A DNA stretch of 46,371 bases from Planctomycetota bacterium (GTDB lineage Bacteria; Planctomycetota; UBA11346), in contig JBBRLJ010000040.1 of NCBI GenBank assembly GCA_038231435.1, forward strand, positions 1-46,371, in the 5' to 3' direction. Numbering within the stretch: position 1 is the first letter of the stretch; each line of letters begins with the position of its first letter. Positions 1-46,371 of this stretch are shown piece after piece. Both the position numbers and the translations under genes were made by a program. The notes beneath the pieces were generated by a model. The model did not search any database and was not told the origin of the DNA. It was given only the letters and a program-made list of their open reading frames with translations.

Positions 1-34
1 ATGATCGACGGGGGACCCAACGCTCAGCGATGGG

Positions 35-307
35 GCGGGCGCCGAGGGGCGGTCGGCGGATAGAAAGGCCGTAGGCCATCCGCCGACGATTTCGCAGCGT
101 AGCGGAGAAATCGAGCCCCGACAAAGCCCGTGGGGTAGGCCGAAGGCCGTAGGGGCGAAGCCCCTGACTAAACAGCGGGCGCCGAGGGGCGGTCGGCGGA
201 TAGAATCGGCGCAGCCGATCCGCCGACGATTTCGCAGCGCAGCGGAGAAATCGAGCCCCGACAAAGCCCGTGGGGTAGGCCGAAGGCCGTAGGGGCGAAG
301 CCCCTGA
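35..307 (+). repeat. Two tandem copies (period 140 bp) of palindromic intergenic repeat family A, REP/BIME-like
   Basis: 35-167 and 175-307 are near-identical (GCGGGCGCCGAGGGGCGGTCGGCGGATAGAA...AGGGGCGAAGCCCCTGA) and contain several nested hairpins; further copies at 46111-46371. Confidence 0.9.
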
Positions 308-360
308 ATGCAAAGTAGCCCCTGACAAAAACAGCGCCAAGATCCCGGTGGGGGCGCGCG

Positions 361-921
361 ATGGCCAGATACGATTTGAACGTGGGGGATACGGCGCTGG
401 TGCTGATCGACATGCAGGAGCGCTTCCTGCAGGCGGTGCCGGGGATCGCCGAGGATCAGCCGTGCGGGCGGGCGTGCCGGCAGCTGCTGCTCGCGGCGAA
501 GCTGCTGGGGGTTCCGACCACCATCACCGAGCAATACCCGAAGGGCCTCGGACCGACGCTCGGCCACCTGCTCGCCGCCAATCCCGACGCGACGCGACTC
601 GAGAAGATGCATTTCAGCTGCGGCGATGAACCGCGGCTGCGCGCCCATCTGGACGCCCTGCACCGCACCAACGTGGTGCTGTGTGGCATCGAGGCGCACG
701 TCTGCGTGCTGCACACCGCCGCCGACTTGATCGCCCAAGGACGCAACGTGGTCATCGCCGCGGACGGCGTGGCCAGCCGCCAGGACGCGCACCGCGATGC
801 GGCGCTCGCGGCGATGCGCGACCTCGGCGCGTTGCTGGTGCCGGCTGAGAGCATCGCCATGCGCCTCACGCGCGTCGCCGGTACTCCCCTGTTCAAGCAG
901 ATCAGCGCGTTGATCAAGTAA
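361..921 (+). CDS. Isochorismatase-family (cysteine hydrolase fold) protein
   Basis: ALVLIDMQERF, TEQYPKGLGPT, EKMHFSC, GIEAHVCV motifs. Confidence 0.9.
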   Translation: MARYDLNVGDTALVLIDMQERFLQAVPGIAEDQPCGRACRQLLLAAKLLGVPTTITEQYPKGLGPTLGHLLAANPDATRLEKMHFSCGDEPRLRAHLDALHRTNVVLCGIEAHVCVLHTAADLIAQGRNVVIAADGVASRQDAHRDAALAAMRDLGALLVPAESIAMRLTRVAGTPLFKQISALIK

Positions 922-994
922 GCGTCCGTATCGGACCTCGCGTCGGCGGACGCTACCCGAGGTGGGTTGTCGACGACGAACCACGGACCAGCCC

Positions 995-1840
995 TCACGG
1001 CCTGCGCGTCTTGCCCTTGAGGATCTCGCGCATGGTCGGTTCCCGGACCGGCGCCGGCTTGTCCACCGGTTCGGGCTCCTCGGCCACTTCCGTGCCGCCG
1101 GCCTTGTCCGCCATCGGTTGACCCTTGAACAGCAGCGCGCGCTCTTCGTCGGTCAGCTCCCGCGCGCGGCCCGGAGCCAGGTCCGCCGGCAGCTCGAGAG
1201 CGCCGATGCGGTCGCGGTGCAGCAGCACGACCTCGCCACCGAGGGCCGCGATCATCTTGCGGACCTGGTGGTAACGTCCCTCGGACAGGTGGAGCGTGGC
1301 CCGGCCGAGGCCATCGGCGCCGGCGCCCTCGAGTTCGAGCCTGGCCGGCAAGGTCGGCTTCGGATCACCTTCCAGGACCATGCCCTTGGCGCAGCGCGCG
1401 ACCGCGTGGTGGCTGAGCTTGCCGCCGTAGGCGATGCGGTAGCGCTTGAGGACATGACGTCGCGGATTGGTCAGCGCATGGATCAGGTCGCCATCGGTGG
1501 TCACCACGATCAAGCCGCTGGTGTCCCGATCGAGGCGGCCGGCGGTCTCGAGGGGCAGGTGCGCGAGCGCCTGCGGGATGAGCTCGTCGAGGAGCGGGGC
1601 CTCGCGTTCATCGTGGCTGCAGGCGTAGCCGGTGGGCTTGTTCATCAGCAGGGTCGCGGCCGAGATGCCGACCGGGATCTCCTCGCCCGCAACGGTCACG
1701 GTGCGGCCATCCACGTGCGACGACTGGTCGCGGCACACCACCCCGTCGAGCGCCACCTCGCCGCTACGCACCAGGTCGCGCACTTGGCTCCTGGAGCCGA
1801 AACCGCGATGGGACAGGAACGCATCCAACCGCTCAGCCAT
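995..1840 (-). CDS. rsuA: rRNA pseudouridine synthase, RsuA family, with S4 domain
   Basis: S4 domain RLDAFLS..GFGSRSQV; NKPTGY, GRLDRDTSGL, EGRYHQVRKM; ATG at 1840 has GGAGG upstream (ORF track starts at GTG 1852). Confidence 0.85.
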   Translation of the reverse strand: MAERLDAFLSHRGFGSRSQVRDLVRSGEVALDGVVCRDQSSHVDGRTVTVAGEEIPVGISAATLLMNKPTGYACSHDEREAPLLDELIPQALAHLPLETAGRLDRDTSGLIVVTTDGDLIHALTNPRRHVLKRYRIAYGGKLSHHAVARCAKGMVLEGDPKPTLPARLELEGAGADGLGRATLHLSEGRYHQVRKMIAALGGEVVLLHRDRIGALELPADLAPGRARELTDEERALLFKGQPMADKAGGTEVAEEPEPVDKPAPVREPTMREILKGKTRRP

Positions 1841-2849
1841 CGCCGCCTCCACATTCGAGCACCTTGAATCCGTTCAGCTCCTCGATGTCGCGGCAGCCGC
1901 CGAATGCCGTCAGGTCGCGCTCGTACGGCAACCGCTTGTTGGCGACGATCAGCATGCGCCCTCCCGGCGCCAGTGCAGCCGCGGCGCCGCGGAACATGGC
2001 ACGCGCGGCCGCCAGGCTGACCTCGGCGCCTTCGTGGGCCGGGGGATTGATGAGGATCAGATCGAAGGGACCCCCAGGCACCATTTCACTGGCATCCCAC
2101 CACTCGGCACGACCGCGCTCGGCTATGCCGAGCTCACGGAGATTCTCGCGCGCGCTGGCGACGGCGCGTGCATCCGCGTCCAGGAACACCGCCGAGGCTC
2201 CTGGCCATGCTAGCAGGCAGCCAATGCCGAGATGCCCCGCGCCGCAGCCCAGATCGGCCACCCGCGCGACCGCCGGCCTCTTCGCCAGCACACCGAGCAG
2301 CACCTCGGTGCCGGCATCCAGTTCGCCCGGACTGAACACCCCCGGCTCCACCACCAGGGTGCGCGCGTCCCCAGCGGCCAATGGGCTGCGCTCAACACTG
2401 GGCGCGGCGCAGCGATGGCCAAGGCAGGCGAAGACCGCGACCTTGGCCTTGGCGCGATGATGGCTACGCAGCGGAGGGCCTCCGAGCACATCGCCGACGC
2501 GCCTGATCCAGGCGGCGATCCCGAGGGTGTTCGCGCCCGTCACCACCAAGAGCCCGTCCGCTGCGAGTGCTGCGGTAGCAGCGGCCAGATCGGCCTCGGT
2601 TGCCGATCTCCCGCGCTGGATCCGCACCAGGCTCTGCGGGAACCCGCGATCCCGCGGTGGATGCGCGTCGGCCGCGATGCCCAAGGCGAGCGCTTCGAGG
2701 TAAGGGCGGCGCCAGGGCAGCACCGACAGTCCACCCAGGCGAGCCACCGCTGTGCAACCATTGAACTCGAGGACGGGTGCCGCCGCCAGGATCCCCTCGT
2801 CCAGAGCGGGATCGTCGGCGGGATCTACCGCCGCCGCCGGACCGCTCAT
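1833..2849 (-). CDS. Class I SAM-dependent methyltransferase, RsmC/RlmG-like (MTS)
   Basis: PGVFSPGELDAGT, DLGCGAG, ILINPPAH, IVANKRLPY; ATG overlaps the xseB stop (ATGA). Confidence 0.85.
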   Translation of the reverse strand: MSGPAAAVDPADDPALDEGILAAAPVLEFNGCTAVARLGGLSVLPWRRPYLEALALGIAADAHPPRDRGFPQSLVRIQRGRSATEADLAAATAALAADGLLVVTGANTLGIAAWIRRVGDVLGGPPLRSHHRAKAKVAVFACLGHRCAAPSVERSPLAAGDARTLVVEPGVFSPGELDAGTEVLLGVLAKRPAVARVADLGCGAGHLGIGCLLAWPGASAVFLDADARAVASARENLRELGIAERGRAEWWDASEMVPGGPFDLILINPPAHEGAEVSLAAARAMFRGAAAALAPGGRMLIVANKRLPYERDLTAFGGCRDIEELNGFKVLECGGGDG

Positions 2850-3055
2850 TCGCCGGGCGGTCGGTCTGGCTCTGCGCGCAGCTCGTCGAGCCTGGCGGCA
2901 TAGCGATCGAGGAGGGCCTTCGCGAGCTTCACGGATTTGAGTCCCGCCTCGTAGCGCGTCAGGGCCTCTTCCAGGGGCAGCTCGCCGGATTCGAGCGCGG
3001 CGACCGCCTCCTCGATGTTGGTGAAGTGGTCTTCGATCGATGTCGGCTTGGCCAT
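2846..3055 (-). CDS. xseB: Exodeoxyribonuclease VII small subunit
   Basis: 69 aa; IEEAVAALESGELPLEEALTRYEAG signature. Confidence 0.9.
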   Translation of the reverse strand: MAKPTSIEDHFTNIEEAVAALESGELPLEEALTRYEAGLKSVKLAKALLDRYAARLDELRAEPDRPPGE

Positions 3056-3168
3056 GTCCAGGAGCGTAGACCGATGGGCCGCCCAGCAAAGGCCTTGCCC
3101 GATGCCGGGCGATTCTATTATGCCCTACCATCACTCGACCATCACTCGGCGAGCCGTCGATATCATTG

Positions 3169-3519
3169 ATGAAAACCGGTTTATCCATCACAGATGCAAG
3201 CGTCGAGGGCGTCAACGTCCTCAAGCTGACCGGATATCTCGACGGGCACACCTTCGTCGATCTCGAGCGTAAACTGGACTCATTGTACAAGAGCGGCAAA
3301 TTCCGCATCGTGATCGACCTGTCCGGCCTCACCTATATCGCCAGCGCGGGCGTCGGTGCCTTCATCAATGGGCAGCACCAGGCGAAGAAGAACAACGGCT
3401 CGCTGCAGCTGGCGAACGCTGGTCCCCACATCCGCGAGATCTTCGACATCCTCGGCCTCGACGCGATCTTCACCGTCCACGAGACCGTCCCAGCCGCCCT
3501 CAAGGCCGCCAAGATCTGA
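3169..3519 (+). CDS. STAS-domain anti-sigma factor antagonist (RsbV/SpoIIAA-like)
   Basis: IVIDLSGLTYIASAGVG phospho-Ser motif; IREIFDILGL. Confidence 0.9.
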   Translation: MKTGLSITDASVEGVNVLKLTGYLDGHTFVDLERKLDSLYKSGKFRIVIDLSGLTYIASAGVGAFINGQHQAKKNNGSLQLANAGPHIREIFDILGLDAIFTVHETVPAALKAAKI

Positions 3520-3524
3520 CTGTC

Positions 3525-3573
3525 GGTTGGGGGCTACGGCCCCCCAGCATCGCGCTCCGCGCTGCCCCCCCCC
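3525..3573 (+). repeat. Palindromic intergenic repeat family B, copy 1
   Basis: GGTTGGGGGCTACGGCCCCCCAGCATCGCGCTCCGCGCTGCCCCCC matches copies at 8625, 8753 and 43493. Confidence 0.85.
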
Positions 3574-3664
3574 AAGACGCAGGAGGTTTGAGGGAGTGGG
3601 CCCGATGGCTCGGGTGGCCTGATGGAAATCGACGTATAAACTCGGACAAGACGAAGGGACTCGG

Positions 3665-3892
3665 ATGTACAGCAAGGACATTGAACGTCTGGCCCGCTCG
3701 CTTCACGCCCAGCGTCTCGAGCGCGACTACATCGTCCATTACCTGATGGAGAACTACCAGCTCGAGCCCAAGACCATCGATGAGATCCTGGAGCGGGTTG
3801 GCGTGCCCAAGAAACCCACGCCAGGCAAGGGCGGAAGTCCTAAGGGTGGCGAGAAGCCCGACAGCGGCCCGAAGCGCCAATCGTTCTATTGA
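3665..3892 (+). CDS. Hypothetical small protein (75 aa)
   Basis: Host-like codon usage, AAGGGA upstream of the ATG, helical N-terminus and a K/P/G-rich tail. Confidence 0.7.
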   Translation: MYSKDIERLARSLHAQRLERDYIVHYLMENYQLEPKTIDEILERVGVPKKPTPGKGGSPKGGEKPDSGPKRQSFY

Positions 3893-3950
3893 TCATTCGA
3901 CTACTTCAATCCTCGCAGGGCGTTTCTTCAGCACCCTGCTCAGCCTCGAT

Positions 3951-5147
3951 TCAGGGTTTCTTCCAGCCTCCCGGCGACGCGGGCGGATTCGCTGAGGGCT
4001 TCGGCGCTGCCGGAGCGCTTCCGGGCGCGGGGGCCTGGGCCTTGGCGGCATGGTTGGCCGCGCCCGCCAGGGCCTCGACATCGTGGCCCATCATCTTGAG
4101 TCGCTTGGCGATGTCCTCCTTGTCGATGGCGCGGTCGTAGGCCTCCATCGGCTCGACGGTGTCCGACTTCACCAGCTGCTCGAGCGCGTCGTTCAGCAGC
4201 TGCATGCCATAACGCGCGCCGGTCTGCATCTGCGATGGGATCTGGTAGGTCTTTCCCTCGCGGATGTTCGCCGCGATGCCGGCGGTCACGAACAGGATCT
4301 CCTGGGCCGCGACGCGGCCGCCGCCCTTCTTCTTGAGCAGGTTCTGGGCCACCACGCCGCGCAAGCTGCCAGCGAGCATCAACCTGATCTGCTCCTGCTC
4401 CTCGGCCGGGAACTGGTTGATGATGCGGTCCACGGTGCTCGAGGCGGTCGAGGTGTGCAGGGTTCCGAACACCAGATGCCCGGTTTCCGCAGTCTCGATG
4501 GCGATGCGGGTCGTCTCCAGGTCGCGCATTTCGCCCACCAGGACGATATCCGGATCCTCGCGCAACGCGGCGCGTAGGGCGGCGGCGAAGCTCTTGGTGT
4601 GCTGATGCACCTCGCGCTGATTGACCAGGCACTTCTTGGCCGGATGGACGAATTCCACCGGATCCTCGATGGTGATGATGTGCTCCTTGCGGGTGTTGTT
4701 CAGGTGGTCGATCATCGCAGCCAGGGTCGTCGATTTGCCTGAACCTGTGGGGCCGGTGACCAGCACTAGACCCTTCTTGTACTCGGTCAGGCGCATGATG
4801 CCCGGGGACAGGCCGAGCTGCTCGGCGGTCAGGATCTTGTCGGGAATGCGGCGAAACACCGCGCCTGGGCCGAAACGGTCGGCGAAGTAGTTGCAGCGGA
4901 AGCGGCCGAGGCCCTCGAGCGCGTAGGCGAAGTCGGTGTCCCAGGTCTCCTCGAACTGCTTCTTGTTCCGATCCGGAGCGATCTCCATCAGGATCTGGTG
5001 CATCTGCTCCCTGGAGAGCTTCGGCACGCCCTCGAGCTGCATCATATCGCCGGAAGCCCGCACCATCGGCACGTGCTCGCTGGTCATGTGCAAATCCGAT
5101 GCCTTCTTGTCGGCCATCATCTTGAAGAGGTTGTCTATCCACGCCAT
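3951..5147 (-). CDS. pilT: Type IV pilus twitching motility ATPase PilT
   Basis: ASDLH, GPTGSGKSTTLAAMID, TIEDPVE, LREDPDIVLVGEMRD, AETGHLVFGTLHT. Confidence 0.95.
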   Translation of the reverse strand: MAWIDNLFKMMADKKASDLHMTSEHVPMVRASGDMMQLEGVPKLSREQMHQILMEIAPDRNKKQFEETWDTDFAYALEGLGRFRCNYFADRFGPGAVFRRIPDKILTAEQLGLSPGIMRLTEYKKGLVLVTGPTGSGKSTTLAAMIDHLNNTRKEHIITIEDPVEFVHPAKKCLVNQREVHQHTKSFAAALRAALREDPDIVLVGEMRDLETTRIAIETAETGHLVFGTLHTSTASSTVDRIINQFPAEEQEQIRLMLAGSLRGVVAQNLLKKKGGGRVAAQEILFVTAGIAANIREGKTYQIPSQMQTGARYGMQLLNDALEQLVKSDTVEPMEAYDRAIDKEDIAKRLKMMGHDVEALAGAANHAAKAQAPAPGSAPAAPKPSANPPASPGGWKKP

Positions 5148-5480
5148 TGGACGGCTCCTGATCTGTCGAGAAAGGATTCACCGTAATTCGCGCCCTGTCC
5201 AGAGGCAGTCGCCGAATCCGATCACGGTCCATCACCTGCCGAGCCTCGCCATCCGCCGCGCGCCGCATCGCGAAACACACGGTGGGCATCGTCGTTTCGC
5301 TCGCTCATGCGCGGCCGGCGAATCCGTGCCGAGAGGACTGCTTGACGGATCGGCATTCGCAGTTAGCGGATTTTTCCGGGCTTTTCGCGAGGTCGTTCGG
5401 GGAATTGCTCTAGACATGCTGGATTTATCCCTAGAACACGACCCATCACCCTTTCCACCCAACTCGGGGGAGAACACATC

Positions 5481-5870
5481 ATGGCCAAAGCCAAACCCGC
5501 TAAGAAACCCGCAGCGAAGAAGTCATCGACTGTCGCGCTGCTGCCCAAGCCCAAGAAGGGCGACAAGTCCTACACCAAGTCGAAGCTGATCGCGCATCTC
5601 GCCGCGGCGGTCTCGCAGAAGGGCGTGGGCGATGTGAACAAGAAGCAGGCCGCGGCCTTCATCGAAGAACTCACCACCCTGCTCTTCAACTTCGCTCCCG
5701 TCGGCGCCGCGCTGCCGGGCCTGGGCAAGATGATCGTCAAGGAGATCCCGGCCAAGCCGGCTCGCACGATCATGAGCTTCGGCAAGGAGATCAACGTCAA
5801 GGCCAAGCCGAAGAGCCAGAAGGTGGTCTTCCGCTTCAGCAAGGACGCCAAGGACTTCTTCCGCAAGTAA
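5481..5870 (+). CDS. HU/IHF-like DNA-binding protein with Lys/Ala-rich N-terminal tail
   Basis: TKSKLIAHLA helix, LPGLGKMIVKEIPAKPAR arm, KAKPKSQKVVFR; strong SD and downstream terminator. Confidence 0.8.
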   Translation: MAKAKPAKKPAAKKSSTVALLPKPKKGDKSYTKSKLIAHLAAAVSQKGVGDVNKKQAAAFIEELTTLLFNFAPVGAALPGLGKMIVKEIPAKPARTIMSFGKEINVKAKPKSQKVVFRFSKDAKDFFRK

Positions 5871-5912
5871 GCTGTCACCGACATTTTCCTCGGAAAATGC
5901 CGGTTTTCACGC

Positions 5913-5945
5913 GAAACCCTCCCTCACGGGAGGGTTTCTGCGTTT
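5913..5945 (+). terminator. Probable intrinsic terminator after the HU-like gene, between convergent genes
   Basis: 11-bp stem GAAACCCTCCC-TCAC-GGGAGGGTTTC with a short T-rich tail; flanking hairpins at 5882-5899 and 5946-5967. Confidence 0.7.
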
Positions 5946-6033
5946 GCGGCCTCATCCGTGAGGCCGCGCGGTGGTTGGGGTGGTCGGAGGAAGACGAGCG
6001 GCGAACCAGCTACATGGAAGCGCCGCCCCCCAC

Positions 6034-8583
6034 CTACAGCGTGGTCTTGCCCATCGCCAGCGGCTTGCGCTGGCCCATGTCGGCGACCGCCCACAGGTGC
6101 GCCGGCATGCGTCCGTGGTCGATGCGCATGACGCGGCGCTCGCCAGGCATCAGGTCGACGTAATTGTCGTCCCAGGTGGCCGGGGTCTCGTACCCCTCGA
6201 CGCCCACGCGCATGCGCCAGCCCGTGCTGGTGATCTCGATGCGATCCTCGCTGCGCACGAATGTGAGTTCGCCTCCGGTCCCCTGCACCTGGACGACCGG
6301 CACCAGGTAGCGGACGTCGCGTTCGACCTCGCCGTGGTGGATCCAGGTCGCGACGATGGCGTGGCGTCGCCGGTCGAGCCCCGCGGGCAGTGACAGCCGC
6401 GCTGCCTCGCGGGCGGCGGGGCCGGTGACCGAGGGCGCCGCGCGCTGCGAGGCGATGACCTTGCCGGTGAGTATCTCGCGCAGCTCGAGCGCCACTTCGC
6501 CGGACACCACTTGGCCGGGGCGGTCGACCGAGACGTGGGCTGCATAGGTGGTCTGCTCGTCATCGACTGGTTCGATGCCGATCACCGCCGGCCGGAAGCA
6601 GCGTTTGCACTCGTAGTACGCCTGCTTCGGGCGGCGGTAGAAATCGACCACGGCCCAGCAGATGGAGGGCCAGGTCGAGGTGTAGTTCCAGAGGATGACG
6701 CCCCCGGTGACAGGAAGCAGACGGCGGTAATGGCGCACATAGCGGCCGATGGTGTCGGCCTGGAACGCCTGGGTGGTCGCGATCAGGTGGTCGATGCCGA
6801 AGATCGGCCCGAACCATGACGCGCGGCCGATGAGCTTGTCGAATTGGGCGCCATGGACCGCGAACAGGTGGCCAGGGCTCGGACCATTGGCCCGGCTGAC
6901 GTTGCCGACCGACCACAGGTCGTCGAGCGGCACGAAGCTCTCGAGCGATTCGCGTTGCGGGAAGGATTGTGCGCCGAACTCTGAATTGAAGCGCGCGTCG
7001 TCGCCGATCACATCGGTTCCGCGCCAGCCGAACCACACGTCCCAATTGTGCCGGTCCCCCTCCTCGGGGCTGTCGGGATGGACCTTCCCGGACGGACTCG
7101 AGGGGCTGCCCGGGTGGTAGAAGCGCCCCGGATCCAGGCGTTTGATCGCCGCCGGCAGGACTTCGTAGTAGATCGGGTGGAAACGGTCGGTGTCCGGTCC
7201 CTTGTAGCTCGCGACCAGGGCTTCGTTCTCGTTGTTGCCGCACCACAGCGCCAAGGACGGATGCGAACGCAGCCGACGCACGATGTCGTCGGCCTCGCGG
7301 GCGACCTCGGCCAGGTATGCCGCGTCGCGCGGATAGACGCCGCAGGCGAAGCCGAAGTCCTGCCACACCAGCAGCCCGAGTTCATCGCATAGATCGTAGA
7401 AGTCTGCGTGTTCGATGATGCCGCCACCCCAGACGCGCACGCAGTTGACCCCTCCGGCCATGAGCATGGCGAGGTAGTCGCGGTACTGGTCGCGGGTGAC
7501 GCGCGTGTGCAGGAAATCCGGCGGCAGCCAGTTGTCACCCTTGGCCCATATGCGCTTGCCGTTCACGGTGATGTAGAAGACCTTGCCATTCGGGCTGGCC
7601 GGATCCTCGAGCACCACCTGCAGATCGCGGATGCCGCAGCGCCCACTGGCGCGGTGGAGGACGGTCTTGCCATCCTTCGCGTCCTTGAGGCGCAATTCGA
7701 TGCGGTAGAGGTTCGGTTCGCCGAGTTCTCGCGGCCACCACAGCTTGGCCTTGGGCAGCAGGTGCGTGACCTCGATGGTGGTGGTGCCGGTCGCCGCGAT
7801 CTGGGCGTCGACGCTCTCGACCGACTTGCCGTTGACCAGCAGTTCGGCGGTGACGGTGCGCCCGCCTTTCCCTTGGCCCGACCCCGCCATCGCGACATCG
7901 ATTGCGGCGGAAATGGTGCCGCCGCCGCTGGCTACCGGCTTGCCGATCAGGTGCAGGTCCTCGGCCCACACGCCTTCCGAGAATTCGATACGGATGGGAT
8001 CGACGATGCCGACGGTAGGCGTGCGCGCGGCCCAGTCCCAACCGAAGCTCATCTGGCTCTTGCGCACGTAGAGGCGTTCCCAGGGCTCGTTCCAGAACGG
8101 CAGGCGCGGCCCGGCCCTGCGCACCGTACCCAGCCACGAGGCTTCGAACGCGATCGCCAGGCGGTTCGCGCCCTCGCGCAGCTTCCCGGCGAGGTCCACC
8201 ACCAGCCGGCGGAACTGGTTCTCGTGCCGGGCGATGATCTCGCCATTGAGCACCACCACCGCGAAGGTGTCGAGCGACTCGCAGACCAAGCGGGCGGGCA
8301 GCGCGGCCTCGTCGGCGGACAATGTGAACGCCGTGCGGTAGACCCAGTCCCTCTGCTCGATCCACAGCGCGTGCTTACGGTTGTCGGCGTAGAACGGGTC
8401 GGCGATGCGCCCCGAGGTGATCAGGTCCTGGGTCGCCATGCCCGGTACCGTGGCCGGCAGCCAGCCACCAGGACTGGCGGTGGCGGCGCAGGCGGCCACC
8501 GCGAGGTCCTCGCCCGAGCGGTGGGCGCAGTCGATCATCGACCACGGCGAATCGGTTGAGGAGAGCTTGCGGACGATGGTCAT
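6034..8583 (-). CDS. Glycoside hydrolase family 2, beta-mannosidase-like
   Basis: VRKSQMSFGWDW, KGDNWLP, RVWGGG, CDELGLLVWQDF, WCGNNEN, SEFGAQS motifs. Confidence 0.9.
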   Translation of the reverse strand: MTIVRKLSSTDSPWSMIDCAHRSGEDLAVAACAATASPGGWLPATVPGMATQDLITSGRIADPFYADNRKHALWIEQRDWVYRTAFTLSADEAALPARLVCESLDTFAVVVLNGEIIARHENQFRRLVVDLAGKLREGANRLAIAFEASWLGTVRRAGPRLPFWNEPWERLYVRKSQMSFGWDWAARTPTVGIVDPIRIEFSEGVWAEDLHLIGKPVASGGGTISAAIDVAMAGSGQGKGGRTVTAELLVNGKSVESVDAQIAATGTTTIEVTHLLPKAKLWWPRELGEPNLYRIELRLKDAKDGKTVLHRASGRCGIRDLQVVLEDPASPNGKVFYITVNGKRIWAKGDNWLPPDFLHTRVTRDQYRDYLAMLMAGGVNCVRVWGGGIIEHADFYDLCDELGLLVWQDFGFACGVYPRDAAYLAEVAREADDIVRRLRSHPSLALWCGNNENEALVASYKGPDTDRFHPIYYEVLPAAIKRLDPGRFYHPGSPSSPSGKVHPDSPEEGDRHNWDVWFGWRGTDVIGDDARFNSEFGAQSFPQRESLESFVPLDDLWSVGNVSRANGPSPGHLFAVHGAQFDKLIGRASWFGPIFGIDHLIATTQAFQADTIGRYVRHYRRLLPVTGGVILWNYTSTWPSICWAVVDFYRRPKQAYYECKRCFRPAVIGIEPVDDEQTTYAAHVSVDRPGQVVSGEVALELREILTGKVIASQRAAPSVTGPAAREAARLSLPAGLDRRRHAIVATWIHHGEVERDVRYLVPVVQVQGTGGELTFVRSEDRIEITSTGWRMRVGVEGYETPATWDDNYVDLMPGERRVMRIDHGRMPAHLWAVADMGQRKPLAMGKTTL

Positions 8584-8624
8584 GACAGCAGCACACCGTC
8601 GCGCGGCGTGACATCAAGACTCTC

Positions 8625-8839
8625 GGTTGTGGGGCTACGGCCCCCCAACATCGCGCTCCGCGCTGCCCCCCGGGAGGTGGGGAGAAGGGTAGGTTGGGAG
8701 CAGGCGCTGCGCGCTGCTCGAGTGCGATGTTCGTTTCCGTGGGCGGCGCGTTGGCTACGGATCCCCGACATCGCGCTCCGCGCTGCCCCCCGGGAGGCGG
8801 GGAGAAGTGAATGTTGGGAGCAGGCGCTGCGCGCTGCTC
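8625..8839 (+). repeat. Two tandem copies (period 120 bp) of palindromic repeat family B, extended form
   Basis: 8633-8719 and 8753-8839 share GGCTACGG..CCCC.ACATCGCGCTCCGCGCTGCCCCCCGGGAGG.GGGGAGAAG and GTTGGGAGCAGGCGCTGCGCGCTGCTC. Confidence 0.9.
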
Positions 8840-8849
8840 TGATTGGACG

Positions 8850-9599
8850 CTAGTTCGCGAGGGCGGTGCGCTGCAGGACGAACAGCTCGGCGATGCCGGT
8901 CGAGGCGGCGTCGAGGAGACCGTCGAGCTGGGCGCGGCCGAAGACGCCCTGCTCGCCAGTGCCCTGGACCTCGATGAAGTCGGTGGGGGCGGCGCCGACG
9001 GGGCCGCGCATGACCACGTTCATGTCGACGTCGGCCTTGCTGTCGCGGGCGTAGTCGAGGTCGACTTCGAGCTTGCCGGCGACCATGCCCACGCTCAGGG
9101 CGGCGACCTGACCGAGCAGGTAGGCGCCGGGGCCGGTCTTCTTCTGCATGATGGCGAGCGCGCTCAGCGCGTCGTGCAGCGCGACCCAGCCGCCGGTGAT
9201 GGCGGCGGTACGGGTGCCTCCGTCGGCCTGGAGCACGTCGCAATCGATCAGCAGCGAGACCTCGCCGATCGCGTCCAGATTGACCGCCGCGCGCAGGCTG
9301 CGTCCGATCAGGCGCTGGATCTCGACGCTGCGGCCATCCTGCTTGATGCCGTCGCGCCTCTTGCGCGGGCTGGTCGAGCCGGGAAGCATCGAATATTCCG
9401 CGCTGAGCCAGCCGCCGCCACTACCGCGGCGGTGCGGCGGCACCTCGCGCTCGATCGATGCCGTGCACAGCACGCGCGTGTCGCCAAAGGACACCAGGCA
9501 GGAACCCGCCGGATGCTTCACCGCGCGACGTTGGAAGACGATGGATCTCAGGGGCATGTGTTCAGACCGATCTCGCCGCAGCGATGACAGCGGCGGCAT
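8850..9599 (-). CDS. rph: Ribonuclease PH
   Basis: GSCLVSFGDTRVLCTAS, GWLSAEYSMLP, EIQRLIGRSLRA, DCDVLQADGGTRTAAITG, IEVQGTGE; start at 9599 or 9557. Confidence 0.95.
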   Translation of the reverse strand: MPPLSSLRRDRSEHMPLRSIVFQRRAVKHPAGSCLVSFGDTRVLCTASIEREVPPHRRGSGGGWLSAEYSMLPGSTSPRKRRDGIKQDGRSVEIQRLIGRSLRAAVNLDAIGEVSLLIDCDVLQADGGTRTAAITGGWVALHDALSALAIMQKKTGPGAYLLGQVAALSVGMVAGKLEVDLDYARDSKADVDMNVVMRGPVGAAPTDFIEVQGTGEQGVFGRAQLDGLLDAASTGIAELFVLQRTALAN

Positions 9600-10551
9600 C
9601 GTCCGCCATGAGGATGCGCAGCACCGCCTTCTGGGCGTGCAGGCGGTTCTCCGCCTGGTCGAAGATGATCGAGCGCTGATGTTCGACGGCGCCGTCGGTG
9701 ATCTCCTCGCCGCGATGGGCGGGAAGGCAGTGCATGATGCGCGCGTCAGGCCGCGCCATCGCGAGCAGGCGCTCGTCGATCTGATAACCCTGGAAGGCCT
9801 TGAGCCGGCGTTCGCGCTCGGCCTCTTGGCCCATGCTCGTCCATACGTCGGTGTAGAGCACGTGGGCTCCGGCTGCGGCCGCGGCAGGATCGTTGGATTC
9901 GCTGACCTGGGCCCCCCACGCCGATCCCAGTTGCGCGCGGTCGGCCTCGGTGAAGCCGTAGCCCACTGGGCACGCCAGCACGAAGCTGGAGCCGCCGAGC
10001 ACGCAGGCGCGCGCGAGGCTGCGGCAGACGTTGTTGGCGTCGCCGACGAACACCACCGTGAGCCCGGCAATGGTGCCGAAGTGTTCGCGGATGGTCAGGA
10101 AATCGGCCAGCGCCTGGCAGGGATGGAAGCGGTCGCACAGACCGTTGATCACCGGCACCCCCGCGTCGCGGGCGAGATCGAGGATGGTCTGGTGCTTGAA
10201 CACCCGCGCCATGATGCCTTGGACGTAGCGGCCCAACACGCGGGCGACGTCGCGAGCCGGCTCGCGTGAGCCGATGCCGACCTCCTCGCCGCGCACATAC
10301 AGCGAACTGCCCCCAAGCTCGGACATCGCCACCTCGAAGGACAGGCGGGTGCGCAGGCTCGGCTTCTCGAACAGCATCGCCAGATGCTTGCCAGAGAAGA
10401 CGTGCTCGGTGATGCCCTGGGCACGGCGGTGCTTGAGGTAGATCGAGACCGCGAGCAGATCCTCGAACTCACGCGGCGAGAGGTCGTCGAGCGAGATGAA
10501 GTGGCTCATGGCGGATGGGGATTCGGGCGCTGAGGCCGGGACGGTCTTCAT
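9562..10551 (-). CDS. argF: Ornithine carbamoyltransferase
   Basis: FEKPSLRTRLSF, HPCQALAD, YTDVWTSMGQE, HCLPAHRGEE, QAENRLH; alternative start 10509. Confidence 0.95.
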   Translation of the reverse strand: MKTVPASAPESPSAMSHFISLDDLSPREFEDLLAVSIYLKHRRAQGITEHVFSGKHLAMLFEKPSLRTRLSFEVAMSELGGSSLYVRGEEVGIGSREPARDVARVLGRYVQGIMARVFKHQTILDLARDAGVPVINGLCDRFHPCQALADFLTIREHFGTIAGLTVVFVGDANNVCRSLARACVLGGSSFVLACPVGYGFTEADRAQLGSAWGAQVSESNDPAAAAAGAHVLYTDVWTSMGQEAERERRLKAFQGYQIDERLLAMARPDARIMHCLPAHRGEEITDGAVEHQRSIIFDQAENRLHAQKAVLRILMADDAAAVIAAARSV

Positions 10552-10628
10552 GTGGGTTTCGGCAGGTCTTCTGGAGTTCTTCTGGACAATATTATGCAAA
10601 AAACAGCGGGCGAGGAGTCAGCGCGGCA

Positions 10629-11510
10629 TCACCGCGCAGGCGTGATCGCCGTCGGAGAGGCGAGACGCAGCTCGGTGCCGATGCCTTCGGCGGTGAAGAT
10701 CTCGAGCAGCAGCGCGTGCGCCATGCCGGCCTCGACGATATGGATCTTGCGCACGCCGGCCTCGAGCGCGCCGATGCAGCTCTCGACCTTCGGGATCATG
10801 CCGTCGCGGATCACGCCCTTAGCGATCAGCTCGCGCACCTCGCGATCGGTCAGGCTCGACAGCCGCGATGCCGGATCCTTGGGATCGGCGAGCACGCCCG
10901 GCACGTTCGAGCAGAACACCAGCTTCTCGGCCGAGATCCCGGTGGCCACCGCCAGCGCGATGTCGTCGGCGTTGGTGTTCAGCACCCGGCCTTGCGCATC
11001 CACCGACAGTGGCGGCACCACGGCGATCAGGCCGCGCGACGCGAAACGGGTGAGCAGCTCGCGATCGACCACGGTCGGCCTGCCGACTAGGCCGAGCGCG
11101 GGATCGAGCACCTCGCCGGCGACCAGGCCGAAGCGTGGCGGGCACATGCCGAGCGCCGAGCCGCCGAGCGCGAAGATGCGGTCGACGATATGCGCGTTCA
11201 GGCGTTCGGCCTCGCGCGCCATGATGACGATCGACTTCTCGTCGGTGACGCGCCGGCCGCCGACGAACCTGGACGCGATGCCGGCCTCGTCGAGCGCACG
11301 GGTGATCGAGGTGCCGCCGCCGTGCACCAGGATGGGACGCACCCCGACCTGCTCCAGCCACACCAGGTCGGTGAGCAGGGAATCGAGCACGGCCGGATCC
11401 TCGATGCGCTCGCCGCCCAGCTTCACCACCATGTACTGGTGGTGGAAACGCTTGAGGAACGGCAGGGCCTCGATCAGGACCTTGGCTTTGCGGGTGGCTT
11501 CATCGACCAC
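10629..11510 (-). CDS. argB: Acetylglutamate kinase
   Basis: LIEALPF, VVKLGG, VHGGG, FVGGRRVTD, NTNAD, GMIPKV, HALLLEIFT..GIGT; GTG start after GGAGG. Confidence 0.95.
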   Translation of the reverse strand: MVDEATRKAKVLIEALPFLKRFHHQYMVVKLGGERIEDPAVLDSLLTDLVWLEQVGVRPILVHGGGTSITRALDEAGIASRFVGGRRVTDEKSIVIMAREAERLNAHIVDRIFALGGSALGMCPPRFGLVAGEVLDPALGLVGRPTVVDRELLTRFASRGLIAVVPPLSVDAQGRVLNTNADDIALAVATGISAEKLVFCSNVPGVLADPKDPASRLSSLTDREVRELIAKGVIRDGMIPKVESCIGALEAGVRKIHIVEAGMAHALLLEIFTAEGIGTELRLASPTAITPAR

Positions 11511-11673
11511 ACCACCTCCGGAAGTGACGGAAGGGGAAAAATGCAAGGAGGAGACTCTAGCGGGTTGACGCTATTGTCGAGGGGATAGCAGACGAAAGGC
11601 CAGGCTTCGCCCGACTGGCAGCGGCTCGGCCTGGGTCGGCCTGGGTCGGCCGAAGCAGGTCGGCCGAAGATGG

Positions 11674-12858
11674 TCAGCCGAAAATGAAGGCGTGCAGCTG
11701 GGGCCCCCAGATCAGCACCAGCAGCGCTCCCACCGCCAGGTATGGCCCGAACGGGATCTCGCGACGAGCGCTCACCAGGCGCATGGGGATGCCGACCAGC
11801 GAGCCGATCACCGCGGCGGCGAAGAAGGCGTACGCGACGCCGATGGGGCCGAGGAAGCAGCCGATCGGCGCGAGGAACTTCACGTCGCCGAAACCCATGG
11901 CGTTGCGGCGGAACACCACGGTGCCGATCAGGCCGACCAGGTAGAGCGACATCCATCCAGCGAGCCCGCCCAGGACCGCCTGCGCCAGGCCGACCGCCAG
12001 CATCCACGGCCAGCCACCCGTGCCCAGCATCACCAGCAGGGTGACCGCGACGCTGGCCGGAACCATCGAAGCGATGAACCACACGACGCCGAGCGCGAAT
12101 CCGCGGTGATCCTTCTCGTCCCAGCGCGCCGCCTTGGGAACGAAGCGCGTGTAGATGACCCGCGCCAGGGGCAGGGTCAGCGCGAGCAGGACGAGCGAGC
12201 CGAGAACCACCCCCAGGAAGCACGCGACGAAGTGGTGCGGCGTGTATTGCTTCTGGCCATCCGGCCCATGGCCGAGCAGCCACAGCACGCTGGTCCAGCC
12301 GATGGCCAAGTTGTTGACGCACAGCGCGCCAAGAAACGGCGCCGCCACCTGGAAGCTCTTGGTCAGCTCGTCGGGGATGATCATGTGGTCGAGATCGGTG
12401 AATACCGACACCACCAGGAAGTACACCAGGGCGAGCAGCGCGCCCGCCGCCAGCGCCAGAGCCACGTGCTGATCCAGACCCGCGCCGATGGTCCAGGGAG
12501 CCCACCAGGGGATCGCCCGGTGCAACGACCACGCCGGCACCGGATCGAAGACCAGCCAGACAATGCTGGCGGTGAGCAGCCCGACCAACGCTTCGATGGC
12601 GAGATAGCGCGCGCTGAACGGCGCGTCGCACCACCGGCAACGCCCGCGTAGCACCAGCCAGCTGACCAGCGGCAGGTTGTCGTACCATTGGACGTGGGTG
12701 CCGCACGAGTAGCAGCGGCTTGGCGGTAGCACCACGCTCTCGTTGCGCGGCAGGCGGTGGATGCAGACGTTCAGGAACGACCCGACGAATGACCCCAGCA
12801 GGAAAGCGAACACCAGCGCGAGCATGACCAGTTGTCGCCGTGCCCAAGGCGGGCGCAA
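11674..12858 (-). CDS. pilD: Prepilin peptidase / N-methyltransferase (peptidase A24A, PilD-like)
   Basis: GSFLNVCIHRLP, two CxxC motifs, WYDNLPLVSWL.LRGRC, DLDHMIIPD, MGFGDVK, IPFGPYL; alternative start 12825. Confidence 0.85.
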   Translation of the reverse strand: MRPPWARRQLVMLALVFAFLLGSFVGSFLNVCIHRLPRNESVVLPPSRCYSCGTHVQWYDNLPLVSWLVLRGRCRWCDAPFSARYLAIEALVGLLTASIVWLVFDPVPAWSLHRAIPWWAPWTIGAGLDQHVALALAAGALLALVYFLVVSVFTDLDHMIIPDELTKSFQVAAPFLGALCVNNLAIGWTSVLWLLGHGPDGQKQYTPHHFVACFLGVVLGSLVLLALTLPLARVIYTRFVPKAARWDEKDHRGFALGVVWFIASMVPASVAVTLLVMLGTGGWPWMLAVGLAQAVLGGLAGWMSLYLVGLIGTVVFRRNAMGFGDVKFLAPIGCFLGPIGVAYAFFAAAVIGSLVGIPMRLVSARREIPFGPYLAVGALLVLIWGPQLHAFIFG

Positions 12859-12941
12859 TGGCCGTGGATCGGGGGAGGCGGTGAGCTACTGCGAAAGGCG
12901 GATGGCGGCACGTCCCATGGAAGATGGACGACGCCCGGCAA

Positions 12942-13502
12942 TCACGGTGGCGGGAGACTGGGCTGACCACCCGAAGCCTGAGCGCGCAGCGCCTGGGGCA
13001 GCAGCCTGCCCCAGTACGCGTCGTACGGGTGGACGGTGGTGGCCCTGGCTCCCGCGGCGTCCTCCATGGGCAAGCCCGCGGCGGCCCACGCGAAGATCCC
13101 GCCATCGATGTCCACGACCTCGCGCCCGGTGGCGCCGAGCCGGCGCGCGAGCGCGCTCGAACGCGACCCGACCGCGCAGTAGGTGACGATGGGGCCCGCG
13201 GGAAGCCCCGCCGGCGGAGGCGCGCCCGGGTCGATGCGAATCGCCCCGCGCAGATGGCTGACCGCGAACTCGGCCTCGCTGCGCACGTCCAGGAGCGCCG
13301 GCACGATGCCACGTTCTCCGGACAAGCGCTTGGCGATGACCAGGGGCGGCTCCCTGCACACGTCTGGATAGGCGCGCGCGAGCTGCTCGCGCAGCGATGT
13401 CCAGTTCGGCTCGGGGGCGAACACGCGCAAACCCGCCACGATCAGCACGAACGTGGCCACCACCGCCGCGATAGCCGTGCCTCGCGCGCGACCGCGGCTC
13501 AC
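12942..13502 (-). CDS. Membrane-anchored rhodanese-like domain protein
   Basis: N-terminal hydrophobic helix; LLDVRSEAEFAVSHLRGA, YCAVGSRS, GGIFAW. Confidence 0.85.
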   Translation of the reverse strand: MSRGRARGTAIAAVVATFVLIVAGLRVFAPEPNWTSLREQLARAYPDVCREPPLVIAKRLSGERGIVPALLDVRSEAEFAVSHLRGAIRIDPGAPPPAGLPAGPIVTYCAVGSRSSALARRLGATGREVVDIDGGIFAWAAAGLPMEDAAGARATTVHPYDAYWGRLLPQALRAQASGGQPSLPPP

Positions 13503-16500
13503 GCCGCGCCCGCGCGGATCCGCCGCCGCAGGGCTTCGATCGCCAGCGCCTGGTCCTGCAGATCAGCGCCGAGCCCGAGCTCCGGGAATCCAGCGATCGC
13601 CGCATCGAGCTCGGCGAACAGGCGCTTGCGCCGCTCGATCGGCGCGCGCTCGGCGATCGGCCGCATCTCGATCAGCTCCTGGCGCATGCCGGCGCAACGC
13701 GAACGCTCGGAGGACACCGCCTCGCCGATCGACGCGAGTCCTTCGCGCAGCTCGCCTTCGGCATAGGCGGCGCCGCGCGCAGCCCCGAGAGAACACAGGG
13801 CGAGCACGCACTCCTCGAGTCTGCCCGCGCACTCGCGCGCGCGCCGCGCGAGGCCGAGCGCCATCACCCAGCGCGCGGCGTCCCCCGGCATCGCCTCGTC
13901 CCACGCACCCACCAGCGCCTGCGCGCGTTCGGCGGCGCGGCGCGCGTCCTCGGGCCGCGTCCCAGCCTCATCGAGCAGGCGCTGCTGCCCTTCGAGGTAG
14001 GAGTCCACCCGCGACGCGGCAGACCACGGCAGGCGCAGCGGCCATCCTGGACGCAGCAATCGCTCGCAGGTCTCGGCGGCGGCGCGCACCGCGATCACCG
14101 CAGCGAGCGACTTCGCCCCCTGCTTGAGGCGTTTGCGCAGCGGCTCGAGCCGGTCGGCGACGCGGGCGAGCAGCGCGTCGAAGCCTGGCGCTGCCGCATC
14201 CAGCGCCGATCGCGCGCGCGCGGACAGGTCGTTCCACGTCGGCTCGTCGACGATCCGCGCGCGCGCCACCGACATCAGCACCGACACCCCAAGCTGCCGC
14301 CGCAGGAGTCCATGGCGCGAGCCGGTGAGCGCCTCGACGCGCGCGGCCAGCGCGGCTGGGGCGGGAGCCAGGGCGAGGCCTTCGAGCCGCTCGGCGAACG
14401 CAGCCTCGAGCAGCGCATCGAGGCCATCGTCGTGCCACGACGACGCCGCCTCGGCGCTGGCGTACACCGCGCGGCGCGCGGCGACGCGCCCCTGCTCGTC
14501 GCGCGCGCGCGCAAGCGCGACATGGGCGTTGACGCCGTGCAGCGATACCATTCCGGGCAGCTCCCCTGGCCAGCCGCCTCCGCCGACGGTGTCCCAGCGC
14601 GCACGCAGCGCCGCGAGCCGATCCCCCTGCGTCTGCGCGTGCGCGGCCAGGAACACCGGATCGCGACCTTCGTACAACACGCCGCCGACGGAATCGCGGA
14701 TGCGGAAGCGCAGCCGGCAGTGGGGTGGGAGCGCGAGCGGATCCAGCGGCGGGAGCTTGACCGAGAAACGCTCGTGGACCACATCGCGCAGCGCGTCGCC
14801 AAGCGGGCCGACAGCGTCGTTCCCGACCCTGTTGCGCAGCTGGACGGCGAGCGCGCGCGCGGACTCGGCGAGCGGGATCAGGGCGCGGCGCACGTCCTTC
14901 GGCGCCAGCTGCAGATAGGCCGCGACGATCTCGTCGATCCAGCCCGGGATCGCCCACTCCAGGCGCGCGGTATCGATGCGCGGCACCTCGTGCTCGCGCG
15001 CCTCCAGCGTCGCGCCGTCGCGCTCGTCGCCGGGCGCGAATAGGTAGTGCAGTACGAAGCGCGCACCACCCATGGCCAGCTCCTCTGGAAAACCGTCGTC
15101 GGCCCGTGCTGCGGCCTCTGGTGGCACCAGATCGGCGAGGCGCATGCGCAGGGCGTCCTCACCATGCTCGCGCAGCCAGCGGCCGAGCGCGTCCGTAGAG
15201 GCGATGACTGGCGCGCCCGCAACACCGAGACCCAGCTTCTCACGGTAGCAGCGCTCGAAGGCGGCTTCGTCGACCCACAAAGCCGGATCGCGCAGACGAT
15301 GGCGCAGACGCGCCGCGCGCTCGAACAGCTCGTGGTTGCCAGCAACCACCGCGAAGGCACGGTCGCGCCCGAGATCCTGCGCCCCCTCTGCCGAGCACAG
15401 CGCCTCGCGCACGAACACCGCCGTGGCGTCGACCGGATCGACGCGCTCGTATGGCACCGGGCGGCCATCGCGCACCGGCAATCCCTTCCAGGTGACGGTC
15501 TCGGTGCACACCACCTGGCGCCGGCGCGGATTCCAGCGCGGATCGCGATGGCGGCGCTTGACGCGGTCGCCGGCGATCGACACCACCCATTCGGGATCGA
15601 TCGGCGCGCACAGCCGCGCGAACAGCCGGCTGGTCTCCACCACTTCGCACGCCACCAGCCACGGGGGGACGGGCGGACCACGCTTGCCGACTTGTTGATC
15701 CTTGGCCGCGCCAGGCCTCGCCGCGCGCTCGTCGTTCTTCCCCAACCTCAGGGCGCTTCCGGGATGGACGTGCATGATGCGATCCCCGGCGCCGCGGTAG
15801 GCCTTCTTCTCGCGGTCGTACATCAGCACGTTGCCGATCATGCCCGCGAGCACCGCGCGGTGCACGCGATCGAGCGGCCAACGCTCGGGCTCGTGCCCGG
15901 CGGCTGGGATCTTGCCGGCGTGCACGCGCGATTCCCGCAAACTGCGCCACAGCTGATGGCGCACGTCGGCCCATTCACGCATGCGCCGGAAACCGAGGAA
16001 CGACGCCGTGCACAACCGGGACCGCGCCGAGTTGGATGGCGCCGCCTGGTATAGGTCCCACAGGCGCAGCACGGTGGCGAGATCGCCTGCCTCATGGGCC
16101 AGCTGTGCATGCGCGGCATCGGCCTTCGCCTCCTGCCCGAGCGGACGCACGCGCGGATCCTGCACCGACAGGAATGCCGAGATGGTACAGGCCTCGTGCG
16201 CCACGCCTTCATCGACGCCCGCGAGCAGGATGCGCCCGACCTGCGGATCGGCGGGGATCGCGGCCAGGGCGCGGCCCAATTTCGACAAGCCGGCGTGCGG
16301 TAGGCGATCCGGGATGTGCGGCGTGCGGGGTGCGGCGTGCGGCGAGGACTTCTCGTTGGATACGTCCGTCAGCGCGCCGAGTTCATCCAACAGCACTCTC
16401 GCCTGCTGCCAGGCGTGCGGAGAGGGCGCGTCGAGCCACGGGAAATCCTCGGGTTCGCCCAGGCCCATCGCCAGGCACGACAGCGCCACGCCGGCGAGGT

Positions 16501-17833
16501 TCGAGCGCAGGATCTCGGGGGTGGTGAAGGGATCGCGTTTGGCAAAATCGTCTTCCGGGAACAGCCGCACGCACACGCCTGCCTGTACGCGTCCGGCGCG
16601 GCCGGCGCGCTGCAGGCAGCTCGCCTGCGACACCGGCTCGATCGGCAGGCGCTCGGTGCGGGTCGAGGCCTGGTAGCGCTTCACGCGCGCCAGCCCGGCA
16701 TCGACGACATAGCCGATGCCGGGAATGGTCAGCGAGGTCTCGGCGATGTTGGTGGCGAGCACGATCTTGCGGCCACGCGCGGGCGCGAAGACGCGCTGCT
16801 GCTCACCGGCGCTGAGCCTGCCGAAAAGCCCGAGCACGGTCGCGCCATGCAGCTCGCTCAACCGCCGCGAGGCCTCGATGATGTCGCGCTCGGTGGGCAG
16901 GAAGCACAGCACGTCCCCCGGGCCACCCTCGCGGTGGATGTCTTCGACCGCCTGCACCACGGCGCCCTGGTAGCCGACGTCCTCGTCGTCGGGCGCGCGG
17001 TAGCGGATCTCGACCGGGAAGGTGCGGCCCGAGACCGCGACGATCGGCGCCGGCGATCCGCCGCTGGCGAAATACGCCGCGAAGCGCTCAGCCTCGATCG
17101 AGGCCGACGATACGGCAACCACCAGTTCGGGCCGCCGCTCGCGTAACCGGCGCACCATGCCGAGCAGCAAATCGATGTTGAGGCTGCGCTCGTGCGCCTC
17201 GTCGATGATGATCGCCTCGTAGCGCGCGAGCAGACGGTCGTTCGCCGCCTCGGCGAGCAGCAGCCCGTCGGTCATCACCCGCAGCAGGGTGTCGGCACCG
17301 GCGCGGTCGTCGAAGCGCACGCTGTGGGCTACCACGCCCTCGGCCGCGGCGGTCTCAGAGCGGATGCGCGCGGACATCGCGTACGCCGCCACGCGGCGTG
17401 GCTGGGTGAGCGCGATCATGCCGCGGCGGCCGTAGCCGGCCTCGAGCAGCATCTTCGGCAGCTGGGTGGTCTTGCCGGATCCGGTCTCGCCGGTGAGCAC
17501 GAATACGCCGCGGGAGCGGATCAGATCGAGGATGGGCGCGCGATGCGCGGACACCGGCAGGGCCTCGGGATACTCGAGGACCAGCGGCAGCGCACCCCTG
17601 CGCGCCGCTTCCGCGCAGCTGGTCTCGACGCGAGCGGCGACAGCGGCCAGTTCGCGATCGATGGGGGCGCCTCGGGCGAGGCGTTCCGCGGCGGCTGTAA
17701 GACGGTGCTCGGCCCACAAGCGGTCGGGCACCATGCAGGCGGCGAGCCGGGCGCCGAGTTCGGCTACGGTATGGCTAGGTGGCGGCGACGCCTGCCCAGA
17801 GGGCGGAGAAGAAGCTGGCGATGAGTCGCTCAT
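13499..17833 (-). CDS. hrpA: ATP-dependent DEAH-box RNA helicase HrpA
   Basis: GETGSGKTTQLPK, TQPRRVAA, IIDEAHERSLNID, ATNIAETSLTIPG, QRAGRAGR; HrpA-like C-terminal region (YLFAPGDERDGATL). Confidence 0.9.
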   Translation of the reverse strand: MSDSSPASSPPSGQASPPPSHTVAELGARLAACMVPDRLWAEHRLTAAAERLARGAPIDRELAAVAARVETSCAEAARRGALPLVLEYPEALPVSAHRAPILDLIRSRGVFVLTGETGSGKTTQLPKMLLEAGYGRRGMIALTQPRRVAAYAMSARIRSETAAAEGVVAHSVRFDDRAGADTLLRVMTDGLLLAEAANDRLLARYEAIIIDEAHERSLNIDLLLGMVRRLRERRPELVVAVSSASIEAERFAAYFASGGSPAPIVAVSGRTFPVEIRYRAPDDEDVGYQGAVVQAVEDIHREGGPGDVLCFLPTERDIIEASRRLSELHGATVLGLFGRLSAGEQQRVFAPARGRKIVLATNIAETSLTIPGIGYVVDAGLARVKRYQASTRTERLPIEPVSQASCLQRAGRAGRVQAGVCVRLFPEDDFAKRDPFTTPEILRSNLAGVALSCLAMGLGEPEDFPWLDAPSPHAWQQARVLLDELGALTDVSNEKSSPHAAPRTPHIPDRLPHAGLSKLGRALAAIPADPQVGRILLAGVDEGVAHEACTISAFLSVQDPRVRPLGQEAKADAAHAQLAHEAGDLATVLRLWDLYQAAPSNSARSRLCTASFLGFRRMREWADVRHQLWRSLRESRVHAGKIPAAGHEPERWPLDRVHRAVLAGMIGNVLMYDREKKAYRGAGDRIMHVHPGSALRLGKNDERAARPGAAKDQQVGKRGPPVPPWLVACEVVETSRLFARLCAPIDPEWVVSIAGDRVKRRHRDPRWNPRRRQVVCTETVTWKGLPVRDGRPVPYERVDPVDATAVFVREALCSAEGAQDLGRDRAFAVVAGNHELFERAARLRHRLRDPALWVDEAAFERCYREKLGLGVAGAPVIASTDALGRWLREHGEDALRMRLADLVPPEAAARADDGFPEELAMGGARFVLHYLFAPGDERDGATLEAREHEVPRIDTARLEWAIPGWIDEIVAAYLQLAPKDVRRALIPLAESARALAVQLRNRVGNDAVGPLGDALRDVVHERFSVKLPPLDPLALPPHCRLRFRIRDSVGGVLYEGRDPVFLAAHAQTQGDRLAALRARWDTVGGGGWPGELPGMVSLHGVNAHVALARARDEQGRVAARRAVYASAEAASSWHDDGLDALLEAAFAERLEGLALAPAPAALAARVEALTGSRHGLLRRQLGVSVLMSVARARIVDEPTWNDLSARARSALDAAAPGFDALLARVADRLEPLRKRLKQGAKSLAAVIAVRAAAETCERLLRPGWPLRLPWSAASRVDSYLEGQQRLLDEAGTRPEDARRAAERAQALVGAWDEAMPGDAARWVMALGLARRARECAGRLEECVLALCSLGAARGAAYAEGELREGLASIGEAVSSERSRCAGMRQELIEMRPIAERAPIERRKRLFAELDAAIAGFPELGLGADLQDQALAIEALRRRIRAGAA

Positions 17834-17964
17834 GCGGGAGACGGAGCATAGGGCGATTCCGCGCTATGCACTCGGCCCGCAGCGCGCCGGGGAGGAACCA
17901 CTAGTCTGGAACATGGTCGGGAAATTGGCTGGATCCGTCAGCTGCGATATCTATCGTCCCGCGC

Positions 17965-18015
17965 ATGCCGACCGTCGCCGCCATCGCGTATTACCGTCCA
18001 TACCGCTTCGACTAG
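17965..18015 (+). CDS. Putative tyrS leader (attenuator) peptide MPTVAAIAYYRPYRFD
   Basis: 16-codon ORF with TAT-TAC and a third TAC directly upstream of the terminator and tyrS; not in the ORF track (too short). Confidence 0.75.
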   Translation: MPTVAAIAYYRPYRFD

Positions 18016-18073
18016 GGGTCCGGCGAACGCATCGCGCACGCACCCCTGGTACCCGCCAGGGGTTTTTCGTTTC
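18012..18073 (+). promoter_or_regulatory. Transcription attenuator (terminator/antiterminator) of tyrS
   Basis: Terminator ACCCCTGG-TACCCG-CCAGGGGT + TTTTCGTTT (18042-18072); alternative pairing CTAGGGGT (18012-18019) with ACCCCTGG (18042-18049). Confidence 0.75.
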
Positions 18074-18106
18074 ACCCACTTCCGCACGCATCGCCACCGG
18101 ACCCAC

Positions 18107-19357
18107 ATGACCGACAACCTCTTCGACATCCTGAGCGCGCGCGGCTTCGTCGCCCAATCCACCGAGGCGGCGATCAAGGATCGGCTGGCCTCGCCTGTCA
18201 CCGCCTACATCGGCTTCGATCCGACCGCGGACAGCCTGCACGTCGGTTCGCTGGTGCCGATCATGGGACTCTACTGGCTCCAGCAGTGCGGGCATCGTCC
18301 GCTGGTGCTGGTCGGCGGCGCGACCGCGCTGGTCGGCGACCCGTCGGGCAAGAGCGACATGCGCAAGATGCTCTCCCGCGAGGAGATCGATGCCAACGCC
18401 TCGGCCATCGCGAAGCAGATCGCGCGCGTGGTGCGCTTCGACGCCCCGGCCCAGGTCACGCCGGCCGGAGCGAAGCTGGTGAACAACGCCGGATGGCTCG
18501 CGGATCTGAACTGGATCCAGCTGCTGCGCGAGGTCGGACCGTGCTTCAGCGTCAACCGCATGCTGAGCATGGATTCGGTGAAGGGCCGCATGGAGTCCGG
18601 GGGCATCACCTTCCTCGAGTTCAATTACATGGTCATGCAGGCCTACGATTTCCTGCATCTCCACCGCAGCGAGCGCTGCACCCTGCAGATGGGCGGACAG
18701 GACCAGTGGGGCAACATCGTCATGGGCATCGAGCTGGTGCGCCGACTCGACGACGCGCCGGTCGCCGGCCTGACCTTCCCCCTGGTCACGAAATCCGATG
18801 GCGGGAAGTTCGGCAAGTCGGAGAAGGGCAACATCTGGCTCTCCGCCGAGCGCACACCGATCTACGATTTCTACCAGTTCTGGCGCAATGCCGCCGATGC
18901 CGACGTGCGCAGGTTCCTCGGCTTCTTCACCATCATGCCGATGGAGGAGGTCGACCGGCTGTGCGCTGGCGGCGGCGAAAAACTGAACGCGGCGAAGGAG
19001 GTCCTGGCCTTCGAGGTCACTCGGATCATCCACGGCGAGGCCGCTGCGGAGCAGGCCCGATCGGATGCGCGGCGCGCCTTCGGGGCGGCGCAGGACATCG
19101 GGGGCGACAGCATCCCGCACGCGGATCTGGCGGCGGGTGAACTCGACGCAGGCATCGGCCTGCTCGCCCTGTTGGTGCGCGCCAAGCTCGCGGCCTCGAA
19201 CAGCGAGGCGCGCCGCCTGGTCGAGGGCGGGGGTGTGCGCATCCATGAGCGGGCTGAGAATGATCCGGCCGCGACGGTCAAGCCTACCGATATCGTCGAT
19301 GGACGGGTGGTGCTACGGGCGGGCAAGAAGCGCATGTTCCGCTTCGACGTGCGCTGA
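18107..19357 (+). CDS. tyrS: Tyrosine--tRNA ligase
   Basis: YIGFDPTADSLHVG (HIGH), EFNYMVMQAYDF, QMGGQDQWGNI, GKFGKSE (KMSKS), C-terminal S4 domain. Confidence 0.97.
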   Translation: MTDNLFDILSARGFVAQSTEAAIKDRLASPVTAYIGFDPTADSLHVGSLVPIMGLYWLQQCGHRPLVLVGGATALVGDPSGKSDMRKMLSREEIDANASAIAKQIARVVRFDAPAQVTPAGAKLVNNAGWLADLNWIQLLREVGPCFSVNRMLSMDSVKGRMESGGITFLEFNYMVMQAYDFLHLHRSERCTLQMGGQDQWGNIVMGIELVRRLDDAPVAGLTFPLVTKSDGGKFGKSEKGNIWLSAERTPIYDFYQFWRNAADADVRRFLGFFTIMPMEEVDRLCAGGGEKLNAAKEVLAFEVTRIIHGEAAAEQARSDARRAFGAAQDIGGDSIPHADLAAGELDAGIGLLALLVRAKLAASNSEARRLVEGGGVRIHERAENDPAATVKPTDIVDGRVVLRAGKKRMFRFDVR

Positions 19358-19397
19358 AGATCTTCCGGCTGAAGTCTCGGCAACGGGAGCCGCGACG

Positions 19398-19835
19398 TCA
19401 GTGCGCATGGGCGATCTCACCCGCCAGGACGTCGAGATGCCGTCTGACGTCAGCCTCGTTGGCCTGGAACATCGCGCGCACCTCCATCGGCATTTCCCAT
19501 TCCATGGCCTGCGCGTAGCGCTCGCGTGTGGCGGCGCCGATCGCCTGGATGGCGCGTACCGCGCCGTCGCTGCCGTTGGCGCTGCGCATCGCGGTGATGC
19601 AGGCCATCAGGTAGCCCTTGAGGTTGCGGGCGAATGCAGGCGGTTCGGCGCCCAAAGCGCGCATGACCTCGGACATCTCGAGCACATGGCGCTCGCTGTC
19701 GGCCTTGGAGCGGTAGAGCTCCTCGCGCAGGGCGGGCTCCTCCAGGTGGACGATCGCTTGATCGTACGCCTTGATCACATCGATCTCGAATTGCGTGAGA
19801 GATTCGAGCTGCCTGATGGTGTGCGCTGGGTCCAT
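19398..19835 (-). CDS. Ferritin-like four-helix-bundle protein (DUF2383/PA2169-like)
   Basis: LTQFEIDVIKAYDQAI, SERHVLEM..MRALGAEP, DVRRH; AGGAGG SD. Confidence 0.75.
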   Translation of the reverse strand: MDPAHTIRQLESLTQFEIDVIKAYDQAIVHLEEPALREELYRSKADSERHVLEMSEVMRALGAEPPAFARNLKGYLMACITAMRSANGSDGAVRAIQAIGAATRERYAQAMEWEMPMEVRAMFQANEADVRRHLDVLAGEIAHAH

Positions 19836-19986
19836 GGCTCCTCCTGCCAATCGGCATTGTACCGGGATCGATCACGGATGGCGAGGAACCGCGCAAGATC
19901 CTCTACATCACATCAACCATCCACACCACTTCGCCTCCTCGTAGGCCTGTCCCGCGTCCCCACGGCGTGGGTAGCCATAAAGACGC

Positions 19987-20030
19987 TATTGCTTATACAG
20001 CAATATTACCATATTGCTCTATAAGCAACA
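19987..20030. promoter_or_regulatory. Pair of palindromic operator-like sites TATTGCT-N5-AGCAA(T/C)A
   Basis: TATTGCTTATACAGCAATA (19987-20005) and TATTGCTCTATAAGCAACA (20012-20030), AT-rich, directly before the IclR start. Confidence 0.7.
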
Positions 20031-20034
20031 GAAC

Positions 20035-20661
20035 ATGCCTACCGCTCAGCCGAACAACTCCGTGCGCAATGGTTTCGATGCCCTCGAGGCGGTGGCATTC
20101 GCCGATGGCGGCCTCTCCACCGGCGACCTCAGCCATCGCCTCGGGCTCTCCAAATCGGTGGTCAGCCGGATCATGCTCACGCTGGTCGAACTGGGCTACG
20201 TCCACCGCGTCGGCCGTGGCCAATGGCGGACCCACGCGGGATTGCTCGCCCTGGGAACGGTGGGGCTGAGGCATTCTCCGTTGGTCCGCTGCCGCAAGCC
20301 TATGGAGGACCTCGCCGCCAGCCTGCGCTGTGTCGCCGCTGCCGGCTTCGTATGGAAACGCCAGGTCATCTACCTGTTCTCGGCCGGAGGCGGATTCGGT
20401 AATTCGTACCCGGTCGAGGATTCCTCGATCGGTCGCCTGCTCACCAGCAGCCGCCCAGCGGCCTCGAAACTGGTGTGGAGGTCTCGTGCTGACAAGAACC
20501 GCGGCGAATTCAGCCTGGCGGTGCCCTTCACCTGCGATGGCTTCCGTTATGGCCTGGCCGTGGCCGGTCCGGCGGATCTCTACCGTGGTGATGAGACCGT
20601 GAAGCTGCTCCAGGCCTGCGCCACGCGCATCGAGCACCCCTCGCCCGGCTCCAGCACATGA
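20035..20661 (+). CDS. IclR-family transcriptional regulator (short effector domain)
   Basis: SVRNGFDALEAVA..GLSTGDLSHRLGLSKSVVSRIMLTLVELGYV winged HTH. Confidence 0.8.
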   Translation: MPTAQPNNSVRNGFDALEAVAFADGGLSTGDLSHRLGLSKSVVSRIMLTLVELGYVHRVGRGQWRTHAGLLALGTVGLRHSPLVRCRKPMEDLAASLRCVAAAGFVWKRQVIYLFSAGGGFGNSYPVEDSSIGRLLTSSRPAASKLVWRSRADKNRGEFSLAVPFTCDGFRYGLAVAGPADLYRGDETVKLLQACATRIEHPSPGSST

Positions 20662-20682
20662 GCATCGACTGATAAGGACACC

Positions 20683-21582
20683 ATGACGGATCCCGATCAC
20701 CAGGGCGCCTCTGAGAGCCTGACCGACGCCCAGCGCGAGGGTCTCTTGGCGGACCTGCGCCGCGACGGCTACTGCGTGCTGCCCATGACCATGCCGCCTG
20801 GGCTGCTCGCGCGCTGCCTGGAGGCCACCGATCGGATCGCCACGCGCACGCGCGCCGAGGTGCGCGCGAGCGGGCCGACGCCGGTGAAGGTGATGAACTG
20901 CGTCGACGTCGAGCCCGCGTTCAGGGAACTGATGCTGTTCACACCGGCGCTGCAGCTCGCCTATGACACCTTCGGTCCCATGTTCCATCTCTGCCAGAGC
21001 AACGTCGTCAGCAGGCCGTGCGACGGCAAGACCACCACCGACTTCCTGACTTCGGCGCCCTGGCATGCGGACGGCCCGCGCCCAGGATTATTCCCGTCGA
21101 TCGACGGCGCAATGGGGCTGCACTACCTCAAGTTCGGCTATTTCTTCACCGATCTCAGACATGGTGATGGCGGCGCGCTGCAGGTGGTGCGCGGCAGCCA
21201 TCTCCGGGCCGAGCTCGATGGCGCGCCCCACGGCGGTTTCGACATCAGCTCGCATGCGCCGGATGTCGTGACCTTCGACTGCGCTCGGGGAACGATCGTC
21301 GCCTTCCACCAGGCGCAGTGGCATGCGGCTCCACCGAATCGGAGTCGGATCGAACGCAAGAACGCCTATATCAGCTATTGCCCAACGTGGATGCGCCCGT
21401 TCGACCGCGAACCGCTCCGCGAGTCGGATGGCGGCGATCTGGACCCGGTCACCCGCTGGCTGCTAGGTGAATGGCGGCCAGCGGCGCGCTGGTGGCTGCC
21501 GAGCGATGCCGATCTCCAGCGCCTGGCCCCGTTCGCGCGCCGCTCGGTCAGAGCCCCGGAGACCACCGTTCGCTACGAGTGA
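20683..21582 (+). CDS. Phytanoyl-CoA dioxygenase family (Fe(II)/2-oxoglutarate) protein
   Basis: DGYCVL, WHAD (HxD), GALQVVRGSH, WHAAPPN..R. Confidence 0.85.
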   Translation: MTDPDHQGASESLTDAQREGLLADLRRDGYCVLPMTMPPGLLARCLEATDRIATRTRAEVRASGPTPVKVMNCVDVEPAFRELMLFTPALQLAYDTFGPMFHLCQSNVVSRPCDGKTTTDFLTSAPWHADGPRPGLFPSIDGAMGLHYLKFGYFFTDLRHGDGGALQVVRGSHLRAELDGAPHGGFDISSHAPDVVTFDCARGTIVAFHQAQWHAAPPNRSRIERKNAYISYCPTWMRPFDREPLRESDGGDLDPVTRWLLGEWRPAARWWLPSDADLQRLAPFARRSVRAPETTVRYE

Positions 21583-21657
21583 TTGGAGCATGAATGGATC
21601 GTCGATGATGCGCCGGAAAGCGCTCTCCATCGCCCAGCCCAAGGATACAGCTACGGC

Positions 21658-22461
21658 ATGACCACTGGATCGCGCAAGGATCCCGCACCGCCCGTCGCCT
21701 CCGCACCCGCACCCGCAAGGCGCGGCGAGGATACCGTCGCGTCCCTGCGCGCCGAACTCGATGCGCGCGACCAGTTCCTGGATCTGGCCGGCCATCAGCT
21801 GAGAACCCCACTCACGCCGGCCACCATGCTCGTGCATCTGATGCAGGCGGATCCCGGACTGCCTGAACACCTCCACGAACACGTACGCATGCTGCGCGAG
21901 AACATCGAGCGCGAGGCGGAGCTCATCGATGAGCTGGTCGACCTGGGCCGCCTGTCGCGCGGCAAACTGAGCATCGTGTCCGAGTCCGGCGTGGCCCTGG
22001 ATACCCTGCTCGAGAACACCGTGGCGGCGGTGAAGTCCGATGCGGATGCCAAACGGCTGCGCTTGACGACGAGCCTGACAGCGACCCGCACGCGCCTGGC
22101 CGGTGACGCGACCCGGCTGGGCCGCCTGCTGCGGACCGTATTGAACAACGCGATCGTCCATAGCGTCGCGGGCGCCATCGACATCACGATGGTCGATGGT
22201 CACGACGGAACCGCCGTCATCGCCGTCGCCGATCAAGGATCTGGCATCTCGGAAACCGATATGTCGGAGCTGTTCTCGCCCTTCCCCCCTCGGACCGGCC
22301 CGTCGCGCAAGGCGACCAGCATCGGGGCCGGACTCGCCATCGGGGCGGCCGTGGCACGGCTCCATGGCGGATCCCTGACCGCCAACAGCGCGGGTGTCGG
22401 GCGGGGCGCGATCTTCACCCTCACGCTGCCCGCGCGCCCAGCGGTCGTCCTGCCCGGATAG
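21658..22461 (+). CDS. Histidine kinase (HisKA + HATPase) without a sensor domain
   Basis: GHQLRTPLT H-box, VLNNAI N-box, VADQGSGI, LFSPF, GAGLAI; start uncertain (TTG 21583 possible). Confidence 0.85.
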   Translation: MTTGSRKDPAPPVASAPAPARRGEDTVASLRAELDARDQFLDLAGHQLRTPLTPATMLVHLMQADPGLPEHLHEHVRMLRENIEREAELIDELVDLGRLSRGKLSIVSESGVALDTLLENTVAAVKSDADAKRLRLTTSLTATRTRLAGDATRLGRLLRTVLNNAIVHSVAGAIDITMVDGHDGTAVIAVADQGSGISETDMSELFSPFPPRTGPSRKATSIGAGLAIGAAVARLHGGSLTANSAGVGRGAIFTLTLPARPAVVLPG

Positions 22462-22555
22462 CCCACGTCGCCGTCGCCGTCGATAACGCGCATCATCCAT
22501 GGCGACGGGGACGCTGGGCCAGCCCAGCGGGGCGTACGGTCAGTGCCGACGATGG

Positions 22556-22942
22556 TCAGCCCGCGGAGGCGCGGGCTGTGCGCGCGCGGCCGCGACTCTT
22601 CTTGGAACCGGCACGGCCGCGCCGCTTGCCTGCTCCAGCTTCGACCTCCATGGGCTTGCCCGACCACAGGCCATGCACGCCGAGGAACACCAGGCCAGAA
22701 CCCACCAGCATGGGCGCGCCGACCTTGGCGATGTTGCCGGCCGAGTTGGTCTTGCGGACATCGCGGACATGATCGATGAGGGCATAGGTGCCGTAGGCGA
22801 GCGAACCCGCAGCGCCCGTGAAATAGAGGATGGGGAGCAGGGTCTCGTTATCGGGCAGATAACCGCCGACCGACGTGGCGGCCTTGCCGCCAGCCTTGGC
22901 GATGCTCGAACCGAGGTCAGAGATTTTAGAGAGCGTGAACAT
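22556..22942 (-). CDS. Hypothetical membrane protein with basic C-terminal tail
   Basis: Two hydrophobic segments, AGGAG SD, promoter-like sequence upstream. Confidence 0.65.
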   Translation of the reverse strand: MFTLSKISDLGSSIAKAGGKAATSVGGYLPDNETLLPILYFTGAAGSLAYGTYALIDHVRDVRKTNSAGNIAKVGAPMLVGSGLVFLGVHGLWSGKPMEVEAGAGKRRGRAGSKKSRGRARTARASAG

Positions 22943-22963
22943 GGTGGACTCCTATCGGGGCCT

Positions 22964-22993
22964 ATTATGAGCAGTTTCACCACCACTCCGCAA
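22964..22993 (-). promoter_or_regulatory. Putative sigma70-type promoter for the 22942 ORF
   Basis: TTGCGG-N18-CATAAT on the minus strand. Confidence 0.45.
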
Positions 22994-23082
22994 CGTATCC
23001 CCATCCATCGTTCGACACGCTCCCGTGCCCGATGCGCGATGGGCCTGTTTCGACCCTTTTCGCCTTTGACCTGAGCGCGCGT

Positions 23083-23091
23083 TGGTACAAT
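23083..23091 (+). promoter_or_regulatory. Putative extended -10 promoter of uvrA
   Basis: TGgTACAAT; TTGACC at 23066-23071 has only a 14-nt spacer. Confidence 0.4.
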
Positions 23092-23212
23092 CGCTCCTCC
23101 GCGCCACGAGCGGTCATGCACGTCCATCCTGGTCGACCAGCCACCCCTCCGGTGGCAGCGAGCAGCCGATGCGGATGGGCATCGGCTCATCGGCGTCGGA
23201 CCGGAGGCGACG

Positions 23213-26146
<2,934 letters not shown>

Positions 26147-26249
26147 ATCGGCCTCTGCCCCACGGATGACGCTGGAATAGCCGACCGCTAGCGAGTCTAC
26201 TGTGATTGTCGCGTCCCGTGGGATCTCCCCTGGACCCGTGGAGAGCTGC

Positions 26250-26990
26250 ATGCGTGTCGTCGTCGCCAAGGACAAGTCCGAACTCGGCCGTCGAGCCGCC
26301 GCCCATGGGGCGGAACTGATCCGTGCCGCCATCAGCGCGCGCGGTCGCGCCAACATCATCGTCGCCACCGGCGCCTCGCAGTTCGAGATGCTCGCCGAGC
26401 TGTCCAGTCTCCCCGACATCGATTGGCCGAAGATCACCGGCTTCCACCTCGACGAATACGTCGGACTGCCCATCGATCACCCGGCTTCGTTCCGCGGCTA
26501 TCTATGGAAACGCTTCCTCAGCCAGCTGCCCCTGCCGACGCGCACCTTCCATTTCGTCGACGGCGAGGCCGAGCCCGAGGCTGAATGCAAGCGCCTGGGC
26601 GCGCTGATCGCGCGCCACCCGATCGATGTGGCATTCGTGGGCATCGGCGAGAATGGCCACCTCGCCTTCAACGATCCGCCCGCCGACTTCGCCACACCGC
26701 AGCCCTACCTGGTGGTCCGCCTCGATGATGCCTGCCGCCGTCAGCAGATGGGCGAGGGCTGGTTCGCGACCGTCGCCGACGTGCCCGAGCGCGCCATCTC
26801 GATGTCGTGCCGCCAGATCATGGCCTCCAGCTCGATCGTGTGCTCGGTCCCGGACCTGCGCAAAGCCCAGGCGGTCGTGGGCGCCGTCGAAGGGCCTGTC
26901 ACCCAGCAGGTCCCCGCCTCGATCCTGCAGCGCCACGCCGACGCGACCATCTTCCTCGATACTCCCGCGGCCTCGCTGCTCACCCGGTAG
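26250..26990 (+). CDS. nagB: Glucosamine-6-phosphate deaminase family protein
   Basis: [36 protein letters not shown]. Confidence 0.85.
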
Positions 26991-27143
26991 CTTCCGCAAG
27001 CCCAGCTGGGGAGAGTGCCGGCTATGCCGCTGACGCCGCTGGAGCGCTGGGGCTCCCCCTGGGTCGCCTAGCCCGTCCCACCACGCTCCCGTGCCGCCAC
27101 GAAAACCCTGTAACGATGGGGCGTGGACGGAAGAGTACGGGTG

Positions 27144-27674
27144 ATGACCGCTCCCGGAGACGACAACGAACGCTTCGCGCGCCTGTGGACACGGGTCCAG
27201 CCGGTGGTGGCGGCATATATCCTGGGGCTGATCGGGGATGCCCACCAGGCCGAGGACATCCTGCAGAACACCGCCATCGTCTGCATGCGCAAGATGTCCG
27301 CATATGATCAGCAACGCCCGTTCGCCGCCTGGGCGATCGGCATTGCCAGGCTCGAGGTGCTGGCGAGCAAGCGCAGCGTTTCGCGCAGCTTCCTGAGCTT
27401 CCGTTCCGATCTGGTGGATGCCGTCGGCGAGGCCTGCGAGGAGCTGGCCGAGCGTGAAGGCGAGACTCTCGCGCTGCACCGCTGCCTCGACCAGGTGAGC
27501 GGACGGGCGTGGGAAGCGCTACGCATGCGCTACGATGCGGGCCTTGAGCCCGCCGCGATCGGCGCGCAGCTGGGGATGGCCGCTGGAGCGGTGCGCGTGG
27601 CGCTGACGCGGACGCGAGCCGCCCTGCGCACGTGCATCGAACGGCGCCTGCGCGGCCAAGGGACCCCCTCGTGA
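27144..27674 (+). CDS. ECF RNA polymerase sigma-70 factor (Planctomycete/Verrucomicrobia type)
   Basis: AEDILQNT, YDQQRPFAAWAIGIAR, ALHRCLDQV, region 4 HTH AVRVALTRTRAALRTCI. Confidence 0.9.
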   Translation: MTAPGDDNERFARLWTRVQPVVAAYILGLIGDAHQAEDILQNTAIVCMRKMSAYDQQRPFAAWAIGIARLEVLASKRSVSRSFLSFRSDLVDAVGEACEELAEREGETLALHRCLDQVSGRAWEALRMRYDAGLEPAAIGAQLGMAAGAVRVALTRTRAALRTCIERRLRGQGTPS

Positions 27675-29734
27675 TCGACGACCGCGACGCCGCCGACCTC
27701 GTGGATCGACACTTCGATGGTGGCCTCGACGCCGACGAAGCCGAGCGGCTGATGGCGTGGCTGCGCGAGGATCCGGCGCGCGTACGCGATCTGGTGCGCG
27801 CCGCCAGGATGCACGGCGACCTGCGCCACGCGGTTCGCGCGCGCGCGGCCGCTTCGGGCACGAGCGTCGGACATGATCGCGCGTCATCGTCGAGGCGATC
27901 GTCTCAGATCCAGACCACGGCACGGCCAGGCTCTTGGCGCTCCGCGAGACCATGGATCGCCGCGGCTGCCGCGAGCCTGATCCTAGCGCTGTGCTGGACG
28001 CTACGGCACGGCGGCGGCGAGCAGTCACCAGCGATCGCCGAAGTGGTGGCGGTAGCCACTGGCAGCGGACCGGCGCCGCTGATCGCGCGGCCCGGATCCG
28101 ACCCGATAGCGCTGGTCGCCGGCACGCGCGTGAGCGCGGACGACCGCATCCTTACCCGCTCAGCCAGCGTGACTGTGCGCTCCACGCGCGATGCGACCCG
28201 CTTCGAGCTCGCCCCCGAGACCACCGCGTCGTGGACGACGGAGAATGGATCCCCGCGCGTGGCGCTCGCGCACGGACGTCTGCGCGCAGCGGTGGCCAAG
28301 CAGGCGCCTGGATCGGTCCTGACGCTGAGCACCCCGCACGCGCTCGTCGAAGTCATCGGCACCGCATTCGTGCTCGCGGTGGACTCCTCCGCGACGAGCC
28401 TCGAGGTGTCCGAAGGCAAGGTGCGGTTCACGCGCCTGCATGACGGAACCGTTGCCGAAGTGGCGGCGGGAGCGCGCGCGTCGTGCGATGGCGAGGCGGC
28501 GCCGGTCTCGCCCTACCAGCGCTGGGCTCGCGGTCCGAGCGGCGATCCGGGCTTCTTCCCCATCGGGGTGTGGTCGCAGGATCCGAGCCTGGCGCAACGC
28601 TATCGCGACGCCGGTTTCACCTGCTACGTCGGCCTCCCTGATGGCCCGACCATCGCGCAGCTCGACAGCCTGCGCTCCGCAGGCATGCCCGTGGTGTGCG
28701 AGCAGAACGCCGCCGCCTTGGACGACCTCGATGACCGAGCCATCATCGGCTGGCTCGGCTCGACGCGTCCCGACGACGCTCCCGATGCCGGCGGCGACGC
28801 GAGGCCCGATCGCATCAGCACCATCGGAGCCGGCGCGCACGCCCCGGCCCCGGCGGGAGATTCCCTCGCGCGCTATCGCGACGAGGTCGCCCACGATGCG
28901 ACCCGGCCGGTGCTGCTGACCCTCGGCCGAGGCGTGGCGTGGGACGAATGGTACGGCCGCGGCACCCGCACCGGCCATCCCGGGGATTACCAGCAGTACG
29001 CCCAGGGCTGCGATCTCGCCAGCTTCGCCATCGATCCCATCGCGCAGCGCGAGATCTCGGGCGAGCTCTGGCGCGTCGCCTCGGGAGTCGATCGCCTGCG
29101 CGGCTGGGCCGGAGCCAAGCCGGTCTGGTGTTTCATCTCATGCGCGCGCTCGGCATCCGGAAGCGGTCCCACTTCTGAGCAGCTGCGCAGCGAAGCATGG
29201 ATGGCACTGATCCATGGCGCGAAGGGCCTGATCTTCTCGAGCGATGCGTCGCCGAGTTCCACGCCGGCACCGCTGCCAGAACCCCTGCCAGTGGATGCTT
29301 CCTCGCAACCGGCCCCGGCGGTGACGGCGACGCCGCTCTTCGAGGACCCGGCGACGTTGGCCGCGGTGGCCGCGATGAACCACCGCATCGCGGCGCTCGC
29401 GCCGGCCCTCAACGCACCGAGTCTCCCCGCCATTCAGGTCACATCATCCAACCCGTCGGTTCCCGTCGCGGCCATGCTCAAGCGCGATGGCGCCACGCGC
29501 TACGTGTTCGCGATCGCGATGCGCGACGGCGCCACCACCGCGGCCTTCCCGGTTCCGGATCTCGCCACGGACGCGGTGATCGAGGTGCTCGATGAAGACC
29601 GGCGCATCGTACCCGAGCGCGGCCGGTTCTCGGACGTGTTCGCCGCTTACGGTGTCCATCTGTATGCCATCCGCGCGGCGGACATGCCATCGACCGCGCA
29701 GAAGACTGCGCCCACAACCAACACGAAACCGTAG
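27671..29734 (+). CDS. FecR-domain anti-sigma factor fused to a C-terminal glycoside-hydrolase-like domain
   Basis: GTG overlaps the sigma stop; N-terminal anti-sigma helices, TM segment WIAAAAASLILALCW, FecR motif TPHALVEVIGTAF..LEVSEGKV, then about 400 aa beginning FFPIGVW. Confidence 0.8.
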   Translation: MIDDRDAADLVDRHFDGGLDADEAERLMAWLREDPARVRDLVRAARMHGDLRHAVRARAAASGTSVGHDRASSSRRSSQIQTTARPGSWRSARPWIAAAAASLILALCWTLRHGGGEQSPAIAEVVAVATGSGPAPLIARPGSDPIALVAGTRVSADDRILTRSASVTVRSTRDATRFELAPETTASWTTENGSPRVALAHGRLRAAVAKQAPGSVLTLSTPHALVEVIGTAFVLAVDSSATSLEVSEGKVRFTRLHDGTVAEVAAGARASCDGEAAPVSPYQRWARGPSGDPGFFPIGVWSQDPSLAQRYRDAGFTCYVGLPDGPTIAQLDSLRSAGMPVVCEQNAAALDDLDDRAIIGWLGSTRPDDAPDAGGDARPDRISTIGAGAHAPAPAGDSLARYRDEVAHDATRPVLLTLGRGVAWDEWYGRGTRTGHPGDYQQYAQGCDLASFAIDPIAQREISGELWRVASGVDRLRGWAGAKPVWCFISCARSASGSGPTSEQLRSEAWMALIHGAKGLIFSSDASPSSTPAPLPEPLPVDASSQPAPAVTATPLFEDPATLAAVAAMNHRIAALAPALNAPSLPAIQVTSSNPSVPVAAMLKRDGATRYVFAIAMRDGATTAAFPVPDLATDAVIEVLDEDRRIVPERGRFSDVFAAYGVHLYAIRAADMPSTAQKTAPTTNTKP

Positions 29735-29741
29735 GTACCCC

Positions 29742-31385
29742 ATGACCGATCATGATGACGAGCACCTCGCCGATGACGATCAGGTCGCGGAGACTCTGGG
29801 CGACGAACCGATGGAGGGCGACGACGAGCAGCCGCGGCACTTCGGCGGCTGGACGGGGTGGCTGATCAGTTTCTCGTTCCACGCGCTGCTGATCCTGCTG
29901 CTCAGCGGCGTCTATTGGCTGGTCAAGGAGCCGGACACCGACACCCCGCCGGTGCGCGTGGCCACCATCGAGACTCCGCCGAAGAAGGAGGACAAGCCCA
30001 AGCCCGATCGCCAGCTCGAAACCACTGTCGAACTCGATGTCTCGACCGTCGCCGATACCAATGCGCCGATCACCGCCCTCGACGTCCCGGTCGAGACCAC
30101 CGAACGTGAAGAGGAATCCGAGGCGACGACCGCCAAGGGCCGCGAGGAGGCGGTGGCCGACTCGGAGATGGGCAACACCGGCGCCTTCATGGCCATCGGC
30201 GCCGGAGGCGGGTCGGCAGGCATGTTCGGCAGCCGCACCGGTGGGGGCAAGAAGCGCGCGCTCAGCCGGTACGGTGGCAGCCGCGGCAGCGAGAGCGCCG
30301 TCGACGCGGCGCTGCGCTGGTTCAAGAAGCATCAGAGCCCGAACGGCATGTGGGATCACGTCACCTACGTCGCCAACTGCACCGAGAACCCGAAGTGCGA
30401 ACCGGGCGAGACGCCTGCGGCCAATGTCGACGCGGCCATGACCGGCTACGCCGTGCTGTGCTTCCTCGGCGCCGGATACGACCACCAGACCCCGAACAAG
30501 TACAAGGCGGTGGTGAAGAAAGGGCTCGATTACCTGGTCTCGGTCCAGACTCCGGCCGGCGCCTTCGGCGTCACCAACTACGAGAACGCCATCGCCACCA
30601 TGGCGCTGGCCGAAGCCTATGCGATGACCGGCGACGCGACGCTCAAGAAGCCAGCGCAGCAGGGCGTGGACACCATCCTGGCCCGGCAGAACCAGGCGGG
30701 CGGCGCCGCGCCGGATCCGGCGAAGAAGAACGAAGGCTACGGCAACGGCCTGGGCTGGGACTACGTCGGCCCAGACAACCGCAACGATTCGTCGGTCTCG
30801 GGCTGGAACGTGATGGCACTCAAGAGCGCGATGGCCGGTCAGCTGAACATCGGCAACGGCATGGAGGGCGCCAAGCGCTGGCTCGAACGAACCTGGAAGG
30901 CGGCCAACCCCGACTGGGCGAAACTCGACGCCTACCATGGCGAATCCGATTTCCCGTACTGCTACGATGACACCACCGGCAAGTTCGATGGCCCGGGCCG
31001 CGCCTGCCTGGGCGAGGTCTGCGCCGTGTTCCTCGGCCATCACGCCGGCGATGTCATGCTCGAATCGCTCGCCAATTACGTCATGGCGAAGAACATGCCC
31101 GCCGCGTTCCCCTGCAACGCCTACTACCTGTACTACAACACCATGGGCATCTTCCAGGTCGGAGGCGAGCGCTGGCAGAAATGGAACACCACGGTGCGCG
31201 ATCTGCTGGTGAACGCCCAGCGCAAGGGCGACGGCTGCTTCGATGGCAGCTGGGATGGCGCCGCGCTGACTCCCGGAGGCAAGAATGGCCGCGTCTTCCA
31301 GACCGCACTCTGCTGCCTGTCACTCGAGGTCTACTACCGCTACGCCCAGGTGCAGGCCGACGCACCGGGCGGAAAGAAGAAGTAG
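29742..31385 (+). CDS. Prenyltransferase/squalene-cyclase (QW) repeat protein, membrane anchored
   Basis: Acidic N-terminus, TM WLISFSFHALLILLL, repeats HQSPNGMW / VQTPAGAF / AQRK..DGSW, C-terminal LSLEVYYRY. Confidence 0.8.
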   Translation: MTDHDDEHLADDDQVAETLGDEPMEGDDEQPRHFGGWTGWLISFSFHALLILLLSGVYWLVKEPDTDTPPVRVATIETPPKKEDKPKPDRQLETTVELDVSTVADTNAPITALDVPVETTEREEESEATTAKGREEAVADSEMGNTGAFMAIGAGGGSAGMFGSRTGGGKKRALSRYGGSRGSESAVDAALRWFKKHQSPNGMWDHVTYVANCTENPKCEPGETPAANVDAAMTGYAVLCFLGAGYDHQTPNKYKAVVKKGLDYLVSVQTPAGAFGVTNYENAIATMALAEAYAMTGDATLKKPAQQGVDTILARQNQAGGAAPDPAKKNEGYGNGLGWDYVGPDNRNDSSVSGWNVMALKSAMAGQLNIGNGMEGAKRWLERTWKAANPDWAKLDAYHGESDFPYCYDDTTGKFDGPGRACLGEVCAVFLGHHAGDVMLESLANYVMAKNMPAAFPCNAYYLYYNTMGIFQVGGERWQKWNTTVRDLLVNAQRKGDGCFDGSWDGAALTPGGKNGRVFQTALCCLSLEVYYRYAQVQADAPGGKKK

Positions 31386-31506
31386 CTGTCGACTCGGGTT
31401 GACGCAGGCGATTGAGCGAAGAATCGGAGTGTCAGCTCCGTCAGTGCTCGGCCGTGGTGCCAACGGATTCAGCTGACCTCACCCGGCCGACGCGAGCCAT
31501 CTGTGG

Positions 31507-31545
31507 AAAAAAAAGTAACCCCGGGGATACCCCGGGGTTCTCGTT
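31507..31545. terminator. Probable bidirectional intrinsic terminator
   Basis: AACCCCGGGG-ATA-CCCCGGGGTT (31517-31539) with A8 on the left, giving a U-tract for the minus-strand rpmB-tRNA transcript. Confidence 0.75.
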
Positions 31546-31598
31546 TGTGCGCTGTCTCGCACCCGTCGCACATGGATCGGGTTGGATGCTGTAGCCAT

Positions 31599-31672
31599 TG
31601 GAGGCGCCACCCAGAATCGAACTGGGATATACGGATTTGCAATCCGCTGCGTAGCCATTCCGCCATGGCGCC
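31599..31672 (-). tRNA. tRNA-Cys (GCA)
   Basis: GGCGCCATGGCGGAATGGCTACGCAGCGGATTGCAAATCCGTATATCCCAGTTCGATTCTGGGTGGCGCCTCCA; 74 nt cloverleaf, U73 discriminator, encoded CCA. Confidence 0.97.
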
Positions 31673-31709
31673 GTGTGGACCTTCCCGGAGGAAGGTCCGG
31701 AAAATCGGT

Positions 31710-31961
31710 TCAGACCGCCGCGGGCTTGGCGACGCGCGAGGGCTTGATGACCAGGCCGCGCTTGATGGCGCGGGTCGAGACCCAGACGCTCTTGATGCGC
31801 CCGTCGATGACGCAGCGGATCTTCTTCAGGTTCGGCTTCACCATGCGCTTGGTGCGGCCCTTGATCTTGTTGCCCACGCCACCATCGCGGCGGGCACCCT
31901 TTTCCGCCTTCGTCCAGCCGGAAGTCGATTTGCGGCCGGTGAATACACATACGCGTGGCAT
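31710..31961 (-). CDS. rpmB: 50S ribosomal protein L28
   Basis: MPRVCVFTGRK...GRTKRMVKPNL...VSTRAIK with the GGVG insertion typical of PVC bacteria. Confidence 0.9.
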   Translation of the reverse strand: MPRVCVFTGRKSTSGWTKAEKGARRDGGVGNKIKGRTKRMVKPNLKKIRCVIDGRIKSVWVSTRAIKRGLVIKPSRVAKPAAV

Positions 31962-32118
31962 TGGAAGGCTCCGTGATTGTAATCGCGCGTCGGATGCCAC
32001 TCGTGAAGTGGGTGGCGGCTCGCCGATGCGGTCCCAGTGAAAGAGGGACCTTTATAAGGCACTTACGACGAGGTCAAGGCGAGGATCAGGGAGCGACCAT
32101 GGACGGATCGGGGTACCA

Positions 32119-33039
32119 ATGAGCGTGGAAAGCGGATTCCTCGACCTCCAGGTCAACGGCTACGGGGGCATCGACTTCAACCAGGACGGTCTCACCGCCG
32201 CGGACCTGCGCACCGCTTGCGACGCGCTCGCGCGCGATGGGGTCGCGGGCATCCTGGCCACGCTGATCACCGATTCCCTGCCCGCTATGTGCACCCGCCT
32301 GCGCTCTCTGGTCGGCCTGCGCGAGCGCGATGAGCTGGCCAAGCGGGTGATCCGCGGCATCCACCTCGAAGGGCCGTTCATCAATGAGACCGTGGGGTAT
32401 CGCGGGGCCCATCCGCTGGACGCCATCGTGCCCGCAGGCCTCGACGCCATGCAACGTCTTCTCGACGCCGGCTCCGGACTGGTCCGGCTGGTGACCTTGG
32501 CGCCCGAGCGCGATCCCGGCCTGGCGGTAACCCGGATGCTCGTCCGCCAAGGCATCGTGGTCTCGGCCGGCCACACCGATGCCAGCCTCGATCAGCTGCG
32601 CGCTGCGGCCGACGCCGGACTGAGCATGGTCACTCATCTCGGCAACGGCACGCCCATGCAGATGCATCGGCACGACAACATCGTGCAGCGCGCGCTGTCG
32701 CTCAGCGACCGTCTGTGGCTGTGCTTCATCGCCGATGGCGCGCACGTGCCGTTCGTCGCGCTGGGCAACTACTTGCGTTCGGCGACGATTGAGCGCTGCA
32801 TCGTGGTCAGCGACGCGATCGCGCCGGCGGGCCTGGGTCCGGGAAGGTTCACCCTCGGTCGTTGGGATCTGCTCATCGGCGAGGATCTGGTCGCGCGCTC
32901 ACCCGACGGCTCGCACTTCGTCGGCTCCGCGATCAGCCTGCCGCGTGCGGCGCGGAACCTGCGCGAGCATCTCGGCCTGTCGGGTCCCGAGGTGGAGGCG
33001 CTCACCTGTCGCAATCCGAGGGTGGCACTGGGTCGGTGA
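32119..33039 (+). CDS. nagA: N-acetylglucosamine-6-phosphate deacetylase family
   Basis: GFLDLQVNGYGG, GIHLEGPF, VTLAPE, SAGHTDA, THLGN, IADGAHV, VSDA. Confidence 0.88.
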   Translation: MSVESGFLDLQVNGYGGIDFNQDGLTAADLRTACDALARDGVAGILATLITDSLPAMCTRLRSLVGLRERDELAKRVIRGIHLEGPFINETVGYRGAHPLDAIVPAGLDAMQRLLDAGSGLVRLVTLAPERDPGLAVTRMLVRQGIVVSAGHTDASLDQLRAAADAGLSMVTHLGNGTPMQMHRHDNIVQRALSLSDRLWLCFIADGAHVPFVALGNYLRSATIERCIVVSDAIAPAGLGPGRFTLGRWDLLIGEDLVARSPDGSHFVGSAISLPRAARNLREHLGLSGPEVEALTCRNPRVALGR

Positions 33040-33212
33040 TTTTCGGAGGGACTCCCGCGCCGTCTTGTCCCCTGGCCTCCAGGCGTCGATCATCGCCATC
33101 GGCGGCGAGCGCGGCCCGTGACGCCGGCCTTGGGAGCATGCCTGGCTTGGGAGATCGTCCGGTATTGACGAGGACGCGCGCGATGCCGTGGTGGCTGCGC
33201 CGGCTCGTCTGA

Positions 33213-35264
33213 TCAACGCGAACGGGGTCCGACGCCGGCCATCTCCAAGGGCTCGAAGCCCAGGCCCAGCGCCGGCGATCCGGGCAGCAGGGTGAAGTCG
33301 CCGTTGGCGGGATCGACGAAACAGGGATCCGCCAGGAGCGAGTGCGGATCGTTGCCCGCGGCTTGCCACGGCATGAACGGCCCTTTCGAGAATCGCACCT
33401 CGCCGGATGGGTCGCCGGAGAAACCGTAGCAATTCAGGTCCAGCAGGAAGTGACCGTCGTTCCAGGTGCCGTCCAGTAGCGCGCCACTGTTCCAGAGCAC
33501 GATGTTGCGCACGAACGCGAAGCTCTGGTGGGGTTCCTCCTTGCTCCGCCGGATCTGGAATTCACGGCCGTAGGCGAAGATGTTGTTCCGCACCACGTTG
33601 TCGCGCCCGTAGTGCTGGTGGAAACCGCCGCTCTTGGTGCGGTAGACGAGGTTGCGTTCGATGACGATGTCGCTCGAGCCCTCGTCGGTGTAGATGCCCC
33701 AGCCACCGTAGCCGTGCGAGTCGACGTCATGGATGCGATTGCCACGGATCACCGTGCCAGGCTGCACCCCGAGCGTATAGATGCCGCCCATGTCGCTGAG
33801 CAGGCCCTGTCCAACGTCGTGGATGTCGTTCTCAGCTATCAGGTTGCCGTGGCTCGCGTTCGGCGCGTACCCCCACACCCATCCCACCGAGATGCCGGTG
33901 TAGTACAGGTGATGGATGAGGTTGTGGGCATAGACGCATTCGGCGGCGTGCATCGAGAGGATGCCGGCCCCGCTGCGGTGGATCTCGCCGAGATGGTGCA
34001 GGCGGTTGTCGGTGGCGGTGATGCGCGAGGTGCGCAGCGCGTCAGGAGACTTGGCGTCTGCGCCACCAATAATCAGTCCGCCGGCTCCCAGGTCCGCGCA
34101 CTCGTTGCCGACCAGGCGGATGTCGTGGCAGCCCGAGCCGACCTCGATGCCATAGGTGCCGCAGTGGCTGATCACGCAGTCGGTGACCGCGCAGTCGATC
34201 GCGCCGGTGAATCTGATCGCTCCGGGAACCATCGCAGCCGACTGCGAATCGCCCGCCTGGTTTGCCGGCAGCTGCCATTCCGCATGCTGGAAGGCCAGGC
34301 CGCGCAGCTCGACTCCGCTGACCAGTTCGCCTTTCCCGGGGCGGCCGTCGAAACTCGCCAGGCAGGACAAGGCAGGCATCCACGCGTCGGAGGTCGTCAT
34401 GTCCTCGCCGGGCATCGGCAGGTACCTGACGATGCCGGTCACGCGATCGAGATGCCATTCGCCGGGATCGGTCAGCGCCTCGGCGACGTTCTCGATCCAA
34501 TATCGTCCCGGCATGTGCGTGTGGTCGTCGGTGAATCGCCGGCCAGACTTTTGGCGGAAGCGCACCGTCCTGGACCCGGCATCGATGGATGCGATCCCCA
34601 GGTGCGAATCGGTCCAGAAGTGCGGCACTACCACCTCGATGTCCTGGATGCCTGTCCAGTCCGGGCGCAGATCGCCCTCGGCGAACTGGAATGAATCCGA
34701 CGAGGTGTCGTATGGCGCCTTGGGATCGAGTTCGGGCAATGCCGCGATGGTGAAGCAGCCGCTCTTCGGCAGGCGGGCGCGCGGGCGGCGGATTCCGTTC
34801 ACGAACAGTTCGTGCGGGTACAGCTTCCCCGCGGCGACTTCGGGAACCGTCGCCTGCCAGATTCCCCCATCGCCGCGTTTCCAGCCGGCGATGCGGATGC
34901 CGCCATCGATGACCGGCCGTACACCGGGCGCGGCCTCGTAGATCACCTTGGTGCCGATCGAGTCCTCGGGCAGGAAGCGCAGCGGCTCGACCAGTCGATA
35001 GGTCCCGGCGTGGACGCTCACGCGCAGCTCGACCGGGGTCTCGCGCATGGGCGTCTCGCGCACCGCGCGCCGCGCACGATCGATGGTGGCGAACGGGCCG
35101 TCGTCCTTCGCTGCGTTCGGTTCGGCCAGACGTCCCGACCAGGCGTCATTTCCCACCACGCTCACGTGGAACCAGGCCTCGGCATCCGCTGCGTGTGCGA
35201 GCCGGAGACACGCCAGCATCGGCAACAGAGCCAGAACGCGCCGCGGCCGGAGCACGTCGCGCAT
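33213..35264 (-). CDS. Secreted right-handed parallel beta-helix (pectin lyase fold) protein, probably carbohydrate-active
   Basis: Signal peptide; GNDAWSG..DGPFAT, PRARLP, YTGISVGWVWG, DMGGIYTLG, GIYTDEGSS; ATG overlaps the tldE stop (GTG 35267 alternative). Confidence 0.85.
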   Translation of the reverse strand: MRDVLRPRRVLALLPMLACLRLAHAADAEAWFHVSVVGNDAWSGRLAEPNAAKDDGPFATIDRARRAVRETPMRETPVELRVSVHAGTYRLVEPLRFLPEDSIGTKVIYEAAPGVRPVIDGGIRIAGWKRGDGGIWQATVPEVAAGKLYPHELFVNGIRRPRARLPKSGCFTIAALPELDPKAPYDTSSDSFQFAEGDLRPDWTGIQDIEVVVPHFWTDSHLGIASIDAGSRTVRFRQKSGRRFTDDHTHMPGRYWIENVAEALTDPGEWHLDRVTGIVRYLPMPGEDMTTSDAWMPALSCLASFDGRPGKGELVSGVELRGLAFQHAEWQLPANQAGDSQSAAMVPGAIRFTGAIDCAVTDCVISHCGTYGIEVGSGCHDIRLVGNECADLGAGGLIIGGADAKSPDALRTSRITATDNRLHHLGEIHRSGAGILSMHAAECVYAHNLIHHLYYTGISVGWVWGYAPNASHGNLIAENDIHDVGQGLLSDMGGIYTLGVQPGTVIRGNRIHDVDSHGYGGWGIYTDEGSSDIVIERNLVYRTKSGGFHQHYGRDNVVRNNIFAYGREFQIRRSKEEPHQSFAFVRNIVLWNSGALLDGTWNDGHFLLDLNCYGFSGDPSGEVRFSKGPFMPWQAAGNDPHSLLADPCFVDPANGDFTLLPGSPALGLGFEPLEMAGVGPRSR

Positions 35265-36670
35265 CACGTCCCGCCCACCGTGAATCCATCAATCAGCATG
35301 CTGGGGCTCGACACCGAGGTCTGATCGAGCGGATCGTCGCCGATGGCACGGATGCCCTGGAAGATCTCAGCGAGATTGCCCGCGATCGTCACCTCTTGCA
35401 CGGGATGGGTGATGCGGCCGTCGACGACCTGGAATCCAGACACGCCCTTCGAGATCGTGCCACTGGCGATGTCGACCCCGAAGCCGTGGAACTGGTGGAC
35501 GACGAGCCCGGTCCCGAGTTCGCGCAGCAGATCGTCCCAACTCGCGGAGCCTGGCACCACCCGCACGTTGGTATGGCCGCCGAGGTGCCCGGTGTACGGA
35601 TGGCCGAGACGCCGGGCCGCATAGCCGTCGACCAGGAAGCTCGCCAGGCGGCCGCTCTCGATGATCGACGTGGTGCGACTGCGCACTCCCTCGCCATCGC
35701 ATGGACGGCTGGCCAATCCATGGCGGATCATCGGTTCGTCGATGACGGTCAGCGCCGGAGCGGCGACCTGCTGGCCGAGCTTGGCCGCTAGGAAGGTCGA
35801 GCCGCGGTAGACGGCTCCGCCGCTGGCAGCCTGGATGATCAGCCCGAGCAGGCTGCTCGCGACGTCGCGGTGCAGCAGCACGCGCGTCGGGCCGCTGGGG
35901 ATCTTGCGCCAGCCGAAGCCACGGATCGCGCGGCTGCCGGCCTCGGCCCCGATGATCGCGACCGGCTTGAGATCCGCCAACCGCCGCGCCGAGGTACCGT
36001 AACCACCGGTCTGGCGCTCACCGGATGCGTCCTGAGCCACCACGGTGGCGTAGTAGCCGAAGCCGGTGCTGGCCTTGCCCGCGCGCACGCCCGCGGTCGA
36101 GACATAGCGCGATTCGGAGCGCGAAGCGCTCACGCCGGAACGGTGGCTGTTGGTGATGCGCGGGTCGACCGCGAAGGCGAGGCGTTCAGCGTCCACCGCC
36201 AGGTGGATGAGCCGATCGTGGTCGAGACGAGCATAAGCCGGGTCGTCGCTGTCGAGATCCCCCTCGGCGAGGCCGCATTCGCTCGTCGGCGGCAGACCCG
36301 CCCAGGCATCGGCATCGCCAAAGGCGCTGAGCTCGATGGCCTTCGCCGCGGTGGCGCGCACCGAGGCCTCGGAGGTGTCGGACGTCGAGCAGGTCGCGAA
36401 ACGGTTGCCCGGCCCAAACGCGGTGACGCGCATGCCGCTGGTGCCCGCTCCCTCCACCTTCTCGACCTCGCCTTTGCGCACCTGCGCCGACCATTCGTCG
36501 CGCCGCGACCAGCCCGCTTCGCCAGCGCAACCGGCCGCGCGCAACGCGCCGATCGCAAGCTCGAGCAGCGCCTCTCCGATCCGGGCCTTGGCGGCGTCGG
36601 AAGAGGCCTCCGACGAGGTCGAGGAGGGAGAGGAGGGAGATGAGGGAGATGAGGGAGACGCGGCGCTCAT
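35264..36670 (-). CDS. pmbA: TldE/PmbA family metalloprotease subunit
   Basis: ASRPCDGEGV, HPVQEVTIAGNL, VSSPSMLI; ATG overlaps the tldD stop. Confidence 0.88.
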   Translation of the reverse strand: MSAASPSSPSSPSSPSSTSSEASSDAAKARIGEALLELAIGALRAAGCAGEAGWSRRDEWSAQVRKGEVEKVEGAGTSGMRVTAFGPGNRFATCSTSDTSEASVRATAAKAIELSAFGDADAWAGLPPTSECGLAEGDLDSDDPAYARLDHDRLIHLAVDAERLAFAVDPRITNSHRSGVSASRSESRYVSTAGVRAGKASTGFGYYATVVAQDASGERQTGGYGTSARRLADLKPVAIIGAEAGSRAIRGFGWRKIPSGPTRVLLHRDVASSLLGLIIQAASGGAVYRGSTFLAAKLGQQVAAPALTVIDEPMIRHGLASRPCDGEGVRSRTTSIIESGRLASFLVDGYAARRLGHPYTGHLGGHTNVRVVPGSASWDDLLRELGTGLVVHQFHGFGVDIASGTISKGVSGFQVVDGRITHPVQEVTIAGNLAEIFQGIRAIGDDPLDQTSVSSPSMLIDGFTVGGT

Positions 36671-38088
36671 GCCCGGCCTCCGACCGTCATCTCGCTGATC
36701 AGGGTGGTCGGCAGTCCCTGCCCGACCGGGCAGCCCTGGCCGTCCTTGCCACAGGTCCACATGCCGTCGGACAATGCGAGGTCGTGCCCGACCTTGGCGA
36801 CGCGGCGCAGCACTTCCGGGCCGTTGCCGATCAGGGTCGCTCCGCGCACCGGCCGCCCGATGCGGCCGTCCTCGATGAGATAGGCTTCGCGGACGTGGAA
36901 GTTGAAGTCGCCCTTGCTGATGTCCACCGATCCGCCACCGAAGTTCACGGCGTACAGGCCCCGCTCCACTGAACGGATGATCTCGCCCGGGTCGTCGGAT
37001 CCCGCCGCCAGGTAGGTGACGCGCATGCGTGGGATCGGCACCGACGCGTAGCTCTCGCGGCGACCATTGCCGGTCGGTTCGACGCCCATCAGACGCGCCG
37101 AGAGGCGATCGTTGAGGTAGCCCTTCAAGCGGCCATTCTCGATCAGCACGGTCTTCCCTGGCACCACGCCTTCGTCGTCGACGTTGATACAGCCGCGATC
37201 GTTGGCGATGGTGCCGTCATCGACGACGGTGACGAGCGGGCTCGCGACCATCTCGCCGACCTTGCCGGAATAGGTGCTGACGCCCTTGCGGTTGAAATCG
37301 GCTTCCAGGCCGTGCCCCACCGCCTCGTGGATGAGGATGCCGCTGGTCGCGGGCGCCAGCACCACCGGCATCGCGCCAGCCGGACATTCGACTGCTGACA
37401 GCAGCGTCATCGCCTGTTTCGCCGCTTCGTCCGCCAGCGCCTCGGGAGTCCGACGCGTGAAATATTCCAGGCCGACACGCCCTCCGCCGCCTGAATTGCC
37501 GGTCTCGCGCCGGTCCCCCTCGCGCGCGATCACGTTCACCCCGGCGCGCAGCATCGGGCGGCGATCGCTGACGAAGGTGCCGTCGCTGGCGGCGATGGTG
37601 ACCTGGTCCTCGCCGTCGGCGATGTAGCAGCTGACCCAGTGGACACGGGCATCGTGCGCGAAGGCGCGCTCGCTCATGCGCTTGAGCAGCGCGATGCGTT
37701 CGCCTGTGGCGACCGAAACCAGCGGACGATCGACGCGGTAGCGATCCGGCAACCCCACCAGCTCGCCGAGCGCAGTCGCCCGCGCCTGCGCGCCGCTGGC
37801 GATGAGCGCTGCGCGCCGCGCGGTGGCGAGCATGGTCGCTTCGTCGAGATCCTCGCAATAGGCGTAGCCGGTGCGTTCACCGCTGACCACGCGGATGCCG
37901 ACCCCGAGGCTGACGTCCTCGCGAGCGGTCTTGACCTTCCCCTCCTCGTACGAGATCGAGCGGCTCACCGAGCGCTGGGCGTAGACGTCGGCCGCGTCGC
38001 CACCGCGCGACAAGGCGGCCGAGAGCAGCCTTTCGCAGCTCGCCGGCGTGAGCAGATGGGCAACGGTCTCGCGGTCTGGAGAGGACAT
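36667..38088 (-). CDS. tldD: TldD metalloprotease
   Basis: GVGIRV, ILIHEAVGHGLEAD (HExxxH), DDEG, GNGRRESY, CGKDGQ.CPVGQG.PT. Confidence 0.93.
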   Translation of the reverse strand: MSSPDRETVAHLLTPASCERLLSAALSRGGDAADVYAQRSVSRSISYEEGKVKTAREDVSLGVGIRVVSGERTGYAYCEDLDEATMLATARRAALIASGAQARATALGELVGLPDRYRVDRPLVSVATGERIALLKRMSERAFAHDARVHWVSCYIADGEDQVTIAASDGTFVSDRRPMLRAGVNVIAREGDRRETGNSGGGGRVGLEYFTRRTPEALADEAAKQAMTLLSAVECPAGAMPVVLAPATSGILIHEAVGHGLEADFNRKGVSTYSGKVGEMVASPLVTVVDDGTIANDRGCINVDDEGVVPGKTVLIENGRLKGYLNDRLSARLMGVEPTGNGRRESYASVPIPRMRVTYLAAGSDDPGEIIRSVERGLYAVNFGGGSVDISKGDFNFHVREAYLIEDGRIGRPVRGATLIGNGPEVLRRVAKVGHDLALSDGMWTCGKDGQGCPVGQGLPTTLISEMTVGGRA

Positions 38089-38216
38089 GCGCGGATGATC
38101 TGGCCGTGGGTCGGCAAGGACAGGCGAAATCCACCACTGCCTCGGCGAGACTCCTGACTCGCCGCGACGGCTGGCTCGGCGCGACCGCTGCCTCGGCGCG
38201 AACAGGACCCGCCGGG

Positions 38217-38927
38217 CTAGTTCTTCCCCAGCCGCGCGAAGGCGAACTCCTCGCCGCTGTCGGCGATGGAAACCAGGTCGTATCCCGCGCCACGGACCGC
38301 GGCGATGGCCGCGAGCGTGCGGTCGAGGCCGATCTCGGGGAAACGATGGTGGAACTCGACGAGCAGTTGTAGCGGCCTGATCCCGGCCGCGAGCAGATCG
38401 TCGAGGGCGCGGTATTCGGAGCCCTCGATGTCCATCTTCAGCAGGTCGATGCGCTCGTGTCCCAGGCCGTCCATGATGGTGCGCAGGCGCCGCAGCTGCA
38501 CGCGGATCTCCTGCGCCGTATGTTCGGCTTTGAAGGTGGTGCCTGAAACGTGCTCCTCGAGCGTGGGCAGGAAGAACGTCCCCTCGCCATCGGCGTCCGA
38601 CAGGCCCACGGGTGTGAAGACCAGGCCTTCGCACCGCGCCGCCTCCACGTACGCGCACGAGCGCGGCGTCGGATCGAAGGCATGCACGGTGACGCCATAG
38701 GCGCCAATCACGGAGCGTTCGAAGGCGATGTCCTCGCCAATGCCGAACGAGTACACCACCGCATCACGCGCCAGCGACGCACGCAGCATGCTCCAGCTGC
38801 CATAGCCCTCGCCGTGGGTCTCGATCGCCACCCGCTTCACCGGGCCGAACCGCCTCGCGAGGTGGCGGCGCTGGCGGAAGGTGGATACCGCCTGCCGCAT
38901 GCGCGACACGAATCCGGTCGATGTCAT
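38217..38927 (-). CDS. FkbM-family methyltransferase
   Basis: VVYSFGIGEDIAFE, AFDPTP, IDLLKMDIEGSE, QLLVEFHH; start may be further upstream (GTG 39008). Confidence 0.85.
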   Translation of the reverse strand: MTSTGFVSRMRQAVSTFRQRRHLARRFGPVKRVAIETHGEGYGSWSMLRASLARDAVVYSFGIGEDIAFERSVIGAYGVTVHAFDPTPRSCAYVEAARCEGLVFTPVGLSDADGEGTFFLPTLEEHVSGTTFKAEHTAQEIRVQLRRLRTIMDGLGHERIDLLKMDIEGSEYRALDDLLAAGIRPLQLLVEFHHRFPEIGLDRTLAAIAAVRGAGYDLVSIADSGEEFAFARLGKN

Positions 38928-38928
38928 G

Positions 38929-38988
38929 GTGCCGAACTCAGTGCCGGACTCAGTATCGGACTTAGTACCGGAAACAGCGCCGGGCCAA
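38929..38988. repeat. Degenerate 12-bp tandem repeat (about 5 units)
   Basis: GTGCCGAACTCA GTGCCGGACTCA GTATCGGACTTA GTACCGGAAACA GCGCCGGGCCAA. Confidence 0.7.
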
Positions 38989-39186
38989 ACCATCGGACTC
39001 GCGTCCACCGCCCGTTCTGGCGGGCGGCTCTGGCGACGATGATCGCGTTGACGGTCATGGCGCGATGATCATGCCTGACTTGCTCGGGGAGCCAGCCGCG
39101 TCCGTGCGCGCCGGACGCCCCAGGCCCCTGACGACCGTGTTCCATGAAATCACGTGACCATGCGTTCAACGCTGGAACATGTCGCC

Positions 39187-40170
39187 ATGAACAGCGATTT
39201 TTCCGCCCTGATGGTCGATGCCCCGAAACATGCCGCGATCGCGGCTCGGCTGACGACCGACCGGCTGCCGAAGGGAGAGGTGCTGGTGGCGGTGCGCTGG
39301 TCGAGCCTGAATTTCAAGGACGGGCTCGCCGTCACCGGCACGGCGCCGGTGGTGCGATCGTTCCCGATGGTGCCGGGGATCGATCTCGCCGGCGTGGTGG
39401 TCGAATCGTCGGACCCGGCATTCACGCCCGGCGATGAGGTGATCGCCACCGGTTGCGGCCTGGGCGAGTCGCATTGGGGCGGATACGCGGCCTTCGCGCG
39501 TCTGCCCGCGGCGTGGCTGGTGCGGCCTCCGGCCGGGTTGACCCTGCAGCGCGCCATGGCCTACGGCACCGCTGGGCTCACCGCGATGCTGTGCGTGATG
39601 GCACTCGAGCGCCACGGTCTGCCGCCAGCATCGGCGGTGGCCGTGACCGGCGCGGCCGGAGGCGTCGGCAGCGTCGCGATCGCGGTGCTGTCGCGGCTGG
39701 GGCATCGGGTATCCGCGATCAGCGGACGCGCGGCCGAGACCGGTTACCTGCTCGGCCTCGGCGCCATCGAGGTGCTGCCGCGCGAGGTGGCCAACGAGCG
39801 GCCCGACAAGAGCATGCTCACCGAACGCTGGGCGGGCGCGGTGGACACGGTGGGCGGAGCGATGCTCGCCGGGCTGTTGCGCTCCATCGCCCAATGCGGC
39901 GGAATCGCGGCGTGCGGCATGGCGGCCGGCGGCGACATGCCGGCCACCGTCTATCCCTTCATCCTGCGTGGCATCGGCCTGCTCGGCGTCTCGTCGTCAA
40001 GCGCGCCGATGCCGCTCAAGCGCGAAGCCTGGCGGCGACTCGCCGAGTTGGTGCCAGCGGCCACCATCGACGGCATGACGCGCACCATCGGGCTCGACGA
40101 GGTTCCCGTGGCGGCGCGCGAGATCCTCGCTGGCAAGGTGCGGGGTCGCATCGCGGTTCGCATTGGCTGA
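39187..40170 (+). CDS. acuI: MDR-family oxidoreductase, AcuI/YhdH (acryloyl-CoA reductase) type
   Basis: SSLNFKDGLA, PMVPGIDLAG, GTAGLTAML, VTGAAGGVGS, WAGAVDTVGG, PFILRGI. Confidence 0.88.
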   Translation: MNSDFSALMVDAPKHAAIAARLTTDRLPKGEVLVAVRWSSLNFKDGLAVTGTAPVVRSFPMVPGIDLAGVVVESSDPAFTPGDEVIATGCGLGESHWGGYAAFARLPAAWLVRPPAGLTLQRAMAYGTAGLTAMLCVMALERHGLPPASAVAVTGAAGGVGSVAIAVLSRLGHRVSAISGRAAETGYLLGLGAIEVLPREVANERPDKSMLTERWAGAVDTVGGAMLAGLLRSIAQCGGIAACGMAAGGDMPATVYPFILRGIGLLGVSSSSAPMPLKREAWRRLAELVPAATIDGMTRTIGLDEVPVAAREILAGKVRGRIAVRIG

Positions 40171-40186
40171 TCACTGCTTCCGCTGA

Positions 40187-40804
40187 TCACGGCGCGGTGG
40201 TCGGCCCATCTGGCGTCATCGCTGGTGCCGCCTCCGTCGTGGACGTGGCCGCAGCCGGAGGATCCACGACCACCACACGCGGCCCCTCGCCGGACAGCGT
40301 GACCACGACGCGCTGACCCGGCCGGTCGGCGGCGGTGAAATGGCCGACCGCCTCCCACCCGTCGCGATCGCCGCGCGCCTGCACGCTCAGGGTCACGACA
40401 TGTCCGGAGCGGATGGTGACGGTGAACTCGTCGTGGCCGGAACCGATCGGCTGGCGGAACACCCCCGCCTCCGCGGGGCCGTCGCCGCCGAGCAGGTACA
40501 GATCGGTGAAGCGCGGCTCGTCCCAGAAGGGATCGTGGCGGAAGAACGGCCGCTCCGGATACGCCCGACCGTAGTAGCGGTAGCGCGAGGCCGACCCATA
40601 GGGCTGGCACCAGGGATCGGGCTCGAGGAAGCCAGATACGGGCGCATAGCCGCGGGCCGATGGCCGGCTCATGCCCTGGACGTACCCGGGCTCGAGGTCC
40701 ACCACGACCGTCACCGGCACACCGCCCGGTTCACCGAGCGGCCGGTGATCACCGCAGCCGGCTGATGCAATGGCGATGGCAATGACGATGGTCAGCCGCG
40801 GCAT
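40187..40804 (-). CDS. Hypothetical lipoprotein
   Basis: Signal peptide with lipobox-like SAGC; Tyr/Pro-rich central part; start uncertain (40804-40822). Confidence 0.6.
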   Translation of the reverse strand: MPRLTIVIAIAIASAGCGDHRPLGEPGGVPVTVVVDLEPGYVQGMSRPSARGYAPVSGFLEPDPWCQPYGSASRYRYYGRAYPERPFFRHDPFWDEPRFTDLYLLGGDGPAEAGVFRQPIGSGHDEFTVTIRSGHVVTLSVQARGDRDGWEAVGHFTAADRPGQRVVVTLSGEGPRVVVVDPPAAATSTTEAAPAMTPDGPTTAP

Positions 40805-41032
40805 CGTCAGGGTCATGGCCATGGACCTCGCGCGGGCGATCATCATCGATGGCTGGACCAAGCCTGGTCCTGATCGATCGGAGGTCGCGCTTGGAGGCAT
40901 GGACGGCTGATGCTACGCTGTCCTCCCGCGACGGAACCGTCGCGCGCGGATCGCTTCGACAGCGTCCAGCAGCCACCTCCACCCTACCACTTCCATCCAC
41001 CGCATTCGCACACGAACGACACCGACGCCCGC

Positions 41033-41893
41033 ATGGCCGACACCATCCTCGCTCTCGGCGACGTCCTGCCCCTGACCTGCACGCGCGCCGGCACCTGCTG
41101 CCATGGCAAGGCGGTGTGGATCAATCCCTGGGAACTGGCGAGCCTGGCCCGGGCCCGTGGCCTGCCGCCGGGGCAGTTCCGCGAGCGCCACACCGAGGAC
41201 GGCGGCATCCGCCTGCGCTTCGCCGGAGCCGACCGCTGGCGCGGACTCGCCGCCTGCGATCAGTACGATCCCGCGCGCGGCTGCGTCGCCCATGCCGCGC
41301 GACCGCTCGCCTGCCGGCTGTTCCCGCTCGGCCGCGAACGCCAGGGCGAAGCCGTTCGCTACGTGCATGACCATCTCGGCTTCCCCTGCCTGGCGGGCTG
41401 TCCCGAGGTCGTGCAGTTGCCGAGCCTGACGGTCGCGGACTACCTCGCGAGCCAGGACCTCGCCGAGGGCGAGGCCGTGAGCGATGCGTATCTGGATCTT
41501 GCCCAAGACCTGGGCGAGGGCGCGTTCGTGCTGGTGTTCGACAGCGGCCTCGCCGCGGCCGAGGAGGGCATCCTGAAGCAGTGGCGCGCAATGCGCGATC
41601 TCGGCGCGCTCGAGCGCGCCAAGGCAGTGGAGCCGAGGCTGCTCGATCTGCTGGTGATCCCCGCGCTCGAGCCCACCGACGGCTGCGGCGCGGCGTTCGT
41701 CGCCGCACATGGGCGGCTCCTGCGCGAGCATGCCCAGGCATCGTTCGCCTCGTTGCGGACGCGCGACGAGCTGACGCGGGCGAGCTGCCAGATGCTCGGC
41801 CTGGCCCTGCATCTGGCGCGCTCGCTGGGAGCCGATGCCGGCGCCCTCGGCGATCATTGGCTCGGCGTGGCGCGGGAGAACGGCCTGCGCTGA
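41033..41893 (+). CDS. YkgJ-family cysteine-cluster (CxxCxxCC-like) protein
   Basis: CTRAGTCC, CDQYD..GCVAHAARPLACRLFP, CLAGCP. Confidence 0.8.
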   Translation: MADTILALGDVLPLTCTRAGTCCHGKAVWINPWELASLARARGLPPGQFRERHTEDGGIRLRFAGADRWRGLAACDQYDPARGCVAHAARPLACRLFPLGRERQGEAVRYVHDHLGFPCLAGCPEVVQLPSLTVADYLASQDLAEGEAVSDAYLDLAQDLGEGAFVLVFDSGLAAAEEGILKQWRAMRDLGALERAKAVEPRLLDLLVIPALEPTDGCGAAFVAAHGRLLREHAQASFASLRTRDELTRASCQMLGLALHLARSLGADAGALGDHWLGVARENGLR

Positions 41894-42039
41894 CCGGCGG
41901 CACCGCTCCCGCGGGGATGGCTCCGGCTCGTGTGTGCAGCGCGCCTCGTGGTACCGTCGTGCTGTCCATGGTGGAGCATCCAGCTGGCCACTACCATGGG
42001 TTGCATCCATCGCCGCGGCGGCGATGGTGCCACGTCCGA

Positions 42040-42075
42040 TCCAACGGGCATTCCAACTGGCATTCCACCTGGCAA
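42040..42075. repeat. Three 12-bp direct repeats upstream of the phosphatase gene
   Basis: TCCAACGGGCAT TCCAACTGGCAT TCCACCTGGCAA. Confidence 0.65.
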
Positions 42076-42093
42076 AGAGCGGAGCCACAGGCG

Positions 42094-43479
42094 ATGAAAC
42101 CACCTCTCGAAATGCAGATCCCCGGGTGGCTCTACCATTCCATCCAGAACGATCCGGCGTTCCGCGTCCTGACCATGGACGGCGTCAATTGGATCGATCC
42201 CTACACCGGCTCGATCGTGGCCGCGCCATTCGGGTACGAGGACGTCGCCAAGAAATACCTGTCGAAGCACAAGCCCTGGACGCGACTCCAAGTCAAGCCG
42301 CTCACCGATCTGCTGGTGCTGCGCTGGTTCCACTACCTGCGAGAGAATCTCGAATACGTGCCCTCGCTGCGCATCTTCAATTCGGGGATGTGGCTGAATC
42401 CTTATGTCGGCCAGTGGGTCCCCGGGGTGCCGCTCGAGAACGACAAGGTCACGCTGCGCACCATCGAGGAGATGGCCCGCCACCTCGCGCACTGCAACGA
42501 GGCCCAGACCGGCAAGATGATCGAGAGCTTCAAGATCGATCGCCTGGTCGCCGACGGCCCCAATCCGCGCGCCGGCAAGAACAGGAGTTCCGCTCGGCTC
42601 GCGCTCAAGCCGGCCACCGCCAAGCCGCTGCGCACGCCGGTGCGCACGCCGGTCAAGGGCACGACCGCGGGTAGCGGCAAGCAGACCGACTTCTTCCAGA
42701 TCAAGCAGATGCTGATCAAGATGCTGGCGCGTCCGCCACGCGTCGAGGGTTATCAGATCATCGTCCACTACGAACCGCACTCGGTGATCAGCCGCGACTT
42801 CTACGACATCATCCAGATGGATGGCGGCCGGCTGCTGCTGGTGATCGGCGACATCACCGGCCAGGGTCCGGGATCGGCGCTGATGGTCGCGTCGACGCTC
42901 AAGGCATTGCGCCTGATCGCCAAGGGTCCCAAGGACCTCATCGACGTGGTCTGCGCGCTCAACGAGGACGTCCGCCCCGATCTGCTGCAGGATTGCGCCA
43001 TCACCATGTTCGCGGCGATGATCGACACCAAGCACCGCTCGGTGACGTATCTGAGCGCCGGGCACCACCCGGCCGCGCTCCTGAACCAGAACCGCGAGAC
43101 GCCGATGCAGCAGATCGGCACCCAGGGCGACACGCTCGGGCGCTCGACCGGCGACCAGTTCAGGCGCTCGCTGCGTCCGGTGCAGATGCGCCTCGAGGTG
43201 GGCGACATCCTCATGCTCTACAGCGACGGGCTGTTCAAGGTCGCCAATGCCCGCAAGGAGGAATTCGGCCGCTTCCGTCTGCTCGGCTCGTGCGTCGCCA
43301 ACCTCGGACGCCCGTGCGGCGAGTTGGTGAACCAGGTGCTGGCCGATGCCAAATCCTACGCCGGCGGCAAGATCGGCGAGGACATGACCATGCTCGCGGT
43401 GCGGGTGAAGGACCCGAGCCCCGCCCAAGATCCGACGTCGTTCAATGAAACCTGGCTAGGGCAGACCCAGCTTTCTTAG
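42094..43479 (+). CDS. SpoIIE/RsbU-type PP2C Ser phosphatase with uncharacterised N-terminal domain
   Basis: DFYDII, VIGDITGQG, SAGHHP, LYSDGL, EEFG..RL, EDMTML; GGAG SD before ATG 42094. Confidence 0.85.
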   Translation: MKPPLEMQIPGWLYHSIQNDPAFRVLTMDGVNWIDPYTGSIVAAPFGYEDVAKKYLSKHKPWTRLQVKPLTDLLVLRWFHYLRENLEYVPSLRIFNSGMWLNPYVGQWVPGVPLENDKVTLRTIEEMARHLAHCNEAQTGKMIESFKIDRLVADGPNPRAGKNRSSARLALKPATAKPLRTPVRTPVKGTTAGSGKQTDFFQIKQMLIKMLARPPRVEGYQIIVHYEPHSVISRDFYDIIQMDGGRLLLVIGDITGQGPGSALMVASTLKALRLIAKGPKDLIDVVCALNEDVRPDLLQDCAITMFAAMIDTKHRSVTYLSAGHHPAALLNQNRETPMQQIGTQGDTLGRSTGDQFRRSLRPVQMRLEVGDILMLYSDGLFKVANARKEEFGRFRLLGSCVANLGRPCGELVNQVLADAKSYAGGKIGEDMTMLAVRVKDPSPAQDPTSFNETWLGQTQLS

Positions 43480-43555
43480 TTGGGGGCTTTTAGTTGGGGG
43501 GCTACGGCCCCCCAACATCGCGCTCCGCGCTGCCCCCCTGGAGGCAGGGAGAAGG
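43476..43555 (+). repeat. Palindromic repeat family B copy with a short partial duplication of its left end
   Basis: TTAGTTGGGGGC-TT-TTAGTTGGGGGGCTACGGCCCCCCAACATCGCGCTCCGCGCTGCCCCCCTGGAGGCAGGGAGAAGG. Confidence 0.85.
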
Positions 43556-43645
43556 ACTGGAAGGCGGGGCTGACAGCGGCAGAGCCGTTCGTGGTGGCTA
43601 CACGCATTGTGTTGCGGGAACTGGGCCTACCCTGTGCCGCTCGCC

Positions 43646-45463
43646 ATGCCGCACCCACAGGAACTGATCCGGAATTTCTGCATCATCGCGCACATCGATC
43701 ATGGCAAGAGCACGCTCGCGGAGCGGTTGCTGCAGGCGACGGGGGCGATGGCGGTGCGCGAGGACAAGGATCTGACCGTCCTCGACGGCATGGATCTCGA
43801 GCGCGAGCGCGGCATCACCATCAAAGCCAAGGCGGTATGCCTGTGGCACAAGCATACCGACGGCAAGCTCTACCAGCTGAACCTCATCGATACGCCCGGT
43901 CACGTCGACTTCACCTATGAGGTGACGCGCAGCTTGCAGGCCTGCGACGGCGCCCTGTTGGTGGTGGACGCGGTGCAGGGCGTGCAGGCGCAGACGGTGG
44001 CGAACTACCTGCTCGCGCTCGACCTCAAGCTCGACGTCATCCCGGTGATCAACAAGATCGATCTGCCCAGCGCCCGCGTCGACCAGGTCTGCGAGGAGAT
44101 CGAGGAGTCGCTCGCCCTCGAGGCCACCGAGGCGATCCTGGCCAGCGCCAAGATGGGCATCGGCATCACCGAGATCCTCACCGCGATCATCGAGCGCGTC
44201 CGTCCGCCGGTGGGCGTGATCGCCGAGAAGTGCCAGGCGCTGGTATTCGACGCCATCTATGACGACTACCGCGGCATCATCCTCTACGCTCGCGTGAAGA
44301 ACGGTCAGCTGAAGAAGGGCGACAAGATCCGCCTGATCCGTTCCGCCAAGACTTACGAGATCACCGACATCGGGCGCCTACGCCCGCAGATGTCGCCCTC
44401 CGCCGACGGCCTGCACGCCGGCGAGGTCGGGTACATCTGCGCCGCCATCAAGGCCCTCACCGACGTCAAGGTGGGCGACACCATCACGCTCGAGGATGCG
44501 CAGGCCGAGCCGCTCGCCGGATTCCGCGAGATGAAGCCGATGGTCTATTGCGGTGTCTTCCCATCGGGCGAGACCACCTACGACCAGCTGCGCGAGGCGG
44601 TAGAGAAGCTGTCGCTCAACGACGCGTCCTTCAAGTGGACGCAGGAGTCCGGCGGCGCGCTCGGCCACGGTTTCCGCTGCGGCTTCCTCGGCATGCTGCA
44701 CATGGAGATCTGCCAGGAGCGCCTCGAGCGCGAGCACGATCTCGACATGGTGCAGACCGCGCCGACGGTCACCTACCTGATCACCATCCGCGGCGACCAG
44801 CCCAAGCTCGAGATCACCACCCCAGGCGACCTGCCCAAGGATGGCTACGAGGCCATCGAAGAGCCGCTGGTGCTGATCCACTTCATGGTGCCCGCCGACA
44901 AGATCGGCGCGGTCATGCAGCTCGCATCTGACCGCCGCGGGGAATTCGTGCGCCAGGACTACCTCGGCACCAAGCGCTGCGTGCTGTCGTACAAGATGCC
45001 GCTCGCCGAGGTCATCTACGACCTCTTCGACAAGCTCAAAAGCCTGACCTCGGGCTACGGCACGATGGACTACGAATTCTCAGGATTCCAGGTCGCCGAG
45101 CTGGTGAAGGTCGACGTGCTGGTGCACAACCATCCGTGCGACGCGCTGGCCTTCATCTGCCACCGCCGCGACGCCGAGTACCGCGGCCGCGCCATCATCA
45201 AGTCGCTCAAGGAGGAGATTCCTAAACACCTCTTCGAGATCGCGCTGCAAGCCGCCATCGGCACGCGCGTCATCGCCCGCGAGACCATCAAGTCCTATGG
45301 CAAGAACGTCACCGCCAAGTGCTATGGCGGCGACATCTCGCGCAAACGCAAGCTCCTTGAGAAGCAGAAGGAGGGCAAGAAGCGCATGAAGATGGTGGGC
45401 AACGTCGAAGTGCCCCAATCCGCGTTCATGGCAGTGTTGAAGAGCCGGACCGCCGAGGAATAG
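43646..45463 (+). CDS. lepA: Elongation factor 4 (LepA)
   Basis: IRNFCIIAHIDHGKSTLA, ERERGITIKA, DTPGHVDF, GFRCGFLGMLH, KCYGGDISRKRKLLEKQKEGKKRMK. Confidence 0.98.
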   Translation: MPHPQELIRNFCIIAHIDHGKSTLAERLLQATGAMAVREDKDLTVLDGMDLERERGITIKAKAVCLWHKHTDGKLYQLNLIDTPGHVDFTYEVTRSLQACDGALLVVDAVQGVQAQTVANYLLALDLKLDVIPVINKIDLPSARVDQVCEEIEESLALEATEAILASAKMGIGITEILTAIIERVRPPVGVIAEKCQALVFDAIYDDYRGIILYARVKNGQLKKGDKIRLIRSAKTYEITDIGRLRPQMSPSADGLHAGEVGYICAAIKALTDVKVGDTITLEDAQAEPLAGFREMKPMVYCGVFPSGETTYDQLREAVEKLSLNDASFKWTQESGGALGHGFRCGFLGMLHMEICQERLEREHDLDMVQTAPTVTYLITIRGDQPKLEITTPGDLPKDGYEAIEEPLVLIHFMVPADKIGAVMQLASDRRGEFVRQDYLGTKRCVLSYKMPLAEVIYDLFDKLKSLTSGYGTMDYEFSGFQVAELVKVDVLVHNHPCDALAFICHRRDAEYRGRAIIKSLKEEIPKHLFEIALQAAIGTRVIARETIKSYGKNVTAKCYGGDISRKRKLLEKQKEGKKRMKMVGNVEVPQSAFMAVLKSRTAEE

Positions 45464-45597
45464 GCTGAAAGAGGCGGGGAACCATCCTACGGCTCGCCCG
45501 TCCAATCCACCTCGTGAGCGTGCTCCACCCCCTGCAATCTCCCCCGGTCAGACTTGATGCCAGCCTGACGATGGGGTACATTCCAGCAGGCCCCCCG

Positions 45598-46098
45598 ATG
45601 CGCATCCTCGCTTTCGTCATCCCAGCCTTGTTCGGCGCTGCCATTTCGGGCTGCGGCGTCGGCGGCTCGGCGACGGCTGGGAACCCCGCCGGCCCCTATG
45701 CCGCGACCACCCGCGAAGTCGCCCACCACGCCGACGTCGACTTGGTGGTGTCCGCCCTCGTGGCCACCCCGCGTGGTCCGACCACCGCCAGCACCGTGAT
45801 CCTGCACGCGACCTTCGCCAACCGTGGCACGGCCTGCACGCCGTCGGGCTACCGCGACGGCACCCTGAGCTACGTCCCGTTCCGCTACACCGTGAGCCGC
45901 GACGGCGAGATCATCGCCGGCGGCGAGATCGCCGGCCTCACCGATGACGACGCCGTGACCCGGGACATCACCTTGGTCGACCAGCCGCCCGGCGACAAGA
46001 CCTACGTCGTCACCATCGACAGCACCGACGCCATCGGCGAGACCAACGAAACCAACAATCAGGCGACGGTGCTGGTGATCTTCGGCGGGGCGGGCTAG
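45598..46098 (+). CDS. Putative lipoprotein with CARDB (Ig-like) domain
   Basis: Lipobox ISGC; DLVV...ATFANRG...IDSTDAIGETNETNN CARDB signature. Confidence 0.75.
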   Translation: MRILAFVIPALFGAAISGCGVGGSATAGNPAGPYAATTREVAHHADVDLVVSALVATPRGPTTASTVILHATFANRGTACTPSGYRDGTLSYVPFRYTVSRDGEIIAGGEIAGLTDDDAVTRDITLVDQPPGDKTYVVTIDSTDAIGETNETNNQATVLVIFGGAG

Positions 46099-46110
46099 GG
46101 CTTTCTATGT

Positions 46111-46371
46111 TCAGGGGCTCCGCCCCTACGGCCCTGTCGGGCCTACCCCACGGGCTTTGTCGTGGCTCGATTTCTTCGCTGCGCTGTGAAATCGTGGGCG
46201 GATGGCCTACGGCCATTCTATCCGCCGACCGCCACTCTGCGCCCGGTCGCTTCGCTCCGGGGGGACAGCGACTCCACCCCGGCAGCCACCCCCCAGTTTT
46301 GACGGGGGGCCCCATCGCTCCGCGATGGGGCGGGGGCCGAGGGGCGGTCGGCGGATACAATCGGCGTAGCC
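46111..46371. repeat. Repeat family A: inverted copy (46111-46245) and truncated forward copy (46301-end)
   Basis: 46111-46245 is the reverse complement of 35-167 with substitutions; 46301-46371 resembles window positions 7-65 and continues like copy 2. Confidence 0.9.

Follow-up and report, generated by a model that had tools for sequence, protein, structure and literature searches.

In Deinococcus deserti, 14 putative leaderless attenuator peptides have been listed, several of them on synthetase genes (de Groot et al. 2014, PMC4007540). Deide_00051, located before tyrS, encodes 13 residues with one Tyr, and its start at the ATG was mapped by RNA-seq (PMC4007540, Tables S9-S10). The same source describes Deide_18471, a 16-residue Phe/Tyr/Trp leader before a DAHP synthase gene, and a T-box that controls valS of D. 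deserti. The kind of switch treated here is already known, a leaderless tyrS leader peptide having been proposed for D. deserti in 2014 (PMC4007540). A sequence-only reading of our locus had guessed that no Tyr-leader attenuator had been described for tyrS; this guess was wrong, because Table S9 of PMC4007540 lists the D. deserti tyrS leader.

In Rhodobacterales, cysS is preceded by uORFC-8-2, which has tandem cognate codons (PMC8632094), and leaders precede leuS, trpS, thrS, and alaS in Streptomyces, those of leuS, trpS, and thrS being reported as leaderless (PMC1262725, PMC8079986). These leaders resemble the one described here in being short and carrying cognate codons, but they concern other amino acids and phyla, and tyrS and valS are not mentioned in the cited sections. 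At DAHP synthase genes, Phe/Tyr uORF candidates have been reported (PMC6429828, PMC8632094), and aroR of C. glutamicum, a Phe-Tyr-Phe leader, was reported to respond to Phe and not to Tyr (PMC11802643; also PMC4046766). Leaders of the aroR type combine a multivalent aromatic leader with a terminator, as does the aroF2 element of the family studied here, and control biosynthesis instead of tyrS. In the ilvB leader of S. coelicolor, codon mutations were without effect (PMC1262725). The T-box of Bacillus tyrS acts on the same gene and answers the same signal, uncharged tRNA-Tyr, but binds the tRNA directly without translation (PMC1262725), and it has no match at our locus. Our literature searches found no attenuator paper for Planctomycetota, PMC4833913 covering, in the section concerned, leader-gene spacing only. 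No valS leader-peptide attenuator was found either, and wider surveys or their supplements may list further cases; general attenuator searches met no transfer of an attenuator from aroF to tyrS.

The tyrS locus analyzed here is, by description, like that of D. deserti in that the tyrS transcript probably begins with a short leaderless ORF and in the attenuation proposed for it. Further points in common are 16-residue aromatic leaders at DAHP synthase genes and the occurrence of such leaders at more than one synthetase of an organism. It differs in its Tyr-Tyr pair, its defined terminator and antiterminator, its phylum, and its start, which was inferred from sequence; in addition, the tyrS and aroF leaders are probably the same cassette (compare PMC4007540). 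With the pheST (pheM) attenuator of E. coli and the classical trp, his, and phe attenuators it shares cognate codons and mutually exclusive antiterminator and terminator, and pheST is likewise a case of synthetase control (PMC11802643, PMC1262725; model in PMC1183508).

Anatomy of the tyrS leader

The window is a stretch of 46,371 nucleotides from a Planctomycetota genome (G000; contig JBBRLJ010000040.1 of GCA_038231435.1). The features around tyrS are as follows.

13499..17833, minus strand: hrpA helicase gene, divergent neighbor, given for context (TIGR01967, 872 bits)
17930..17935, plus strand: possible weak -35 hexamer, separated by 16 nt from the -10-like hexamer (low confidence)
17952..17957, plus strand: putative -10-like hexamer TATCGT, with 7 nt between it and the ATG of the uORF (from TAnnnT enrichment)
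17965..18015, plus strand: leader uORF, 16 codons and TAG, length kept in G001
17989..17994, plus strand: putative regulatory Tyr-Tyr codons TAT TAC (Tyr9-Tyr10), kept in G001, within the antiterminator-forming window
18001..18003, plus strand: third Tyr codon TAC (Tyr13), at the margin of the predicted sensing window, with a footprint-dependent outcome
18011..18050, plus strand: antiterminator predicted by folding, 18011-18019 (stop codon included) pairing with 18042-18050 over 9 bp
18042..18072, plus strand: intrinsic terminator, formed by a hairpin (18042-18063) and a U tract that runs to 18072 (terminator scan, folding)
18107..19357, plus strand: tyrS, tyrosyl-tRNA synthetase gene, the putative regulated gene (TIGR00234, 386 bits; cut-off 114)

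The ORF at 18107 gave the only TyrS match in G000. hrpA is also the divergent neighbor of tyrS (75% identity over 165 aa) in G001, which, like G002, belongs to the same genus as G000. The uORF starts with the ATG at 17965, has the sense codons MPTVAAIAYYRPYRFD, and ends with the TAG at 18013-18015; the two codons of the Tyr-Tyr pair stand eight and seven codons ahead of this stop. The terminator stem has nine pairs (-16.3 kcal/mol), and its tail, U5-CG-U3, ends 35 nt before the tyrS ATG. In the antiterminator, the outer helix closes an inner helix, 18021-18025/18035-18040.

These elements agree with the sequence-only reading. The uORF with its tandem and third Tyr codons stands before tyrS as claimed, and the terminator proposed about 35 nt ahead of the tyrS ATG was confirmed by the scan, which found one site against 0.1 expected in shuffles. 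Folding also bore out the claim that a segment spanning the stop codon pairs with the 5' arm of the terminator, so that the two structures are mutually exclusive. A T-box had been named as a point to check, and the Rfam scan of the window gave no T-box and no leader family at the gathering threshold; its sole match was a tRNA gene at 31602-31672 on the minus strand. That reading lacked the probably leaderless nature of the uORF, the cassette common with aroF2, and the marginal place of the third Tyr codon in the predicted sensing window.

To estimate chance, the 208 nt preceding the terminator were resampled 20,000 times by a first-order Markov model. A correctly placed ATG uORF with Tyr-Tyr appeared in 0.18% of the resamplings, and in 0.06% when the third Tyr was included. 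Among 2096 intergenic upstream ATG sORFs of G000, nine contain Tyr-Tyr, and the tyrS leader alone adds TAnnnT 5-11 nt upstream. The whole 196-nt upstream region did not fold better than shuffles (z -0.13). Neither blastn nor a pattern scan detected other copies of the cassette in G000.

A sigma-70 consensus scan called no promoter ahead of the uORF. In G000, TAnnnT was found 5-11 nt before the ATG at 320 of 3113 gene starts predicted by crude in-house gene calls and at 167 of 25390 internal ATGs, a 15-fold difference (ca. 10% of predicted gene-start ATGs against 0.7% of internal ones), which suggests that leaderless transcription is frequent in this lineage. Because this layout is enriched at gene starts, the tyrS uORF is probably leaderless or near-leaderless. 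A similar arrangement of hexamer, 16 nt, hexamer, 7 nt, and ATG lies directly before pheS in G000. The -10-like hexamer is less clear in the tyrS leader of G001, and many other family members have one shortly ahead of the tyrS ATG itself (seen by eye, uncounted).

Predicted folding switch and proposed mechanism

The effect of a ribosome on the leader was modeled by masking 12 nt from the A-site codon, with the nascent RNA taken as the transcript from which the terminator 3' arm is absent. Sequestration of the terminator 5' arm was scored on a scale of 0-9, and several footprints and tail lengths were tried. In the nascent RNA of G000, the 5' arm was sequestered with the ribosome at every codon up to 12, and the scores from Tyr13 to the stop were 7, 3, 1, 0, and 0. 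A ribosome on either codon of the Tyr-Tyr pair gave a score of 9, and one at the stop a score of 0 (G000) or 2 (G001); the nascent antiterminator fold had -19 to -21.5 kcal/mol.

For the full-length RNA with the ribosome at the stop, the terminator had a probability of 0.985 in G000 and 0.989 in G001. The values for G000 were 0.76 at Tyr9 and 0.20 at Tyr10, ranging across footprints and tails from 0.33 to 0.82 and from 0.03 to 0.73, respectively. Those for G001 were 0.02-0.07 at both Tyr codons and 0.99-1.00 at the stop. Since the full-length equilibrium of G000 at Tyr9 still favors the terminator, the switch would need co-transcriptional kinetics. With the ribosome at the third Tyr, the terminator probability varied from 0.00 to 0.99 with the footprint assumed. 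A looser terminator measure, under which a small loop hairpin counted as well, had given 0.90 and 0.80 in G000 and put many aroF2 leaders at 1.00; the strict measures reported here supersede it.

The geometry thus modeled fits a stall at Tyr-Tyr that frees the antiterminator and an arrival at the stop that masks the antiterminator strand, and the masked-ribosome folds gave the antiterminator at Tyr-Tyr and the terminator at the stop, as the mechanism of the sequence-only reading requires. No dominant protector hairpin appeared in the nascent fold. Leaders of classical attenuators are led by a Shine-Dalgarno sequence and have a separate pause or protector hairpin; the tyrS leader differs from them in this lack and in its leaderless appearance.

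We propose the following course of events. Transcription would begin at or just ahead of the uORF ATG, so that the ribosome would load on a leaderless mRNA. When Tyr-tRNA is ample, the ribosome would reach the last codons or the stop and cover 18011-18019; the terminator could then form, and RNA polymerase would halt at ca. 18065-18072. When Tyr-tRNA is short, the ribosome would be expected to stall at TAT-TAC, 18011-18019 would capture the terminator 5' arm ahead of the synthesis of the 3' arm, and tyrS would be transcribed. The outcome would be a feedback on the charging of tRNA-Tyr, and the leader most likely raises tyrS expression when charged tRNA-Tyr is scarce. A cognate uORF, an intrinsic terminator between it and the gene, a mutually exclusive antiterminator, and the predicted stall and stop geometry are all present. 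On these predictions, the element is very probably a functional ribosome-mediated, Tyr-tRNA-sensing transcription attenuator, with a leader that is probably leaderless. The attenuation mechanism of the sequence-only reading thereby gains computational support from conservation in a congener, the predicted flip between Tyr-Tyr and stop, and the cassette family described below.

The fold obtained with no ribosome counts against the attenuator reading: in G000, the nascent RNA forms the antiterminator, and the full-length terminator probability is 0.98. The leader might instead be a general translation sensor, its output set by ribosome initiation, dwell time at the stop, and coupling, with the Tyr codons as one input. 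The nascent antiterminator is predicted with no ribosome or with a ribosome anywhere up to codon ca. 12, so that any delay would give read-through, and the antiterminator strand overlaps the stop codon. Such a sensor, however, has no need of codons that match the gene, and these match in four sets (aromatic at aroF2, Tyr at tyrS, Val at valS, and Thr at thrS). At the other synthetases, 11 of 28 valS loci have a Val-rich uORF and 12 of 29 thrS loci a Thr-rich one; the other gene sets yielded 0-4 cases. This cognate match supports an attenuator. We therefore regard a general sensor as highly unlikely and retain Tyr-tRNA sensing as the reading of the tyrS leader.

Distribution of the tyrS leader and its relation to aroF2 leaders

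The family comprises 48 genomes, from which 43 tyrS loci were fetched; in 41 of them the upstream sequence was 150 nt or longer. All were judged by one rule, which asked for an ATG uORF 8-30 codons long with three or more Tyr codons and a stop 40-210 nt ahead of the gene. Two of these 41 loci passed, those of G000 and G001. TyrS of G001 is 77% identical to that of G000. The G001 leader also has 16 codons. Its peptide shows little similarity, but TAT-TAC and the antiterminator strand across the stop are retained, and the terminator is almost the same. The leader is absent at tyrS of G002, which is the sister of G001 in a TyrS+ValS+ThrS tree (support 1.0); its presence in G000 and G001 hence requires either a single gain with a loss or two gains. 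The conservation in relatives expected by the sequence-only reading thus held for the Tyr-Tyr pair and both helices in G001, but was confined to 2 of 41 family loci. A Tyr-Tyr uORF was found at none of 80 metagenome tyrS loci, a set in which two lacked a gene start, five had less than 100 nt upstream, several were family genomes repeated, and most were 44-50% identical. Tyr-containing ORFs lay upstream in 2 of 20 tyrS loci from other families.

This narrow distribution, with the absence from the sister genome G002, would also suit a relic that is inert or responds weakly: a cassette of promoter and leader before tyrS that gives fixed dampening and no Tyr response. The full-length equilibrium of G000 at Tyr9, which favors termination, points the same way, as do published leaders whose codons do not regulate (PMC1262725, PMC11802643). 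However, Tyr is the only aromatic residue in the sensing window of both tyrS leaders, whereas Phe or Trp occurs in each of the 24 aligned aroF2 leaders. TAT-TAC was kept while the rest of the peptide diverged, and, with TyrS differing by 23% between the two genomes, the frame length and both helices have stayed intact. A relic therefore seems improbable to us, and a responsive attenuator remains the preferred reading.

The family has two aroFGH (DAHP synthase) paralogues, aroF1 and aroF2; 70 of 74 aroFGH matches were examined, plus one more later. A uORF with at least three Phe/Trp/Tyr codons was found at 24 of 29 aroF2 loci and at none of 40 aroF1 loci, the aroF2 set having been drawn up after the leaders were seen and being equal to a protein-tree clade bar two outlying sequences. 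These leaders (L280-L313, L341) are leaderless-like and family-wide; at L302 the helices are kept and the leader has 12 codons with a single Phe. A length of 16 codons occurred in 17 of 25 leaders, and TAnnnT 5-11 nt upstream in 13 of 25. In the 24 leaders that were aligned, one divergent leader being left out, 105 of 107 aromatic codons stand at least five codons before the stop. Mean sequestration in aroF2 leaders was ca. 0.9 at such positions, against 0.13-0.31 in the last four. Their Tyr codons are TAT in 26 cases and TAC in five, while TAT makes up 21% of the Tyr codons genome-wide in G000.

In the alignment, the terminator had 97% paired cells and six double changes, a result reached by none of 500 shuffles. 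The antiterminator outer helix was 92% paired with one double change, and its score was reached by 10 of 500 shuffles, which is weak covariation. Since the aligned leaders come from kin and are not independent, the shuffle controls overstate these results. The covarying stems looked for in the sequence-only reading are thus found in the aroF2 leaders for the terminator, and only weakly there for the antiterminator. From these alignments, the aroF2 cassette appears to be a family-wide attenuator with covarying terminator pairs and mixed Phe/Trp/Tyr codons.

A search for the switch-core pattern over one genome per species gave five matches, all titled Planctomycetota: the G001 tyrS leader again, three sites before DAHP synthase genes with Phe/Trp/Tyr-rich uORFs of 16-17 codons, and one plain terminator. 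A covariance model trained on the 24 aroF2 leaders, with no tyrS sequence, gave full-length matches in the window, at 55.2 bits (E 2e-14), and in G001, at 48.1 bits (E 3e-12). No further significant full-length match was found among 79 sources (tyrS loci and valS, thrS, and leuS leaders). The next non-training matches across the family were one more aroF2 leader (37 bits) and ordinary terminators (at most 33 bits). Matches of at most 33 bits in G000 and its relatives were rejected as cassette copies, the 25 weaker ones inspected being ordinary terminators behind genes or tRNAs. When 23 candidates in each were scored, 144 genomes from beyond the family yielded no match to the model. A weaker match at L351 (G004:C19) has short ORFs upstream.

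Post-stop segments were also compared with the aroF2 leaders of other genera. The two tyrS elements scored 58.4 and 55.4, within the range of aroF2 leaders themselves (52.1-72.0); none of the 32 ordinary terminators of G000 scored as high (maximum mean 51.8). By this similarity, the nearest neighbor of the G002 aroF2 leader is the G001 tyrS leader. The latter scored 79 with the G002 aroF2 leader and 68 with the G000 tyrS leader, while the G000 tyrS leader tied at 68 with both. The nearest-neighbor test gave the right genus in 19 of 19 aroF2 cases. No aroF2 was found in G000 by tblastn (genome 87.6% complete), nor any aroFGH in G001 (genome 61% complete).

The same mechanism could have arisen independently, de novo from the generic CCCCUGG/CCAGGGG terminator, the likeness to aroF2 being convergence forced by pairing. 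The terminator style of the family is generic, ordinary terminators reaching 32-33 bits, which was counted against co-option; one ordinary gene end of G000 with GAC-TAG before such a terminator scores 32 bits. The leader ORF and spacer alone have no significant sequence similarity: a terminator-free sequence profile placed G000 at rank 4 (E 5.2) and did not list G001, and a genuine held-out aroF2 leader obtained only E 3.6. Against this stand the same 16-codon length and stop-to-arm spacing, the 55 and 48 bits of the tyrS elements compared with at most 33 for ordinary terminators, the fact that the aroF2 leader closest to both is that of a congener, and the tblastn result of no aroF2 in G000 itself. 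We thus consider an independent origin rather unlikely.

The tyrS leader differs from the aroF2 cassette in that Tyr is the sole aromatic in its sensing window and in that it sits before tyrS and not a DAHP synthase gene; we treat it as a derived relative of the cassette and not as a member. With some reserve, we judge it likely that the whole cassette was moved or copied from aroF2 to tyrS within one genus and was retuned from Phe/Trp/Tyr to Tyr only by few codons. That this recruitment happened twice independently is doubtful, the scores of 79 and 68 giving a weak hint of it.

Leaders at other genes and significance

Nineteen synthetase or synthetase-like genes of G000 were surveyed for cognate leaders, and valS and thrS also have them. 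Among 49 leaderless-like upstream sORFs of this genome compared by amino-acid skew, that of tyrS ranked 4th and those of valS and thrS 6th and 7th. The valS leader of G000 lies on the minus strand of C30 (ca. 29480-29600) before valS (C30:26633-29362), with family loci L054-L078. It has a leaderless-like Val run and a conserved GC hairpin terminator; the hairpin is present at 13 family loci, and 11 of 28 passed the Val rule. The rare codon GTA is over-used among the Val codons of these leaders (10 of 49, against 3% genome-wide). By folding, the switch was clear in G000 and one other of 12 valS leaders, and ambiguous in the rest. Between the valS terminator and valS, a palindromic repeat of the GGGGG-CTACG-GCCCCC type and short tandem heptamer arrays occupy the intergenic region (G000:C30, ca. 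29400-29470); such repeats and arrays also occur close to cysS and lysS and at a number of further intergenic sites.

The thrS leader of G000 is at C6:18896-18941 on the plus strand (family loci L081-L110). A CGA-ACT motif (Arg-Thr, rare codons) was found near the leader end at 22 of 30 thrS loci. In several leaders the Thr codon of this motif is the only one, and a U tract is often missing after the hairpin that follows. A leuS leader of G000 was rejected as a real attenuator because it was seen at no other of 30 loci and because Leu-rich uORFs are unspecific, occurring at 8 of 29 leuS and 5 of 41 tyrS loci.

Upstream of 11 biosynthetic genes of G000 (ilvB, aroF1, tyrA, hom, leuA, trpE, and others), no clear cognate attenuator was found. 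Short uORFs with CGA-CTT (Arg-Leu) lie before a leuA-like gene (C41:44061-45659, plus strand) and before leuS (G000:C22, 47372). On the minus strand of G000:C34, a uORF with Ile-Arg-Ile ends 119 nt before the gene of an HMGL-like enzyme (C34:48177-49787). We take the product of this gene to be citramalate-synthase-like, and the uORF is possibly an Ile leader; no U-tract terminator was seen. A 23-codon sORF with five Tyr codons lies upstream of an unannotated gene (C49:21674-22522, plus strand, of G000), with no -10-like hexamer by our rule. At L345 (G071:C59), a short uORF and a terminator precede an elongation-factor-G-like gene.

The leaders at tyrS, valS, and thrS extend leader-peptide attenuation of synthetases to a family of Planctomycetota. 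What the tyrS locus adds to the known kind of switch is the probable, recent transfer and retuning of the aroF2 cassette within one genus. One cassette appears to have been re-used recently, as an attenuator of aromatic biosynthesis in most of the family and as a synthetase attenuator tuned to Tyr alone in two congeneric genomes. Since the switch has ca. 110 nt and its two versions differ mainly in few codons, the change of specificity and of target gene is directly testable. The pair also allows one to ask whether Tyr codons alone drive attenuation, aroR being reportedly unresponsive to Tyr (PMC11802643). If the transfer is true, G000, G001, and G002 would form a natural series for the rewiring of regulatory RNAs.
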